From the NCBI GenBank assembly GCA_965112155.1, contig OZ218101.1: a stretch of 64,000 bases of DNA. One strand, given 5' to 3'. This document shows positions 1 to 64,000 of the stretch, piece by piece. A program made the position numbers and the translations under genes. Every line of letters starts with the position of its first letter. Positions within the stretch are counted from its first letter, which is position 1. The notes below the pieces were generated by a model. It made no database searches and had not been told where the DNA came from. It was given only the letters and a program-made list of their open reading frames with translations. The DNA comes from Podarcis liolepis. Taxonomy: Eukaryota.

Positions 1-852
1 ATACTCAGCAGATCTGCCTTCCTCTCCGGTGGTTTTCTTTTAGATCTGGTAGTTTTTTCAGGAAAACTACAGCAGCTGTTTGTTCTTTGGCTATTAAATG
101 AAATATCAATAAATCTTGGACAAAATAAAGAATCTGGAAGAGGAGCTTCACATTGGCATGTCAGATTATTTATGGGATGACATACTTTCTAATCCTGCCA
201 AAGCTATTGTGGATTTGTCCAATGGTTGAATGTTGCCCAGTTGCTCACAGCCAAGAACACAAAATTATAAGCCTAACACTTTTCGCGTCGTATGCAGAAG
301 GATTGCCTGTGTCAAGCAATAATAAGTAGGAAGGGTGTTGTTTTTGTCAGAAGGTAACACTTTCAACAGGTGCATCGCAATGTACATTCTGTGTCATGAT
401 TCACTCAGATAAAACTGAAGATCAATACAATTTAAATTACAAAATAGGCCTTGCACAGGCATTATTTAAGCGGCTACAGTTCTCTGCAGCTTAGATTCTT
501 TATACACACAGCATTTATTTCGGTAATAGGGCATTGGACTTGGAGGGATATTAAGGAGAAACCCTGTCACGTTTGTGAAACTTGTATGTCTGGATTTGGG
601 ATGGGACATTCAGTGCATACTTAGAACTAGTTTTGACTGTAGAGTTTCCTATTTTAAGTCTTACGAATGGTTTTATTTCACAACGAAACTTGATATACTC
701 ATTATGGCAAGGGTCGGAACACTTTTTCAACATGAGGGCCACATCGTTCTTCTTGGTCAACTCTCTGGGAGCCACATGATAACAGTGGGCGTAGCCAATA
801 CAAAAGTGGACAAAGACAAAGTGGGTGTGGCCATAATGATATAATTAATAAC

Positions 853-1090
853 CTGCTAGCTCAGGCCAATGGTCTATCTAGTCCAGCAACTCGTTCTCAC
901 AGTGGCCAAACAGATGCATGTGGGAAATCTACAAGCAGGACCAGAACATCAGATTACTTTCCTCCTATAGGTTCTAGGTATTCAGAAACATCATTGCCTC
1001 AGGCAATGGAGACAGAGCATGGCTATTAGGGGAAATAGTCATTGCTTGTCTTATGTGCATGAATTTGTCTAATCCTTATTTAAAGCCATT
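853..1090 (-). mobile_element. CR1 LINE 3' end remnant
   Basis: caggccaatggtctatctagtccagc...ttctcacagtggccaaacagatgc...gaatttgtctaatcc. Related pieces at ~18290-18560 (+), ~33510-33665 (-) and ~47350-47520 (+). Confidence 0.65.
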
Positions 1091-1248
1091 AATTTCAGTG
1101 GGTTTGATGGGGCTTTCTCCAATAAGTACGCAGATGATTATTAAATTTAGTTCAAAAAGACAGTTACTAATCTAGAAAGAAAATGGCAAATCTGCCTGTG
1201 TTACACCGAGTGTCAGCTTTTCTGCACCCAGATGTGTATTTCCTGAGA

Positions 1249-1430
1249 GCCAGTGTGGTGTAGTGGTTGAGAGCGATAGACTCGTAAACTGGGGAACCGG
1301 TTTGTTGTGGGGGAGGAAGGGAAAGGAGATTGCTGGCCGCTTTGAGACTCCTTAGGGTAGTGATAAAGCGGGATATCAAATCCAAAGTCGTCGTCGTCGT
1401 CGTTGTCGTCTTCTTCTTCTTCTTCTTCTT
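1249..1430 (+). mobile_element. Internally deleted SINE of the same family with (GTC)n(TTC)n tail
   Basis: Head and 3' part match 31557-31855; ~95 bp are missing at ~1300. Confidence 0.8.
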
Positions 1431-1659
1431 TTAATTAACCTTTTACATAGCATACATATGGAGCCAATTCAAGGCACATTTTGTTAGGCAATGTTGACCC
1501 TCAATCTCCTGAATTCCAAATAATATCCTTAAACCAGAACAGAATTTGATCTGTAACAACAACAACAACAACATTTCTCTTATCCTTTATGAATCACTGG
1601 GTTAAATCTGAATCTTTGTTTTTGATTTTCATGGATATCTTGAAAAACCTACATTGGCT

Positions 1660-2057
1660 CTCAGTATGTTTCTGAGCACAATTAAAAGTGTTGGTGCTGA
1701 CCTTTCAAGCCCTAAATGGCCTCGGTTCTGTATACCTGAAGGAGCATCTCCACTCCCATCATTCTGCCCAGACACTGAGGTCCAGCTCTGAGGGCCTTCT
1801 GGTAGTTCCCTCACTGCAAGAAGTGAGGTTACAGGAAACCAGGCAGAGGGCCTTCTCAGTAGTGGCGCCTGCCCTGTGGAACGCCCTCCCATCAGATGTC
1901 AATGAAATAAACAACTATATGACATTTAGAAGACATCTGAAGGCAGCCCTGTTTAGGGAAGTTTTAAATTACTGATGTTTTAATGTATTTTTAACCTTCT
2001 CTTGGAAGCCCCCTAGAGTGGCTGGGGAAACCTAGCCAGATGGGCGGGGTAGAAACA

Positions 2058-2103
<46 letters not shown>
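1660..2103 (+). mobile_element. L2-clade LINE 3' end with (ATT)n tail
   Basis: ORF 1688-1975 (ALNGLGSVYLKEHL...RAFSVVAPALWNALP...FRRHLK) resembles the L2 ORF2 C-terminus. (ATT)n tail at 2060-2103. Confidence 0.85.
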
Positions 2104-2106
<3 letters not shown>

Positions 2107-2388
2107 CTTTTGAATGAGCTCTTTTTAATTAAAGTCTTAAATCTAAATTAAGTAGCTTGCAACCATTTTGCTATTATCCATCTTTTCACATTTCCCGCTT
2201 TTTCTCCCCCCTCCTTTTTTCTCATTAAGAAATAGGATAATGTTAGATAAGTAAAGGTGAATAATTTTACAAACATTAGATTCCTCCCCTCTGCAATTAA
2301 ACATGCCAATGCCATAAAGAGAGCAGTGAATAGGTGCTAGTGTTCTAATAAGGTAGCTTATTCATTTTCTAATAAGGTATACAGCTCT

Positions 2389-2473
2389 GGCTGCAATCCT
2401 ATATCCATTTACCCAGGAATAAGCCCTGCTGGGCTTAATGGGGCTTACTTCAGACGTTTATAGGATTGCACTG
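2389..2473. repeat. Short palindromic ~85-bp MITE family (gcaatcctat...ataggattgc)
   Basis: Inverted termini and a central aagccc/gggctt hairpin. Decayed copies near 29925, 30557, 31880, 46035, 47610 and 61375. Confidence 0.65.
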
Positions 2474-4397
2474 CTCTAGTAACAATGGCCTGTGCCAAAA
2501 ATATTCAGCTTTTGATATTTGCTTAAAAGCAGCACACTCAATGCAACCAAACAAATTTCTGAGAAAATAAATACTTACCAGCATGAGTACCTGTTGTTTT
2601 GATGTCAGTAGCAGCTGCTGAGGTAGCAAAGATCTGACATAGGCATCGCTGCAGCTTACATGGATGGGCCTGGGTAGCAGGAAGTTTGGGGTGCGTGGTA
2701 TCTCCACTCAGTCTCAATCTGGCTCCTTCCATATTCTGTCTTAGCCCTTTGCAGGTAAGCTGCAGTGAGACCAGAGTCAGAAAGCAGCTCCAAGGCTCTG
2801 CCCCACAACACTAGACAATACTACTGGATGATGTTCAATATCCTTTTGCCACCTTGCTTTTCCCAGTCATAAGAATTCTCAGGCTCATTGTCCTATATCA
2901 AATTGGCTTTGGCAACCTTTGTTGTTTTCATTAATGAATGTGCCTAAATGTTGATGATACCATCAGCAAAACCGTGTGGGTTGCCATCGATGAGATGATT
3001 AAAATGACAGCATGGATGGAGAAGGCTAGAGATCAGAAGGCTGAAGAAGTAAAACAGTTCTGAGAAGTATAGCACCAAAGGAAGTTCAGCAATCCTTTCC
3101 AGTTGCTGCACAGTAACTGCATGGAGTGGGCAGTGGGACCATCGCCATTGGCTTCACCCCAACACTGCATTAGCCTGGAGGTCTGAAAGGAGAACATTTT
3201 CATCTGCATCTATATATGCGCAGGCATTCCTTTCAGACCTTCCAATTAATGTGGGAGACAGCAATGTCAGAGGCCAATGGATACTGTCTCATCCCCCCTC
3301 TATGCTTTTGCCACAGTGACTGAAATGGGCTACAGATTGAACAAGTGCCAACAATTTGTATACAAAAACAAGCCTCAAACAAGTTTTACCTGAATCCTAA
3401 ATGGAAGCCTGATTAAATGAAATTTGCCCATGATCTTGTTATGTTTTATACTGTGTCTTGTTTGTTTGTTAGCTGCTAAATCTACCAAGTCATAAATCTA
3501 TTGTTTATGGTACTATCCTTTTTATAAATATCAGTGATATCGAGATTTCAATTTGGAACTTATTTTCTGCTCCTTGCACTCCTGTGGTGTGAAGTTTGGA
3601 CAAAAGACACTTTCTTCCCTTCAAAAAACATTGAAATTCAGACTTTGCTGACTCTAGGAAGTCTTTTTCTAGACAAGCAGTTTGGGATTCTTGTATCTCC
3701 TTCCTCCCCCATTTACTCTCCCTTGCTGTGCAAACAAATGGAAAGCATTCTTTACATTGCATTTGCTGGAACAAACCATGTACAAGCCCCTTTAGAATAG
3801 ATTCTTCTTTTTTTGTTCTGAACAATGTGTTTGATGAAAGACTGAAGCTCTCTCTCTCTCCTCACACACAAATAGTTGGGCTTCTTTTGAAATCTGACCA
3901 TGTTTATGTTCTCGTTCCCAAATGAAGTGTATTTGTTTGGCAGGAAGAATGTTCCAAGATTTACATGTAAAAAAGTATTCTCCTGTGATACAGTGGCCAC
4001 TATTGGAGAGAACAAAGGAAGGAAATGAATTGAGATTCCTTTTCCAGTACTCAGTTAGTTATCATCTTATGTGTAGAAATTCTCCTTCTGATCTTTTTAA
4101 AACAATAGTTGAAGGCAACATCCTGGATGTATTTGAAAAGTCGATTCCATAACCTACAAGTACGATGCACAAGATTTAAGACAATATTATGTGTTGAATG
4201 CACATATATGCAACAATCCCAACCATGACTTCTTTCTTTCCCTTGTAAGGTTCTGGATACATATTGAGAGAATACCTACCTGCTTCTGAAACCCTGAGTA
4301 GCTGGTGAAGTGATTAGCAGAGAAGACATACAACTGCGAAACAATGGGCAGTTAAAGGTTAGGCATGCCTTCTCCATACTAAATGTTGGCCTCTTGG

Positions 4398-4827
4398 TGT
4401 GGCTTGTTGGGAAACTGTGTACGTGCAGCTATTCACACAGAGTCAATTAAGGTCTGGCAGACAGTCAGAAGGCAATCTGAAGGAGTAAGTCTGCCTGGTG
4501 ATAACAGAGGCATGGAGACAGCTCCCTGACTGGTCAAGCTCTCCCAAGGGAGTGATAATTAATGGCCTACTAACTGGTAGTTCAGAGGTTCAGTGGTTCA
4601 GTGTGTCAGTGTAGGAGTTGTGAGTCGTGTCAGAGAGAGCTAGCAAAAGATCCGTGTTCTGTTCCTGTAAATAGTCCACTGTATATAATAAACACCTAAC
4701 TATAAGTTCCTGGTTCCTGCTTTGTCTATCCTGTCTGCAGCCAAGTTGCCAATTGCTTCCGTGGATTCTGCGTGTACTCTGCTAGGTCTGGCTAAGGCCT
4801 TGCAACTAGTCAGAAAGTTGTGAAACA
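4398..4827 (+). mobile_element. Possible solo LTR
   Basis: ~430 bp block bounded by tg...ca, with AATAAA at 4687-4692 followed by a pyrimidine/GT-rich U5-like stretch. No convincing TSD. Confidence 0.35.
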
Positions 4828-6772
4828 CCAAATAGGTTTTGCCAATTCTTAAATTATTTATTAATTATTAAAATACATGAAATACTAAAACAACAGCCAT
4901 TCATCCATGATCCCAGGTAGCTGGTTTTTTGCTTGCTTGCTTTTTTTTTTACAATTTAGTCACAATGGCTTCAAAAACTCTAATTCAAATCCAAGCATAG
5001 GTGTCCACCCAAGGGCAGCTTTTAAGGATCTGTTTCAAGAGACTACACAACAGAAAGTTTCTCTTTTCTTAAATTGCATTTTTCACAGTCTTCGCTATAC
5101 AATTCACCCAACATCCTTGGACTTTCTCTCTCTTTTATTTAGGGATGGCAATGGGAGCTATGGCTATTCCTCCAGGTCTTCTCTCCCATTAGCTGTCAAG
5201 TCAGCTAAAAATTACCCCATTGTGGGATACACAAATGGATGGAATTCTTTGTCACATCAGTTTAGCCAGTACAATACAAACCTTTCATTAAAAATGCTGA
5301 CCTTTTCTTTAGCTTCCTCTGACCTTGCAGAAGGAAAGCTAATGCAAAGTCACATTCAATTTTTTCCCTACACAACTGATCTTTATTTGTTAATAGAGGC
5401 TTTCAAACTTCTATTGTGCAGTGTTACAGGACCAACCCCTTTTCTGGCCTAGGACTGCTACATCTCCCCCAAAAGAAAGAATCCATCTATTGATCATTTC
5501 CGTATCAATTTAAAATGTGCCCTTTTTCGACAAGTTGGCCAGGCTTCATTCAAAGGCAGCAGAAATTTAGTTTTTTGAATACCAACCAGCTGCACAGTAC
5601 TAATAGCACCTTTCAAGAAATGTTGATCTTTTGTAATGTGGGTATCCTAGTGAGCTCTTGGACAAATTCGTGATCAGAGACCTGATTGTCCAGATAGGTC
5701 AGGGGATGCCAACCTTTTTGGACCTGTGGGTCCAGTTTTGAAGAGAGTATTGTGGGCATCAGTCACAACATAAGTGATAATCTCTCCTTGCCCCATACTG
5801 GTCCTATGGCACACCTGAACTACTCCTTTTGGGGGAGTTAGGCTGCCATAAGTCCCACCAGCTTAAGTTCTGTCCTAGCTAGGATGAGGGATTTATGCCA
5901 AATACAAATCCACCAATCCCAACACTCTCACACAATGGATTTTGGTTTTGGGTTGTGCTGTAAGTCTCTGCCATTCATATATAGGAAAATAACAGAAGCA
6001 GCAATGTAGGTTGTGGCTGTCAACCTTAGCAGGTTTCATATTTGACGTACAAAATATTTATTGATTTAAAATTGTTTATATGCCTGGGCAGGTGTGTATT
6101 CATTACCAATCCCCTAAAAACAACAAATGCCAGCTGTGCATTTAAAATTCTGAAAAACGTCTACCGGAACACACCTGAAGTGGCAACAATATTTTCCCCC
6201 CATGAATGAAAAAGTGTGTTTCCCATCAATCAGCCAATTCACGCTTTACCATGGCAAAGTGTGTTTATCATGTATAAAATGTCTCCCCCCCCCCCCCGCA
6301 GGAAGCAATAAAGTGCCTTGGTTCCTAACATGGGATCTCTCCCTCCTCACCTCAATAATATGGCTGGTGCAAAGTCTGTTATGTTTTCGACAACTTCTGA
6401 AAACTGATCTGTTTATTCCAGCTTTTGTTGATCACTGTCTAATTTACTATGGTTCTGCTATATTCATTTTCTTCTAATATATTGCTTGATGTATTTTATT
6501 GGAGTTGTATTGGTTTTATTGATTTTCATTCTTACTGCTGTAAACTCCCCTGGAATTCTTATAACAGGTGGCATAAATATATTGCAAATATATTTTTTTT
6601 AAAAAGAATAATTGCAAATAAATATTGCAAATATGTTGTTGGAGGGATGAGATGCAACATAAGGGGTGGAACTAAAAGTGCATTCAATAGTGGCAAGTGC
6701 TGCAACAGTATATGTGTCTCTGTGTGTGCTTGGAGAACAGTTCTTTCAACTGCAGTCCAAGAGGCCATATTC

Positions 6773-6908
6773 CAGTGGTGGCCAAACTCAGCTCTTCAGC
6801 TATTTTGGGACTACATTTCCCATCATCCCTGGCCACTGGTCTTGTTAGCTAGGGAGGATGGGAGTTGTAGTCCCAAAACAGCTGGAGGGCTGAGTTTGGC
6901 CACCACTG
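6773..6908. mobile_element. hAT-type MITE, same body as 14768-14902
   Basis: TIRs cagtggtggccaaact / agtttggccaccactg, flanked by catattc on both sides. Further decayed copies at ~16100-16225, ~27150-27250, ~44700-44800 and ~63645-63752. Confidence 0.85.
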
Positions 6909-7590
6909 CATATTCTAACTCAAGTTTGGCCTACTTTCCATCAAAACCACATTCTCATTGCCCAGTAATACAGGGAATATAGGATGATTATTGTGTATTG
7001 AAGCTCTGGAGCCAAGTGAGGATTCCTAGGTAAGATCCTCCCTCTATTGTGTGGGCAGGTAATCCCTCCCCTACCTGGCCTGGTCTCCTTGGCAACGCTT
7101 CCCCAGGTGGGATTGGACAACTGACTGAGGTAGGCGGAGACCTCCAGGTATCCCACCTGAGGGAAGGCAAAGCCAAGCCTATGCTGTTGGGGCCGCTCCA
7201 GATCTAGGGGCTGCACGCGTCCACGCAAAGGCCGCCCCCCATTTTAAGCGGGGAGCGGTCATTGTTTTGGTCCATTTCAGCACCACTTTGAGAGCAATTT
7301 TGGCCAGGAATTGATACTGAAAAAGCCAAAAGGTACACAATAGACTGGCATTTCCATGCCCCCCCAGTGCCCATTCATATGGAAAAAAGGGGGTACACCT
7401 CCAAAGCTCCTGCCTCATATAGGCTCTATGGGATAATTCTCTTTCTTGCAGAAGGGATGCCCTGTAGCTGAGTGAAAGGGGACTTCCTCTATGATGTGCC
7501 TCTGTCCTGGGCATGGAGAGTAGACCAGCTAGTGAGAAACAATGTGTACTACATAACTCAACACCCAGCTGCTCCCTTCCATTCAAAATA

Positions 7591-7756
7591 CCGTATTTTT
7601 TCATGGATAAGACTAGGGTTTTTCCCTAAAAAATAATGTCAAAAATCCGTCTTATACACGGATAGTGCCAAAGGTGGACTGGTGATAGGTTGTTGTCCCC
7701 AAAATAGGGGAGGGGGGTCTTATACATTGGGGCATCTTATAGACAGAAAAATGCGG
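7591..7756. mobile_element. Tc1/mariner (pogo/Tigger-like) MITE
   Basis: ta|ccgtatttt...taagac ... gtcttata...aaaaatgcgg|ta, with TA flanks. Confidence 0.75.
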
Positions 7757-10192
7757 TAAATTGCAGGATGGGGTGTAGTTTGAGGGACAAATATTTGGGA
7801 GAGAAATAGTTTCCTAATAAACCACAGTGTAACAATCAATCATTTTGTCTTCATTAGCATGCATTTCTTCAGCCTGGAGAGAAGAAACAATCTCTCAGCC
7901 CCCTTGCCAAACTATTGAAAGGTCCTAGAAGCTTGACTGTGCTCACAGTGAAAGATTTTGTCCTCCTAATCCTAATAATATAAATTCAAAGAAAAAAGCT
8001 TCCTGTATGGGGAAAAACAACAACAATAATCATTTAGTTGTAAAGTATCCAGAATCTGAGTAGTTATGGCAATGCTCACTGACACTATTATGGTTTGAAT
8101 ACTGCATCAGATTTAAATACATACTGTGTGTCTGATTGTAAGACTAGTATGATGAATTCAGTGCACGTATCAGTTTCATGATAGGTGTAGTGAGAAGAAA
8201 CGATTCCTTTGGTATCCAGATAAAACTTCCTAAGAGTCTGTGTGTAGCAATGCAAGGAGCTCAAAGTGGAGATGAGAGAGAAATTTGGTTCAGTGAAATG
8301 GACAGATTCATCCATTCCTAGCTCAAACTATATATAGCTGGTTGGAATGTAAAGATTTACAGCTCTCCCTTTGATTGTAAATTGCCCACGTAGCATGGAT
8401 GAGTACTTAGAATGTAAAATAATCAATGTTTGACAAGTTAAGTCAAAAGAATGTGAATCTTTATGAAAAATAGAGGGGGTGGCAAACAAATACACCTCAG
8501 GGTCTAAATTATAACTGTGAAATATAGGAGTCTGCATGGAGACTCTTAAAATATGGAACATCAATGTTGAAGCCATGCTTGGGGAAATATATTGCTTCCT
8601 GGTTTCCTTACAGGATTTTAAGCAGTTCCCCTTATAAAACAACACAAATAATAAGTGGTGTAGCAATATATTCTGAAGTGTCAGCACCGAGCCTGGGAGA
8701 GAAGGTTGAGTAACAGACTTGGCTCCTCTAGGAAGTGATGTAAGAGCCCAAACCAGTTTGCTTCCATCTTCCTTCATCTTGCACAATATATTTGAAAGTT
8801 ACCTTTTTTGTTATGCACAGTTCATAAAAGAAAGAAACACAGGTACCCTAAGTTAGCATCTTAACTTTCCTTGCATTTGTCTACTGTAATGGAAATGACC
8901 ATTGTTTTACTTAATTATTCATGTAAAGCCATTTCCACCAGACATATGTACAGCAAATCAAGTATAAAAAACACCAATATTCAGAATTTATGTTTAATTA
9001 GAGTTCAAAACTTTACGATCAATAAAATATTATTTTCCCCTTCAGGCAGAGTTGTTAAGTGTGAACCATGCTGTGATCCTTGGATGAAGGGTGATATATC
9101 AGTTTAGTAAAAATAAATAAATAAATGGGGAATTCTGATTAGGCCAAAATCAGGCAAGACATAAAAGAGTAGGCAGTCTGAGGAATGATATCTACAGACC
9201 TGAAATACCTTGTGTGATCGTACGGGGGGGGGGGGGGAGAGAAACAGCCTGACATTTTATATACTGTATATTTTTACCATTCACTGCTATTGCCATAGAC
9301 ACTTTCCCTTTAATCTTGCTTCAATAAATAAAATGTGTTGTAGATGAAAGACTTGCATTGAATTCCTTTCACCATTTTTATCTTGACTCGTAATGCCATT
9401 TTAATGGGAACTCTGTACTTTGGAATAAATTGTCCTCCTATCTCATGCTGCAGTGTGTTCTCTATAGACTTGGGCTGAAAATCTTTCACCATTTTGATAG
9501 CACTTTAGCTTTTTCAGTATCATTTCAAGATAATGGAGAATAACTCTTAAAAAGCTCAAGAGAAATTTACATTGTAGTTCAAAGGTTAATGAATAAAAGT
9601 CATTTGTTTTGTCAGTGTATCAACTGAATATATCTTTAATGATAACATTCATTTTACTAAATTTTTGTAGGGCAGTTCTTAGTATCCCCCATGCTATTTT
9701 TCTTGCTATATATTGAGAAAACAGTTTAAACAATTTCACAGACTGCTTAAAAAGTGGTTGCAGGATGTCTCAATAAGAATTTGTGAAACATCAAAACCGC
9801 ATGATGTAGGACTTATAATGCTTGATTTAACATTTCCTCTGGAACACCATAATTTAAGTTATCTTTTATAGGAAGAGAAGGGCAATCTGGAAAATCATGG
9901 AAAATTGGACAACAATGCCTGTTGATCATAAGGATAGCTTGTATTCATCTTAAGGCAGCACGGAGGCTTTCCCATTCTTTTGTCAGAAGTTGGACCTCTT
10001 ATGTGGATGAAAAGCCTTTATTCTGGAACTTTAGAGGCCATCAATTAAGCAAGTGTACTACCTGATCTCAGTCGAACCCATCATAGAATAGATGCATCCT
10101 AGTTATTAGGGGAGAAGAAGGGTAAGGCACATAGATTCCAAGGACTGGAGAATAGGACACAAGTGTTATAGAAAAACAACTATGTTTTGGAT

Positions 10193-10226
<34 letters not shown>

Positions 10227-11384
10227 ACACACACACACATATATGAGAATAGGACTCAAGCAGGAACAAAGCACTAAAGCATGAGGGGAAACAGCATCTA
10301 TTTAGGACTCCAGAGTTTTACATTGCCAAACAACTCACTTAGCAATCACAACTCTGACTTTGGCTAAAAAACACTTGACAGGTGGCAGCAGCGAGGCTGT
10401 TTCATTTTACAGAATTTGCTTAGAAGGGAACCTGAACATTTTGCTGCCTAACTTTCTAGGAGGACTAGAGACTTCTTTTTTTTTAAGGAAAGCTGCGGGA
10501 TTTGGGACCCTGCTGCAGGTGCCAATGAAGGCCTTTGTGGGCACCCTGGTGACTGCTAGTCTACTTTGCCACTGCACCTTTCCCACCTTGCTGGATATGG
10601 GAATCTTCTCCCATTCACCTCTTCCCCTTTGGCAGCTATTTAGCTTATGAAAAGCTGCGCTTACAGAAGGCCAGTGTGAACTTAACCTTTTGGAGAAGGG
10701 GCCAACAGCATTAGCTATGTAGATTATTTCTGGGTTAAAAAAATAAAAATAAATAAATCCATGTAATTCTGAAGACATCACAGAGTGTTCTGTGTTTTTT
10801 AAATAGTGGAGAATAATTGCTGTCAACTAATATAAAGTGCTTTTATTTGGAAACAAGCATTACAAAGAGTGTCCCTCAAAAGACAAGTCCATAAATATTA
10901 TCAACTGCTTAAATTGTCAACACAACGTCACTTGCTTACTGATGTAGAAAAACTGTAAACATGTTTTGATGGATTACGGATTAACTGGCACTGCTAACTC
11001 GAAACTACCAGGAACTGGCAATTAGCTATTACTTTACAGCAGCCATTTAATTAATTAGTGTGTTTGTGTTTCAAAGATTTACCAAGTTTATTGTTCATTT
11101 ACTTTACACTTTCTGCTTAGATAACCTACATTTATACAACTCTCTCTAAAATGTTTTAAATGGTACGGAACCCATCAAGGTTTTCATAAATTCCTTAGGG
11201 GGCTTTAGCATCTTAGTTTTTACCACAGTGCTTAGCTCAGTTCAAAATTGGGGAATTAGCTCAGTTCAAAATTGGGAAAATAGTTAATTTTTCTCCCAAG
11301 CTGAACCATGCTCTCAATGACTTCATCAGAAGCAGCATGGGATTAAATTGACTCTCCCCACCAAACTCATGATCTCCCTATCCT

Positions 11385-11813
11385 CAGGGGATAAATTTGT
11401 TTCACTTCACATTGAAAGGCAAATCTGTTTAATTCACACTTCCTGAAACAACAGATGAAGTGAAATGCTGTTATACTTCAAAATTCACACTTCTCTGAAT
11501 TTTACAATGCAATGCTCCAACTATGCAGCGTGTACAAAAATGCATATACTAGGTAAAGTGCATGTAAAACTAATATATTAGTGAAAACAACATGCAGAAA
11601 TGTGTTATGTTAGGGAAATTTGCTTGCAAAAGTGTGTATATTAGGCAAAGTTGCATAAAAAGAAGTGCATATAAGGAAAATTTCACACTAGCATGCTGGT
11701 GAAGTTTCGTGATTTTCTTGAAAAAAAGAATTTATAAACTGATTTGGAAATGCGGAAAACTGAATTTAAGACCAGAAAAATGAGAAAGCGATAATGCCAA
11801 TAATCTATCCCTA
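11385..11813 (+). mobile_element. Old AT-rich ~430-bp dispersed repeat, probably a non-autonomous DNA transposon (Harbinger-like ends)
   Basis: Ends agggga.../...atcccta. Homologous blocks (aaattcacacttctctgaatttt, ggtgaa.ttt..tga) at ~15637-15805 (+), ~23965-24390 (-) and 50424-50751 (+). Confidence 0.6.
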
Positions 11814-13639
11814 CCCTGATCTTCTGCAAGCAGAATCCTTTCTTGCTATCCCAGCATTGCTAAATAAATGCAGAACAGGCACTTCCTTGCTCTACCTCAC
11901 CATTGCTAGTCAGCATCGAGTGGAATAAAGCCTCAAGTGCCCTTTCCAAAATGCCCTTAGGCTGGTTGGCCATAAGGGGTGATCAATAAAGTGTCACTTC
12001 ACCAAGGAGGTGCCCTCCGAGTCTTCTCCAGGATATTCTGAAATCCACCTTCCTTACCTAACAAGACAATTGGCCAAACCAAAGTAAGCATGACCTTCCT
12101 GAATCTACAGTATAAAGGAGGTGAAAAATTAATTAGTCCAAAGGCAATTAGAAGCACAACCCCAAAATTCCTAGTTGCCCCCATAAGGGTGATCCAGCGA
12201 ATTACACACTGTACTTGAGGGGTGGGTCAATATGTAGCAAACAAAACAGGTGGATGGGAACATCTCAGATAGGACACTTCCCCTCTCAAGTGGCCCAAAA
12301 GGCCACATGCAACTTAGAAGTTGATGTGGCCTATAAGACACATCCCCATTATGACCTCAAGGGGACAAGGGAAATCTGCCCACTCTCTAATGTGGAGGAA
12401 CAGCATTTCATTGCTATTCTTTAATAAAATGAATACTGTGATTCAAATTTATATCAGATAGATCAGCACAATTAGCTTAATTCAAATGATAATGAATAAT
12501 TATTTCCACTTTACCTGACCTACATAAGTAATGAAGTTTACTGCTTTCGAACTTGCAGACAAAATCTGGAGTCTTCCTACCTACCTACCTGCTTGTTTGC
12601 TTGCTTACTTACTTACTTACTTATTTATTTAATCCATGCACTGCTGTGACTGATATAAAAGGAATTAAAGAGCAAATGAAACATAGCCAGAGGTCTTCAA
12701 GGTCAGGTACTGAATTTATGTATTTTTGTGGGTCAATTGCTGCAAATGTTACAATTTGGGGGATTGAGGGAATACATGCCAGGTCTGTGGGTTTGTCAAA
12801 TTGGAAAATAGGGTGCCATTTTTCCATTTTAAGGGGATTATTTTCTCCTCTTTCTGCTGTCAAACAATCCCATGCTGTGATCTATAGACCTCTGAAGGTC
12901 TGCAAGGTACATGGTGGCGCTTAATAAAGTCATCTTCCTTTCCAAAATTCTTTTCAGCACCAGGCTCTTAAATACAAAGGAACATAAGCAATTCTAAAGG
13001 TAATATCCCGTTCTCAGCAGATGGTTATTTATTCAACCAGCTGTCAGGAAACAATATGAACCAGCATAGTAATCTGGAAGGTTATAGTCAACACTGCCAT
13101 TTTCCTGAGTCAAGAGGCAAGATTTAAGAATTCCATTGATGGATTCATATTATTGGCTTTCAGTTCATGTTCCACTGAAATACCATGATCTACTGCTACA
13201 GAATTTGAGTATGTCAATAGACTGTTACAGCTGTATGTAACAGCTGTAATTGTCACACTAGACAATCTCCATGAAACAGTTTCTTGAGCAAAACCTCTTA
13301 GAAGGCTTCATAATTTACCATCTGACTCCAAGGCAAGAAATCCTTTTTAAAGGTAATTCTACAGAAATAGAGTTGAAAGAGTATTGTCTGAAGGTATTAC
13401 ATTAAACTTCTTTATCATCTTGAGTGAATCATCCCTTTTGTTTAGCCAAAAGCTGTATTTCTGTGCATTCGATTCAATCAAGTCTTGGCCCTTCTTTGCT
13501 GCTTACTGAAATGTGTCAAGGATGGTGCTAAGATGATGTAGAAATTTACCTTTATATGTTTGTAAAGTAGGGATGGCACTGAATTTTGGAATGGAGAAAT
13601 TTGGAAATAAACTCCCTCAGATTGGAAAAGCTGTACCAG

Positions 13640-14490
13640 TTGCACGTCGAGGTCCCCAAGACACCCCCCCCCAAAGAAAAACACAATTGACACTTAATTT
13701 TTGTTTAAGGTTTTTGGCATAATTTTGGCCACAACTTTATTCAAATTACAGCAATGTGATTGGTTGCTTAGGCATTGGTAGCACTAACTGACCCTGCACG
13801 GGGACAGCTCTGACATTCGCACCCCCTGCAAAGTCAGCAAAGGTAAGTCACATGGGAGAGAGACAGGACTGGGAACCATGCCTCACCTCTCCCCAGAATG
13901 CTCCCAGGGGCTTGTGTGGCCCTAGCCCCTTGCCAGGGGGTTTCAGATAAAAGCATGAGGACCCCCTGGGTTCCTTTAATGGAAAACCCTTGAAGCAGCA
14001 GCAGCAGCATTTTGGAGGGGCAGGCACAGCCGAATTCATACCCCTCCACCGACCAATTCCAAGACCAATGCCTAACCGCAAACCTTACAAGTTGTGACAA
14101 TTTGCTACGCAGTAGGCAAAAACCAGGTGGCACACACTAATCAGCCAAATGGACAAAATTCCTACCAGGCCCCTGCCCCAAAGCAGACGACCCCATGACA
14201 GGCATAGCAAGGTCAAGCAAACAGCCTAAAATTAGGGAAGGGTGATCCGAAGTAAGCAGTGAAAAGAGGAAGTTCCTCGCTGCGAGCATTGTATTTAACA
14301 AATAGGGCTGTCAATCAACAAATGACAACATCTAGATTTCCCCAGTAACAGCCCGTCCCTGCTTAAAGGATGGCCAAACCATTTGCCTAGTAACAGTGAG
14401 GTGTCTTGTCAGCCCCGCCCGCAACCTGTGCTCTCCATGAGGGAGAACACACTTTACCTGCGCTCTCCATGAGGGACAACACGCTTTAAA
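13640..14490 (-). mobile_element. Unclassified ~0.85 kb LTR-like (possibly Ngaro/DIRS-order) solo repeat, copy A
   Basis: Reverse complement aligns with 17060-17881 (e.g. ccttgctatgcctgtc, ggtaggaattttg, aataaagttgtggccaaaat). Poly(A) signal near the 3' end, imperfect short inverted termini, no coding capacity. Confidence 0.7.
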
Positions 14491-14638
14491 GATGGAAAAA
14501 GCCATCTTTAATTTTTGATGATATATGGCTTGATGGATTTAGCATGGAGAGATTGAAACTATAGACCCCAGGATTCCCAGTGCTGATGAAGACTTCCAAA
14601 CATGCTTCTAAACTTACACTCACTCACCACAAAAACAG

Positions 14639-14670
<32 letters not shown>
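14639..14670. repeat. (AATC)n microsatellite
   Basis: Read directly from the sequence. Confidence 0.9.
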
Positions 14671-14671
<1 letters not shown>

Positions 14672-14767
14672 TTAAAAATGAGCCTCCCATTGCTCCCAAA
14701 TTTCCATCCCACTGGGAATAGTGGAGATTTGGCAGGGATCTCTCAAATGGAGCCAGTTACTTTAAGC

Positions 14768-14902
14768 CAGGCATCCCTAACCTGCATCCCTCCAGATGTT
14801 TTGGCCTACAGCTCCCATGATCCCTAGCTAACAGGACCAGTGGTCAGGGATGATGGGCATTATAGTCCAAAACATCTGGAGGGCCGAAGGTTGGGGATGC
14901 TG
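14768..14902. mobile_element. hAT-type MITE (~135 bp, quasi-palindromic)
   Basis: TIRs caggcatccc / ggggatgctg. Perfect 8-bp TSD ctttaagc at 14760-14767 and 14903-14910. Confidence 0.9.
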
Positions 14903-17059
14903 CTTTAAGCTTTAAGACAGCTCTCATAAAAAGTCCAGCATCACTCCCTTCAATTCTCAGAGAAAGCTTAGAAGACTTGGTCTGCAATAAATAGTACTGG
15001 GGAAAGGTACCCATGTTTTAGAGTTAGCCAGGATAGTCTCTTAATGGATGCTTTTAACCATGTCCATTTTTCTACCTGTTAACATTTTACCGTTTTGAGT
15101 CAAATACAAGACACTTGCACTATGCAAGGTCATTTATAATATTAATTTTCAGAAGATACTGCTAGGGGAATCCAGATTATTCTCATTTTACAGATGAGTA
15201 ATCCATGCTATATGTAAGAGTGGTTGCCTGTGAATTTAAGGCTGGGGAGTGATTTTTAGTCAGGTGGAATTTTAATGTTATTAGATCACAGAGAGTCAAA
15301 CATTATAATTGTTTTAATAACTAAAGAAACAAAGCCATAAAACACACAGGCTCTCTGTCATCTGGGAAGGGTACGTGTGGATAGAATCATGTACAGAATC
15401 ATGAGTCATGTATTTAGTACACCATCTCCAAGCTCCGTTTTTTTAATAATAAAAAAGCATTAACAGCAGCTTGTTTCATGTGCCACTGTGGCATATGAAA
15501 CAAACTTCTATTATTCAATGTCTGCCCATCATAGGAGCATTATAAGGCTGATCCAGAGATGCATCAGGAGGATGTATTACTACTGATACAGTTGAGTATC
15601 CCTTTCCCTTACCCAAATAAAGTCATATGCTAAGTTGGGATGGGAAATAAATTTGGTTCAGATGCCAATATAATGTGAACCAACCTAATTTTGATATCTC
15701 AAAACAATACACGAACAAAAAACCATGCAAAAACAAAATCAGAACAGCTATTCTTTAAAATGCGCACTGCATATTAAGGGAAGCATGTATTAGAGAAAAT
15801 AATATACCGAAAATCAATAATCATTTGTCAGTGTGCATGAAGCAGAGGACCACTAAGCATTCATTGCTCAGTGCAGGTTCTCTTTCCCACCAAATCCAAA
15901 TTTACATAGACAGAAGGCTTATGACTGGTGGGGGAGTGGGGGGAACTTCTCCTCAGGAATCCTGTCCTAAAAGACTTTCCAAAAAAGAAAGGTTGTATAG
16001 ATCTTTACACATGTCCACTGATGAGTGTTGATGACCATAGCCATCACCTCCCTCATAAATGGAACATGCAGTTGGACTTTGTTTAATGCAGCAATGGAGA
16101 GCCTGCTGCCTTTTAAATGTTGTTGGATTACAACTTCCCTTTTTAAAAACCCTTATCACACTTTTTAGGGATGATGGAAGTTGGAATCTAACAATATCTG
16201 GACAGCTGTCTGTTCTCTATCCCTGGCTTAGCAGATGAGAGGAAACGAATGTGAATAAAGGCCTTAGAGGTTAAAAGTGTACCTTAACTTCACTCACTCA
16301 CACTTTTTTTTTGCAGCTTCTTAAGTGTTTCTCATATCAGATGGAAACTCACTGATGAAGTGCAACTGTGTGGAAAATGTGGTTTCCTCATTTGAAAATT
16401 GCTGGGGGCAAAGCCATTCCTGGATTTATGTAGTTTTGCTCCAAAACCAAATACCTGTCTCCTTTAGTTAGACACCATATAACTCACTGCACACAAACAT
16501 CTTGTAATATTTTTAAGTCATACTTCGGAGATTCTGAGCTTTGTCAAGTCTTTAAAAAGTGGCAATAATTCTTATTCCTCTTTAAAAAGCGGATCTCTCT
16601 CTTATGCCTGCTTTCCAACAACAGCCGATGTTACCAGTTGTTCCTTTGTGTGACATGCATAAATTATGTAAGTTTTCAATGTCTAAAATTTTAACTTCAA
16701 ACTAAGATGGCATATATTGAACTTCTGTTGTTTTAATCAATCCTGCATGGCAGTACTGCACTAGCAATATGTTTCAAACTGAAATACAGAAAGGTCGAGT
16801 GAATAATGAAATTAAATTAATCCATTAAAACAAATACTGGGCAGACATTTGTTTTATGACAACATGGAGCTCAGATTTATGCACTATGATTGTCACAAGC
16901 CCCACTGAACTCACATGAATCATTCCAGGTTTGTAGATACTACCTTTGCTACAAAACTTTGAAGGTAGTGCTCATGGAGCTCTCTTGCAACACTTCAATC
17001 CCATAGGAACTCAGTGTGGGCCGTATGAACATACTTTTATCTGCATTATTATTATTTAT

Positions 17060-17881
17060 TACATGTTGGGTCCTCCATCATGGAGGGCACGTGTTGCAGT
17101 GAGATCACCAGAAACTGCCTCCCTGTTGTGGGACGGGACCTTTTGAATGGCCACAATGCCCCATTGATTGCCCCTCTGTTGCTGGGGCAGAAATTTGGTC
17201 AGTTGGGTTGGCTATTGGCTCCTGAGGGGCTACTTAAGCTGCTGCATGTCACTGGAGAGTTTCACTTTTGCGACGTGCAGTGGATCACCCACCCTCCTCT
17301 CCCTATATTTAGGGTTGTTCTTATGGCCTTGCTATGCCTGTCTAGGGGTCGTCTGTTTTGGAGCAGGGGCCCGGTAGGAATTTTGCCATTTGGCTGATTG
17401 GTTGGTGCCACTTGGTTTTTGCCTACCGTGTAACAAATCGTCACAACTTTGTAAGGTTAGCGGTTAGGTATTTGGTTCAATGTTTTGGGGAGGGGATGTG
17501 GTTGGCTGTGCCTGCCCCTCCATTACTGCTGCTAGAGAATTCTGTTAAAGGAATCTAGGGGCTTGCCTTGCTTTTCTCCAAACCCTGTCAAGGGGTTAAG
17601 GCCACACCAGAGCCCCTGGGAGTATCTGGGGTGAGCTGTGAGATCAAAGGAGTTCTCGCTCCCCCAGGATGCTTTCCCTTACTGACATATGGTGGTGCCC
17701 AGTGTCAGTCCTGTTCCTGCCACCATGCTGGTTCAGGTAGTCTGGAACCAAGGCCTAAGTAACCACTCACATGCTGTAATGAATAAAGTTGTGGCCAAAA
17801 TTTAATGCCAAAAACCTTAAACTAAAATCTGTGTCTATTGTGTCTTTACTCGGGGGTGGTTTTGGGGAGTTTTCACACACA
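17060..17881 (+). mobile_element. Unclassified ~0.82 kb LTR-like (possibly Ngaro/DIRS-order) solo repeat, copy B
   Basis: Homologous to 13640-14490 in the opposite orientation. AATAAA at ~17782. No clear TSD. Confidence 0.7.
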
Positions 17882-18729
17882 ATTGTTAGTTGCTTATACA
17901 AAAAAGGTCTCAAAGTGACTTAACAAGATAAGTTGCTTGCATGCAGATGAAATAGTAGGACAAAAGATTATTTGCTTCATTTCTTATGTACTGGTTACAC
18001 AGCATTTAAAGGAGAGGAGGTGAAAGCTGAAAATTCTGTGCAAAGACATTCTTGTTATTGAAGTTAGAATTTGTATAGGGCTGTAAAAGCTTTCCTTCCC
18101 CGCCTCCAAAGAAAGAAGCCAAAATTATTGGGGGGCTGAAGGAACTCCACTGTTAGGAAAAGTTTGGGGCATTTTAGTTCAGAAAGATCTGAACTTAATA
18201 GACATTTCGAAAATGTTCCAGGGTATGATGAAATTGGAGAGCTTTTCTCCCTCTCTGATAACACTAGAATCTGGAGTCCCCCAATGCATCTGAATGGTTA
18301 GAAATTCAAGAGAGACAAAAGCATATAGTGCACACAATGCATGGCCAAACTTAAAGATTCACTACCAGGAGAAGGGACGGCCACTATCTTATAGAACTCT
18401 ATATGGGGATTAGAGTAATGTATGAAGGTTTTGGCTGCCAAGAGGTACTAGTTATTATGGCTATATGAAACCTGTCAGATCCTGAATGTCAGTCACTGGG
18501 AAACAAAAGGAGGAGGGGGCTATGACTTGTAGGCTTCCCATTGGTCTGTCGCTATGAGATAAAGGATATGGAACTAGATAGACTTGACCCCCCCCCATCC
18601 CACCCGGATTTTTCAATGTGTTCATATAGGGAAGTGTCATTTGTGGACAAGATCCCATGTATATACAAAGTTACAGTACAGAAAAAAGATGAAAGACTAG
18701 TTTCCAATGAATTGTGTAGATTCACATAA

Positions 18730-18910
18730 AATTAGCACGTAATAGAGTACATACTGTGGATGCAAAAGATCCCAGGTTTCCTCCTTGGCACCTCCAGGTA
18801 GGAGTAGGAAGACCCTACTCCCATCTGAAACCCTGGAGATCCAGTATGAATCAGTGTAAACAGTACTGAGCTTGATGCACCAATGATCAGACTCGGCATA
18901 CAGTACCACC
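18730..18910 (+). mobile_element. Older tRNA-derived SINE with CR1-like tail
   Basis: Contains gcaaaagatcccaggtt...ggcacctccaggtagg...ctgaaaccctggaga...cagtgtaaacagtactgagcttgatg. Related copies at ~28265-28445 (-), ~31410-31550 (-) and ~61950-62130 (+). Confidence 0.65.
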
Positions 18911-20621
18911 CTATGCCCACTGGAATTGCTCTGCTTTTCTTCTTTGAATAGCTGGCCCTGATGCCATATTGCAAACTACTTTAGATGTTCCTCTCAATTT
19001 CAATAGCAGTTATGGCATGATGGGGGAGGACTGCTGTTGACGGGAAAATAAGTCTGAAGCCCCTTTTGAGCTCACAGAAGTAGTTTCATGGTTCATTGGA
19101 TTCTGGCCAAAGTAAACAACCTGAGATGAATTCCCCCACTCCACCCCCAAAACCGGTCCAGCTGCAATTTGGTTCAAATCGAGCTGTGCTCCATTCTGAC
19201 AATGAAATCAATAAGGGATTGCTGGCATACAGCTTCGCGAATGAGGTCCTGCACTAACCTCAATGAGCAGTGCTGACCTGGAGCAGTGCTCAGAACAGCG
19301 CTATTTGAGAGTGTTTCATGTGCTTTTTTAGCAGTTTCCTATGGCTGGTGATTGATGTGCCTACAGCCACTTGCAGCCAAAATATTTCATAAATATTGCT
19401 TCATTCCCTCTCACATGTATTAATTTAGGTCAAAAGGTCACATCTGGTGTGCCACTGTTCTATTCTTCTTTGGTGGGATGGGAGTATAGGTTCTGCCCTG
19501 GAGAAGTTTTCTATGCATTCTTTTGTAGCCTTCACAAAACTGTTGGGTAATTTCACCTCCTCCCTCTGGAAAATATTCCACAAATCACATTTTACGGCCT
19601 GCAAACAGAACTTACTTTGGGAAAGGGGGGATTTCCATACAGCCCTTCTATTCTTTTGACCAGGGAGAGAGGAAGAACATTCCAAACATCTAAGCATCGG
19701 GGTCGGGGGGAGAAGTCTCACCCTAAATAGAACAATATATCTTCAATCCTAGCTTTTGTTAGCCTTATAATGGAAAGAGGGCATTTGATTGGTTTTTGCT
19801 TCCATATTCTGTGGCAAGTAAGAATCAAGTAGCGTGCAAGGGCTTGTAGTGTTTAATTTGGCTCCTGATACAAGAAATAAGAAAATGTGAAAACAAGGGA
19901 CAGAAGGAGGTGAAAAAGAACAATTATCAGTAATAGAACAGGAAGAGGCATCCATCTCCTATGCCACAGCTTTTTAGAGTTCTTTCAGTCTCAATAGTGA
20001 AAGCAGGGGTCTTTATTGTAGGCAGAGCACTGCAAAGGGCGGCGAGGGGGGGAATCCACCATGGACACTATTTTCGGCTCAGCTTTGATTCTGCAAATTA
20101 GAAAGAAGAAAGGAAAGACCAACTTATTTTCTGAATAAAGCAGCAGCTTCGTTGTTTCCAAAACATCATTCTGAACATAATAATGTTTGCTGTACAACAA
20201 AGAATGACAAATTATAGTACGGACTGATAGATTCATTGGCAAAAGCTTTTGTAGCTTAGTGTTCACTTCATGATAAGATGCATGAAATTACACACACTGA
20301 CCTGTCTCATTTGTTGTCCTTTTTTTGGTAGGGGGGGAGGGCAGGTGACTTCTCCTATCCATGCATAAATGGACCAACAAATACTATGTATCACTCCTCG
20401 TGTTTTGTACACGTGGTCTGCTTATAATGCATTGTGCTCCTGGTGGTAAATCCATAAGGAAAATGGCTCCGTAACAGAAGTGTTGGTGAGAACATGGCAA
20501 TATAGAAAGAAGGTATGAAAATTGGCAGACAGATGCAGGCAAAAGACGTAGAGCAGAGCAAGATGGTGGAGCTAATTTCTCACACTCCCCCCCCCATCTG
20601 TCCAAGGATAAAAGGATGAGT

Positions 20622-21003
20622 ACAGATTCTCCAAGTGTCCCTATTTTTCAAGGACAATTCTGGATTTACAAAAGCCGTTCCAACTTCTGATTTGGTCCTG
20701 GAATGTCCTGCTTTTCCTTAGGATATCCTTTTCTTCATTGGAGAAATGTTGGAGAGTATGGAGCTATGTGATGCCCAAGCCAAGGAAATAAGTAACTATA
20801 CAACCTTTAGAAGACATCTGAAGGCAGCCCTGTTAAGGAAAAGTTTTTTTAAAAAAATGTTTAGTGTTTTATTATGTTTTTATATATGTTGGAAGATGCT
20901 CAAAGTGGTTGGGGCGACCCAGTCAGGTGGGTAGGGTAGAAATAGTATTAGAATTATGGAATGGGGCATCTGTATTTTCATCAGAAAAATGTTGGAGGGT
21001 ATG
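20622..21003 (+). mobile_element. Composite non-autonomous DNA element carrying a captured L2 3' end, copy 1
   Basis: Ends cagattctccaa / ttggagggtatg. Internal duplicate of the right end finishing at 20760. L2 tail sequence at ~20781-20945. Confidence 0.75.
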
Positions 21004-21529
21004 TGAACAAGAAGGTGGTTTGTACATGTATATGTACAAAAGACAGAGGTTTTCCTAAACTTTGCTGGTTGGCAAGCTAGGTGGTAAGTGAATGGGTAGG
21101 TAGGTGTGTGGCGACGCCTCTGTGCATTGGAATTTACCAGTAAAATTGCAGGCCTCTAGCAAGGCCTTTAAGATCCTGGAGAATTACCAAGCAATTTGGG
21201 CTGAGGTTAATAGAAATCTCTGTTTGTGGGATAAGCTTTTACAGGCAGAAAATAGTCCTGCTGTCTCAAAAGGATAGTTAATAGGCTTTTTCATAGTGCC
21301 TCCAATGAACTTTTTTTTTTTTACCTGGATAGTTTGAAAGGCTTGTCATGGTGATGGCTTTGTCTAGAGTACTGGTTAAATGCATGCTTCTTAAAATGGG
21401 GCAGCAGGGAACAAATATATGAATTAGAATCTAAATGACAAATGTAGTGTAACAAAACACAGACTTCAAAAAAAGCAAGTAAAAAAACTAAAAGCAACAA
21501 AAAAGGGTGAGCCTCACTTAGGCATATTA

Positions 21530-21750
21530 AAAGTCCTTTAGTGGTTTAAAAAGCTCTTCGCAGGGTAAAGCCATTAAGTTTGGCTGCAGGAGAGCCTCCT
21601 TGTAGAGAATGTTTTCTAAATGTAGTGCCACTCTTAAAAAGGCCCTTCCCTGTGCCTACCTGGTCTACCAGAGAAGGTCCTCAAAGGATGGTTTCAGAAA
21701 ACCGACAAATTCAAGTGGGAGAAGATAGCCTGGGTCCCAAGACAATCTAG
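21530..21750 (-). mobile_element. Old L2 remnant
   Basis: Degenerate similarity to the reverse complement of an L2 3' ORF region (aaaaaggccct, agaaggtcctc, gggtcccaag). Confidence 0.4.
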
Positions 21751-22042
21751 GTATGTGACATCAAAGAAAACCAGAGATATTAAATCCACTTTAGAAAACA
21801 ACCATAATCTGCCTGTTCGAAACTACTTCCAACTCTAGTTGAGCTAGTCATCAGATCTACCTCACACAGAAACTTATTGGAATGTGAGATTGCAGAGTGA
21901 CTCCCTTTTTTCCTCATTTTCTTGCTTGGCAAGCAGCACATCATCATCATCATCCATTGGCAGCTTTGTACTAGTAAAGAACACTTCTACTCACACAAAG
22001 CTAGGCACCCAATTGCCACTGACTGCGCTTACCCACCACATG

Positions 22043-22578
22043 GTAAAGGTAAAAGTAAAGGTAAAGGGACCCCTGACCATTAGGTCCAGTCATGACCGAC
22101 TCTGGGGTTGCGGCACTCATCTTGCTTTATTGGCCGAGGGAGCCGACGTGCAGCTTCCGTCTGGGTCATGTGGCCAGCATGACTAAGCTGCTTCTGGCGA
22201 ACCAGAGCAGCGCACGGAAGCGCCGTTTACCTTCCCGCTGGGGTGGTACCTATTTATCTACTTGCACTTTGAAGTGCTTTTGAATTGCTAGGTGGGCAGG
22301 AGCAGGGACATTTGTCTGCAGACAGTTTTTCCGGCTCATGTGGCCAGCATAACTAAGCCGCTTCTGGTGAAACCGGAGCAGCACACGGAAACGCTGTTTA
22401 CCTTCCTGCTGGAGCGGTACCTATTTATCTACTTGCACTTTGATGTGCTTTCAAACTGCTAGGTTAGCAGGAGCAGGGACCGAGCAATGGGAGCACCCCA
22501 TCACAGGGATTTGAACCGCCGACCTTCCTATCAGCAAGCCATAGGCTCTGTGGTTTAACCCCACAGCGCCACCCGCGT
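22043..22578 (-). mobile_element. Sauria-type SINE, chimeric with a duplicated central segment
   Basis: (ACCTTT)n tail at the left, tRNA-derived head at the right (acgcgggtggcgctgtgg on minus). Central ~150 bp is present twice. Confidence 0.9.
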
Positions 22579-24839
22579 AGCATGCACTATATCACATAAA
22601 GTTCTGACTTGTTTCCCCAACCACCAGAAGCAGTTTTCCACAGAAGCCCAAGCTGGAGTAGGGATGGGCAAAAATCAGGGTTCCCACCTTGAGTGAGCAT
22701 AAGTTTTCTGCACATGCAAAACTACCATGAATACCATACATTATTCTGATCTTCAGAAAGGAAGTGTGCTACATTTTTTAAAAAAACAACAACAACAACA
22801 CACCACCCTATTCCTCCAGTATTCTTCCAGGTGACAGTCTGCAATGCAGTGCACTCACCTTTCATTCTGCCTGGAAATCCTCTCTTATATTGTAGTTGTT
22901 TTCCTTTTTGTTGTCTTGCAACCTGAGACCATATGATGAAGGATGGGTTTGACATCCTCTTATAAACACACACACACACAAAATCAAGTATGTAAATTTC
23001 AGTGGCGGTTAGCAATAACTGAGTGACGAAGTGCCATAAAGTTTACACTGGTGCAGTATATAAACATAGGGTTTTTGTATTTTCAGGTGGGGTTCTCATT
23101 CCGCTCTGGCTATGATGCCTGCTTCAGGTGCTCTGCTTTACGTTTATTTCTGCCGCTGTTCTGCTGATTGACCAAATCGAAAGATAAATGAAGTGTTAGA
23201 GGGACAGGAACAGCTGAGCCACCGGCTTCATTGCAGAGCCCTGGGACCGTCGTCAGCTTTTGATAAGACTGCCACAGCTTGTGACTGCATCTCATAACTG
23301 TTTCATAGTTATCACACACAATCAAAGGCAGAATGAAGGGATTCTGGGAAGGCTAGATAATGACCTTGGCAAGTGGCTAGGAACAGAACTGAGAAATTAT
23401 TTACAGCACTTGCCTTGAAGGGATAATTTGGCAACGGTACTACAAAGCAGGTTTGAGAGGGCAGCGCTGAAATTAGCAAAAGACTTTTAAATATTAAAAT
23501 CCTTTAAAAATAACTGCAGGTAGAAGACAAGGAGAACAACCTCTGGGACCTATTTTCCACTTCACTGGTGGACGGCTTGCAATCTGAAATTCTGGGTTTA
23601 ATAACAAAAGACATCTTATTAAATTACACTGGGGAAAAGTCTGCTGCTTCGTGCAGGTGTCAGATTGGCACAGGTCCTAACACCTACTGTAGCTGCACAT
23701 GTTATTCTGGCATGCCAGCCAATACTTTGGGACAAATGACATGCAAGCATTATCTCCCTGAAACCTGCTGAGCTTTTAAAAAATTAAATATAATATTGGT
23801 GAGAAGAGTCTGAAAATGGGAAGATAAAAAGTCCCCCTTTACCCATATTTAAGTATGGGGTGAGACAAGTTTTGAAAACCAGAATACTGGATGATAAAGT
23901 ACAACAGTCTTGACCTTTCCAAGGTTGTAAGTGAGAAAAGACAAGAGTATTCACTGTCACTAGGAATAGAGGGATCTGCCAGTTTGGGATCTCTGTTTCC
24001 CCTTTCCCCCACAACCTTAAATTCAATTCTCCACTTTTCTACAACAATTAGCTTTTTAAAATAAATAAAATAAAAGGTCCTCATGAAAATTCATCAGCAT
24101 TTTTGTGCAAATCTGTCCCGCTAAACCTAATTTTTGTATGCAGTTTTTACTAATGTACATATTTTTGCAAATAACCCCCCCATACAACGCATTTCTGTAT
24201 GTTACCTTCAGTATATACAATATATGCATTTTTGCATATATTCCCCTAATAAATGCATTTTGGCATTACCAAATTCAGCTAAATGCAAATTCCAAAGAAT
24301 ATTTGCATTTTGGCTCACATATTGTTGTGGAAGTGTGAATTTGCTAGATTCATCTTTAATGTGAAGTGAAGTGAATTTCTCCACTGTCATCAAAAGTTAG
24401 GGAATCTAATAAAATCATGATGTCAAAGTCCTTCCAGGACCCCACACCTCAGATTCCATTCCTGACAAGCTGGAAGTTGCTCTGCCATATATCCTAAATC
24501 AGGCAAGCCTTCTTAAATTTGGCAATGCCCTTTCACCTGTTTCACAGCCACCTTCCCTATACACACACAGAAAAATCTTGCCAAGGCTCTTCAGCTGTGT
24601 TTCTGATGTTCTGCACTGCATGCCCTATCAGGAAATGATTTTGTTGTTTTGTCATGATGTGACCCAGAAGTAAAGGCAGCAAGCTGAAAATCCGGAGGCA
24701 CAGAGCAATGGCTGATTTCTGTTTGAATCCAAGGCTACAGCTATGGGAGAAACAAGACCCTTTGGGGGAGTTATGATGTGAACCATTCCACTGTAGGCTC
24801 AGTTTGTATATATGTCTAAACAAACCATATACCCTAAAG

Positions 24840-25243
24840 CAGGGGTGTCTAACTCAAATTCATCGGGGGCCGCATCAGCAGTTTGGTCACCCTCAAAGGG
24901 CCGGTTGTATCTGTAGGACTTACAGTACAGGAGAGAAGGGTTCAGGCAGCCGTTGGATCTGTCACATCACAGGATGGCATGCGCTCAATAGAAAAACAAG
25001 TGGAGGTTTCCTGAATGCATGTAAAGTGGAGGTTTCCTGTGTAGAACGGCCGGCGCCGCTAGAGGGCAGACGTTCTCTGGCTTATAGGCTGCCGCGCATG
25101 CGCTGAAAAGCGGCTTTCTTGTGTCAAAAAAAAAAAAGGAAGAATAAAAGGTGAAGGCTGGCGGCCGGCGGCGGCTACACGGGCCACATGACGAGGTCTG
25201 GCGGGCCGGATTCGGCCCGCGGGCCTTGTGTTTGACACCCGTG
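24840..25243. mobile_element. Young hAT (Charlie-like) MITE
   Basis: TIRs caggggtgtctaac / gtttgacacccgtg. Perfect 8-bp TSD ccctaaag at 24832-24839 and 25244-25251. CpGs retained. Confidence 0.9.
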
Positions 25244-26095
25244 CCCTAAAGGTACCACAGTCCTCGCTGTGCTTCATTTCCAAAAGGAAGCACAAACCTT
25301 GGGTAAGTGCTCAGAGATTGGGGTGGCATTCAACAATACACAATAGCCCTCCTACTTTTCAGTTCAGTAGGTGATGGTAGCTACTGAGAGTTGAACTATT
25401 TTAGGGTAGATTTAATCCTATTGGTAAAACTTAAGAAACCAGACAACCCATCTATGCCGCTTTGCCTAGCGATACTTGCCCTTAAGTTCCAGGATAAGGA
25501 GCGACAGGTAAGTACTCTACAAGGAGCAAATGCCTAGGGCCTGATTCAAAAGAAAGTTATACGTGATAAAGAGAAGAACTGTTAGTTTTTCCTGTGCTCA
25601 ATTTTTGTTTTTACTGCAACAATTCCTTATGCTGACAAAGCAGCCCACTGTTCTTTTTCAAGCCTTCTTTATTGTTTCATTATTCTTATTATTTTTTAAA
25701 AAAAGTTTTTTATACAAGAAGTAAAAAACATCCAGGAAGGAAATAAAACGAAGTCATCTGAACTGCTGAGGTTAAAACAACGGACAAAGCTCTAGATACC
25801 TATTTTGTTCTCCTCTTCAGACACATCATCTTTTTGTGATTTTACCTTGAGTACGTAACAGGTTAGGAAGCTGCCTTGCTACACATTATATAAGGAAAAT
25901 CCCATGCACACATTTTAGTCAAATTAATGCTTATTGGGTGCTAGGAAGCTGCAACAGATTTTCAAAAACAAGCAGACGTTCAGAACATCCAACAGATATG
26001 TTAGACGCAGTGGAGGGTGGTCCCTTTGGCCGAGTGGCACATTGCCCCATCAACCCTACTCTGTCTTCAGCCAGACTCCACTGTCTTCCCTCTTA

Positions 26096-26346
26096 CAGTG
26101 GTACCTTGGTTTAAGAACAGCTTAGTTTATGAACAACTTGGATTAAAAACGCTGCAAACCCGGAAGTAGGTGCTTTGGTTTGTGAGCTTTGCCTTGGAAG
26201 CAGAACATGTTCCTCTTCCTGTAGAGTGTGTTCCATTTGTAAACTGATTCCCCGCTGCTATGGGATAGCACACCTTGGTTTAAGAACACTTTGGTTTAAG
26301 AACGGACTTCCGGAATGGATTTAGTTCGTAAACCAAAGTACCACTG
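26096..26346. mobile_element. Tigger-like MITE
   Basis: TIRs cagtggtaccttggttta / taaaccaaagtaccactg; TA on the left. Confidence 0.85.
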
Positions 26347-26746
26347 CACTTGTAGCCAGTCCAGGGGATCACACTGTGTGCCAGCTTCCTTCTCCTTAGT
26401 CTCTCCTGCCCTTGTGGAACTCATCAGGGAGGAGACAAAACTAGAAATAGGTGTCATTGGCTTTGGTTCTACCTGCCTCCCTGCTTCCTGCCCTACAAGT
26501 CCCAATGGTTGAACACTGCACAGAGTCCTCAACCAGGGTTTTCCCCTCCCCAATGTGAAAATATGGAGGACACTGATCTTTGCAGAGTTGACTGAACAGT
26601 CTAGTTCCCTGCCAGTTGTGCACGTGTTTTTATGTTGAATGTGTGTTTGTGCGCATTCACACACAAACACACACACATACCCCTCCCCAAATTTCCAGTT
26701 GTGTGCTGCAGCGCACAGTCAATTCCTTGTGTAATTCACTGACACA

Positions 26747-26985
26747 GGATGTAATGGTGAGAGTGGTTAAAGGGCTGGACTAGGAATAGAAAGACTGAAG
26801 TTCAAATTCCCACTCAGTCATAAAGTGCACTGAGTGACCTTGGGACAAACACTGGGTGACCTCGGGACAAACACTCTCTTGTAGCCTAACCTATTTAAGA
26901 GGGTTATTGTAAGGGCAGAGCCATGTATGCTGCCTTGATATCTTTGAAGGAAAGGCAGCATATAACAATAAATGAAAGTAATAAA
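26747..26985 (+). mobile_element. MIR/CORE-type SINE remnant with an internal ~22-bp tandem duplication
   Basis: gtggttaaagggctggactagga...gttcaaattccc...gtgaccttgggacaaacact (twice)...gggttattgtaaggg. Confidence 0.6.
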
Positions 26986-28264
26986 TGAAAAAGGTATTTG
27001 GACAAATGCATGCAGGAGCAGATTGATCATAGTAGGAGCCATGATAGCTAAAAAGAACCTTTGTGTGGAGTCAGTATGTACTGGGGATAAGTAACATGGG
27101 ATGGCACACCAGTCATTATTAATTGACTTTTGGTGACCTTCTAGAGCATGGGAAGGGACCTGTAGTACTCCAAATAATGTTGGACTCCAACTCACATGCA
27201 CTGCAGTCAGGCGTTGGTCCAAGAAACATCTAGAAGGTGACAGTTCTCCACCTCTGTTGTTGAGGTAACAGGCTGGCTACCATTGGATGGCATGTTGGAA
27301 CTGATAGACCTTGGTCTGCCTGAGCAAAGCCAGTAATATGTTCATACCGCACTGAATTAGGAACTGAGAGAATGCCATGATAAAATGTCCCCTCGGATTA
27401 TATTAATCTGCATTCAAGACAGACAGATAACTGCACATCATCTCTCTTGAAAGGCTTGACAAGAGATTGCAAGGCATCATGGCAAATAAGAGATCAGTGT
27501 GAAGGACAGAAATGTGATATCCGCGCAGAGAGTTTTGGTGGGGAGTCCTGCTGTCTGCTCCAGCCACTCTGGACTCTGTCCAAGTGCATATCTACAGCAA
27601 GTGACTTTGTAGCTCAAGCTGTAAAAGTGGCTGCCTGACCTCAGAGGTCAGCAGCTCAATGCCTAGTCTTGCAGCCTGTCGGAAGGTATTATCTGTAATG
27701 GAAGCTTCTCTGGGATTGGCACTGTGTCAGTGTAGCTCTTAAAGCTGAAGCTATGGATATTTTGATTCTCTCTCTCTCTTTCTCTGAGATGCTTCTTCAT
27801 ATGTTAAAATTTCCTAATCAGCTTTCAGTATAGGAAAAAGCTTACACAACACTGCAACCTTTGAAGCGGGGTGTAAGTGTTGTTGTTTTCATCGCAAGGA
27901 GACAAGCAGATCGGGCAGCCAATATGTGTTGTCATCAAGTCTTTCTGCAGCAGGCTAGTAGTATCTGATTGGGCAAACATGTCAACAGCCTGTGCAAGGG
28001 AGGATCAATACAGGAAAGGTGAAGGCAGCTGGAGGTATCCCTTCCAGCCTGCAAAAACCTGTCTACAAGAAGGGAGCGAGGGAACTGTGGAGATGGATTG
28101 AAAGAAGAATTTAAAGAAACAATTCAGCCAGAGGTGCCCTGAAATCAACAGCTATAGTTGGTCAGGTGTTATCTATGCCACAGAAAGATGCTGCACTATG
28201 TGGGACTTTGTCAGAAATTAAAATGGGGTCATTTATGTAGGGAGGGGTGATGGTGGAATCTGCT

Positions 28265-28445
28265 CCATACCAAGTCATAAAACTGCTCCATCAAGTCCAG
28301 TACTGTCTGAACTGACTGGCAGCGGTTCGCCAGAGTTTTTAGGCAGTAATTTTTCCCAGTCCCACCTGGGTATGTCAGGTATTGAACCGGGGACTTTTTG
28401 AATGCAAATCATATACTTAACCACTGAGCTATGGACCTTCCCTCA
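28265..28445 (-). mobile_element. Older tRNA-derived SINE, family of 18730-18910
   Basis: Reverse complement shows head gaaggtccatagctcagtggttaag...ggttcaatacc and the shared body. Confidence 0.65.
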
Positions 28446-29539
28446 ACCCTATATTATAACTGATCAAACAATGTGTGTAGAATAGTCCTTATATTTTTGT
28501 ATGGCTGGAGAAATGTTTGCAGCAGTTCTCATTCATATCTACAGGAGTTCCTCCTTAAAACTGAAAGAGGAATAAGGGGTGAAAGATGGATTGCTAATAG
28601 CTTCTTGTTTGGTCGGAGCTCTTCCCTTAATGTACATGCAAGAAAGGTTCTGAAAGCACCATCTTGGCAGTGTTAAAAGCATCTTAAACTTCATATTTCA
28701 CTCCCTAAAGGCAAAGACTAGAGTCAGATGGAAGGTGATTCATATATCAATATGTCTCCTAGACTGCATTGTGGAATCTTCAATTTCTCGCTACAGGTGG
28801 CCTCACAAGCTGTGCAAGACTTTAATAAGGGGAAGACCACCAGAGGCTATGTATCCATTTTCAGGCCTAACATCTGATTGTCTCCTCATACTCAGGAAAC
28901 AAGGGCTCAGCTCTGAAATACAGATGGAGAAAATTGTTTAACTCAGAAAGACACTCAAGGAATTCAGGATAAACAAAGCCACAAACTGAAAATGCCTATG
29001 TCTCAGAATGTGCAAAAATAATAATAACACTGCACTGTTGCACTGAAGCAGGCTCCTGATAAAGATAAAGAAGGCCCGAATGGAAAGATAAAGGGCATTT
29101 TGTGCAGAGAATGGGCTCAGAAGCATACCATTCAAAAGCAGCACTGCTTGAATAAGCACAATTGTTTGCATTGTTCATGCAATTCATATGCTAGAGCTGA
29201 AATTTGTTGCAACTGTTATCACTATGAATAATGTTAACAAACAAAGTGAAAACTACTCCATGGGCAGATCCGTGCAGATGAAAATGGGTGTGAATAGCTC
29301 ATACACATCATTTTCTCCCTTACGAGTCTGTGAATTGAATCTTCCCGAGTCCAGGGGCTGCATTACCCAGAGGTATGCATACAAATGCTAAGGCTATTTC
29401 ATACTAGTTTAGCAAATCAGTGTTTTAAGAAGAAGAACAAAGTCTCCATACAAGTAGTAAGTATAAGTCTCTGTGTACGCCTTCAAAAATTACACACACA
29501 CATAAGAACATGCACACCCAAGGTATCATTTGAATTATA

Positions 29540-29850
29540 TTTTATTAAATTTCAACATTTTTAATATATACAGTTTTATATTTTCTCTAATTTTTATTGA
29601 CTTCCCACCCCTTTTCCCATGAAGTCCCCCCCTTCTGCTGCACCTGTCTTCTATCAAATCAGAACCACAGTAATATAATCTAATAACTTCTGTCTCATAG
29701 CTCAAATCCTGCTCGTGAATTCAACATACAATAATATTTCTTTAAATAGTCCAAAAAAGGCATCTATTCTTCCATTTAAAAACCTTCATCATTAGATTTT
29801 TAAAAAACCTTGTAAAAAAATCGCTCTGTTGTCAAATGGCCATAATCCTT
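29540..29850 (-). mobile_element. Old degenerate L1 3' end
   Basis: Minus strand near 29735-29778 translates MEE*MPFLDYLKK, like the L1 ORF2 terminus. A C-rich tract and tttatt lie to the left. Confidence 0.55.
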
Positions 29851-31556
29851 TGCATTTGGGATACCTAGAAATCTCAAAAGGTCCCAACAGTAACGCAATT
29901 CATGTGCAATTTCTTCTGAGACTGGCTGCTACCCTGTAGCCGCTTACCTGGGAGTAAGGTTCACTGAACCAAATGATTCATAATAGATATGTATGGGATT
30001 GTGCTACAACAGGGATAGGGAAACTGTGGTTCTCCAGATGTTTACAAACTTTTTTAAAAAATGTACCCCATCCTTTCAATGAATCTCAGAAGGCCACTGG
30101 ACAAAATGTTATTTACTGCAGATAATATAACTGGTTTGCTACCACATTCTGCATTCGTTTGAACTTCTGGAACTGACATAACCTACTATCTTATTCTTGT
30201 CTTGCTTTCCTAGCAGAGAAATTATTCCTCTGGTTACTTGTACAGTCCTATTTTTATATATGCTTCAGGTAACTTTGAAACTCGCAGAGTCACACATCCT
30301 CAAAAGAGGGTCTTACAGCCTTGCTCCAAAATAAAATAATTGACTCCTAAACACTTTTTCCTTTTGTAGGACAAGTATTTAATCCAAGACATTATCACAT
30401 TTGCATATCCAGGTTCAAAGGATACTGTGAGCCAGACAGGTCAACAGCTGGTTAGCAAGTACAATAAGGAAATAGGATATTTCATATTTTGAATTTTTTG
30501 TCCTGCCATACTCTTGTGTCCCACAGGATGCTTTAAAATATAACCTTATCTAATATTACAATCCTAGCTTTGCCTGGAAGTAAGTCCCATTGATCAAAGT
30601 GGAATTTATATCTGAGTAAATTTCTGAATAAGATTGTGCTGCAATTTTACCCTGACAGCAATTTTGTTTGGCAAAATCATATTAAGGTGCACAGTCCAGG
30701 TGAAGTATTTTGAATACAACTGTGGTTTGTGCCAGGTTTTCCTTTGTTTCTTAATTTGGTTTCTGACACTGCCTGTGATCGCAGAGACAACAGAGACTGT
30801 TTTCAATGTAAACCCATGTGAATACTATTTAATTTTCCCAGAATGCTTCAGATGCTTCTAGGCTAGAGACAGGGAACAAGTGACCCTCCAGATGAATGGG
30901 GAGCTAGAGTCCAAGATCTGACAGGCCACAAATACTCCCCGTCCAATTTCCAGTCATGTTTCAGCTGATACCACAAGAAATGGTGGCCCCCATGGTTAGC
31001 TACTTAAAAAAAAGATTATAGCTGCCATTCCTCCTCCCAATATGTCATGAAACAATGCACAATCCAAGTCTTTATGGGCAAACAATATGGCAACTGCTAA
31101 AGGAGGTAAGACCCCGATTACCCCCAAATGAGTGACAAATGCTTACAAATGAGATAATAAAAATGATCTCACCCATATCAGTTCATTACTCTTAGTGTTA
31201 GTTTCCTGAAGAGTAAAACTGAGTGCCATAGCCCCCATTCAGTTGAAAATTTCATCCATTATGAAATGGACGCATGTTCTTAATTCCCATTACAGTGACA
31301 AAGCAGAGACAAATCAGCTTCCCAAAATAGTTGTTGAAAATCTTCCCATTTTTAATGAAAATTGGAAGCATACAGTTGGTTTGCTCTGAGTTCTGCCACT
31401 TTCCCATCTAGCTTAATTTTGTCTGTACCTACCGGCAGTAGCTTTCCAGGGCTTCGGGATCTTTTCCCCAGTCCTAGCTGGAAATGCTGTGGATTGAACC
31501 TGAAACTTTCTCCACACAAAATATATGCTTTACCTCTGATCTACAGCCCTTCTACA

Positions 31557-31855
31557 GCCAGTGTGGTGTAGTGGTTAAGAGCGGTAGTCACGTAATCTGG
31601 GAAACCGGGTTCGTGTCTCCGCTCCTCCACATGCAGCTACTGGGTGACCTTGGGCCAGTCACACTTCTGTGAAGTCTCTCAGCCCCACTCACCTCACAGA
31701 GTGTTTGTTGTGGGGGAGGAAGGGAAAGGAGAATGTTAGCCGCTTTGAGACTCCTGAAGGGGAGTGAAAGGCGGGATATCAAATCCAAACTCTTCTCTTC
31801 TTCTTCTTCTTCTTCTTCTTCTTCTTCTTCTTCTTCTTCTTCTTCTTCTTCTTCT
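31557..31855 (+). mobile_element. tRNA-derived SINE with (TTC)n tail (Squam3-like)
   Basis: A box tggtgtagtgg, B-box-like ggttcg, CORE-like gggtgaccttgggccagtcac, then ggatatcaaatccaaac(tct)n. Three copies in the window. Confidence 0.85.
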
Positions 31856-33066
31856 CCAAGTTAATTCACACCCATGAAGGCTGCAATCTTGTGAACACTT
31901 ACCATAAAGTAAGTCTCTCTCAGAATATGGAAGCTTATTTCCAAATATATATTTTAAAAACTAGGCTATGCAGTTGTTTTGCTGATGAATCAGCTCATTA
32001 ACTAGCACAAACCTACACACACACACTTGTATTTATAACTGCTGAGCTTATCTGTGTTAAAACATGCAAAGAAGTAGGCTGTATCATTACAGGTCCTAAA
32101 AATATTAGTCAGAGTTGTGAATGAGAATCTCATAAATGCAAAGAATCTGGTTTTTGTTACCAATTTCTAGCTTTAAAGCATTCCTTGACAGTGCATTAAA
32201 AAAACCCTATGAAATCTAAAGTGTGCTGTATTACCGCCTGCATCTGTAACTATGGTGCCATTTCTAAACATAGTAACTTGTTTTCCAAAGGCTTCTAGAC
32301 CTTTTCACATGATTTCTTCCTGCCCTTGTTAATTTCTGCCCCCACTCCGCCCTGCCTCATTTAGTGTGCCTATCTATAACCGCTGCTACAGCTGTATTGT
32401 TCTTCCACTCTAAGAAGCACCTCTTATATTAGTTTCTTGCTTCTCACCTTCTTCTTGCAAATTAAAGACGATTTAATCTTTATCCTCCTGGTATGGCACT
32501 TTTACCTCATCTAGCTACCTCTCAGAGGCTTTTGAAAATGAATTCTAAAACTCCTTTTCCCTGGAGTTTATCTGGGGCTTCAGCTCCTATCAGTATCCTA
32601 TGGGCGGGGTATAAATAATAAATTATTATTATTATTATTATTACTACTACTACTACTCCTCCATTTTGGTCTCTTTGCCAGTGATAATCATTTGACTGAT
32701 TCAGCCCCTTTTATAGCCTAGGTGGATTTGGAAAGATTTATTCTTTGTTGTCCCTGTTTCCTTCAAGGAGGTTGCATCAAGAAGCAGCTGGCAGTAATCA
32801 GTTCAATTCGCTTGACTTGAAATGTTGTTACTTAATAATTTCACAGCCTGATCTTCAAGCTACCTGGGTAAATCATACCCCACTGAAATGAATGGGCAGA
32901 TCACTTGGTGCATCAGAGCTGGAATCATTAAAGCATCACATATTTCAAGACCTCAGATTTTTCCTCAGACCTACATGTAGCAAGAGTTTAGCTCCCATTC
33001 TCACACACTGAAATGAATGAGGCACAAAAGTGCTCAACTTTGGGTGCATCATGCTGCTTAATAATA

Positions 33067-33316
33067 CAGTTGTACCTTGGATCCTGAATGCCTTGGTACT
33101 CGGACGTTTTGGCTCCTGAACGCTGCAAACCCAGAAGTTAGTGCCCCGGTTTGCGAACGTTCTTTGGAACCTGAATGTCGGACGGGGCTTCCACAGCTTC
33201 CAATTGGATGCAGGACCTTCCTGCAGACAATCAGAAGCCACGCTTTGGTTTCCGAATGTTTTGGAGGTCGAACGGACTTCCGGAACGAATTCCGTTCGAC
33301 TTCCGAGGTACGACTG
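33067..33316. mobile_element. Tigger-like MITE
   Basis: ta|cagttgtaccttgga ... tccgaggtacgactg|ta. Confidence 0.85.
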
Positions 33317-34302
33317 TAATCTCTTTCATTTGAATTTAAATATATCCAGTTATTTACTCATGGCAGGTAGATCATGGTAGTCCATGGACTATCGGCATTG
33401 CGTTTTGAAAATTATACAGCAGAGAAGGTTGAAAGAAGAAAACTACCAGGTAAGGCATGACACTATGGTGCAATTATCAAGAATCTATGGAACATATAGC
33501 TAAAGCAGGAACAATACATAAGAAGAGCCCTGCCAGATTAGGCCAAAGCGTCATATAGATGATCTAGTCCAGCATGCTCTTCCCACAGCGGACAGCTGGA
33601 TGCCAGTGGATAGACCACAAACAAGACCTGAGTATGATAGAATTCTCCACCTGTGGTTTAAGCAAGCCATCTTTGTGTTTCTATATAAAAATAATGTATC
33701 AATATTTACCTCTTTGGAACTAGCTAAGTTTTGTTGTTTGTCTTTTCTTGCTGCTGTATGGAAAAGCACATAAATCTGACCTTTGAAGAGTTTGTAAGTA
33801 AACCATTTTAACTTACCAAACATGTGGTCTCTTTCTATGCTAAGGGAAGTGGGGAACTTTGGAAGCAACTCAGAAGGGGTCTAACAGTCTGTATTTCCAT
33901 GCTTTTCTTTGTTGTGTATTTCGTGATTTTAAATCTCTGCTAGGGCTCACTCATGGAGGGAAAAACTTACCCCAAATCTGAATCTAGGCATCCAGGGAAT
34001 TCTCCTTTTTATACATCTTTCCTTACAAAACCAAATTAACCAACAAAATTTTGCACCAGATATGTGCACCATTTAAAAATTAATTGCAGGAATCAATTGT
34101 TACTATTGTTGTGACTATAGACAAGACAGAATTGTAAGTAATCAACTGACAACATAAACTCAGAGTAGCAAATACCATGGAGTTGCCAGTTAGGAGCTTC
34201 TCAATGACAGAATGTGTGTGTGTGTGCACATGCTACCCATCAAACTCAGTTCATGCTACAGGCTGAACCTTTTTGTAGCATCTGCAAGATTTCAGGTGAT
34301 AA

Positions 34303-35246
34303 TTTTTTTTTAATATGATATTTATTAAGGTTTCAAAGAAAAGAATTACATGAATTTTAAAAAAAGAAGAAAAAGAAAGACAAAACTAAAAATAAAAGAA
34401 AAAAATACAAAATACAAAAAAGATAAAAAACACTTAAAAAATACATCAGTCTTTCCATACCTTACATTCATTTCCTTGTTTCCCTGACCTCCTCACGCCT
34501 CCCTTTTTTGTATTCCAATTCAGTTAGTTAATTCAGCAATTTCTTTCCCTCTTTGTTTTTATCTTAGTCCTTTAATATAATATATTATAACTTTGGATTC
34601 TCACCTGTTAACAATCCATTTTTACATACACCTTTATAACATTGCTGCTTAAACCACTTAACTTCATTCTGACATCATTCTAACATTTATTAATTTTGCA
34701 ATATTTCTGTAAATAGTCTTTAAATTTCTTCCAATCTTCTTCCACTGACTCTTCTCCCTGGTCTCGGATTCTGCCAGTCATTTCCGCCAATTCCATGTAG
34801 TCCATCACCTTCATCTGCCATTCTTCCAGACTGGGTAGATCTTGTGTCTTCCAATACTTTGCAATAAGTATTCTTGCTGCTGTTGTGGCGTACATAAAAA
34901 AAGTTCTGTCCTTCTTTGGCAACATTTGGCCGACCATGCCCAGGAGAAAGGCCTCTGGTTTCTTCAGAAAGGTATATTTAAACACCCTTTTCATTTCATT
35001 ATAAATCATCTCCCAGAAAGCCTTAATCCTTGGGAACATCCACCAAAGGTGAAGGAATGTACCTTCAGTTTCATTACATTTCCAACATTTATTATCGGGC
35101 AAATGATAGATTTTTGCAAGCTTGACTGGTGTCATGTACCACCTGTATATCATTTTCATAATATTCTTTCTTAAGGCATTACATGCTGTGAATTTCATAC
35201 CTGTGGTCCATAACTGTTCCCAGTCAGCCATCATTATGTTATGTCC
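34303..35246 (-). mobile_element. 5'-truncated L1 of a sister subfamily (ORF2 C-terminus plus 3'UTR)
   Basis: ORF 34680-35270 closely matches the ORF2p C-terminus (YRWYMTPVKLAKIYHL, CWKC..HLWW). TSD agatttcaggtgataa at 34287-34302 and 35247-35262. T-run and tttatt at the left end. Confidence 0.95.
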
Positions 35247-36750
35247 AGATTTCAGGTGATAAATATACACTCTGATTAATGCATGAGGTAATCACAGATG
35301 ACAATGGCATATGTTACATTTAAATATCCAGGAAGATCACTTTGACACATTTTAAAATGCAAATAATATTTTCCTTGTTTGCCAGTGTGCAGATAGAAGA
35401 CCTTCCTCTCTGAAGTTAAGCAGTAGAGATCATGTACACCTCTAAGAAATCTATCAAAGATAATAATAATAGATCACAGATGTGGCTGAGATTAGGGTGG
35501 CCACCTGTTCCATTCATTAACCCTAACACTTTATATCAAGAGTTTTAAATACAAGAAGTGAGCCACATCACAGTACTTTGAAACATTGCACTTGCAATTG
35601 GGCTATTAGTATTGAAGATACCGCTCACTGTGCCATGTTTGTGGGACCGTGCCTTCAGAGACATTTTTTAGTGGAGGGGATTTTTCTCCCAATTGGAGAA
35701 GATTATTACCTTTAACTACAAGCTGGCTGAGGTTCATTTTTATTTCTATTTTTTACACCAAAAGCCTTGCTACTGCTTCAAGCAGCATTTGACTGTTCTT
35801 AGCAGCTTGTGACTAGGTTCCTGAGAGAAGCCAAGCAGATGTTGAAAGTGGTGGCAAGACTTTATATATTCAGTATTCAGTGGAACACTGAAGGCCTTTG
35901 TTATAATTTCAAGCAATCTTTTTAACTGAGTTATGATTTTATAGTTCTGTTGCATTTTTAGTCTTATTGTATTTAGAGATGACTGTAACGAAGAAGTATA
36001 CAAACTGTTGAAGAAAAAAATATAAAAGTAAACAAATACTGTCTGTGCAGAGTTAGGCACACGAGGAGCTCTGTTTTAGAGGGGTTAGGTAGACCTAACT
36101 CTTCATTGGGTCAGAATGCTCTTGCTATTGAAGATAAGAGGCATATGAAATATATTTGAAATCCAATTTTACAGCTCTGACTTGACATCAGAAGTGGCAA
36201 GAAGTGGCTACCCTACCTGCAGCAAGTATCACAGGAAACAGAAGCAGTGTGCTTTGGCAAAGAGCTGGCTCTAATGCCTGATACTAATCAAGTCTGCTCA
36301 GTTATGGGCTCACACACTAGTACACAATAATGGAATTACTCAGGCCAATTATCTCTGATTTAGATTCAAGCAAATTATGGGACTCAAAGTATATGGAACG
36401 ATATAATCTCAATTAGCAGAATACGATAAATGGCTGGAACCAACAGAAACCATTGATGTCTAACAGAAGAGCTCTTGATTAAATGTTATCCAATATGCCC
36501 TTGAAGGGCATCCAGTCTTATTCATGACCAAAAGGTACCAGTGGAAAGGAATAGCTTTGATTGTAGCTATTTCTTGTTACACAGATGAGAAGTGAGGTTT
36601 CATTTGTTTGTTGTTCTTTTGTTTACTGCTAAAAACACAAACAATACTTGCATATTTTATGCATATTATACGCATATTCACTATTAGTTTCCTGAACTAA
36701 TCAAGGCATTAGCAGATAAATAGAAGAACACATTTAACTATATAAAGATA

Positions 36751-37122
36751 AAAAAGGTAAAGGTAAAGGACCCCTGACAGTAAAGTCTAGTCGCGAACGA
36801 CTCTGGAGTTGCGGCGCTCATCTTGCTTTACTGGCCAAGGGAGCTGACATTTGTCCACAGACAGTTTTTCTGGGTCATGTGGCCAGCATGACTAAGCCGC
36901 TTCTGGTGAAACCGGAGCAGCACCCGGAAACACCGTTTACCTTCCTGCCAGAGCGGTACCTTTTTATCTACTTGCACTTTGATGTGCTTTCAAATTGCTA
37001 GGTTGGTAGGAGCAGGGACCGAGGTACGGGAGCTCACCCCGTCATGGGGATTCGAACCGCTGACCTTCCGATCAGCAACCCCTAGGCTCAGTAGTTTAGA
37101 CCACAGTGCCACCCACATCCAT
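36751..37122 (-). mobile_element. Sauria-type SINE, full length
   Basis: (ACCTTT)n tail and tRNA-like A/B boxes. TSD ctatataaagata at 36738-36750 and 37123-37135. Confidence 0.92.
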
Positions 37123-37488
37123 CTATATAAAGATACTTACATATTAATAACTTATAAAATGATGTTGCAGAAATAAGAGTACCACATGGGGCTTAACTCT
37201 TTTATACATGTTAGATGTATAATACATGTGTTTTTTTATGTATGGTCGCTCATGGTTTGTTTATTTATTTAAAGTGCACAAGCAGTTCAGACATAAGGAG
37301 GTGTTTGACGCAAGAGGAGGTCTGATGCACGCATAGTCTGATCAGGTCAAAAGCACAAAATGATAGGAACAGAGTCGAGGATAGCCAAACAGGTGGTAAT
37401 TCGGTTCTTTGATCAACATGAAAAATGATCATATTCAAAGGAGAGCGGAGTTCCTGTTCCTTTCATAGTTGCATAGAGGAAGGAATTT

Positions 37489-37630
37489 GGGTTGGATAGC
37501 TCAGTTGGAGAGCATGAGATTCTTAATCTCAGAGCAATGGGTTCAAGCCCCACGTTGGGCAAAAGATTCCTGCATTGCAGGGAGTTGGACTAGATGACCC
37601 TCGTAGTCCCATGCTACAGTTTTATTATTT
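37489..37630 (+). mobile_element. tRNA-Lys(CTT)-derived SINE with CR1-type tail
   Basis: Head tagctcagttggagagcatgagattcttaatctcag...gggttcaagccccacgttgggc resembles tRNA-Lys(CTT) with mismatches. Followed by gcagggagttggactagatgaccctc, like a CR1 3' end. Confidence 0.8.
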
Positions 37631-38449
37631 TAGATGACGCTTGCAATGTCAAGCAGGAAAAGGGGGTGGGGACAACGACAACACCTCTTCTACAGGTACA
37701 GGAATCCTGCATTCCTTTACATCCGGTCACCATGAATCTTCACCTGCCATGAAAGAGAACCAAATAAGATCAATAGCAGTCAGCAAGGTAGTAATGCTCA
37801 GCTGACCTTCTGTCACCAATATCACTGCTGTTTACCGGGAGACAGATCAATGGAATAAGACTTACTGAATTTCTGAGCAATTGTTACCTGCAAAGCCAAG
37901 TGGGATAGGGGGACGCATTTCAACGACCCAGTTCTTATCCAGTACCACGTTCTGCTTGTGCTCCTGCATATTTGGACAGTTTTGTGCATCTTCTCAATCC
38001 ATTCCATGCTCTGCTTATGTTTGCTCCAGGGTTCTGCTCCATTTTAGTATCTGACACAGTCCATTCTGTCCCTTAAAGCCTGTGTAATTTTTTTCCAAGG
38101 CCTTCTCTCATTGACTAATGAGCCCCACGGAGAGTCAATCACTCAAAGCATACAACCTCTCTTTTGCAGTATAAGCTTTTGTCTGTGTTTCAAACAAAGT
38201 TGGGCTTAGACTTGATATCCTTTTTGAGAGCACTTGGAGGACTCCTATTTGTCAGATAACAAACCCCTTGGTGATCAGCTTACTGTCTTATCTTAAAATA
38301 TTTGCTTTTTTTCCAAAGAAAAGAAAAGGAAATAGCTAGCATGCCACCTGCTTTTGTAACTAGAATTGCGCTGAACCAGCAACATTGTTGTCTAGTCAAA
38401 ACAGGGCACTCCTTTCATGCTCCCTGTGGCATTCCATGGCAATGAGAGA

Positions 38450-38703
38450 GCCAGTATGGTGTAGTCGTTAAGAGCGGTAGCCTCGTAATCTGGGGAACCG
38501 GGTTCGCATCTCCGCTCCTCCACATGCAGCTGCTGGGTGACCTTGGGCCAGTCACACTTCTCTGAAGTTTCTCAGCCTCACTCACCTCACAGAGTGTTTG
38601 TTGTGGGGGAGGAAGGGAAAGGAGAATGTTAGCCGCTTTGAGACTCCTTAAAGGGAGTGAAAGGAGTGATATCAAATCCAAACTCCTCTTCTTCCTCTTC
38701 TTC
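38450..38703 (+). mobile_element. tRNA-derived SINE with (TTC)n tail (Squam3-like)
   Basis: Closely similar to 31557-31855. Confidence 0.85.
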
Positions 38704-38747
38704 AATGGCAAATTGTTTGAGCATATATTGTGATACATGGCTTTGAG

Positions 38748-40033
38748 CAGTGTTTTTTTTTAAGAAAGAAAAAAGGTGCCAGGACTCAGCATGTAGTTGG
38801 TACAGTAAGTGTCACACTTTTAACATTTGAAGGGGGGAGGTGCCAGTACTGTATACCTCTTCTTCTTCTTCTTTGGTGATCACTTGTAGCCGAACAAAAT
38901 AGTCTTCCGTAAACACGGTTTTAACAATGAGTCCGTAAGTGACTGTGGAGGCCAATTCTGGATCCACACGTCCTTCCACAGTGGAGACATTGGTTTCCGG
39001 GCGGGTGTTGATCATGGTGTGGATTTGCCAAGCGTGCCTTCCTCTTAGCATGCTTCTCCCTTGCGTCCTGTGTTCGAGTGTCTTCAAAGCCCATGACACC
39101 TTTGGTAAAGGCTGTTCTCCAGCTGGAGCACTCGCAGGCCAGTGTTTCCCAGTTGTCAGTGTTTACACTACATTTTTTAAGATTTGCATTGAGACAGTCT
39201 TTAAACCTCTTTTGTTGATCACCAGCATTACACTTTCCATTTTTAAGTTTGGAATAGAGTAGTTGCTTTGGAAGACAATCATCAGGCATCTGCACAACAT
39301 GACCAGTCCAACGAAGTTGATGTTGAAGAATCATTGCTTCAACACTGGTGATCTTTGCTTCTTCCAGTACACTGATATTAGTTCGCTTGTCTTCCCAAGT
39401 GATGTGTAAAATTTTTCGGAGACATCATTGATGGAATCTTTTGAGGAGTTGGAGATGGCATTTATAAGTGGTCCATGTTTCACAAGCATATAGTAAGGTT
39501 GGTAGTACAATAGCTTTGTAAACAAGCATTTTGGTTTCCCTGCGAATGTCCTGGTCCTCAAACTCTGCAGTTCAATTGGGAGAAAGCCGCACTCACAGAG
39601 CTCAGGCGATGCTGGATTTTGGCATCAGTATTGACCCTTGTGGAAAGATAGCTGCCTAGGTAGGAGAAGTGAATGACATTTTCCAGCTTTACACCACTGA
39701 GTTGGATTTGTGGCGCTGCAGAGGGGTTGTTTTGTACTTGTTGGTGCAGCACTTTGGTTTTTTTGGATGTTGAGTGATAGGCCAAGCTTTTTGTAAACTT
39801 CTGCAAATATATTTAGGATCGTTTGGAGGTCATCCTCTGAGTGTGTGCACCCTACATTGTCATCAGCATACTGAAGTTCTATGACAGAAGTTACGGTAAC
39901 CGTACTCTTTGCTTTCAACCTGCTCAGATTGAAGAACTTTCCATCTGTTCAATATATGATTTCTATTCCAGTGGGGAGTTTCCCTTCGACAAAGTGTAGG
40001 ATCATGGCAATGAAAATAAAAACAACAACACTG
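38748..40033. mobile_element. hAT-type MITE interrupted by the RTE insertion
   Basis: Termini cagtgtttt / aacactg. Flanking 8-mers gctttgag (38740-38747) and gctttggg (40034-40041) match 7/8. Confidence 0.65.
38858..40017 (-). mobile_element. 5'-truncated, frameshifted RTE-clade LINE
   Basis: Fragments encode IELQYADD, FSYLGS, QLRWTGHVVQMPDDCLPKQLLY, KRFKD and a terminal CxxC..HxxxH finger (CLHCGRTCGSRIGLHSHLRTH). 3' tail is (GAA)n. Confidence 0.9.
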
Positions 40034-41305
40034 GCTTTGGGGGACTTAATCTGAAAAGGAAGGGGTGAGAGAGAGACCACAATTCCATTTTGCAACTGAG
40101 ACAATGAGACAATTTCCACCAGTACTGCTGACAGTTTTCTCCCGTAATGAATGCTTATTTTCAAGTCTCTTGTGTTTCAATTATTAATAATTTATTGCCA
40201 TTGTGAAGAGAGTGCACCATTAAACAGAGGGGAGTACGAGATATATATATATATATCCCATGTAGCACAATAACTGCTGCCTTATCAATACACATATACA
40301 GCATAAGCATTCACAGAAGGGAGAAACACTTGCTTATTCTTTTCCTGATATTAGTGGCTTGCACTTAACCTTGAACTCCACGGCTTAACAGCCATAAAGT
40401 AAAAAGGGATGCTTCCAACTGCAAAGGCTGAAAAAAACTATGGCGCTGTGATAAATGTAATGGCTTGGAGCGCAACCCAGCCAAAAGTAAGCATTTGAAA
40501 GTTGTGGTCCTAATTATTCTTAATTTGGGCAAATGCATTGGAATGAATGGGATACCGTAGGCTTGCAATCTTACTCTTTCAGAAGGAGTCAGTGGGATTT
40601 CAATGTGCTTAATGTACTCTGGATCAAAACAATTTCTAAAACTGTTCATCTGTTCTAAAACTGTTCTTTCTTTTTTTCCGTATCGGTGCCATTCTCTTTG
40701 ACATTCTGTTCACATCATAGATAGTGGGACTTTGGTAATTGGCTCATGGCAGCAGACATGAAGAGCCCAAAGATAGGTCCCTTAAACTTGCTGCCCTCTG
40801 CTCCCCATCACGGCTGCCTCCCAGAAGCAAGTTGGGTGAAATAACTTTTTATGGTTAAGATTGCCTTATGACATTGGGGGGGGGGGGATGAATAGAGAGA
40901 CAGCTGGTTCCCATGCCTCTAACACTGACCTTCTATTGACCCAGGAGGAGGTGCCAGTAGAACATTGCAGCTGATTTCCCTGCTTCTGGATTATGAGTGG
41001 GGAAGGAGGGAGTCATTAAAGCCTAGTCCATCCCAGTTCTCAAAGGGAACAGGACTAAGATCACCACATCCCATTTCCAGGTGGATTTTTAATGCAGAAT
41101 ACATAGAAATCAACCCAGATATTGTATACAGATGCCCACAGCCCTAGCATCTGATGCTTGCTTTTGCATGCTTTCAAAGCTTAAATATTTATCATATTCA
41201 AAATGAAAGCTGTCTTTAGATTTCCATGTTTGTTAACGAATTAGATAATTCCACATTAAAATGCAAAAAAAAAAAATCGAAATTCTCCTTCTTCCCTAGC
41301 CATTA

Positions 41306-41547
41306 CAGTGGTACCTCGAGTTACATACGCTTCAGGTTACATATACTTCAGTCTACAGACTCCGCTAACCCAGAAATAGTACCTCGTGTTAAGAACTATG
41401 CTTCAGGATGAGAACAGAAATCGTGCTCCGGCGGTGCGGCAGCAGCAGGAGGCCCCATTAGCTAAAGTGGTGCTTCAGGTTAAGAACAGTTTCAGGTTAA
41501 GTACGGTCCTCCAGAACGAATTAAGTACTTAACCTGAGGTACCACTG
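41306..41547. mobile_element. Tigger-like MITE
   Basis: ta|cagtggtacctcgagtta ... taacctgaggtaccactg|ta. Confidence 0.88.
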
Positions 41548-41586
41548 TATTGCTCTTCACATTGACGAACCCAATCTAAGCTTCCA

Positions 41587-41663
41587 GAAAAGAAAAGAAA
41601 AGAAAAGAAAAGAAAAGAAAAGAAAAGAAAAGAAAAGAAAGAAAGAAAAGAAAAGAAAAGAAA
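41587..41663. repeat. (AAAAG)n microsatellite
   Basis: Read directly from the sequence. Confidence 0.95.
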
Positions 41664-42650
41664 CGAAAACTTTTCTGAACAGTTTGCTTTGGCAGAAAAC
41701 ATATGCATGCCATTACAGTGACACAATTAATGTAGCTGTTTTAATTTTCATTTTGCAAAACTCTCTCTATACGGTTCTGTGAACTGTGTAATTTACTCTC
41801 AAGTAGCAATCTTCTTTCTGCCTACAGGGGAGAGATGATAAGACACCCCCCATATACACACACAAAGTTTTTGACAAAATTTATGAAGGCGGGGAATCTT
41901 TTTTTTTTTAACAAACTGTTTCGATATTTTGTTAAAAAAAGAAGAGAGTGATCTGATCCTTTTATAGCTTCAGCATGCTTGGAAAAGAGCACCTGCAAAG
42001 CACACTGGACTGTAGATTGCTCTTCAATATGGAAATAAATGACCAAATGCTCCTTTTCTCTTTGTAAAGAAATGCTGGATGAAATTGCTTTCAAGATGTG
42101 CAAGTCTGAACAGCAAGAGGAAACCTGAACAATATTCTCAGCCAGTGCAAATCTCAAAAGCTAAGGTTATCATTTCAAAGCCTCTTGTCTCCTGTCTAAT
42201 AGGAAATATTGAAATGGAATGCAATGTAAGGCAGTTGATATCCCAGGATGCAGGAGAACTAAATTCAATTCCCTGGCATGGAAAACTTGAAGTACATTGG
42301 TCAAGTGATTTATTGAAAACCCTGGGACAGCAGAAATAGTGTAATATCTGGAGAGGGAAGTGAGTGAGTGGGTGGATGGATGGGTGTAATACCTAGAGAG
42401 GAGAGGGAGAGGGAGGGAGGAGTGACATCAGAATTGCACCAGTGTGTATACAATGTGACCTGAACTGCCTAGAGATGGCGTGGGAAAAGCTAACTTCATG
42501 TGTGGTGGTAGTGGTGGTGGGGGGAGGGGAGGGTGAAGGCTGGTAAGTTGGGGGTCGCCAGGCACCCACAAAGAATTGTGGGTGTCTGAACCCTTAGGAC
42601 CCCCTGGAGTTGGTGCCAGTGTGTGCTGTTCTTGTCCACTAATGGCAGAT

Positions 42651-43007
42651 AAAGGTAAAGGTAAAGGGACCCCTGACCATTAGGTCCAGTCGTGACCGAC
42701 TCTGGGGTTGCGGTGCTCGTCTTGCTTTATTGGCCAAGGGAGCCAGCGTACAGCTTCCGGGTCATGTGGCCAGCATGACTAAGCCACTTCTGGCAAACCA
42801 GAGCAGTGCATGGAAATGCCATTTACCTTCCCGCTGGAGTGGTACCTATTTATCTACTTGCACTTTGACGTGCTTTCGAACTGCTAGGTTGGCAGGAGCA
42901 GGGACCGAGCAACGGGAGCTCACCCCGTCGTGGGGATTCGAATTGCTGACCTTCTGATCGGCACGTCCTAGGCTCTGTGGTTTAACCCACAGTGCCACCT
43001 GTGTCCC
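42651..43007 (-). mobile_element. Sauria-type SINE, full length
   Basis: Same head, body and (ACCTTT)n tail as the copies at 22043 and 36751. Confidence 0.92.
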
Positions 43008-46000
43008 ACAAGGCACTAAAATTATCCATGCTACAAAGTCCCATTGATGTAGGCATGTGAAGAAATAACGTGTAAACTGATGGGAGCATGAAGTTTCCAA
43101 GCAGTGCTGAAGGAGCTAAACACTGTGCTTCCATTTACACATGCATTGCCACTGGGAGGCTGCCGTCTGATCATATGGTACTAACTTTCCATCAGCTGCA
43201 GTCACAGTACCACTGCCTGCCCATAGGGGGCTTTCGAACTGTGCCTCAATGTTCTTTGATGGATATAGCTCTATCAAAGTTATTGCCAGTGATCCAAGTT
43301 GTTGCATGCTTGAGTAATCGTGGCAGATAAAATCAGGTTACATTGCAGAGTTGGTAAGTGTGGTCAACAGCCAGGGGAAACTGCCAGCAGATCTGAGATG
43401 AAATGATATATGACATAATTGTCTGAAATATGCATAATATCTGATTATTATTATTTTAACAGCTCTAACATCCTTCTTCCAGAGATAGTTCCTGGGATCG
43501 CAGAATGTAGCAAGATGAAAAACTGAAAAAGGACACCTATATGTTTGCACACTTGCAATCCTTTGGACCATTCCTAGACAGCAAGTTCTATTGAAACCAA
43601 TGGGTCTTTTGTGGCAGCAGACATGCTTCATACCTAGAATGCACTGGAACTGTAGCTTTCAATGCAGGAAAATATCTGCCTGCAATGCCAGGTAGATCCT
43701 TAGTAGATAATTCCTTAAGTGCTGCACAGAAACTTCAAAGCTCCTCTCCCTACTCACCACCTGCCTAGCTTTTGAGAAAACAGAACACTAAGAGAATGCA
43801 ACACATTATTAGAATGTTGGGATGGGAATACTGAAAAATAAGGAAGGGCTAATTCACACATGGATGTAAATCATTTGGTTCCTCTGAGGATCTGTGAATA
43901 TTCAGAATGTGAAATGACTGCCCTGAAAAAGCATCACGTTGAAGGAAGGTGAATGTTTTTGGTTTTTTAAAGCTCTCTCACATCTGCATATGACCTCATT
44001 ACCAAGTGCAGTCATCAAGTGACAAACATATATGTATGGACTACCCTTGCTGTAACTCAGTTCTAATACCTTATGACTAAAGAGCTGCTGTATAACAAAA
44101 GAAGAACCCACCTGCATAGCATCTGAAATTTTCAACGTTTTTAGTACTTGACATCCAAAAATTTGAGATTAGTTCCCCAACCAATGATTGTGACATTTTT
44201 TGTTTTAAAACATGGAATTTTGCAAGAATCTAGTCTAGGTCCATCACAAGAACAACCACATAATGGCCCATCACAATGTGTATCCATCAAGGCAAATACT
44301 TTTTCCTAGTCTGAACTTGAATACCCATTCATATGGGAAATCCTGTCAGTTTCCCACTGCACAAACAGCAGTTGTAACATGGAAGCTGCAGTTAGGGCGA
44401 TGCATAAATGCAAGGAATTGTAAACGAGTCCATGTAGTGTTGCATGGGCTGCCATCACTTTAATTAGAAAACTGTCCTTGGCATGTTATAGCAAATCTTT
44501 TCAGATGGTTCTCTGGAAGACAAGCTAGCTTGATCCAGGTGTTGATTTTTGAGGTCAACCTATCCCCATGGATGGATTAAATACTTCATGCTACATAAGC
44601 AGACACAACAATATGTACTGTTATGATGGATCCGAACTTTCCTGAAAAGAGAGAGAATGTTTATGTTGACATTCTAGTGCTGGAGATAATGTTGTGGATC
44701 ATAGTTGTTGGACTACAACTTCTGTCATTCCTGACCATTGGTGAAGCTAGACAAGGATGGTGGGAGTTGTGGTCTAGAGACATGTAGCAGCCAAAGGTTG
44801 AAGAGCAGTCTTGTAGATCACATCATGATCTATAGAATGGCTCGTTCGACAGGGCTCTGGGCTTTAAAGTGTCTTTCAAACAGAAGCAGTTCCTCCCACC
44901 ACCACCACATCCTGCCTCCAAGCAAAACTGTTTTTGAAACTTTAGATGATGCGAGATAGAGCATGGTGGGCTTCCTGAAGAAGAGGAAGAGATGATGCAG
45001 ATGAATCTTTAAATTACAGGGGATAAGTCAGTACCTATTTCTAGGTGACAAGTAAATATGCTGCACTTTAAGCAACCGTTTGGAGCATGGGCAGTAGGCT
45101 GTTTGGTCTGTGGAGGAGCCATGGTATGTGAAAAGTCCCAAAGACCAGATAGAGAGACCTGGAGGGCCACATTAGAACCTCAGACGCAAGGTTCCCACCA
45201 CTTACCACCTTGGGCTGCTGTTTTCACCCTTCTCTCTACACAAATTGTTGTGTGTGTTGTTGCATTATATTTGTATGTGCGATTATATTTGTATGTACGG
45301 TGAATCAACTTGGTCCATTACACATGCTTGTTCGTATAAAATGTACATGCATTGGATGATGGTGAAGAAATGTGCAGTCCCAGCCTTAGCCCCTTCAAAC
45401 GCATCATCTAAAGTAAGGGGGACTCAATTTTAGCATTTGTTGGCATGGAGAAGAGCTCAGCCAAGCGCTATCGAGAGGGAATCTGTGACAGGGGAACAGC
45501 ATCACAGCAGCCAGTTCTGCTCTCCCACCTACAGACACTCATTAGAATGACTGTAGAGGGACCTCACCTATATATGTGCACATTCCTGGATGCTTTTAGG
45601 CCAATAGCTGTCTGTCCCTGTGATGACACCTTCACCTCATAAAATAGGGCAGAGTTATGATTTCCATAGTGTATGTAGATAGGAGTGGTATGGGATTTAG
45701 AGATTATGACATGTCAACAATCCCTGGTGAGTGTACAGTTAAGCAGAGATTCAGCCAGTTTAATCCTTCAATCTCATATCTTCCCCTGCAGTGCACCACA
45801 CTTGTGCCTAGTTTTTCCTAGTCTAATTCAATATACATTTACCTAGAAACAACCCCCACCGAGTTCAACTAACTAATACTCAGAGCAGACCCACTGAAAT
45901 CAATGAACTTAGATTATTCATGACTAGCTGATATCCATTTATTTCAGTCAGTCTACTCTGCATGATTTAGTTGCATACAATCCACTGCATTCAGTAAAAT

Positions 46001-46536
46001 TTGCTCCCAAGGAAGTGTCATAAGATTCCATCTGTACAATCTTATGCATGCTTGCTCAGAAGGAAGTCCTATGTTGTTTCATGAGCCTTGCTCACAGGGA
46101 AGATGCTTAGATTTCACCTGTTGACTCTTTTTTCCACCCTAAAATGGCAGGCGTAACTTGACTTTTATAAAAACAGACCTTGCAAAAATGCAGGCTGCTT
46201 TGAAATAACCGCACACATGGAATTGCTGCAAAGGGGATTAAAATATTTAGTGTGAAATGGATCTTATATTTGGCCATGCTGGCATATAAACGTTCTTTGT
46301 GCATAGTAACATCTATTACCCCAAAGAGCTCGTAGACATAGTTTGCCCCTTTTGGCCCTCACAGCATTTTCATGTCATAAATTTGATAGACAGATAGTGA
46401 CTTGCCCCCCAGTGAGCTTCATGATTGAGCAGGGATGTGAATCTAGGCCTCAGTCGAACACAGCATATCCACTACACCACAGTGGACTGACTTTTCCTAA
46501 AAGTCTCTAGCTCCAAAAACAAAAGACCATCACCCC

Positions 46537-46537
<1 letters not shown>

Positions 46538-46579
<42 letters not shown>
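46538..46579. repeat. (CA)n microsatellite
   Basis: Read directly; another (CA)n lies at 10196-10240. Confidence 0.95.
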
Positions 46580-46582
<3 letters not shown>

Positions 46583-47648
46583 TATTGTGAAACAGTTTAT
46601 TAGTACAACAATACCAAAGTGACCCTTCAGGCTTCGCCACATCTGCTGTTCCTGCTATCTACAGAGCCTGGCAGAAAATTATACACATCTCTAAATGCTA
46701 CTGTTGGAATATGCACTTCAGAAGAAAAAGAGAGAGAGAAAGCCTGAGCGCATCTGGATCGTACAGCTGGCAAGCAAATTGTGGATAGTTGAAGGGTGGC
46801 GAGAAAGAAATTGACCATTAGAAACAAAATTAGATCATAAAGGTTATATAAAAATTAAACATATGTCACTGTGTATTCAAATTAATCAGCTGGATGAAAG
46901 GAGGGAAATTACAGACCAAAGGCCCACTTTAAAACTCATTAAGACCAATAGAAAGATCTCCATTTGCTTCAAGTATGATTTATTTTGTCCATCTTCAGTG
47001 GATGCTGTTGATACAATAATGTGCACTAGCAATATGAGCATATCATATCATTAGCTATAAAGCAAGTCTTGAGGCTGTTATCTAGGGGAAAATAGGACAG
47101 GCATCTGAAATCTCTGTGACATCTGTTGAAATCCCCCTTTTTGAAAGTTTCAATTAAAGTGAAAACCTCACATTAGACACGAAATCTCACTAGAACAATT
47201 GCAGGCGTCACATCTTCCTGCCAATGGTACACATGGGACACAACAGCAAATTTGGGTTCCTCTCTGTGGTTACAAGAGGGCTTTGCTCCTCTTGCATTCC
47301 CTTGCCATTGCTGAAGCGTGAAGGCAGTCAGGCCTGACCCACCCATGCATCAAAAGGAGGCGAGGATGAATCCATAGGTGGTAGAATGAACATGATGGAA
47401 GCTGCTCTCAGATCCTCTTTGTGGGCTTCCCAAAGGCATCTGGTTGGCAACTGTGAGAACAGAAAGCTGGATTAGATGGGCCACAAGCTTGATCCAACAG
47501 GCTCTTTTTATATTCTTATGACGATACCCATCCACATTAACAATGGAATATGGTAGTGATAGATAACAATAGGGGAAGTGACCGAAGTGCTTTGATCTTT
47601 AACACTACTTCCTATGTATCTACTCAAAGGCAAATCTAATTGAATTCA

Positions 47649-47841
47649 AAATAAAAAAATTCCTTCCTGTAGCACCTTAAAGACCAACTAAGTTAGTTCT
47701 TGGTATAAGCTTTCGTGTGCATGCACACTTCTTCAGATACATGCACACGAAAGCTTATACCAAGAACTAACTTAGTTGGTCTTTAAGGTGCTACAGGAAG
47801 GAATTTTTTTATTTTGACTATGGCAGACCAACACGGCTACC
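47649..47841. mobile_element. Penelope-like element remnant (inverted pseudo-LTR arrangement)
   Basis: Perfect 78-bp inverted arms at 47646-47723 and 47740-47817, followed by an unpaired tail (gactatggcagaccaacacggctac). Direct repeat ctaattgaattca at 47636-47648 and 47842-47854. Confidence 0.85.
47703..47740 (-). ncRNA. Minimal type I hammerhead ribozyme motif of the Penelope type
   Basis: Minus strand reads GUAU-CUGAAGA-A-GUGUGC-AU-GCACAC-GAAA-GC-UU-AUAC: CUGANGA and GAAA core boxes, stem II, palindromic AGCU mini stem III, 4-bp stem I. Confidence 0.7.
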
Positions 47842-48757
47842 CTAATTGAATTCAGTGGGACTTCTTTTTAGGAATGTCCCCATAACATGCAGCCATATTT
47901 CACCTTGGTATTGGTTTATACTTAGATTAAATAAATCTAGAGCTTCATTTCTTCAGGACCACCATACTGTCTTTTTTATTATGTAGTTAGTGGGAAGGAA
48001 GTTCTGAATGAAATCGGATTTCTTCTTGGACCCAAATCCTATGATATATCTTCAGATTCTCCTTCTGGAAATGAAATCTCTTTCAGTGAGCTGCTGTTCA
48101 GATTTTTATTATTATTAAAGAAAGAGTAATGTACTTTTTGAGGCAAACAATACAAAAGAATGAAATAATTATGAGTTAAAGAACAGGGAAATAGGTCAAA
48201 TATATAAACCAGTTTATAGCTTAAGAACCTATGAGGGGGGCATCTCAAAATCCAGTCATATTGATAATCCCTTGAATTGTGTCAAGCTATCAAGCAAGCA
48301 AGCATCATGAGACCACTTAGCTGCTCTGCAATGCAAGTTAAACCAAGTGGAAACGTAAAAGATTTATAGCAACAAGATATCTTGGCCCAGACCCTTTTGA
48401 GCTTCATTTAATAAAGAGCCTGAGGAGAGGAAGCAAAACTGATCCTGAAGCAATCTTCTCAAGTCTTCAGGGCATTATTCATGTTATTTCAGCCTCAGAA
48501 GGCACTAAACAACTACGTTTGAAGCACAGACAAAGAAGAACCAATTATTCCGGCATGGCTTTCTTTCTAGTGAAATGTAGAATTCACTGTAGCACCTGTC
48601 AGTTGCTTTTCCCTCATGCAATTACAGTTGTGTGAGGGGGAGAGTGAGGCTAATACCAAATACCTCACCCTTCCACTAGGTCCCCTGCCAGCCCTGCATC
48701 CATGTCTTCCACATGCTGGCCCTGAAGTACAGAGCCTTTGAAAACAATGCATGAAGG

Positions 48758-49088
48758 CTCCTCTTCCAACATTTCTCCAATGAAAATAGGGACATCCCAT
48801 TCCGTAATGATAATGTTACTGTTTATACCCCACACATCTTACTGGGTTGCCCCAGCCACTCTCGGCAGCTTCCAACATATATAAAAAATTAAACATTTAA
48901 AAACCTTCGGTATACATGATTGCTTTCAGATGGCTTGGGGGTCAGATAACGCCATACCCTCCAACATTTCTCCAATGAAAATAGGGACATCCTAAGGAAA
49001 AGTGGGACATTCCAGGATCATATCACAAACTGGGACAGATTCTCTAAATCAGGAGCGTCCTAGAAAATAGGGACACTTGGAGGGTCTG
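48758..49088 (-). mobile_element. Composite non-autonomous DNA element carrying a captured L2 3' end, copy 2
   Basis: Reverse complement of 20622-21003. Identical 32-mers at 48766-48797 and 48961-48992 flank an L2 tail. Confidence 0.75.
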
Positions 49089-51150
49089 TGAATTTCCCCA
49101 GATTCTTGTGAGTAAGCTGACCAGACTGTCCCAACCCAATTTATCCCAGATTGGCCAGATTTGGTTCCGGCTTTGTCCAAATCCAGTGCACAGCTTTAAT
49201 AGGAACTAGAAACTGCTGGATGTGGAAGTGATTTGTGCTTCTGCCTCTCTCCACTGACACTTATACACTCTCACTCACTCTCTAAAACTCTCTCACAATT
49301 TCTCTTGAAGTCTGTATCCCTCTGTTATGTTGCTTTTAACTACAAACCACAAGCATGCTTTCGCTATTCTAAGCCTCTCCTTTTACTTCCTCATACATTC
49401 CAAAGACATTTAATCAAGGACGAAATGCACCTGCATGAGAACATCCAGCTCTGTTGGTGAGAATGAAGAGTGCATAATATTGAACAACCTGGAAACAGAA
49501 CTGGCAAAATTCAAACTGGCTGATGGATTTGCAGTTGGGACAATCTCTTCAGGACTGGGACAACAAGATTGGAAATTGAACTCTTTCCACAGATTTTGCC
49601 CTTGAATTCCATAGGTATGATACACATCCCGTGGTGTGTTTTTTGTTGTTGTTGTTTTACTGTGCAATGCAAAAAGGAATAGAACTGTGGGGGCAAACCT
49701 ATTTTTTGATTGTCAATCTGAAGCAAGCACCAGTTCATCTGTTTGCCAAGTCTGAACAGGAGGCAAGCATTTTAATGATGTTTCCCTCTATTACTTATTT
49801 ACATACTTTGATCAATAATCTCGTTAACAGGTCCCCAGTTAGTACATATGCAACTGTTGCTATTTAACAACACTGGGCGGATTTCTTTTCTTCTAATTTT
49901 ATATTGCATTTTAATAGCACTGTTAAAAGGGAATTAAATCCATAAGAACCTACACCTGTTCACACCAAATACACAACTAGATTGCTATTTGATGAATACA
50001 ACAATGTACTCTGAAATCCAATGTGTTTTTTTAAAAAAATATATACTTAGTTTTCTTTGTGCATAAATGTTATGAAGCATGACAGGTGTCCTATTATAAT
50101 TTTGCATAGAAATCATTCTCTGGGGTGTGTGGGTTCATGTATTTGTATGTGTGAATGTGAATAAGTGTGTATGAGAGAGTGAGAGAGAAAACACACAGAG
50201 ACATCAGGGCGTAACAGGGGAGAGGTGTAGTGTGGTATAACAGGGCGAGGAACAGAACCCCTGCATGAAATGGTCATCATCTGTACATGGGTGCTACAGT
50301 TTCTATATCATTTGGATAAAAGAAGTTACCAGTGCCCAAGGATGCAATCCTGAGGGTCAGTCTCATTAAATTCAATGACACTTTTACCTTTAGAAAGAAG
50401 GTAACATGTATTGTACTTGAATGTAGGGATGGGGAAGAAACTCAATTTTCTTTGCATTTTAATAAGAAACTACCCAGTTCAGACTTCTCAAACCACTATA
50501 TGAACCGAAACACAGCTGGCCTTTGAAATTTACACTTATCTGAATTTTGTGACAGTTTTCCAACCAAACACTGTTTTTTAAAAAATACATTTATACACAG
50601 AAACTGTGCATAAAAATACATGAATGAAAGAACATACAAAACTACATTCTGCTCGAAATTTGCTCACAAAGATGTGCACCCTAGTCAAAAGTACATCTAA
50701 AAATGTGTTTATTAGGAGAGATCTGCAGTAAAGCACAGGTGAATTTTCATGATAATTTTTCTTTTTTATTTTTTTTTATAATAATTTTTATTACGTTTTT
50801 TCCAATTACAGATAGAGCAAAAAAAGGATAGAAAAGAAGATAAGAAAAGAAAAAGAAAAATGAAACCAGTTCAGCAACTTATTTCAACTTTCTATCGAAC
50901 TTCCCCACACCTCCCGCACAGTGCATTCTTAACAATAAATTTGTCAACAAATTATAACCTTATTTCGTGTGTTCCTTTTGTTTTTTCAATTACAATTTAA
51001 GTTTAAATCGCTTATTTTCCATTTAGTCTGAAAAACAGAACATATTATCATTCTTAACCGTTTAAACTTTGATTCTTTCAATAATATTATCCAATTTCCT
51101 ATATAATCCACTCTCATTGCTGGGGCTGACCCTCCAAGTCATGCGGCTTC

Positions 51151-54100
51151 TTAAAGTTCATATAACTTATAAAACTTTTGCAAATAGTCCTTAAATTTTT
51201 TCCAATCCTCCTCCATTGCTTCTTCTCCCAAGTCTCGGATCCTGGCAGTCATCTCGGCCAACTCCATGTAGTTCATCAATTGCGTCTGCCAGTCTTCCAG
51301 TGTGGGTAAATCTTGAGTCTTCCAATACTTAGCGATAAGAATTCTTGCTGCTGTGGTAGCATACATAAAAAACGTTCTATCCTTCTTTAACACCTTTTGG
51401 CCGACAATGCCCAAAAGGAAGGCCTCTGGTTTCTTAGGAAAGGTGTACTTAAACACCTTTTTTAACTCATTATAAATCATTTCCCAGAAGGCCTTCACTC
51501 TTGGACAGGTCCACCAAAGATGAAAGAATGTCCCTTCAGCCTCCCTGCATTTCCAACATTTATTATCAGACAGATGGTAAATCTTAGCAAGCTTGACTGG
51601 GGTCATGTACCACCTGTATACCATTTTCATAATGTTTTCTTTCAAGGCACTACATGCCGTAAACTTCATACCGGTGGTCCATAACCTTTCCCAGTCCTCA
51701 GACATGATATTATAGCCAATGTCTTGAGCCCATTTTATCATGGCTGATTTAACTGTCTCATCCTGAGTATTCCATTTAAGCAGCAAGTTATACATTCTCG
51801 ATAATACCTTGGTCTTTGGTTCTAACAACTCTGTCTCAAGTTTCGATTTTTCCACCTGGAATCCTGTTTTTTTATCCTGTTTAAAAACCTCATTGATTTG
51901 GGCATAGTGAAACCAATCTTGCACCTTACCTTTTAGTTTTTCGAAACTCTGCAACCTCCAATTATCTCCGATATTTTCTATTATTTCCCAATATTTCGGC
52001 CAGCCGGCTTCCATATTGGGTTTTTTCCGAGCCTTGGCCTCTATTGGTGATAGCCACCTCGGAGTCTTACTTTCCAATAAGTCTTTGTATTTTTTCCAGA
52101 CCAAAAATATTGCTTTTCTGACAATATGGTTTTTGAACATTCCAAATGTTTTTGCCTTGTCATACCACAAATACGCATGCCAACCTAACGAGTTGTTAAA
52201 GCCCTCCAGATCTAGGACATCAGTGTTTTCTAACAGAATCCAATCTTTCATCCAGCAGAAGGCGGCAGCTTCATAATATAACCTTAAGTCCGGCAGGGCA
52301 AACCCCCCTCTTTCTTTTGCATCGGTTAATATTTTAAATTTTATTCGGGGCTTTTTGCCCTGCCAAACAAATTTCGAGATATCCTTCTGCCACTTTCCAA
52401 AACATTCCACTCTGTCCACGATCTGCAAGGCTAGAAACAAAAACAACATCTTTGGCAAAACGTTCATTTTTATAGCTGCGATTCGGCCTAACAAGGATAA
52501 TTTCAATCTTGACCAGATTTCTAGATCTTTTTTAACTTCTGACCAACATTTCTCATAGTTATCTTTAAACAAGTTCAAATTTTTAGAAGACAAGTTAACC
52601 CCCAGGTATTTCACTTTTTTAACAATGTTTAAGTCTGTTACCTTCTGGAACCCATCTGTTTCAGAAGATGTCAAATTTTCCCCTAGTACCTTGGTTTTTT
52701 GTTTATTTAACTTAAATCCCGCCACCCGACCAAATTCTTGAATCAATTCTAGAACTCTTTTTGTACTAGATTCTGGCTCCTGTAGTGTTAAAACCAAATC
52801 ATCTGCAAATGCTTTCAGTTTATATTGTTTCGTTCCGACCCGTATCCCCTGTACCTGCCGATCCTTCCTAATCATATTCAGCAACACCTCCAGGACCGAG
52901 ATAAATAATAGAGGGGATAGGGGGCACCCCTGTCGTGTTCCTTTTTCAATATGAAACTCTTCTGTCACCACATTGTTCACTATCAACTTGGCCTTTTGTT
53001 GTGAATAAATTGCTTCTATTCCATTCTCAAACCCCCGTCCCACTCCCATCCCTTCCAAATTTCTCTTCATAAACTTCCAAGAAATATTGTCAAAGGCCTT
53101 CTCTGCATCTATAAAGATCAGCACAGCTTTGGTGTTAATATTTGTTTGAAGCAGTTCCAAAATGTCAATAATGTTCCTGGTATTATCAAACAAATGCCTG
53201 CCTGGGAGAAAGCCTGCTTGGTCCTTATGGATTACTTCATTTAGTACTTTTTTAAATCTATTTGCCAAAATGTCTGCAAATATTTTATAATCCACATTCA
53301 GGAGTGAGATGGGACGGTAGTTCTTAAGTTGAGTCTTTTCAGTTTCCACTTTAGGAATCAATGTGATGAATGCTTCTTTCCACGTTTCTGGTGCCCTCCC
53401 TCCCCCCATAATCTGGTTGCAAACCTCCATTAATGGTTGTATCAAGTAGTCTTTTAATGTCCTATAATACTTGGAGGTAAGTCCATCAGGGCCTGGAGAT
53501 TTGCCTAGTTGCATATTCTGAATGGCATCCTCAATTTCCTGTTGTGTTATTTTACAGTTCAAGATTGATCTCTTTTCTTGAGATAGTTCTGGTAGGCCAT
53601 TATCTTTTAGAAATTGTTCTATTTCAGTCGCTTCCTCAGGGCCTTGGGTATAAAGTTTTTTGAAATATTTCTGGAAACACTTTCTAATTTCTCCCGGTTT
53701 CTGGATGTTTTTCCCTTCAACTTCTAAGTTGGTAACATAATTTAATTTTTGTCTCTTTTTCAACTGCCAAGCTAGCAGTTTCCCACATTTGTTTGCAGAC
53801 TCAAAAGATCTTTGTTTCATTTGTTTAATTTTCCATTCCACTTCTTGGTTTATCAATTTCGTATATTGTGACTGGTGGAATTTAATTTCTCTTAAAGTCT
53901 CTTTGGATTTTGGATTCAATCTTAATTTTTTCTCTCCGTCTCTTATCTTCTCTAATATCTTATCCTTTTTTCCATTCCAAAGTTTTTTCTTGATCGTATT
54001 CTGTTGTATCAGAAACCCTCTCATAACAGCTTTACTTGCGTCCCAGATTATTCTTTTTTCCACCGAGGTATTCAAGTTTATTTCAAAGTAGTCCTTTAAA

Positions 54101-54891
54101 GCTTTTTGGGTCTTCCTTACAATCTCTTGATCTCTTAACAGGGTGTCATTCATTCTCCATCTGAAGGAATCGGCTGGAGTAAGTCTCACTTCCATTTTCA
54201 AAGCATTATGGTCGGAACAGGTCTTTGGGCAGATTTCCACTCTTATAGTCTTAGGTGCCAGCCCTCTAGTTGTCCAAATTTGGTCGATTCTTGTCCATGA
54301 TAGATGGGCCTCAGAAAAGAAAGTTCCTTCTTTACCTAAGGGGTTTCTTGTCCTCCAGATATCGATCAGATCCATATTGTCAGTTAGTTCAAAAAAAGTT
54401 TTTGGTAGTCTACCATCTTTAGTTAAGTTCTGGTTCTGTGACTTATCCATGTAGGTAGAGACCACCCCATTCATGTCTCCCATCATAATGATGTTGGAAT
54501 AATCCAGATAGTCCAGTAGTATCTCATGCAGCTTCTTGTAAAATTCTGATTTCCCCTCATTTGGTGCGTAGATTCCTAATATCAGGATTTTTTCTCCTTG
54601 GGTTTGTATTTCAATTGCCAAAATTCTTCCTTGTTCATCTTTGAACAAAAATTTCGGTGCTAGGTTCTCCTTTGCGTAAATTACCACACCTCTCTTTTTA
54701 ACTCTGTCTGATGAAATAAATTCTTGGCCTAGTCTTTTGTTAATTAAAACTTTCCTATGGAGCCTAGTCACATGGGTTTCTTGCAAGCAAATTATATCCA
54801 GATGTTCTTTTTTGAGAATATGAAAAATCCTTTTGCGTTTTTCCGGGGAATTTGCGCCGTTAATGTTCCAACTGTATAGCTGCAGAGACAT
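51151..54891 (-). CDS. L1 ORF2p: APE endonuclease, reverse transcriptase, C-terminal cysteine-rich knuckle (1246 aa)
   Basis: APE motifs SWNING, LQETH, GDMN, RIDQIW, SDHN. RT motifs SPGPDG, YRPISLLNVDYKI, DAEKAFD, GTRQGCPLSP, FADD, KYLG. C-terminal CWKC-x8-HLWWTC. No internal stops. Confidence 0.97.
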   Translation of the reverse strand: MSLQLYSWNINGANSPEKRKRIFHILKKEHLDIICLQETHVTRLHRKVLINKRLGQEFISSDRVKKRGVVIYAKENLAPKFLFKDEQGRILAIEIQTQGEKILILGIYAPNEGKSEFYKKLHEILLDYLDYSNIIMMGDMNGVVSTYMDKSQNQNLTKDGRLPKTFFELTDNMDLIDIWRTRNPLGKEGTFFSEAHLSWTRIDQIWTTRGLAPKTIRVEICPKTCSDHNALKMEVRLTPADSFRWRMNDTLLRDQEIVRKTQKALKDYFEINLNTSVEKRIIWDASKAVMRGFLIQQNTIKKKLWNGKKDKILEKIRDGEKKLRLNPKSKETLREIKFHQSQYTKLINQEVEWKIKQMKQRSFESANKCGKLLAWQLKKRQKLNYVTNLEVEGKNIQKPGEIRKCFQKYFKKLYTQGPEEATEIEQFLKDNGLPELSQEKRSILNCKITQQEIEDAIQNMQLGKSPGPDGLTSKYYRTLKDYLIQPLMEVCNQIMGGGRAPETWKEAFITLIPKVETEKTQLKNYRPISLLNVDYKIFADILANRFKKVLNEVIHKDQAGFLPGRHLFDNTRNIIDILELLQTNINTKAVLIFIDAEKAFDNISWKFMKRNLEGMGVGRGFENGIEAIYSQQKAKLIVNNVVTEEFHIEKGTRQGCPLSPLLFISVLEVLLNMIRKDRQVQGIRVGTKQYKLKAFADDLVLTLQEPESSTKRVLELIQEFGRVAGFKLNKQKTKVLGENLTSSETDGFQKVTDLNIVKKVKYLGVNLSSKNLNLFKDNYEKCWSEVKKDLEIWSRLKLSLLGRIAAIKMNVLPKMLFLFLALQIVDRVECFGKWQKDISKFVWQGKKPRIKFKILTDAKERGGFALPDLRLYYEAAAFCWMKDWILLENTDVLDLEGFNNSLGWHAYLWYDKAKTFGMFKNHIVRKAIFLVWKKYKDLLESKTPRWLSPIEAKARKKPNMEAGWPKYWEIIENIGDNWRLQSFEKLKGKVQDWFHYAQINEVFKQDKKTGFQVEKSKLETELLEPKTKVLSRMYNLLLKWNTQDETVKSAMIKWAQDIGYNIMSEDWERLWTTGMKFTACSALKENIMKMVYRWYMTPVKLAKIYHLSDNKCWKCREAEGTFFHLWWTCPRVKAFWEMIYNELKKVFKYTFPKKPEAFLLGIVGQKVLKKDRTFFMYATTAARILIAKYWKTQDLPTLEDWQTQLMNYMELAEMTARIRDLGEEAMEEDWKKFKDYLQKFYKLYEL

Positions 54892-54915
54892 CCTGTATCA
54901 ATCTGTTGTTGCTTT

Positions 54916-55962
54916 TTATGGGGTATCTTCTTTCTTGTCCAAATCCGAGGGTGCTGGTTCTTTCCCTGGTTGTGGTGGAGGCCAGGAAACTGCTGTTCCC
55001 TTCTGTAGGTCCTCTCCGTGGTCGTGTAGGAACTTCTGGCTATCCTCTCTCGTTTTGATTTTAACCTTCTTTTCTTTGTAGTTAAATGATAGACCTTGTG
55101 GAAACTCCCACCTGTACGGTATCCCGTTGCTTCGCAGAAGTCCAGCTAGGTCAGTGTAGTTGGCTCTGAGGTCCAATAATTGTTTAGGGATATCCTTGTA
55201 GATCTCTGCTCTTTTGTCCTGGATCTCAAGTGATTTATTAAAATGAAGGTCTAGAATTTCGTCTCTCTCCTGTTTGGTCCTTAAAATAATCAAACAGTCT
55301 CTGGGCCTGTCCTTCCTGGCGACTCTTCCCAATCTGAACGCAGTTGTTATTTTAAAATCTTTGTCTTCGTTTATACCCCAGAATTTAGAAAATTCTGACG
55401 TCAGATAGCCGATCAAGTCTCCTTTCTCAAGCTCCGGGATAGAGCGTAATCTTAAATTATTTTCTCGATTCCTCAATTCCACCATAGACAGATAGGCCTG
55501 CTGGTCACTAATATGCTTGTGAAGTGGCCTTACCTCTCCTTTCAATTCGTCCACTTTCTGAATTGCTTGGTCAGCTTTCTCATTTGCAGCCTCAGCCAAT
55601 TTCCGGTTCTCAGAAGTGGCGTCTTTTAAGTTCCCAATTGTTTGTGAATGCTGAGCCACTTGTTCAGATAGTTTAGTAATTGAGGATGTGGCTAAATCAT
55701 TTTTTGCTGTTTGGTCGTCAACCTTCTTATTTAAAATTGCAAATTGCTGTAACATTTCATTTAGAAGGGTGCCAGATCCCCCTGCTGCCATATCCTCAGT
55801 TGTTGGCTGTTCAGCTTCCTTGGATGGAGCTGTTGTTGAAGGTACAGCTCCCTGTAGGACAGCAGGGACTGAAGATCTGCGAGACTGGGAAGTCAGAGTT
55901 GTTTGTACAAGTTGGCCTTTCCCTGCTTTCGTCGCAGCTCTTGTTTTTGGATGGCCACTCAT
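54916..55962 (-). CDS. L1 ORF1p nucleic-acid chaperone (coiled coil, RRM, CTD; 348 aa)
   Basis: Ends 24 nt upstream of ORF2. Heptad-rich region, then RNRENNLRLRSIPE (cf. L1 RxxNLRxxGIPE), RPRDCLIIL, IYKDIP and YRWEFP, resembling L1 ORF1p RRM/CTD motifs. Confidence 0.92.
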   Translation of the reverse strand: MSGHPKTRAATKAGKGQLVQTTLTSQSRRSSVPAVLQGAVPSTTAPSKEAEQPTTEDMAAGGSGTLLNEMLQQFAILNKKVDDQTAKNDLATSSITKLSEQVAQHSQTIGNLKDATSENRKLAEAANEKADQAIQKVDELKGEVRPLHKHISDQQAYLSMVELRNRENNLRLRSIPELEKGDLIGYLTSEFSKFWGINEDKDFKITTAFRLGRVARKDRPRDCLIILRTKQERDEILDLHFNKSLEIQDKRAEIYKDIPKQLLDLRANYTDLAGLLRSNGIPYRWEFPQGLSFNYKEKKVKIKTREDSQKFLHDHGEDLQKGTAVSWPPPQPGKEPAPSDLDKKEDTP

Positions 55963-56549
55963 ACCACAGCTGTCTATGAGTCAAGGTCAAGCTGTCAAAT
56001 ATTCCATGGGAAAGACAGACTCCAGAGTAGATAACACACCAGTAGAGAGTCAAAACAAAGTTGGTTCCCAGGGATTTGTAAATCCAAAGCTCCACTAGGT
56101 GGAGTGTTGTTACAGTTCAGAAAGAAAAGAAGAAAGTTTGGGTCGCCATTAAAGTTCCAGCAGACCATAAGATTAACCAAAGTCCTTAAAACTTTTCCAC
56201 TTGCAGAGCCCTTTCAAAACTGCCACATAAGTCTCATCTGAGGGTGCAAGATACAGTTGCTCAATTGTATCATCCAATATAGCCTCTAAATATCTATTTC
56301 ACTTTTATAATTTGTATCCGCAAGCAGCCCTTTTCCCCTGCCAGCCCGAGGCTGAGTTTTAAAAGTTTTGAAGTCCACCAGAGGAGAAGGTTTCCAAATT
56401 GTATTAGCACATTAGCATAGATAAAATACAGAAAACTTGCCTTTCCTTTCAATTGCTAGGTCCTCCAGACGCATGCTTCCCAATTTAAAGTCCCTTTCTG
56501 TTGCTTCCAGCCTGTCAGTTCCTTTGTCTTTGATCTCTAAACACTGCCG

Positions 56550-56955
56550 GGAGACGGACTTCCTTTTTCTCGTCCCCCGCTTTCAGCCGAATTTATAATT
56601 TGTAGTTCCCAAATGAAATGTTTCTTACCCACGAGTAAGTAGTTTAGAGTCCAAAATTCAAGGAAGAAAGGTCGGCGCTCATCAGCAGCAGCCGTGCGGC
56701 TTCGCTCCCGCAGAAAGAGCGATGTACTCTCAGCACCGCTTCCCCTCCGCGCTTCCGGAGCCCCTTACGGGGTCCCTTCTTCGTTTTGGGGGTCGCTCCA
56801 GGTGCCCGCCGAGTCCCACGGCCACGAGCTCGATCTGCTCGTGGTTTTTCTTGATGGATAGTCGCTGTGCCGTAGCGAACGATCCTTTCCTGCGGAGCCC
56901 CTCTTCAGAGACTGAAGAGGACCGCCATTGCTTATTTCGCGCCGCCTCCGGAAGT
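56550..56955 (-). promoter_or_regulatory. Putative internal Pol II promoter of the L1 5'UTR
   Basis: Strongly CpG-rich relative to the window. Element begins ACTTCCGG (ETS-type motif) with CAATGGCGG (YY1-type motif) ~26 nt downstream. Confidence 0.6.
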
Positions 56956-59213
56956 ATAATTTTTCTTTTTTAAAAATGGAAACTTTACTTTGATGCAGAA
57001 TTATGGCAACTCTACTATGCAACACAAACACTTTGTATAAACCACAAGATCCATCATTTTATGGGCCATTTTGCACATGCATGCCGACTGCCTCCCCCCT
57101 CCCCCCCAGGTGAACACAGTGCCCTTGGCTATGGGAAAGAGAGGTGCAAAGTGTAACAGAGGGCCATCTCATACAATATAGCAGAACCAGTTAACCAGGA
57201 TGGGTTCACACAATGCATTTCAAGCTGGGAAATCTTAACAGTCAGGAGGAATTATATAGACAGGGGGAAAGAGTGTCACCATCTGTGAACTGGACTTTAA
57301 GAACATCAGAACCAGCTGGAGGGGGAAAAAAATCAGTGCCAAAAGAAGTGAAAAGGGATCACCTGCGCCCGAAAAACAGCCATGCACACAATGGAAGAGT
57401 TCAAGTAGACGGAAACACTAAAAGATTTCTGTAAATTATTATTGTGACTGATTATTTTATAGTGCTGCAGGCAATCATGGTGGTTTATAGAACTAAATAG
57501 CCTGCAATGTCTAGAGAGTATATAGCACAGCTGTGGTGGTACAGTTAGTGGAGGGTATAAGCTAAATATCATTTGTCCATGCTCAGAAGCATAATTGCTT
57601 TTGTCCTAAGTGGTTATTCTTGTGTCACTTTAGATTATTGTCCCCTTTGCCTTTCTAGAGCACAACACAGCTTCAAGCTGAAATGATAGCAGTACTAGTT
57701 CTAGAATGATTCCATTTAAACTGAATAACATTGCTGAGGCGTTCATTAGCAAAAGCAGTTTAGACCCCTCATATACCAGCAGAAACTAGCAATTTTCTTG
57801 GGAAGAAAAATCATTGAAGATTTGACAGTGACACTTTTGTGTCCAATGATAAAGAAACTTGAGCCTGTTTTGTAAGTGATATCATATTTTAATGTTTAAA
57901 AACAGCTTCCAGTTACTAATATTTGGCATACATGCGTTGTGATAACATTATAACAATACAAATGATTTGGGCTGTGCAGTTCTTAGCCAGAGGCTCCCAA
58001 ACATTTTCAGCAATGTCCATGAAAGGAGCCCAGAGCTACCCCTCAATAATTTTTCATTTCATTTATTTATTTGCTTTCATCTATGAACTGCTTCTGGTAA
58101 AACATCATAAAGCCCTTTTAGAATAAGGACACCAGTGATTAGAAATAATTAAGATCAATTCCATATATACAAACAATTTCAAATACAGCACAGAAAAACG
58201 CTGGGATACAGATCTGCACTTTAAAAGCTGGTAGAAAAAGGGAGATCTTCAATAGGTGCCCAAAAGACAAGAGAGACAATGCCTCTCTGATGTTCTCCAG
58301 CTTCAGTTCTAGACAAGTAGTTTGTATTCTTTGTGTGTTTGAAAATAATAAAGGGGGGGAAACTCCCCAATTTTGAAACTGACCCTCTTATACCTTTATT
58401 TTTAAAAAATATCATGTTTGTAGTGTTTAGCCTATTTACTGGGCTTGGTAATGTCATCTCAAAGTGAAGCGGCATTACTCTGATTTTTATATATTACAAA
58501 TGACATCAGCCTGGAAAACTGGAAGAGAAACTTCACCAAATATCTGAAGGCACTCCCAGGGATGGGGAAAAATGTGTCAATTTCAGTTTCTTGTTGACAT
58601 GCCCTGCTTGCCCTTTCAAGTGAATGTGGAAATAGTGAGGCTTTCAAGTGCATTTGTGAAACATCATCATAGAAGAATGAGTTTAAAAGCAGAGGCTGGA
58701 TACTTCTCTCCTTTTTTTTATGTGGTTCCTATTTTAAACGGTAATACTGCTTTGTAAGTTGATCTGCACTCCTAATTAAAAGCACTTCCGCTGACTGAAG
58801 ATCATTGGCTGAATCTGAATATGTTTTATAAGTTAAACCTATCTAGTCAGAAGCACTAAGTTTAATAGAGCTCACACACAGGAAGCTATGCATAGTGTGG
58901 CCTGTTCCAATCAACTGGGAATTGTGCTATGTACTGTTTGTCAACAACAAATTGTCACTGTTTTTTGTGTTGAATATATGCAATATGGTAATTAATGGAC
59001 CTAATAGGTATCTAAAGCCATTTGCCATGCAACCAGTTCATGCAGAATGTAGGTGCCCTATATATAGAAATGAGCAAACCAGTGATATTTTAGGGAGCAG
59101 GCTAGCAGGCAGGGCCCATTATTTACAGCATAGAAACCTACACAACACAAAACACTGCTCCTATATGTAGGTTTTATTTTATTTGTTTTTTTATCTTATA
59201 TTTTGGAAATGTA

Positions 59214-59531
59214 CAGTGGTGCCTCGCAAGACAAAAAGAATCCGTTCTGTGATTCTCTTCGTCTAGCAGTTTTTTCGTCTTGCGAAGCAAGCCCATTGAC
59301 GGATTAGCGCTATTAGTGCTATTAGCGGCTTTTAGCAGCTTATCGGATCAGCTGATAAGCGGCTTAGCGGCTTAGAAAAAGGGGGGGAACCCGCAGGAAC
59401 TCACAAGACATTTTCGTCTTGCGAAGCAAGCCCATGGGAGATTCGTTTTGCGAAGCACCTCCAAAATGGAAAACTCTTTCGTCTAGCGAGTTTTCCGTCT
59501 TGCGAGGCATTCGTCTTGCGGGGCACCACTG
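59214..59531. mobile_element. Tigger-like MITE nested in an older hAT-like element (~59080-59629)
   Basis: ta|cagtggtgcctcgcaagac ... gtcttgcggggcaccactg|ta. The right flank ends in gtaaatccagccctg. Confidence 0.85.
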
Positions 59532-60854
59532 TACATCCAGTTTTTTCCCCTTTAATTTTTTTTGGGGGCCCCCAAGAGAGTGGGGCCCCAAGCTATAGCT
59601 CGTTTAGCTTATATGTAAATCCAGCCCTGGTGTCTATGTCTGTGTTTAAGTACAGATCAATGTAGCTTCATGCATTTTTGGATACTCTTTGGCAGTGTAG
59701 CCTGTGATGATAAGTTCCCGCAGCTCAAAATTTGCCACATCACTGCAGGCAGGTACACACAGAGCAGAGCACTGCTCTGAATCCCTGGGAAACATTCTAA
59801 ATGCCCAGACATTAAGATGGGGGGGGGGATATTGCTCCTCCTCACAATAAAAGTGAGAATGTTTTGGTGGTGTTCATCATGTCAGGGTAAGTAGTAATAC
59901 AATGAAGCATTGCCTTTTGGGAGACTGGCGACTCCATGGAAGGGAGGCAAGAGTGATAGATCTGCATAAAGTGAACAATAGCTTGTCTATGGAAATTTGC
60001 ATTCTCTTCCATCATCTCAAGGATAAAATCTGTCATGTGCCATATACCCCCCACCCATGAGGAATGATGTGCTGTTTCTTTTGGAAACATGCATGCATGC
60101 CTGTACTTATTGAGCTGAATTAGATGCTTGATAAAGGAGACAAAGTGATAGAATTATACGGTTCCCTCCCTGATTTTGACCTACATATGTGTCTTAGCAA
60201 CTTACTCTTAAAGAAGAACTGTGATTTTGTTAGTTTCAAATAGATGGGAAATTGGTAGAACATTCTCTGGGAAGGTTTCATTGTGCCTGGCGCATACAGC
60301 AGGGCTTCTGAGAGTCTTTCTTCCTCTTCAGGGTATAGCCCTCTAGCTGGGGGGGAAAGAAGTTCTGAATCTCAGGAGCACTTGCAGTACTCATTTCTGA
60401 CACTGCGGGGAGGAACCCAGGCATAGTTTGTTTATTTAAAATTATTTATAAGCTACCAGATTTTATTTTATTTTTTAGAAAATTTCTAAGCACTGTATAA
60501 CATAAAAACAACAAATAAATCAAATATATAATGTAAAGTGAGTAAAACTTTATACCAATATCCCTTATCCCCCCCCCATGAGTGAATTTCTTCTTGATTA
60601 CTAAGCTTAGCCAGAAATGTTTGCTGTGGGACTTTGCCAAAACCATTCAGAAGTTCAGAAACATGAATGTTGACCAGATTGTACCTGTCTCCTTGTTCCT
60701 TGACACTCAGAGAATTTTAAAAGGCTGGTGAAATAATATTTATCTTAAATTGGTGAGCCAGTGGACAGGACCAGAAAGCATAATCATGCTGTGCTTAGAG
60801 AAGCTGATCCCCACCAATACTACTCCTCAACGCAGCAAAGAACTCAGATGCAGG

Positions 60855-61202
60855 TAATAATAATAATAATTTATTGATACCCTGCCCATCTGGCTGGGTT
60901 TCCGCCGCCACTCTGGGTGGCTCCCAACAGAATATTAAAAATACAATAAAATATCAAACATTTAAAACTTCTCTAAACAGGGCTGCCTTCAGATGTCTTT
61001 GAAAAGTCAGGTAGTTGTTTATTTCCTTGACATCTGAGGGGAAGGTGTTCCACAGGGCGGGTACCACCACCGAGAAGGCCCTCTGCCTGGTTCCCTGTAA
61101 CTTTGCTTCTTGCAGTGAGGGAACCAGCAGTAGACTCTCAGAGCTGGACCTCAATGTCCAGGCTGAACGATGGGGGTAGAAACACTCCTTCAGGTATACT
61201 GA
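60855..61202 (-). mobile_element. L2-clade LINE 3' end, same family as 1660-2103
   Basis: ORF 60954-61235 is very similar to 1688-1975 (RAFSVVVPALWN, HLKAALFREV). (TAA)n tail at the left. Confidence 0.85.
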
Positions 61203-62960
61203 AGAAGTGTCTGTGCTAGGGAGATGCTGAATCAAGCTATGTTTAGTCTTGCTGAGGACACTGGAATGAGATAGCTATTAATTAGATTTGTTGTTGTTAG
61301 AGTTGTTATGAGAACTACATTTCTGTAGCTCCCAATAGCTGAAGCCTTTTGGTTATAAACTTGTATTGATTTCATTCCAATTCTCTGTTTATTTACTGGG
61401 AAGTAAATCTCACTAAGTTCATGGAGGCTAACTCCCTAGTACAAGTTCATATGATTTCCACTTTTGTCATTACTAACATTGGCTGGAGAGATTTTTCACA
61501 TTCCTAATGGATGGAAAGAGCAGTGAGCTAAGGCATCGTATGATTGATCAGCTGATATGCTCTGGGGTCATGCAAATTTGTTTGTTTCTTTTTCTACCAT
61601 ATTTTGCTGGGTGAGATTTATGTCACACATGCCTCTTCTTCAGCCTGAACCTTTGGAAATGAGCTATATATTACTGAACTGTATTAAGTTTTCATTGATA
61701 AAAGCTATTTTATGTTCAGGAGAATTGCCTTGTAGTATAAAATGTAACTAAATGGAGCATTATACCAAACTTATGATTTATATCCTTGCCATTTATAATC
61801 ATTAAGGTACAAGGTTTTAAAGAATTATCACTCTGGCTGGAGGTTGCCAAAAGCTAAAAGTTATAGGAGTTGATTTGCCCTTTGCCAGCATTGCAGCCTA
61901 GTGACAGCATAGAAAACAAAATGGCGCTGCGTGTCAATGGCAATGTCATGTGGAAGGACCATATCACAATGAAGAGCAGCTACTTTGGATGCAGAAGGTT
62001 CCAAGTTTAATCTTTGGACTCTACTCATTAGAACAGATGGAATGTGATATGAAAGGCCCATGGAGAGCAGCTCAAAGTGCAGAGCAGACAATACTAGTCT
62101 AAATCGAAAAATAGTCTGATATGGTATAATGATGCACAAGGTTGGGCAATATTTAATAAATATTATGGTGTTTAGGAGGGGACATATCCCCCCTGAAAAT
62201 GGAGTAAACGTAGCACACATTGGAATTGCAACTCTCTCACATGGACAGACCTTGCGTTCCTGTTTATTTTAAACACAATTTCAAGGTGTGTTACATTCAA
62301 TCAATTCAAAACCTTTCTAAACCACCTAATATTTTAAAAAATCTCTGAGGTTGCATGCACACCATACACCTAAAGCACATTCTTTCCTTCCAGTAATTCT
62401 GGGCACTGTTGCTTGCAAAGAGTTGCTTAGAAATTACAATGCCCATAATCATTTGGGAGTACTTTAAATATATGTATGTATGCAGTCTAAGACTTCCTCA
62501 ACAGCTTCCACATATTTGACTAAATGCTGACATAGGCCCAAAGGCCTATTGACCATTGACTGGAAAAGACAGCTTCAGAACATTACTGGGAGCAGAAAGT
62601 CATAAATATGTTCTTCAGCCACTGGAGCTATTGGAACATATGCTGCTTAGATTTTAGTTGTTCTTTATGTTTGGAAGAAATGGGATTTTAAAGTGTTTCA
62701 AATTGGATATATCATGCCAATATGTGATTGTGGTATACTTTAGAAGGGGTGAATATAAATCACACAGATAAACATATTAACACAATGTAGCTCAGAAAGA
62801 TGGCTGTCTGGTGTGAAGTTTTATGACCCCAAAGCTTGCTACCAGGAATTTATTCCTTACAGATTGTGAAGAAGTGCATTTTTGTGTTAGAGTGTTAACT
62901 ACTTGCCTTTTCCAGAATCCCATTCATTGTAATGGCATTGAAATTATTATAACACTCTGT

Positions 62961-62978
62961 GTAGTAGTAGTAGTAGTA

Positions 62979-63023
<45 letters not shown>
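62961..63023. repeat. Compound (GTA)n(ATA)n microsatellite
   Basis: Read directly from the sequence. Confidence 0.95.
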
Positions 63024-64000
63024 TCACATAAACATAGAAGTTCACTTTTTGTTTTCTTCAACCCAATTTCAATTTATTCTAGAAATAGAATTTGTTTGTG
63101 TAACTGATTAACCAGGATCAAATTAGGTCAGCCTGTGTTGACACAGTATGGAACTGTAATTGGTTTCTTTAATTGGTAACTGTAAACTTGAATGTAATCA
63201 GCTCAGAGGAAGTACAGTCTGTACCAGAAAAGTCTCGTATCTCCCAGGGGAAACTTTGCTTATTGTAAACTGCACAAGTGATTAAAATTCTATATCAGTT
63301 ATTGTATGGCCAAGAAGTGCCTTCTGTAGAGTCAGCTATACAGAAGAGATCCCACCCACCCCAATCCTTATAGTAGTTCCTCAGCATGGAAACAAACAAG
63401 ACATTTCAGAAATAAATAAACTTTGCCTCTTCTTGGGGGCTGTTTGTGATTTATATGACCAAGAATCTCATGGTTGGCACATTCCCACTAAATATGAATT
63501 CATTTGGCAACATTAATGATTATTTGGTGTGTTTGGTAAAAATATGAATATATTTTATGCCACCCATTCTTTTTTATGATTATTTTATTGTCTTGTAATT
63601 TTATTATTACTGCTTCTATGAAAAGGTAAGTGGACTTTCAGAGAGATATTTTGGACTACAATTCCCATCATCCCTGACCACTGGTCCTGTTAGCTATGGA
63701 TCATGGGAGTTGTAGGCCAAGAAATCTGGAGGGCCGCAGATTGGGGATGCCTGCTCTATGCCAACCAACCTGATCGGTAGTGATCTGTGGCTGTGAGCAC
63801 CCAACTCTTTTGAGACCTGTGGCGATCACACAGGGTCCCCGGATGTTTTGAGATATTTGAAGTTTATAGCCTACCAACATATCTTGGAAAAAGATACTAG
63901 TGGTGAGAGATTCAAGAGACAAAACGAATTAGTATTTCATGCAGCTTATTGTTAAACTGTAGAAGATAAGGCTATTGATTCTCGGAAGATAAGGCTCTCT

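Follow-up and report, generated by a model that had tools for sequence, protein, structure and literature searches.

A hairpin with a two-sided U-rich loop, a candidate poly(A) clamp, in the spacer of Ngaro retrotransposons of Podarcis liolepis

The window analysed here, a stretch of 64,000 nucleotides from Podarcis liolepis (contig OZ218101.1 of assembly GCA_965112155.1), holds two copies of a repeat on opposite strands, both of which are, judging by their sequence, solo A-C-B ends (~815 bp) of Ngaro retrotransposons, from two different subfamilies. Their parts, including the hairpin with which this work is concerned, are as follows.

17063..17882 (+): copy B, a Ngaro solo end (A-C-B) whose 2-nt core is AT on the left and AA on the right
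17065..17287 (+): repeat A of copy B, the putative promoter part, with a 5' hairpin at its start
17231-17238 (+): TATA-like 8-mer in repeat A, aligning with TATA-like words of intact elements
17288..17457 (+): spacer C of copy B, a unique segment of full elements, flanked there by A2 and B2
17329..17336 (+): 5' strand of helix P1, which pairs with 17429-17436 and would close a three-way junction; one pair is broken here
17346..17371 (+): neighbour hairpin H1, abutting the U-loop hairpin, with two-sided change in 3/6 pairs
17372..17428 (+): U-loop hairpin of copy B
17372-17378/17422-17428 (+): lower stem of the U-loop hairpin
17381-17384 and 17416-17420 (+): 5' and 3' U runs of the U-loop hairpin
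17386-17394/17407-17415 (+): upper stem of the U-loop hairpin
17440..17447 (+): near-invariant 8-mer with which C ends, predicted to form a long-range helix with the complementary 17788-17795
17458..17880 (+): repeat B of copy B
17464-17475 (+): 5' strand in repeat B, complementary to 17748-17758, which would close a B domain
17782..17787 (+): AATAAA poly(A) signal, followed by an invariant 8-mer at 17788-17795
17808..17810 (+): CCA, a candidate cleavage site, with a GT-rich tract beyond it at 17830-17847
13640..14455 (-): copy A, a solo end (A-C-B) from another, younger subfamily
14456-14480 (-): short duplication of the 5' hairpin of copy A
14081..14242 (-): spacer C of copy A
14168-14193, 14111-14166 and 14091-14098 (-): H1, U-loop hairpin and 8-mer in spacer C of copy A
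13736..13741 (-): poly(A) signal AATAAA in copy A

The rest of the window contains an apparently intact LINE (51151-55980, minus strand), in which a 354-aa frame precedes one of 1,248 aa that has endonuclease and RT domains, and a perfect 78-bp inverted repeat with a 16-nt spacer (47646-47817). A short palindromic MITE-like repeat (14768-14900, 6773-6908 and 63644-63753) is abundant in RNA reads of both strands, and has weak matches to miRNA families in Rfam, below the cut-off.

Both hairpins quoted in the initial annotation are present, at 17372-17428 on the plus strand in copy B and at 14111-14166 on the minus strand in copy A. That of copy B folds as had been claimed, with two helices around a 6/5 loop (-22.7 kcal/mol, z = -4.1, equalled by 0/200 shuffles); the same fold is predicted for copy A, but weakly (z = -1.7, 15/200 shuffles equally good). 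A generic scan of both strands of the 64-kb window found an architecture of two helices around a loop with at least three U on each strand only at these two hairpins, compared with a mean of 0.18 matches per window, and a maximum of 2, when 100 dinucleotide shuffles were scanned in the same way. Between 13500 and 18000, Rfam returned 13 matches at E values up to 10, none of them over either hairpin and none at the gathering score. HDV-like and hammerhead ribozymes were discarded as candidates, with none found by Rfam, and neither a core nor suitable partner strands found by eye. The AATAAA downstream of the copy B hairpin (17782-17787) is 354 nt away, the distance having been given as ~355. 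The copies had also been said to share the hairpin despite divergence elsewhere, and it is indeed kept, but so are the whole of 17325-17475 and the region of the poly(A) signal.

The host repeat is, by the order of its repeats and frames, a Ngaro tyrosine-recombinase retrotransposon with the plan A1-ORFs-B1-A2-C-B2. Searching the genome with the tyrosine-recombinase family returned 29 loci; 3' of the recombinase, the unit appears in split form, with its second half first. Both repeat pairs are present at 18 of the 29 loci, 98-100% identical within 10-kb stretches. Of the other 11, six extend no further than B1, one lacks B2 through a deletion, one is interrupted by satellite, and three are different elements. 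A1 is ~215 bp and B1 ~435 bp in length, and the unique spacer C between A2 and B2 is ~165 bp. These repeats are 68-92% identical to those of the window, with a further locus, L290, being closer to copy A. The ORFs encode, in order, a reverse transcriptase (RVT_1, 3/3), a recombinase (Phage_integrase, 2/2) and a hydrolase (Lipase_GDSL_2, 3/3, below the curated cut-off), preceded by a first ORF of ~520 aa for which 0/2 had a Pfam match. Split direct repeats, RT, tyrosine recombinase and SGNH hydrolase constitute the Ngaro plan in the available text of 10.1101/2021.08.05.455354. Four young Ngaros (L100, L108, L110 and L290) lie inside a 185-bp satellite on small contigs, L110 having an extra tandem B-A-C unit. 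In one subfamily (L106, L111, L114 and L116), where A2 begins, AATAAA forms the loop of repeat A's 5' hairpin, ~110 nt past the B1 signal.

Solo ends are numerous: the ~815-bp unit has more than 3,000 candidates in the genome, with 40 scored per search, and 58 further copies have nothing in common beyond the limits of the unit. A two-base core, mostly AA, borders the solos on both sides (left 35/43, right 40/43) and recurs at the B1-A2 junction, and a 4-6 bp target-site duplication was found in 0/43 solos. The initial annotation had called the repeat LTR-like, a label that must be abandoned for that of a Ngaro solo end, with an LTR retrotransposon or ERV LTR being excluded by the lack of TG..CA and of a 4-6 bp duplication, the tyrosine recombinase, and the split repeats. 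Helentron-type rolling-circle elements have a TT target, and their non-autonomous units are tied to Rep/helicase elements; that identity was rejected, as the present unit is tied to RT-recombinase elements. For a 15-mer at the poly(A) signal, the genome contains 8,222 exact matches, against 2 for a control, and among 91 such sites (the first 100 listed, minus the last seven and the B1/B2 pair of one known element), 73 follow a C spacer, two follow the hydrolase ORF, and 16 follow neither. The end-to-start junction had 0 matches in the family of copy B; in that of copy A, exact 5' ends numbered 100, whereas the single junction match belonged to a sister subfamily, leaving the family itself with none. 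Six loci (L090, L091, L094, L109, L113 and L118) consist of A-ORFs-B without A2-C-B2, with unrelated flanks in the five checked. Loci of this form and the solos make up the two halves of the full element. They could be separated through genomic recombination or, as an idea, by the recombinase cutting a circular intermediate at both of its junctions. Cafeteria Ngaros are also known to leave solo AB units, according to the available text of PMC8547959.

The U-loop hairpin sits in spacer C, and hence occurs once per full element, ahead of B2; the hairpin and the 8-mer following it were absent upstream of B1 in 15/15 elements inspected. As it is confined to the unique C, a full element has a single hairpin, placed before the second of two identical poly(A) signals. 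Conservation was assessed in 136 units from 40 clusters, with a median identity of 56% between cluster medoids, which were gathered by sequence patterns, such that more distant families may be missed. Five rows were dropped (four with C partly replaced by other DNA, and one duplicate) and large clusters thinned, giving 88 rows from 36 families, with the C region aligned for 74. The motif was found at the C site in 105 of the 136 units, and in 0 on the opposite strand. The best-kept stretches were 17376-17395, 17416-17455 and 17776-17795, at 0.83-0.91 versus ~0.55 for most of A and B, the value for the last being inflated by part of the sample having been selected by that stretch.

Support for the individual helices is uneven. 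RNAalifold called the lower stem and H1, and missed the upper stem, which is misaligned in the L101-type families, where it is entirely different in sequence. The proposed structure has 93.7% of cells paired, versus 31-52% in slid registers. Two-sided changes affect five of the seven lower-stem pairs and three of the six H1 pairs, although the number of such pairs does not exceed that in shuffles (79/500). On the internal branches of the tree, the lower stem underwent four two-sided and two one-sided changes that kept pairing, and none that broke it, making it rank 1 of 11,476 six-pair registers by such changes. The corresponding two-sided, one-sided and broken values were 3, 5.6 and 0.4 for H1, 0, 2 and 7 for the upper stem, and 0, 5 and 4 for P1. 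Hence the upper stem has zero two-sided changes across the aligned families, and P1, though paired in 93% of cells, likewise has none. The check for covariation proposed in the initial annotation, carried out with our own R-scape-like G-test, gave no significant pair, the best being a lower-stem pair ranked 1 of 13,203 (E = 6.6); nevertheless, the excess conservation or covariation whose lack was to count against the hairpin is seen for the lower stem, and for the U positions at the core of the loop. We judge H1 and the lower stem to be under selection as RNA helices, with few independent events behind this pattern. In L101-type families, spacer C also has a duplicated branch-point/polypyrimidine/AG-like word ahead of helix P1.

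DIRS elements make antisense cDNA, according to the available text of PMC7192593. G-U pairs outnumber A-C pairs in the lower stem (23 vs 3), H1 (126 vs 2) and P1 (56 vs 6), and this excess indicates that the fold belongs to the sense RNA, rather than to antisense cDNA. When 41 units were folded from about the start site to the CCA, the lower stem was predicted at P>0.5 in 32, the upper stem in 31 (two of the misses being parsing errors), and P1 in 15. These models suggest that the hairpin forms in the sense RNA beside H1. Our model R1 had no match in 41 distant relatives from metagenome contigs (30-62% RT identity), most of them contigs without C; a looser generic scan of 80 such loci in the same range of identity, again mostly on contigs without C, gave three matches, none with a real upper stem.

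The window copies have runs of U4 and U5, and all 41 folded units have U3-6 on the 5' strand and U3-7 on the 3' strand, with predicted median unpaired probabilities of 0.96 and 0.86, respectively. All 14 intact elements parsed have RR-stem GG, A(A/G), U3-5, CC..GG, U3-7, (C)G, CC, and four young ones (L096, L101, L107 and L117) have only U3 on the 5' strand, with runs down to 3/3. One lineage, of at least 46 copies, has an interrupted run, with 46 exact copies of UUCU versus 531 with UUUY; of 12 sampled, 10 cluster together and nine have only UUU on the 3' strand, giving a lineage loop of UUCU/UUU(U). Across families, U runs range from 2 to 7, their lengths varying freely with a weak correlation between the strands (rho 0.36, p 0.045, 32 families), as would be expected if an A strand slides along them. 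The five central U columns changed 0.4 times each on internal branches, versus 4.2-5.3 in other loops, although these columns were chosen after the fact, and all ten U-run columns average 2.3 against ~4.6 in other loops. The apical and H1 loops change about twice as often as the U-run columns. The non-U bases of the loop (its first A and last G), like the words on either side, vary no more than the U's do, a pattern suggestive of a specific motif or of a site for a protein, and the smallest loop to have spread is compatible only with A-G, A-U and two U-U pairs. Hence the window copies and the families with long loops look like ENEs in our analysis, and the smallest family barely does.

Downstream of the hairpin are AATAAA, a CCA at +20-23 and a GT-rich tract, where the RNA reads have no ends; in 38 of 41 units, a CC(A/U) ends 20-23 nt past the hexamer, within a search limited to +14 to +28. 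The putative promoter, with its TATA-like word in A, and the poly(A) elements in B are presumably used, going by their sequence. The last 8-mer of C could pair, by complementarity, with the 8 nt that follow AATAAA, ~340 nt away, and there is no covariation in this long-range helix because both strands are near-invariant. It has P>0.5 in 29 of 41 short transcripts; with longer context, it is the best partner of the C-end 8-mer in four of 14 elements, local hairpins or other partners winning in the remaining 10, yet it is the only partner common to all families in the rows compared. In six of seven distant metagenome loci inspected, the same five pairs instead form a local hairpin immediately 3' of the hexamer, with a W-rich linker and then CCA beyond it, which suggests that this is an old feature of the 3' end. 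Seven distant Ngaros (L213, L214, L220, L237, L240, L243 and L248) have in common a stem-loop whose U run is on one side only, ~80 nt upstream of the hexamer in B1, and a 5-bp hairpin directly downstream of that hexamer. A MALAT1-like genomic A partner was considered and rejected: in the window's families, A runs after AATAAA complement both arms of the loop, but these are not kept in most others. As there is no conserved genomic A tract, poly(A) is the only A-rich partner shared by all.

Expression was surveyed in four raw-read runs carrying the same species label, in which reads of both strands covered C and B to depths of up to ~25, and the ORFs to depths of 0-4. No shared read starts or ends were found in the four runs, nor poly(A) among the loose ends listed. 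This pattern fits copies carried along within transcripts of the host, and is compatible with the element having RNA of its own or having none.

Our main reading, to which we give a probability of roughly 0.5, is that the C hairpin is a short, single-domain, ENE-like clamp that grips the poly(A) tail of RNAs terminating in B2. The hairpin would bind the element's own tail in U-A-U triples and slow its deadenylation, and the predicted 8-bp helix that joins the last part of C to the 8 nt following AAUAAA would place the new tail no further than about two short linkers from the lower stem. Its position implies that, in full-length RNA, the clamp would be near the tail only in molecules that read through B1 and end in B2, the copying template; short RNAs started in A2 or a solo would also carry it, and RNA ended at B1 would be without it. 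The ENE proposed in the initial annotation is therefore borne out in part. The fold, the conservation over multiple families, the sense polarity and the place upstream of the last poly(A) signal all fit, but the upper stem lacks two-sided change, the R-scape-like test found no significant pair, and spreading lineages have U runs of 2-3. As in ENEs, the loop is U-rich on both strands, except in the UUCU/UUU(U) lineage (46 exact copies), and the flanking helices have G-C pairs beside the loop, which are counted for the clamp because such pairs are essential for the Evade ENE in the available text of PMC12501189. A double ENE (dENE) was rejected, there being one U loop only, with a second internal loop that is 2x2 and variable.

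The alternative functions exclude neither one another nor the clamp. The unvarying non-U bases, and a smallest loop limited to A-G, A-U and U-U pairs, would be natural if the C domain were a replication signal, in which RT or Gag of the element recognises an A-G/U-U loop and three-way junction during packaging, priming, or a template switch rebuilding the ends from the B1-A2 junction, with no need for poly(A) binding. C adjoins A2, where a split-repeat element presumably must start or switch copying, and the primer of DIRS-type elements is described as unsettled, with a 3' hairpin once proposed, in the available text of PMC7192593. However, U runs of 2-7 between families would be unusual for a fixed protein site, and a fold of the sense RNA is not a cDNA structure like the ICR; we regard this function as possible, but unlikely. 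The duplication of the poly(A) signal invites a different explanation, in which the C domain chooses between the two identical sites, with the U loop as an upstream enhancer, or the long-range helix as a gate, at B2. The sites are predicted to fold differently: at B1, 14/14 elements have the last part of the hydrolase ORF paired, at -18 to -26 kcal/mol, to the strand just upstream of the hexamer, through complementary strands of 11-14 nt that are family-specific and compensatory (L099:7125-7160 and equivalents), whereas at B2 the end of C pairs at -8 to -13 kcal/mol in 13/14. Elements with these B1 strands also have a small covarying hairpin directly 5' of B1. The 8-mer after AAUAAA is also predicted to be more paired at B2 (median unpaired 0.17, versus 0.40 at B1). 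Yet accessibility of the hexamer itself barely differs (0.53 at B1, 0.45 at B2), the reads carry no evidence on site use, and such a choice accounts for the long-range helices better than for a two-sided U loop, leaving it improbable.

The hairpin may also be no more than a scaffold helix of a folded 3' domain, with its U-rich loop an inherited composition that binds nothing. The families share descent, and hence few independent events lie behind their conservation; added to this, the R-scape-like test was not significant, and the UUCU lineage was able to spread. Against such inertness, both strands of the loop remain rich in pyrimidines and unpaired even though the neighbouring stems change, and the apical and H1 loops accumulate changes about twice as fast, making this the least probable of the explanations considered. 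A combination of functions is only a little less probable than site choice: spacer C would be a control module, whose U loop both clamps the tail of read-through RNA and supplies the RT with a primer or switch point, the RNA 3' end held on the U template just downstream of A2 priming reverse transcription. Were this so, every solo would keep a promoter, clamp and poly(A) signal, amounting to thousands of portable, stabilised 3' ends.

An ENE in a vertebrate tyrosine-recombinase retrotransposon would widen a known range that consists mainly of viruses and plant and fungal transposons. Dozens of natural variants, with U runs of 2-7, would then constitute a test of how few triples suffice, and the place of the hairpin offers a testable answer to how two identical poly(A) signals might be handled unequally. 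Spacer C is also a site at which to probe for the primer of DIRS-order elements, and thousands of solos with the whole module could hand host genes new 3' ends. Transposon ENEs have been described in plants, fungi, a slime mould and stickleback retroviruses in the available texts of PMC7583470 and PMC13541005; we found no literature report of an ENE, or such a fold, in Ngaro or tyrosine-recombinase elements, though the tables of Tycowski 2016 may list one.

Among known elements, the host most resembles the hydrolase-bearing vertebrate Ngaros, such as DIRS-53_XT of Xenopus, which has A1..B1 A2 B2 repeats and the same three ORFs in the available text of 10.1101/2021.08.05.455354, and it shares with the Cafeteria Ngaros of PMC8547959, as far as described there, a recombination that leaves solo AB units. 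Unlike the descriptions in the available parts of these two sources, the lizard elements have a unique ~165-bp spacer C with a conserved RNA fold, and they are dominated by their solos (73/91 sampled sites after C, and two after the hydrolase ORF). The hairpin itself is similar to the single-domain ENE of KSHV PAN RNA (PMC7583470) in its succession of stem, two-sided U loop and stem, in the G-C pairs adjoining this loop, and in preceding a poly(A) signal. However, the KSHV ENE makes five triples and three A-minor contacts (PMC7583470), whereas the U runs here are of 3-7, down to 2-3, with the purines A(A/G) and G between the lower stem and the U runs, and a predicted three-way junction. The MALAT1/MEN-beta triple helix (PMC7583470) also has a two-sided U-rich loop between helices, but the lizard hairpin has neither a conserved genomic A-rich tract nor a C-G interruption, and precedes a normal poly(A) signal, rather than a tRNA-like cut site. 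As with the Evade/Copia93 ENE of Arabidopsis in the available text of PMC12501189, the segment occurs once per element, outside the ORFs and near the 3' end of a retroelement RNA. By contrast, it has a single domain, unlike the plant and fungal double ENEs of PMC7583470 and PMC13541005 as far as their available texts go, and its host is a tyrosine-recombinase element, a class absent from the available parts of those reviews. The arrangement differs as well, in that only one of two identical poly(A) sites is provided with the candidate ENE.
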